IMG/VR virus record: IMGVR_UViG_2713896779_000017
From: a virus
Lineage: Duplodnaviria; Heunggongvirae; Uroviricota; Caudoviricetes
DNA: 12,749 nucleotides
Reading direction: 5' to 3' (one strand)
Of this stretch, positions 1 to 12,749 are shown piece by piece. Position numbers and translations under genes: made by a program. Below the pieces are notes generated by a model. It was not told the origin of the DNA. It searched no databases and saw only the letters and a list, made by a program, of their open reading frames with translations. The first letter of the stretch is position 1, and the number at the start of each line of letters is the position of its first letter.

Positions 1-2465
1 CCCGCCTGTCCGTTGGTGCCGTCGTTCTGAATCACCACGTGATTGTTCTGATTAAAATTAATGCCTTCCGTCCGCCGCATCTGCGCCGAACTTCCGGCAC
101 CGCCCACATAACCACCTTCCGCATAGCCCCGCATCAGGCGGTACAGGTTGCCGACGCCAATCCGGCTGGTTGCTTCCTTCGTGAAGACAAACTCCCCGCG
201 ATGAACAATTCCCGCAGGTTCATATTTACCCCCCGTCCCCGTAAATCCCCCGGTCGCGAAATGGAAGTTCGCCGCCGCAGCCTGAATGGCCGTCCCCGTG
301 GAGGCAGACGCACCACCACCGAAAGCACCGCCAATGGCGCTGCCGATACTCCCGACTATCCCCACCATCGCCTGCTTCAGAAAAATCTCTGTCAGCATGG
401 AGAGCACAGAACGGGTGAAACCACGCCAGTTCTGTTCGCTGCCGGTCAGCATCGCTGCCATATTCTGTGCAATACCGTCAAAGGTCTGCGTGGCCACGCT
501 TTTAACCTGCGAAAAACTNNNNNNNNNNNNNNNNNNNNNNNNNNNNNNNNNNNNNNNNNNNNNNNNNNCACGAAGCTGCTCCTCCGCAGACCAGGTGTTC
601 TTCAGTGCCGATGTGGCCTTCGCCAGCGCATCCGGATTATCACCGTACACGTCACGAAGGCGCTGCTCTTCCGACTCCCGCTGCGCCTGACGGTCGGTGA
701 GGCCCCGCGCCTGGGCACTGATTGCCGCCTGCTTCGCGCCCTGCTGCTGCTCAAACCGCGCAGCCTGCTGTGCCAGCTCATTCAGCCGTTTCTGGTGTTC
801 AACTTTGTCTCCCAGCTCAGCCAGCTGGCGTTTGTACTCCAGCGTCTCTTTCTCATGGGTCAGCAGGGATTTTTCCTGCTCAGATAACTGCCGTTTCGTG
901 GCTGCCTCTTTCAGGACCGCATACTGATTTTCCGCTTTCCATAAATCGCGACGCTGCTGGCTGATTTTCTCATTCGCACCGCTGTGTTTTTCCAGCGTCC
1001 GGAGCTCGGTTTCAAGCGCCAGCAGGGCAGCATGCGCCTGGTCTTCCTGACGCTCACCGGCTGACACTTTGACTCCTGACGACTTCGGCTTTTTCAGCGT
1101 CGATTCATAATCCTTTTTCGCCGCCGCCATCAGCGTGTTGTAATCCGCCTGCAGGATTTTCCCGTCTTTCAGGGCCTTATTCAGTTCTTCCTGACGGGCG
1201 GTATATTTCTCCAGCGGCGTCAGCAGACGCTCATACGCCTTCTGCGCCTCTCCGGTATACTTCAGCTGTGATGCGTCCCGTTCGGCCCGGTCCCTGGCGG
1301 CCAGTTCACCGGCTTTTTCCATATCCGACTGCAGCGTGGCCGCTGCCAGCCCCAGACGGGCATTTTCCCGGTCATTCCATGCACCCTGAAGGTTCGCACG
1401 AAAAGAGGCGGTTTTTCCCCGGCGCTGGCTCCGGCTCTGGTACCACTGCCATTTTTTATCCGCCTCATCAAATGCCTTCTGTGCACTGGCGAGCATATCC
1501 GCTGAGGACTCAGGACGACCGATATCCAGAATGGCATCCCACATCGATTTGAATGCCTTCCCGGTTTTATCCGCCCAGGTCTCCAGTGTCCCCATGTTTT
1601 CTTTCAGGCGACGGGTCTGCTCATCAAAGCCTTTCGTGGCGATATCGTTCGCCGCCTGTAAGGCCCCGGCCTCATCACCGGAACGCTGCAGCTGCGCAAC
1701 ATACGCAATCTGCTCTGCCGTCACGTTACGGAACTGGCGCGCCATCGCAATCAGCCCCGACGTAGGGTCGGTGGTCAGTTTTCCGAAAGCCTCTGCAACC
1801 TTGTCCACCTCCACACCGGATGCAGAAGCAAAACGCGCGACACTCTGGTTGATGGCATCAAACTGTTCACCACCACGCACACCGGCATTCACCAGGGCTG
1901 CCAGTGACTCACTCGCCTGGTTAAACGTCAGCCCTGCGGCCTGTCCGGCTCTGGAGAGCGTCAGCATGCGATCGGCAGTCAGTCCGGACTGATTACCGGA
2001 AAGAACCAGGGTTTTATTAAACGCTGAAAGCGTGGAATCCCCCTGGTACCAGGCGTACGCCAGCGCACCTGTCGCCACCGCCAGCGAGGTGACCCCGACC
2101 ATCGGCAGGGTGATCGCACCGGCAAGCCCCCTGAACATGGGGATCATCCCGCCGAAGGAGTCCTTCACCTGACCGCCCTGTTGCAGCAGGATCAGCCAGG
2201 GATTCTGACCACCGGCAAGCTGCGTGGCGATATCCGTAAACTGTGCGGGCAGGGTTCGCATGGCCGCTTTATACTGCCCGACGGAAATCCCGGCTTTTTG
2301 TGCAGCCAGCGCCTGGCGGCTCAGGCCCTGTTCAACAGCACTGGCGGTTTTTCTGGCGTCGGTATCCAGACCTGAAAAATGACGCCTTACCCGGCTCATC
2401 TGCTCATCGAAACGGACCGCATCCAGACTAAGGTCAATAACAAGATCACCAACCGGCTGGGACAT
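1..2465 (-). CDS. H: Tail tape measure protein (lambda gpH-like); 3' partial, C-terminus lies beyond window start; interrupted by the N gap at 519-568
   Basis: Minus-strand ATG at 2463-2465 preceded by GGAGG (plus 2474-2478). My own translation begins MSQPVGDLVIDLSLDAVRFDEQMSRVRRHFSG and continues with long stretches matching lambda gpH as I recall it (e.g. GISVGQYKAAMRTLPAQFTDIATQLAGGQNPWLILLQQGGQVKDSFGGMIPMFRGLAGAITLPMVG; LKYTGEAQKAYERLLTPLEKYTARQEELNKALKDGKILQADYNTLMAAAKKDY). Below the gap the same frame reads SQVKS..QTFDGIAQNMAAMLTGSEQNWRGFTRSVLSM..GKYEPAGIVHRGEFVFTKEATSRIGVGNLYRLMRGYA. Absent from the ORF track, probably because the frame runs off the window edge without a stop. Confidence 0.9.
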   Translation of the reverse strand, partial: MSQPVGDLVIDLSLDAVRFDEQMSRVRRHFSGLDTDARKTASAVEQGLSRQALAAQKAGISVGQYKAAMRTLPAQFTDIATQLAGGQNPWLILLQQGGQVKDSFGGMIPMFRGLAGAITLPMVGVTSLAVATGALAYAWYQGDSTLSAFNKTLVLSGNQSGLTADRMLTLSRAGQAAGLTFNQASESLAALVNAGVRGGEQFDAINQSVARFASASGVEVDKVAEAFGKLTTDPTSGLIAMARQFRNVTAEQIAYVAQLQRSGDEAGALQAANDIATKGFDEQTRRLKENMGTLETWADKTGKAFKSMWDAILDIGRPESSADMLASAQKAFDEADKKWQWYQSRSQRRGKTASFRANLQGAWNDRENARLGLAAATLQSDMEKAGELAARDRAERDASQLKYTGEAQKAYERLLTPLEKYTARQEELNKALKDGKILQADYNTLMAAAKKDYESTLKKPKSSGVKVSAGERQEDQAHAALLALETELRTLEKHSGANEKISQQRRDLWKAENQYAVLKEAATKRQLSEQEKSLLTHEKETLEYKRQLAELGDKVEHQKRLNELAQQAARFEQQQGAKQAAISAQARGLTDRQAQRESEEQRLRDVYGDNPDALAKATSALKNTWSAEEQLRXXXXXXXXXXXXXXXXXSFSQVKSVATQTFDGIAQNMAAMLTGSEQNWRGFTRSVLSMLTEIFLKQAMVGIVGSIGSAIGGAFGGGASASTGTAIQAAAANFHFATGGFTGTGGKYEPAGIVHRGEFVFTKEATSRIGVGNLYRLMRGYAEGGYVGGAGSSAQMRRTEGINFNQNNHVVIQNDGTNGQA
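519..568. other. Scaffold gap (50 N) inside the tape measure gene
   Basis: Run of 50 n characters. The H reading frame is the same on both sides (codon first bases congruent 2 mod 3), so the placeholder happens to preserve frame as 17 codons; true length is unknown. Confidence 0.95.
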
Positions 2466-3317
2466 ATCTCACACCTCCGGAAATCCCCGCTGAAGCCATC
2501 ATTAATGCGGCATCATCCACCATGACATCCGCCACATCCGCAGACGATAAAATATCGCGCCCTCCGTCCCCACCGAACCGGACGCCTCCGGCAAGTCCTG
2601 CCGCTTTCTGCATCAGCATTTTGTCCTCATCCGGCCTCTCCACCTGCTCTTCCTCATGCCGGGGGACAAGCAGACTGAAATCAGAGGGATGCATATCCGG
2701 ATCGCAAAAAAACAGGCTGAGTACAGCGTACGTCAGCCCGGAAAAATGCATATCCAGTTGGGTATCGTGAAAATAATGCGTGCGGTAAAAATGTCGCCAG
2801 TCGGCATATTCGGTGGATGTCATCCCGGCAAGCATGGCGCGCCAGTCAGGCCTCCCCATCTCACGCGCCAGTCTGAGGGCAAAATTCAGCTCGCCGTCGA
2901 AGACTTTCCCGCAGAAAAATCATCATCAGTCAGCGCGTTATTTTTCGCCACTTCGGTAATATCCGTATCCACATGAACAGGCCCGCTCATCCCGGACAGA
3001 CGCAACACCACATCTTCCGCCCGGGCAATGGCATCAGCAGGCCAGGTGGTCAGGACTTCCTGCTCAATCTGCATCACGGCCTCATTCATTGACGGTGACC
3101 CCGTTTTCTGCGGATGGTTATGCCACAGGGACATCGCCACCAGAAACGCGCCGGTTCTGACGAGATCTTCCACGCTTACCTGCAGGTTGCCGCTGGATTC
3201 TGCCTGTTCTGCACGCCGTTTCAGGAGGGCAAGATGCTCAATACGCTGCAGCGCAGACAATTCGGAAAGCGTGACAGACACACCGTTATATTCAAATTGT
3301 TCTGTTTTCAGAAACAT
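2446..3317 (-). CDS. T: Tail assembly chaperone G-T fusion made by -1 programmed frameshift (G frame 3317 down to the slip site at 2904-2910, then T frame down to the stop at 2446-2448)
   Basis: The -1 frame is open from the slippery heptamer through the track ORF 2446..2859; read across the junction it gives ..VFDGELNFALRLAREMGRPDWRAML... Position and the frameshift mechanism match lambda G-T. Confidence 0.75.
2474..2478 (-). promoter_or_regulatory. Shine-Dalgarno (GGAGG) for H
   Basis: Minus-strand sequence CCGGAGGTGTGAGAT immediately 5' of the H ATG. Confidence 0.6.
2886..3317 (-). CDS. G: Tail assembly chaperone (lambda gpG-like)
   Basis: Translation MFLKTEQFEYNGVSVTLSELSALQRIEHLALLKRRAEQAESSGN..GAFLVAMSLWHNHPQKTGSPSMNEAVMQIEQEVLTTWP matches lambda gpG. 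ATG at 3315-3317 with GGAGG 7 nt upstream (plus 3324-3328). The track ORF 2886..3398 starts at a duplicated copy of this ATG beyond the N gap and reads through the Ns; that extension is an artifact. Confidence 0.9.
   Translation of the reverse strand: MFLKTEQFEYNGVSVTLSELSALQRIEHLALLKRRAEQAESSGNLQVSVEDLVRTGAFLVAMSLWHNHPQKTGSPSMNEAVMQIEQEVLTTWPADAIARAEDVVLRLSGMSGPVHVDTDITEVAKNNALTDDDFSAGKSSTAS
2904..2910 (-). promoter_or_regulatory. -1 programmed ribosomal frameshift slippery heptamer G_GGA_AAG at the G/T junction
   Basis: Minus-strand codons in the G frame read GCG GGA AAG TCT TCG ACG GCG AGC TGA, i.e. X_XXY_YYZ = G_GGA_AAG six codons before the G stop, the same heptamer and position as in lambda. 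Confidence 0.85.
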
Positions 3318-3338
3318 GTATGACCTCCGTTTACCCTG
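3308..3338. repeat. 31-bp exact duplicate of 3389-3419 flanking the N gap (contig-end overlap artifact)
   Basis: tcagaaacatgtatgacctccgtttaccctg occurs immediately before and immediately after the 50-N run. Confidence 0.9.
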
Positions 3339-3388
3339 NNNNNNNNNNNNNNNNNNNNNNNNNNNNNNNNNNNNNNNNNNNNNNNNNN
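3339..3388. other. Scaffold gap (50 N), probably spurious because the flanking contig ends overlap
   Basis: 50 n characters bracketed by identical 31-mers; merging the overlap gives V stop, a 13-nt spacer containing GGAGG, then the G ATG, which is the expected lambda-like arrangement. Confidence 0.85.
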
Positions 3389-3411
3389 TCAGAAACATGT
3401 ATGACCTCCGT

Positions 3412-4164
3412 TTACCCTGCAGCGCCCGCTTCAGTAACGGTGACTTCAGCTACCGTGGCAAACTGACCATTACCGGAAATCACGGGGATACTCACTTTTC
3501 CAGCCTTAACCCCCGTCACAGTGATCACCATATCTTTCACAGCAATGGTTCCCGTTGACGGATCGGCGGAAACCGCTCTGAACGTCTTGTCGGTTGCACT
3601 TTCCGGCTCAAAAGAAACAGTCAGGGTGGTTGTTTTTCCTTTTTCCACGGTACCGGATGTCGGTGTCACCTTAATTGCAGTGGCCGGCGTAATTTCGCTG
3701 CGTTCTTCCGCCACGGAAGGTTTGCCCACGTTGGTCACTTTCACTGTTCGGGTGATCACTTCTTTCGCCGTCACTGCCTTACCGATACTGCTGATCCAGC
3801 CACGAAACACATCCACCGTGCCATTCGGAAAACGGATTTTATAGGCCCGCACATCCCCGCTTTCAAACCAGCCTATAAGCCCTTTCTGACCTTCTTCTCC
3901 CGGTTTCCAGGCCAGTGTAAAACTGGTATCACCTGCAGATTTCTGTCCCTGCCCGGTCGCGCTCCAGTCCGCGTCTTCATCATCCAGGTAGTTATCATCG
4001 TAGGATTCTGCCGTCATCTCGCCCGGCGTCAGATCCTTCACCTTAGCCAGTCGCTGCCAGTCATCATCTGACAACGGGTTTGCATAAGCATCACCCTTGC
4101 CGGTGTAAACCCACAGAGTGGTACCGGCACCTTTTACCGGCGCCAGGGGATTTGGTGTTGGCAT
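3412..4164 (-). CDS. V: Major tail tube protein (lambda gpV-like) with C-terminal Ig-like domain
   Basis: Track ORF of 250 aa; [127 protein letters not shown] matches lambda gpV as recalled. Confidence 0.95.
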
Positions 4165-4171
4165 ATCGTCC

Positions 4172-4567
4172 TCACATCTCGTATGTAATGGAATAAGTCA
4201 AATCTGCAGAGCTCCATAACGCCATATCGTCATCACGACGATAGTCATAGCCCTGCTGAACCATCGTGGTAATCATCCCTGCCAGTGCAGGGATCGCGGA
4301 CATCGCCGGATAAATCCGGGACTCCATCCACGAATCCAGCTCTGAATCCGGCACCTGAGCAGGCAGGAAAACTTCAATATGCAGTGTGGCCCGCCAGGTA
4401 TCCGCATCCAGCTCTTCACCGGTATACTCTGCATCCGTCAGATAAACCGCGACCGCGGGAAAATCCTCTTCGTCAAAAACAACGGGGCGACCATCAAACA
4501 GCGTCGCCCCGTGTTCATGCAGCTCCAGTGCATCCAGCACTGCAGCACGGATATCAGTATGTTTCAT
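4172..4567 (-). CDS. U: Tail terminator protein (lambda gpU-like)
   Basis: 131 aa; [112 protein letters not shown] matches lambda gpU. Its start overlaps the Z stop by 4 nt. Confidence 0.95.
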
Positions 4568-5097
4568 CGTTTTATCGCAATCCTCAGTTGTTGTTTCAGC
4601 GCATATGCCAGTTCTCCGGGCAGGAGTTCACGCCGGATACGGTCAACGTTTTCATCAAACGCCTGTTTCAGTGGGGCCGCCATCGGGATTTTCACCACAT
4701 CAATGGGGTAACGGTTTTTCCCGGCCACACGCTGCATGACATGCCAGCGACCATTTTTTAATCGCTGAATAAATGCCCGCTGATAACGATGCTGACCGGC
4801 TTTGAGTATGCTGTCCGGACGACGCCCCGGCATCCTGATCCCCAGCTTAATCACCGGGAGATCACCGCGGTTAACGATAATTCTGGCATTCGGATTTCTG
4901 ACCGTGGCCCGTTTCAGTCTGGACCGTTCCTTTACCAGTTTCCGGCTCACCCTGGTCTCCCGGGCAACCTGTGACGAAGACTGATTAATCGCCGTTGTGG
5001 CCACGCGGTTAATGGCCATTGCTGAAGCCGCCGGAATGGCGTTTTTACGAACCCGGCTCAGATTTTCAATCGCCTGATCAAGCCCTTTTATCGCCAT
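4564..5097 (-). CDS. Z: Tail completion protein (lambda gpZ-like)
   Basis: 177 aa; N-terminus MAIKGLDQAIENLSRVRKNAIPAASAMAINRVATTAINQSSSQVARETRVSRKLVKERSRLKRATV and C-terminus AFIQRLKNGRWHVMQRVAGKNRYPIDVVKIPMAAPL match lambda gpZ. Confidence 0.93.
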   Translation of the reverse strand: MAIKGLDQAIENLSRVRKNAIPAASAMAINRVATTAINQSSSQVARETRVSRKLVKERSRLKRATVRNPNARIIVNRGDLPVIKLGIRMPGRRPDSILKAGQHRYQRAFIQRLKNGRWHVMQRVAGKNRYPIDVVKIPMAAPLKQAFDENVDRIRRELLPGELAYALKQQLRIAIKR

Positions 5098-5111
5098 AAT
5101 TCACCCTGCGT

Positions 5112-5465
5112 TTATCGTCGCCGGTTAACTGCCGGTGGTTGCCCACGGTTGAGCCAGAGATAACAACTGCCCCCGTCATCCGGAGAAAGACGATCCACCC
5201 AGAATGTCTCACCATTAATGGTCAGCGTGTCACCACGCCGCACAGCACGAACCGTATCCGTCCGTACAAATAATGACGGGCAGCTTCCTTCAATACGGAC
5301 CCCGCTACCGGCAAACCCCAGCGACTCCGGATCGTCAAAAACCCCCTGAACTTCGCTGCCACACTGTGCCCCCGAGGTGAACTGCGCACAGAGCCCCATC
5401 ACTTCAACAATCGTGCTGTCCACCCCGGCAAGGGCAGCATCAAAGGCATTCTGAAAATCACGCAT
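5112..5465 (-). CDS. FII: Head-tail connector / head completion protein (lambda gpFII-like)
   Basis: 117 aa; GVFDDPESLGFAGSGVRIEGSCPSLFVRTDTVRAVRRGDTLTINGETFWVDRLSPDDGGSCYLWLNRGQPPAVNRRR closely matches the lambda gpFII C-terminal half. Confidence 0.93.
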   Translation of the reverse strand: MRDFQNAFDAALAGVDSTIVEVMGLCAQFTSGAQCGSEVQGVFDDPESLGFAGSGVRIEGSCPSLFVRTDTVRAVRRGDTLTINGETFWVDRLSPDDGGSCYLWLNRGQPPAVNRRR

Positions 5466-5841
5466 GCTCAGCCGTTCCGTGCTGTATCATGGCTGTCGCC
5501 AGTGGTGATGGCACCAGAACACGCATGCCCCGGTACGTCAGTTCAACGGGACGGCCTGTCTCCGGGCAATACCCCATCACATGCAGGCATTTCCGCACAC
5601 GGACCGCTTTAACATCATCCGTAGCATCAGTGTTGTGCAACTGCTCACCATCGTCTGTGTGATTTTGCTCAGGCCCGCTCTCATCACCAGGCATAATGCC
5701 CTCCCGGGAAGCAGCAAGCTCCTCTTCCCACTCAGACACACGTTGCGCAATATCCGCAGCACTCCCCGACATATCCGCCTCGCGCCCCAGCAGGCCAGCC
5801 AGTTGACGAAGACGTTTCTGATTTTCTTCTTTTGTTGCCAT
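5458..5841 (-). CDS. FI: DNA packaging protein (lambda gpFI-like)
   Basis: Position between E and FII, size and acidic central region fit gpFI; direct similarity to lambda is weaker than for neighbours. I place the start at ATG 5839-5841 (MATKEENQKRL), which has AGGGGG 5 nt upstream (plus 5847-5852), rather than the track start at 5889, which is a GTG only 3 nt after the E stop. Confidence 0.75.
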   Translation of the reverse strand: MATKEENQKRLRQLAGLLGREADMSGSAADIAQRVSEWEEELAASREGIMPGDESGPEQNHTDDGEQLHNTDATDDVKAVRVRKCLHVMGYCPETGRPVELTYRGMRVLVPSPLATAMIQHGTAEHA

Positions 5842-5892
5842 ATCAGCCCCCTGTGAAAAAAGACACGGGGGCATTTCGCCTCCGCTCACGGA

Positions 5893-6921
5893 TTATTTCA
5901 CCTGCACCACCACAAACTCATCCGGATCCGGCAGCACCATCAGCGGTGCGGACTGCGTCATGGTAAATTCACGGGCCGGATCGCCCACGGTCAGCCAGTG
6001 TTTCGGGTAACGGGAAGAAGCCACCACACCTTCGGACAACGCCTGCGCATCCTGAATGGCACCGTAACAACGGATCCCATCTGCAGCCGTATTTCCCAGG
6101 ACCAGCGTGCCCTCCGGCAGATAACGTTTTTCGGTACCGTCCTCTGCCACATAAGACGTTTTCGCCACCACAATGGCCAGATCGCCGTAATACCCTTTGA
6201 AAGACACCACCGCCCCCAGGTCTTTCACTGCCGTTTCGAGTTGTGAATTTGAGCCGCGACGGGTATCCAGTTTTTCTCGGAACAGCTTAAAACCATTCAG
6301 CAGACGCCAGACAGTACCGTCCATAATGGCAATATTCACAAGACCGCTGGCCTGATCGCAGTAGAGGTCAATATCATGCGTCGGATCAAACGTATCACGG
6401 TCCTGCTCAGACCATTTTTTACCGTCGGCCTGCTCAATGTTATTTCCTTCAGAGCGTCCAAAATCCACCTCGACAGTATCAAACTGATCCCCTTCCATGG
6501 TGTATTTGCCATACAGCACGGCATTCACCGCCTGCATTTCTTCCACCTGGACAATGGCATGCTCTTCCTGTTTGAGGTTATCGGTGATGATACGCAGACG
6601 ACGGTAGGCCGGGTCGTTCAGTTGAGCCGGATCTTCACCGGGAAGACGCTCAACCGCCTGCTGGTAATTAAATTCGTGTTTCGGCTTGACGTAGCCCGGA
6701 CGTAACACGCGGGTTTCACCACCGCGATGACGCAGCACTTTTCCTTCAACAACCGGGGAGACATAGGCCGCCACCGGCGTTTTTCCGGTAATTTTGTCCA
6801 GCATCACCTCTTCGGTATGGAAATTCACCGTACGGCGGAAAAACAGCTCCAGAAACAGCGCACGAAATTTCACTTTTTGTTCGGTATAACCGAGTAACTG
6901 GCGGGTCGTAAACAATCCCAT
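5893..6921 (-). CDS. E: Major capsid protein (lambda gpE-like)
   Basis: 342 aa; PGYVKPKHEFNYQQ, DPAYRRLRIITDNLKQEEHAIVQVEEMQAVNAVLYGKYTMEGDQFD, KLDTRRGSNSQLETAVKDLGAVVSFKGYYGDLAIVV and GDPAREFTMTQSAPLMVLPDPDEFVVVQ match lambda gpE. Confidence 0.96.
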   Translation of the reverse strand: MGLFTTRQLLGYTEQKVKFRALFLELFFRRTVNFHTEEVMLDKITGKTPVAAYVSPVVEGKVLRHRGGETRVLRPGYVKPKHEFNYQQAVERLPGEDPAQLNDPAYRRLRIITDNLKQEEHAIVQVEEMQAVNAVLYGKYTMEGDQFDTVEVDFGRSEGNNIEQADGKKWSEQDRDTFDPTHDIDLYCDQASGLVNIAIMDGTVWRLLNGFKLFREKLDTRRGSNSQLETAVKDLGAVVSFKGYYGDLAIVVAKTSYVAEDGTEKRYLPEGTLVLGNTAADGIRCYGAIQDAQALSEGVVASSRYPKHWLTVGDPAREFTMTQSAPLMVLPDPDEFVVVQVK

Positions 6922-6978
6922 AAATCAGTTCCTTTCATTCAGAAATCAGTCAGGCCACCGCGGTGGCCTGATAACGTG

Positions 6979-7326
6979 TTACGGCAGCGCCGCGTGACTC
7001 AGGGCACTGCCGGCAAAGGCATTTGCCTTTTTGTGTTCATCCACACTGTCAGGCCAGCGGATTGCCTCCGTCGCAAAGGTCCCCGACTTGTAATACGTCA
7101 GTACCGTCTCTGTGCCTTCAAGCGGCAGTACCAGTATGCCAACCGCACTACCGGCTTTCTGTCCGTCCCAGACCACCAGTTTCCCGCTGGCTTCATCCAG
7201 CATCAGGGGCGTCAGTGCCGGTGTTGCCGAGGAAATCCCGCTGCTGCCTGTGGCGGTATGAGCCGGATCATTACCGGCAAAAATACGTACTTCCGCACGC
7301 TGTTCAGTGATGGTTTTCGTTACCAT
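6979..7326 (-). CDS. D: Head decoration protein (lambda gpD-like)
   Basis: 115 aa; NDPAHTATGSSGISSATPALTPLMLDEASGKLVVWDGQKAGSAVGILV..YYKSGTFATEAIRWPDSVDEHKKANAFAGSALS matches lambda gpD. Confidence 0.93.
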   Translation of the reverse strand: MVTKTITEQRAEVRIFAGNDPAHTATGSSGISSATPALTPLMLDEASGKLVVWDGQKAGSAVGILVLPLEGTETVLTYYKSGTFATEAIRWPDSVDEHKKANAFAGSALSHAALP

Positions 7327-7362
7327 ATTGTAAAAACCTCCTGTTGATGGTCAGCACTGACT

Positions 7363-8148
7363 TCATGGCATAGCCATGAGCATTTTCACGTCCGCATCAC
7401 CGTCTGCTGACGTCTGTGGCACGCCACCCTGTACCGCTGCCGGTGAATGGTTCGCCATGATGCGTTCAAACAGGGCGGTTGTGGATGCAGAGACCGGTTC
7501 TGCCTTACCTGATCCCGCAGCCAGCACAGCCCGGGCGCTCTCCACAGTCATTCCCGGGCAGGCAGCCAGCTGTTCAGCCTGCGCCTCAGCCCCTTTTGCC
7601 TCATCCAGTGCCATGATCTGATCACGGAGTGAGGGTCCGGCATCCGCCTGCGGTGAAGCAGCCAGGATCGGGCGGGCTTTTTCCACCGTCATCTCCGGCA
7701 TCGCCGCCAGCGTTGCCGCCAGTTGTTCACGACCGTTCGCTTCTTCACACGCCATAATGCGATCGGCTTCACTCTGCGTGGATGCCACCGGCTGCTGCGG
7801 TGCCGCCGCGGCCAGAATCGCCCGGGCCTGTTCAACGCTCATGCCCTGTTGTCCTGCCAGCATCGTGGCAAGCTGTTCACGTCCTTTCGCTTCCTGGCAT
7901 GTCAGGATCCCCATCACTCGCTGGTTCTCCTGCGCGGCGGCTTCCGTTGCAGTTAATTGCGGCATAGTGCCTCCTCTGACATTACTGTTCAGCGCCGTGG
8001 CCATCACACTGATGGCATCCGACGCATTGACTAATTCATCCGCCAGCCCGGCATCAATCCCGGACTGACCTTCAAAAACGGCGGCCTCTGTTCCCGTGAC
8101 GGCATCAACAGACAGACCGGTAAACATGGCCACTTTTTCGGCAAACAT
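7363..8148 (-). CDS. Nu3: Possible nested in-frame scaffolding protein (lambda Nu3-like) from an internal ATG of C
   Basis: Internal ATG at 8146-8148 (MFAEKVAMFTGLS) in the C frame, at about the position where lambda Nu3 initiates inside C as I recall it. No strong Shine-Dalgarno seen, so the exact start is uncertain. Confidence 0.4.
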   Translation of the reverse strand: MFAEKVAMFTGLSVDAVTGTEAAVFEGQSGIDAGLADELVNASDAISVMATALNSNVRGGTMPQLTATEAAAQENQRVMGILTCQEAKGREQLATMLAGQQGMSVEQARAILAAAAPQQPVASTQSEADRIMACEEANGREQLAATLAAMPEMTVEKARPILAASPQADAGPSLRDQIMALDEAKGAEAQAEQLAACPGMTVESARAVLAAGSGKAEPVSASTTALFERIMANHSPAAVQGGVPQTSADGDADVKMLMAMP

Positions 8149-8868
8149 CCGGCGCGCCGCATCAATGCGCTGCTGCATGTCCTGGCGAACCTCTGCCGGT
8201 AAGGCTTCAAACTGATTGCCATCCACCTTGTGCGCCCCTGAGTAAATCAGCGTGATATCCACACCGGCCTGCGCCAGATGACCGGCATAGCTGACATGGC
8301 TCATCATCACGCCAATGGAGCCGATACGGGATGTCTGGGTAACCAGCCGTCGGGAGCAGGCCGACGCCAGCAGCATGGCTGCAGAACAGGCCGTGTCATT
8401 GCACAGTGCCCAGACCGGCTTCTGCTGACGGAGGCGGTAAATCATGTCAGCGCAGTCAAACGCGCCGGCGGCCTGCCCGCCCGGACTGTCAATGTCCAGC
8501 AGTACGCCCCGCACCTGGCTATCCGCCATTGCCTGCTGAAGACAGGCGACAATGCCGTCATAGCCTGTCATTCCGGAAAATGACCGCATACCCCCCAGCC
8601 GGTGCACCAGCGTGCCGGTCACCGGCAGTACAGCAATACCGTTCACCACCCGGTAAACACGGGCCGGTCGTTTACCTCCGGCCATGTACTCGTCCGTTTC
8701 AGCCAGCATTCCGGGAGCATCAAGCTGTACCTGCTGCTGTGGTACCGAAAGACTTGCTGCCCCCATCTCGCGCCCGAGCGCGCAAAAGAAAACCCGCGCA
8801 TAGGCGGGCTCCAGAAGCAGCGGTTCATTGAATGCTGCGGCAATAATGTGTGAAAGATTACGTCTCAC
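7363..8868 (-). CDS. C: Head maturation protease / scaffold (lambda gpC-like, ClpP/S49-type N-terminal domain) with repeat-expanded C-terminal region
   Basis: 501 aa; AFNEPLLLEPAYARVFFCAL, NGIAVLPVTGTLV, SGMTGYDGIVACLQQA, PGGQAAGAFDCADMIYRLRQQKPVWAL, SRRLVTQTSRIGSIGVMMSHVSY, GVDITLIYSGAHKVDGN and EAAVFEGQSGIDAGLADELVNASDAI match lambda gpC. Start codon is GTG (plus 8866-8868 = cac) and overlaps the B stop by 11 nt. Confidence 0.9.
   Translation of the reverse strand: MRRNLSHIIAAAFNEPLLLEPAYARVFFCALGREMGAASLSVPQQQVQLDAPGMLAETDEYMAGGKRPARVYRVVNGIAVLPVTGTLVHRLGGMRSFSGMTGYDGIVACLQQAMADSQVRGVLLDIDSPGGQAAGAFDCADMIYRLRQQKPVWALCNDTACSAAMLLASACSRRLVTQTSRIGSIGVMMSHVSYAGHLAQAGVDITLIYSGAHKVDGNQFEALPAEVRQDMQQRIDAARRMFAEKVAMFTGLSVDAVTGTEAAVFEGQSGIDAGLADELVNASDAISVMATALNSNVRGGTMPQLTATEAAAQENQRVMGILTCQEAKGREQLATMLAGQQGMSVEQARAILAAAAPQQPVASTQSEADRIMACEEANGREQLAATLAAMPEMTVEKARPILAASPQADAGPSLRDQIMALDEAKGAEAQAEQLAACPGMTVESARAVLAAGSGKAEPVSASTTALFERIMANHSPAAVQGGVPQTSADGDADVKMLMAMP
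7465..7920 (-). repeat. Three imperfect in-frame tandem repeats (141-159 bp, 47-53 aa) inside the C/Nu3 C-terminal coding region
   Basis: Protein units starting R317 (RVMGILTCQEAKGREQLATMLAGQQGMSVEQARAILAAAAPQ), R370 (RIMACEEANGREQLAATLAAMPEMTVEKARPILAASPQ) and Q417 (QIMALDEAKGAEAQAEQLAACPGMTVESARAVLAAGSG), followed by a truncated fourth copy (ERIMANHSP). The DNA repeats are visible on the plus strand, e.g. ...ctgttcacgaccgttcgcttc... and ...ctgttcacgtcctttcgcttc... Confidence 0.85.
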
Positions 8869-10450
8869 GGGGTGTTGTCTCCTCTTCCGGCCTGCGACTC
8901 TCCGCTATCTGCTGCTGATACGCCTGCGCTATCCACACCGGACGTGAGAGTCCGGCTTTTTGCCGCTCTGCAGATTCCCTGACCTGCTGGCGGAAAATGT
9001 CCTGATAATCCTCGCCCATCAGCGCCAGCTCTTTCTCATACGTGCTCAGTCCGGCCTCAATGCGCATCACCGATTCCTGAACCTCCTTGAGCCCGTCAAT
9101 GGCCATTCTTCCGGCACCAATCCACTCTGCCCGTGACCAGGCTGATCGCGCCTGATAAAAATCAAAACGCGCCCGTGGCGGACGGATAATCCCCCGAAGA
9201 AGTGCCTCTTCCAGCCAGCAGGAAAACATCTGCGTGGCCAGCCGGGCCGCAATAAATTTTCGCCGCCCCATAAAATAGCGCCACGACTCATTGGCAGAGG
9301 CCCTGGCACTTGAATAACTGACCTTCGAGTAATCACGGGACAACTGTTCGTAGGAAACGCCAAGACCGGCGGCGATATACCGCAGCAGCGCCTGTTCAAG
9401 CGCCGAAAATCCATTGTCTGAATCCTGCGCAGTCTGTAGTTTCAGATCATCCCCGGGGAAAAGGTGCGGAATTTTGACACCACCCAGCGTCACGTTATTC
9501 GTGTCATACCAGCTGGAGAACTTCTCCAGAATATTAATAAGCGGATTATCCTTCTGCCCCTGCGGCGCACCGGCGATATATTCAAAGGCCTTTTCGGTAT
9601 CAAGGTCACTTTCAATCGTCGCTGCATACATGGCTTTCACAATGGCCGACTGAAGCTGTGTTGCCTGCAGGGAATCGAGCATCTTCAGCCGTTCCATGAC
9701 GCTGTAAAACTGGTTGGCCCCACGGGTCTGCCCGTCCTCCACCGGCTCGAAAATATGCAGCATGGCCGGACGCCCGGTGGGAAGTTCACGCGGGATCCGT
9801 TCCCATCGTCCACTCCCGGAGCGAGGAAAATCATCCTCACAGATATGGTACGCAACGGCACGGCCATATCGATCGACCTCCACCCCGGCCCGCAGAAAAC
9901 GGTTCCCCATACCGTGTCCTGGCGTGTCCACCCGTTTCGGACTCACGGCTTTAAAACGCGTACGGAATAACTGCGTGGTTTCCGTATCCCAGACCGGCTG
10001 CACAAAGATTTCGCCGTTAAACGCATGAACGCCCACACCTTCACGGATAAATTCCGTGAACGTGCGTTTTCCTTCCACGTCGATCTCGCCAGACATCCCT
10101 TCGGCGTATTCCGACCAGGCCGCCTCCACCTCATCGACAAAGCTTTTTGCTGCGGTCTCCCGCATCCCCAGCCAGCGCCAGTTCGGACGGTAGCTGATAA
10201 GAAACATATGCCCGACAATGTGATCCTTATGCAGTGCCACCGCATTGGCCGCTATTCCGTTATTGCGCACCAGATCATCTGCCCGGGCATTCCCCAGACG
10301 CAACGCGGGCAGCAGGGCCGCATCGGCACTCTGCGCCGGTGGCAACCACTCCGCCATTTGCCCGCCAAATCCTGCACCGCCCCCGTTGTAGCTGAGACTC
10401 TCACGAAGCGGAACGCCGTTCACATCAATCAGGACAGGCGTTCGTTTCAT
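8858..10450 (-). CDS. B: Portal protein (lambda gpB-like)
   Basis: 530 aa track ORF, portal-sized and located between W and C as in lambda. Start ATG overlaps the W stop (ATGA). Confidence 0.93.
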   Translation of the reverse strand: MKRTPVLIDVNGVPLRESLSYNGGGAGFGGQMAEWLPPAQSADAALLPALRLGNARADDLVRNNGIAANAVALHKDHIVGHMFLISYRPNWRWLGMRETAAKSFVDEVEAAWSEYAEGMSGEIDVEGKRTFTEFIREGVGVHAFNGEIFVQPVWDTETTQLFRTRFKAVSPKRVDTPGHGMGNRFLRAGVEVDRYGRAVAYHICEDDFPRSGSGRWERIPRELPTGRPAMLHIFEPVEDGQTRGANQFYSVMERLKMLDSLQATQLQSAIVKAMYAATIESDLDTEKAFEYIAGAPQGQKDNPLINILEKFSSWYDTNNVTLGGVKIPHLFPGDDLKLQTAQDSDNGFSALEQALLRYIAAGLGVSYEQLSRDYSKVSYSSARASANESWRYFMGRRKFIAARLATQMFSCWLEEALLRGIIRPPRARFDFYQARSAWSRAEWIGAGRMAIDGLKEVQESVMRIEAGLSTYEKELALMGEDYQDIFRQQVRESAERQKAGLSRPVWIAQAYQQQIAESRRPEEETTPRET

Positions 10451-10653
10451 AACCTCACTCCCAGCGGACGACGGCGACGCCGGGTTGTCCCCAGTACCGA
10501 CTCCGCATCATTGATCGCCCGGTTAAGCTCATCCAGAGAAGCCGCCGTATATTCAATTCTGCGACCATCTTTCTGGACAGACACCACCCGTTTACCGGTT
10601 AATAAATCAAGGCGCGCCTGACGCAGCGCCTGCAGTTCAGCGACTGTAACCAT
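10447..10653 (-). CDS. W: Head-tail joining / head completion protein (lambda gpW-like)
   Basis: 68 aa; LLTGKRVVSVQKDGRRIEYTAASLDEL and the RRRRRP tail match lambda gpW ([23 protein letters not shown]..). Overlaps the A stop by 17 nt. Confidence 0.93.
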   Translation of the reverse strand: MVTVAELQALRQARLDLLTGKRVVSVQKDGRRIEYTAASLDELNRAINDAESVLGTTRRRRRPLGVRL

Positions 10654-12565
10654 TCACTCCTCCGGACAGCTTCGCTGCCAGTTCTTTCAGGGTTGGCCGG
10701 GTCGTCTCTTCTTCCCGGGATTTTGCCAGTACAGCCAGATCAAGCTGCCAGCGTTGCACGGACACACGTAATGCCGCGTAGGCATACACCAGGCAGTCCA
10801 GCGCTTCGTTACGCCGCTTTTTGTTATCCCACAGCAGACGCATCTTTCCTTTTTCCCACTTCTCCACCAGCTCTTCCGCCACCAGTTGCTGCGCCTCTGT
10901 CTGCGAAAAAATCTCCGGATCATCAGGAAAACGGATGGCATACGACGTGGCTTCATCCGCAGGCGTGGGATCGGCTTTCATACGGGCATAGAGAATTTCT
11001 TTTGCGGTGTCCGTTCCCACTTCACACAGATACACGCCCCGCTGATTGCGGGTTTTTGGCATGGTGATCACCGGCTTGCCATAGACAGATGCGCCTTTTA
11101 CCGGCAGCACCCGGAAAACACCGTGTTTTTTTGATCTCTGATAAACAATTTCACCATCGATCCCCCCGGTGTCCCAGCAGACACGGGAAATAGTCATTTC
11201 GGTGCCATCCGCATGGCGGTATTTTTTGTTGATCGCCGCATCCACACGTAACAGCGTCTCTTCCTCATCAGGACGCCCCATAATGATGATTTTATCCACC
11301 AGAAAGGCTTCCTCTCCCGGAGCCCATCCCCAGACATACATCTCAAAACGGTTTCGCTGCGAGTCAATGCCCGCCGTCAGATAAACCACCCGGGCAGGCA
11401 CCGCCGCCGTGTAACGCACCACCTTATCCATCAGTACCTGGTGATCGAGTTTTTCGCCCACGGCCTCTTCCCAGGTCTCGCCCAGCGTGGTGTTCACAAA
11501 GGTTTTCAGGCCGTTGGGATCTTTCAGTGCATCCAGCCAGTCATAGACAATCTGTACCCAGGTGGTGAACGGACTGTACGCCGTCCAGATATGGAACGTG
11601 ATGGAGCGCGGCGGCGGAATTTCATTACCCGCAGCGCTGAAAAACGTCAGGCCGTCACGGGTCCACATACCCGTGTTTTCACAGATCCAGCGCCCGTTAC
11701 TCTGGTCAAGCTCAGACTGATGGATCACGCAGCCATGATGTTCACAGAGGTAGAAAACGCTTTCGGGGCTGTCCTTCTCCCATTTAAGGCCAAAAGGCGT
11801 GGATTCATCGCCAAATTTCAGATACTGCGCCTCCCCACAGTGCGGGCAGGGCACATAGAAACGCATAAAATGCGCCGACTCGTTGGCCGCTTTTTCGATC
11901 TGGCAGGTGCCTTTGATTTTAGGCGTCGAGCCGCGAATGGATTTTGGCCATACAGAGCCCTCAATACGCTTATCCCCCAGCAGGGTTGGCGAGCCCTCTT
12001 TTTCAACATCCGGTTCGAACGAGGAAAGCTCGTCATAGCAGACCACGTCCACGGATTTTTCACGGTAGTTTTTGGCGGCAGCGCCGCCCAGGCACCAGAA
12101 ACCGACGCCCGATGAAAAGCGTTTCAGCGTGAGAGTATTGTCACGATGTTTACGACCCAGCCATGGGGAAAGGTCTTTCAGGCATGGCACGTTCCGAATC
12201 GTCGCCTCCACGTGAGACTTCATAAAATCTTCAGCGGCAGAATCCGTGGGCTGAAAAAGCAGACTGTTTCGGGATTTATGCTCAATAAAATACCCGACCA
12301 CCCCCAGCAACATCTTTGTATAGCCAACACGGGCAGATTTAATCAGATTAACAGTGCGGATCTGATCATTCCCCATGCTGTTCATGATGGCGATCTGGAA
12401 TGGCAGCGTTTTCCATTCTCCCTCACCATATGAAGATTCTTTAGGCAGATAATAATTTTGATCAGCCCATTCAACTGGCGTCACCGGCAATGCCCTTATC
12501 AGGGGCTGTAATGCTGTTGTGACAGCACTCATCATATTATTCAGTTGTTGCTCTGATATATTCAT
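10637..12565 (-). CDS. A: Terminase large subunit (lambda gpA-like)
   Basis: From the ATG at 12563-12565 the protein reads MNISEQQLNN..VEWADQNYYLPKESSYGEGEWKTLPFQIAIMNSMG..KSARVGYTKMLLGV..GFWCLGGAAAKNYREKSVDV..YDEL..GSPTLLGDKRIEGSVWPKSIRGSTPKIKGTCQIE..FYLCEHHGCVI..WTAYSPFTTWVQIV..TFVNTTLGETWEE..YLTAGIDSQ..SRVCWDTGGIDGEIVYQRSKKHG, matching lambda gpA including its N-terminus MNIS. The track start at 12622 adds 19 unconserved residues and is rejected. Confidence 0.95.
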   Translation of the reverse strand: MNISEQQLNNMMSAVTTALQPLIRALPVTPVEWADQNYYLPKESSYGEGEWKTLPFQIAIMNSMGNDQIRTVNLIKSARVGYTKMLLGVVGYFIEHKSRNSLLFQPTDSAAEDFMKSHVEATIRNVPCLKDLSPWLGRKHRDNTLTLKRFSSGVGFWCLGGAAAKNYREKSVDVVCYDELSSFEPDVEKEGSPTLLGDKRIEGSVWPKSIRGSTPKIKGTCQIEKAANESAHFMRFYVPCPHCGEAQYLKFGDESTPFGLKWEKDSPESVFYLCEHHGCVIHQSELDQSNGRWICENTGMWTRDGLTFFSAAGNEIPPPRSITFHIWTAYSPFTTWVQIVYDWLDALKDPNGLKTFVNTTLGETWEEAVGEKLDHQVLMDKVVRYTAAVPARVVYLTAGIDSQRNRFEMYVWGWAPGEEAFLVDKIIIMGRPDEEETLLRVDAAINKKYRHADGTEMTISRVCWDTGGIDGEIVYQRSKKHGVFRVLPVKGASVYGKPVITMPKTRNQRGVYLCEVGTDTAKEILYARMKADPTPADEATSYAIRFPDDPEIFSQTEAQQLVAEELVEKWEKGKMRLLWDNKKRRNEALDCLVYAYAALRVSVQRWQLDLAVLAKSREEETTRPTLKELAAKLSGGVNGYSR

Positions 12566-12749
12566 CGAGTAAATCCGGTAATTTATCCCCCGCCCGCGCA
12601 CACTGATTTGCCCCCTTAGCAATAAGGGTTTTCAGATGGTCAAGATGGCGCGGTGTTAAATCAGGAAACTGTCGTTGCATGGATAAAGGGATGGAATCAA
12701 GCGTACTGGATAACGCCATTGCCAGCTTACTGAGGGCAAAAATACAGAA
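12537..12749 (-). CDS. Nu1: Terminase small subunit (lambda Nu1-like); 5' partial, N-terminus beyond window end
   Basis: The frame is open to the window edge (upstream codons FCIFALSKLA-M have no stop). C-terminal sequence IPLSMQRQFPDLTPRHLDHLKTLIAKGANQ..LPDLLDEYI resembles the lambda Nu1 C-terminus (LPLSVQRRFPELENRHVDFLKRDIIKAMNK..IPGLLSEYI). Overlaps the A start by 29 nt. Confidence 0.85.
   Translation of the reverse strand, partial: FCIFALSKLAMALSSTLDSIPLSMQRQFPDLTPRHLDHLKTLIAKGANQCARAGDKLPDLLDEYIRATTE

Follow-up and report, generated by a model that had tools for sequence, protein, structure and literature searches.

The window analyzed here comprises 12,749 nucleotides of the IMG/VR virus record IMGVR_UViG_2713896779_000017 (Caudoviricetes) and represents a head and tail morphogenesis module of a lambdoid prophage, in which every gene is located on the minus strand. 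It is a scaffolded draft sequence with runs of 50 N at positions 519-568 and 3339-3388, the second of which is followed by a duplicated 31-mer. The aligned sequence (all but the two N runs) is 100% identical to prophages of complete genomes of Escherichia coli O121:H19 and related STEC. Upstream, a portal protein gene (8858..10450) overlaps the start of an open reading frame of 501 amino acids (7363..8868; GTG start, stop codon at 7363-7365, according to the open reading frame list and its translation). Downstream follow the gene for a head decoration protein (6979..7326), an analogue of shp and gpD, and the gene for the major capsid protein (5893..6921), the gp7/gpE analogue and presumed binding partner of the scaffold, which is 62% identical to lambda gpE. 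The gene order at the identical locus of the complete genomes (terminase, head completion gene, portal, protease/scaffold, decoration protein, major capsid protein) is that of the phage 21 record, where portal, protease/scaffold, shp and major capsid protein genes succeed each other in the same way.

Pfam model Peptidase_S49 (PF01343) matches residues 146-293 of the 501-residue protein (7990..8433, minus strand) with an E value of 7e-35 and 120.7 bits (cut-off 24.9), defining an SppA-like serine protease domain, and PDB sequence matches of this domain were SppA structures (3rst/4kwb, E 1e-16). PHROG 53, "head maturation protease", matches the protein end to end with an E value of 2e-227. Since the protein carries an S49 domain, matches PHROG 53 and is encoded between the portal and the decoration and capsid protein genes, it is the analogue of lambda gpC/Nu3, a gp5/gpC-like fusion of head maturation protease and scaffold. 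An earlier reading, made from the letters of the sequence and here called the sequence-only reading, had arrived at the same assignment. In the identical complete genomes the protein is annotated as "S49 family peptidase" (WP_001254023.1).

A second, in-frame open reading frame is predicted to be nested within this gene: it starts at Met302 (ATG at 7965-7963), spans 7363..7965 on the minus strand and encodes 200 amino acids corresponding to phage 21 gene 6 and lambda Nu3. Four nucleotides upstream of the nested ATG the sequence reads GAGGAGG (7970..7976, minus strand), a putative ribosome-binding site corresponding to the one annotated as "putative" for phage 21 gene 6. The same nested start is annotated for gene 6 in the phage 21 records M81255.1 and OL657228.1, and its counterpart in the alignment with lambda is the Nu3 start region GGRMTKE. 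With PHROG 8399, "head scaffolding protein", the 200-residue protein gives an E value of 8.5e-36 in three separate stretches. Homology to lambda Nu3 and phage 21 gp6 suggests that the nested protein would act as a scaffold and would be removed by the protease before packaging. The repeat array described below is thus, as had been proposed, common to the 501-residue protease and the predicted 200-residue scaffold.

The C-terminal part of both proteins, in the protease its last third, contains three tandem units of about 40 residues with the consensus R-I-M-x-x-x-E-A-K-G-R-E-x-L-A-x-x-L-A-x-x-P-G-M-T-V-E-x-A-R-x-I-L-A-A-x-P. Together with their linkers and all on the minus strand, unit T1 covers residues 317-369 (7762..7920, conserved core 7795-7920), unit T2 residues 370-416 (7621..7761, core 7648-7761) and unit T3 residues 417-468 (7465..7620, core 7504-7620). 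A hidden Markov model of the unit matches at residues 313-358 (E 5e-27), 366-407 (E 5e-28) and 413-455 (E 2e-27). Local alignment of the units with the BLOSUM62 matrix gave scores of 101 for T1/T2, 87 for T1/T3 and 91 for T2/T3; shuffled partners scored about 26 ± 5. The unit pairs therefore lie at z values of 11-15 over shuffled sequences, and none of 1000 shuffles scored as high. These local alignments contain 21-23 identical residues over 35-44 aligned positions, and 16 columns are invariant across T1, T2 and T3. Their amino acid sequence makes the units almost neutral to slightly acidic. Self-alignment of the region, which had been suggested as a check, thus yielded three in-frame units with every pair scoring far above shuffles, and the interval 7465-7920, for which a tandem triplication had been claimed, is exactly that of T1 to T3.

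The triplication itself is already known, having been annotated for phage 21 since the early 1990s. The phage 21 head operon record M81255.1 contains three repeat_region features within gene 6, named "Tri1 box", "Tri box" and "Tri3 box" and commented with "function unknown; putative". Mapped to the window, their coordinates are 7795-7898, 7648-7758 and 7504-7617, respectively, which corresponds to the cores of T1, T2 and T3. It is therefore nearly certain that the feature in the window is the "Tri box" triplication of phage 21 head genes 5/6, the analogues of lambda C/Nu3, here in a head module of phage 21 type within an E. coli O121:H19 prophage. None of the papers searched discusses the repeats, and the prior record is the GenBank feature table.

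The GenBank annotation as repeat_region and the name "boxes" would fit an element acting at the DNA or RNA level, such as protein-binding boxes or an RNA structure, that lies inside the gene by chance. In addition, a later phage 21 record marks two matches to the CII-type pattern TTGYN6TTGY in the gene. However, nucleotide identity between the aligned codons of the units is only 52-65%, and identical residues are mostly encoded by different codons: the same codon is used at 8-11 of the 19-25 identical residues per unit pair, which is fewer than half. Tandem Repeats Finder detected no DNA tandem repeat, either in the repeat region or in the whole window, and a DNA repeat finder reported merely fragments of 12-15 nt at a spacing of about 150 nt. 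The repeat is visible at the protein level only, the DNA being too diverged. The conserved positions keep to the reading frame and to the pattern of predicted helices. An element at the nucleic acid level is thus extremely improbable, and a DNA-level "box" is effectively refuted by codon usage. A reading of the region as CII-binding sites was likewise rejected, since the pattern occurs at chance level in the window (two occurrences, 2.33 expected).

The divergence of the units also bears on the question of whether the additional copies are an expansion introduced during assembly of the draft sequence. The two 50-N gaps, one of them beside the duplicated 31-mer, would speak for such an artefact, but both are more than 4 kb away from the repeat region, and an assembler could neither collapse nor expand units that differ to this extent at the DNA level. 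Of 5426 complete E. coli genomes, 1869 (about a third) contain the 638-bp segment 7363-8000, which is full-length in 1863; several of these genomes match the entire window with 100% identity. Furthermore, the region occurs in independently sequenced phages including the phage 21 record M81255.1; in the phage collection, 21 records cover at least 80% of the 501-residue protein. An assembly artefact was therefore rejected and its probability is practically negligible. The copy number, which the sequence-only reading had wished to see confirmed, is real, with three units present in complete genomes and in isolated phages. For annotation this means that the "S49 family peptidase" truly is longer and that its additional length does not stem from faulty assembly.

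Downstream of T3 the protein ends with a tail of 33 residues (residues 469-501, RIMANHS...DVKMLMAMP; 7366..7464, minus strand), which had been taken for a truncated fourth copy. Our analyses did not bear this out. Comparison of the tail with each unit in a shuffling test gave z values below 1, and the tail reaches about 0 bits against the unit model even when the search space is set to one sequence, the sole match being the pentapeptide ERIMA. At this position the phage 21 tail reads EHFMA, and the apparent fourth R-I-M thus results from the sequence ERIMANHS here versus EHFMANHS in phage 21. A scan of the tails of the window protein, phage 21, lambda and Gifsy-1 with the unit model gave no support for an extra copy. 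Instead, the tail aligns with lambda's own C-terminal tail (the second HSP of the gpC comparison), and in the relatives the tail carries two conserved motifs of its own, F/L-[DE]-x-[FIL]-M and, at its end, an LLMSMP-like (LLMxMP-like) sequence. The segment is the counterpart of the lambda tail, a family-wide C-terminal element, and not a demonstrable repeat copy. An alternative phase of the repeat, in which each unit would consist of helix B, helix C and then a "D-R-I-M" helix, is compatible with the spacing and with the first lambda HSP, a reading that concerns a very short segment. Under this phase the tail helix would be counted with the third unit, leaving lambda with exactly one.

To place the units in a wider context, we built a profile from all three and compared it with 1.84 billion representative proteins. 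It matched 447 clusters at E ≤ 1e-3, nearly all of them with one stretch located 40-180 residues from the C-terminus of proteins of 400-550 amino acids. Among the full-length representatives within the best 150 matches, 54 of 55 contain one unit and one contains three; the suggested comparison of copy number across gpC homologues could thus be carried out and identifies the single copy as the rule. The family-wide consensus is roughly ER.RI..IL.CEEAKGRE.LA..LA..PGMTVE.AK.ILAAAP. Since the family typically shows a single stretch and the single-copy profile PHROG 8399 matches the scaffold three times, sequence comparison identifies the unit as the conserved core of the Nu3-type scaffold domain in S49 prohead protease/scaffold proteins. 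Neither Pfam nor NCBIfam contains a model for the unit. The helix-hairpin-helix model PF00633 matched only residues 427-450 in T3 and stayed below threshold (13.1 bits, cut-off 24; E 0.093), and inspection of the sequence shows that the G-h-G hairpin lacks its second glycine; a helix-hairpin-helix identity was rejected on these grounds.

In a tree of the units, unit 1 of every multi-copy protein groups with lambda's sole unit and shares its insertion of three residues, which makes T1 the orthologue of the lambda unit. Units 2 and 3 group with the units at the same positions in Gifsy-1 and in a Salmonella homologue. This positional grouping implies that the triplication is older than the split between the phages of E. 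coli and those of Salmonella, and that each copy has been retained. Because a single copy is the rule in the wider family, the triplication would most simply be explained as a gain. It is nearly certain that the feature is a derived triplication of the Nu3 core, represented by the Tri boxes of phage 21-type gp5/gp6. To determine whether the copies are constrained, we collected 39 distinct alleles from viral contigs and genomes. The pN/pS ratios, which derive from few substitutions between close alleles, are 0.13 for T1, 0.31 for T2 and 0.20 for T3, and 0.88 for the first linker. These allele comparisons indicate that T1, T2 and T3 are under purifying selection. The scan of species-representative genomes returned four loci and the scan of viral contigs 80 near-identical loci, which are informative for the diversity of alleles and not of copy number.

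Copy number does vary among E. coli prophages. A four-copy form (P0027 / L007) is found in about 105 of the 5426 complete E. coli genomes, NZ_CP041435.1 among them, when a place covering at least 80% of the query is counted. Its units 2-4 are 80-85% identical to one another, a similarity that points to a recent expansion. In the phage collection this form has no close match, and the nearest relatives are three-copy phages with about 61% identity. Two-copy forms were found as well: P0020 results from a precise fusion of T1 and T2, and P0016 and P0021 are further examples. In WP_001253887.1, encoded by NZ_AP022221.1, 19 amino acids are deleted inside T2. A stand-alone two-unit protein (P0130) is encoded on a short contig.

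The structure of the units was predicted with AlphaFold2 using an alignment of 20 sequences; a single-sequence model was similar. Each unit is modeled as three short helices with pLDDT values of about 77-80: helix A around R-I-M, helix B at E-x-L-A-x-x-L-A, and, after the P-G-M-T loop, helix C at V-E-x-A-R-x-I-L-A-A. The linkers are of low confidence and the pTM is 0.27, which implies that the units have no fixed packing against each other and resemble beads on a string. Each unit is thus predicted to be a small independent three-helix module on flexible linkers. A search of the unit profile against PDB sequences gave no match below E 0.28. With Foldseek, neither of the two models had a match in the PDB at E ≤ 0.001, and the alignment-based model had nothing significant in BFVD; in the fold searches only other S49 prohead proteases appear, with E values above 0.1.

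For the lambda Nu3 protein, two-hybrid tests reportedly showed interactions with gpC, with the capsid protein gpE and between Nu3 chains (PMC3224144), and degradation of Nu3 by gpC ahead of packaging is presumed (PMC3224144, Table 2). The following course of events can be proposed. In an ancestor of the phage 21 and Gifsy-1 lineage, in-frame tandem duplication added two copies after the first unit and ahead of the C-terminal tail, and selection at the protein level has maintained all three copies ever since. Later unequal recombination generated the four-copy and two-copy derivatives. Each unit would fold as a small independent three-helix module on flexible linkers and would make the same contact in the procapsid interior as lambda's single unit, that is, with the major capsid protein and/or with other scaffold chains. 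The array would render the scaffold multivalent and would co-target the protease into the shell before the protease degrades the scaffold. Taken as a whole, comprising Tri-box identity, evolution and multivalent mechanism, we regard this as the best explanation and consider it rather more probable than its negation. For the mechanism of multivalent binding by itself, which we infer, we see somewhat less than an even chance. It is weakened by the moderate confidence of the model, the lack of a sequence relative in the PDB and the lack of a significant fold match.

Two further considerations speak against binding of the capsid by the units. Capsid-binding elements of other scaffolds are usually found at the extreme C-terminus, and the units are not at this position. 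Moreover, the coat-binding hairpin of P22 is basic, which the units, near neutral or slightly acidic, are not. The element that really binds capsid or portal could be the tail, which is conserved separately (F-[DE]-x-F-M ... LLMSMP). In this case the units could serve as modules for oligomerization or length, mediating Nu3-Nu3 and Nu3-C association or simply determining the size and volume of the core, while the tail contacts capsid or portal. The self-association of lambda Nu3 and its interaction with C (PMC3224144) agree with such a role, as do the location of the units internal to the tail and the tail's own conserved motifs across relatives. Furthermore, one to four copies are tolerated beside closely related capsid proteins: the neighbors of the three-copy and the four-copy form are 84% identical, showing that copy number changes next to similar capsids. 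A pure spacer, however, would retain neither 16 invariant residues over three paralogous copies nor the family-wide motifs EAKGRE and PGMTVE.A[RK]. We consider a role in oligomerization or length unlikely, but to be taken seriously.

The units could also be recognition or cleavage modules for the S49 protease, providing repeated degradation signals for quick removal of scaffold and protease. The proposed degradation of lambda Nu3 by gpC before packaging (PMC3224144, Table 2) is in line with this, and the linkers between the units are predicted to be flexible and therefore accessible. Yet the conserved structured parts are the helices and not the linkers, and linker 1 is the least constrained segment, which is unexpected for a conserved cleavage site (see the pN/pS ratios above). 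This makes a function as protease signal improbable.

The number of modules per chain (one in lambda, three here, four or two in other E. coli prophages) might represent an evolutionarily tunable valency, an idea that we regard as doubtful. If true, valency would set the number of capsid subunits or scaffold partners engaged per chain and would alter procapsid assembly kinetics, fidelity or protease loading. Nature would in that case already supply the set of copy-number variants needed to dissect the contact between scaffold and shell in the lambda family. What is added here to the known Tri boxes is modest: what the unit is across the whole family, the finding that its three copies are orthologous and constrained, and a series of copy numbers from one to four. 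The identification of the unit as a family-wide scaffold core, together with one-, two-, three- and four-copy forms beside related capsids, could make the module experimentally tractable; neither the scaffold core nor the copy-number series changes current understanding.

Among scaffolds of other phages, that of P22 offers a functional analogy: its C-terminal helix-turn-helix, likewise small and helical, has a described coat-binding role (PMC11565965) and touches the coat protein within the procapsid. The analogy is functional only. The P22 module is single, terminal and basic, whereas the units described here are repeated, internal and near neutral, and neither the PDB profile search nor Foldseek revealed sequence or fold similarity that would place them with P22-type coat-binding helix-turn-helix elements.

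Closer relatives share the array. Phage 21 gp5 is 97.8% identical across all 501 residues and has the same three unit positions, the same nested start and the same ribosome-binding site. It differs by few substitutions, among them V in T2 in place of A374 and EHFMANHS in the tail. The gpC homologue of Gifsy-1 (Salmonella), STM2605, is more diverged (63.5% identical overall) and contains three units in the same order. Each of these has its best match at the same position (76%, 79% and 60%), while the linkers are shorter and the tail is slightly different. The four-copy E. coli variant belongs to the same family and has the same flanking genes as the locus described here, with an adjoining capsid protein that is 84% identical.

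For the comparison with lambda, the gpC sequence was taken from a lambda imm21 record. Lambda gpC has 439 amino acids compared to 501 here, and a single unit (one match of the unit model, residues 357-400) compared to three, excluding the possibility that lambda itself carries the same three units. The sequence-only reading had given one full copy plus a partial one for lambda. One unit with exactly the sequence it had given is indeed present; the lambda tail has no support as a further copy from the unit model. Over the protease domain and T1 the two proteins are 54% identical; identity between T1 and the lambda unit is 58%, and both contain a three-residue "MGI" insertion. The leader ahead of the unit is about 35 residues longer in lambda than here, so that the difference of 62 amino acids results from two extra units (about 100 amino acids) minus a leader shorter by about 35. 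The expectation that most of the extra length would stem from the repeats is thus correct. The lambda Nu3 scaffold has about 132 amino acids, compared to 200 for the nested scaffold here. Apart from the number of units the architecture is alike, with an S49 protease, an in-frame nested scaffold, one unit in lambda and a homologous C-terminal tail.

The number of scaffold units in the protease/scaffold protein was found to vary among related prophages, in both directions from the three tandem units (T1, T2 and T3) present in the window. A related E. coli prophage encodes a protease/scaffold with four units (locus L007:1-1043, a contig of GCA_032727965.1; an example in a complete genome is NZ_CP041435.1, 2573566-2574269). 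Units 2-4 of this protein share 80-85% identity with each other, a similarity that points to a recent expansion. The four-unit form is present in about 105 of the 5426 complete E. coli genomes, counting genomes with a place that covers at least 80% of the query. When the four-unit protein was compared with the phage collection, the top match was only approximately 61% identical and was to phages with three copies.

Natural in-frame deletion variants of the protease/scaffold were likewise detected. A variant of 482 amino acids lacks the second half of T2, corresponding to 19 amino acids (L004:1201-2649, NZ_AP022221.1, WP_001253887.1). The related protein P0020 is a precise T1/T2 recombinant that retains two units, and two further relatives, P0016 and P0021, are additional two-copy forms. 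Two units are also present in P0130 (locus L093), a metagenomic protein of 198 amino acids that carries them at its N-terminus and has no protease domain. The unit nearest to each of the P0130 units is the other P0130 unit, and this sequence relationship suggests that a distantly related lineage duplicated its unit independently.

The tail located C-terminal to T3 (window 7366-7464, amino acids 469-501) has motifs of its own, which are conserved in distant relatives. One is a hydrophobic-x-x-x-M helix approximately 10 residues past the last unit, the other is the terminal LLMSMP / LLNTPV-like end; the tail could be a separate binding element. Among the lambda-type gpC representatives from the representative protein search, P0126 (535 amino acids) and P0127 (582 amino acids) contain unrelated sequence in place of the normal tail, and P0149 (844 amino acids) has an N-terminal extension. 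All three proteins probably stem from gene calls affected by a frameshift or a fusion.

In the 2022 record of phage 21, the scaffold gene contains annotated CII binding sites, and the pattern TTGYNNNNNNTTGY matches the window at both of these positions (7713-7726 and 7947-7960, + strand). Since the two matches observed in the window compare with 2.33 expected by chance, a functional role of these putative CII sites is not supported.

The window contains two runs of Ns of exactly 50 each, at 519-568 and 3339-3388. The bases preceding the second run are repeated as an exact 31-bp copy (TCAGAAACATGTATGACCTCCGTTTACCCTG) directly after it, at 3389-3419. This arrangement looks like a scaffold gap joining overlapping contig ends, and the window thus derives from a draft assembly. 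The mechanical open reading frame at 2886-3398 (170 amino acids), encoding tail chaperone G, is overlong because the reading frame runs through the Ns; in an identical complete genome the protein has 143 amino acids.

In an otherwise near-identical complete genome (L005, NZ_CP028110.1, O121 RM8352), the tape-measure and head decoration genes are annotated as frameshifted pseudogenes (L005 coordinates 607-3185 and 7618-7964). The decoration open reading frame is intact in the window (6979-7326), in contrast to the frameshifted pseudogene annotated in NZ_CP028110.1.
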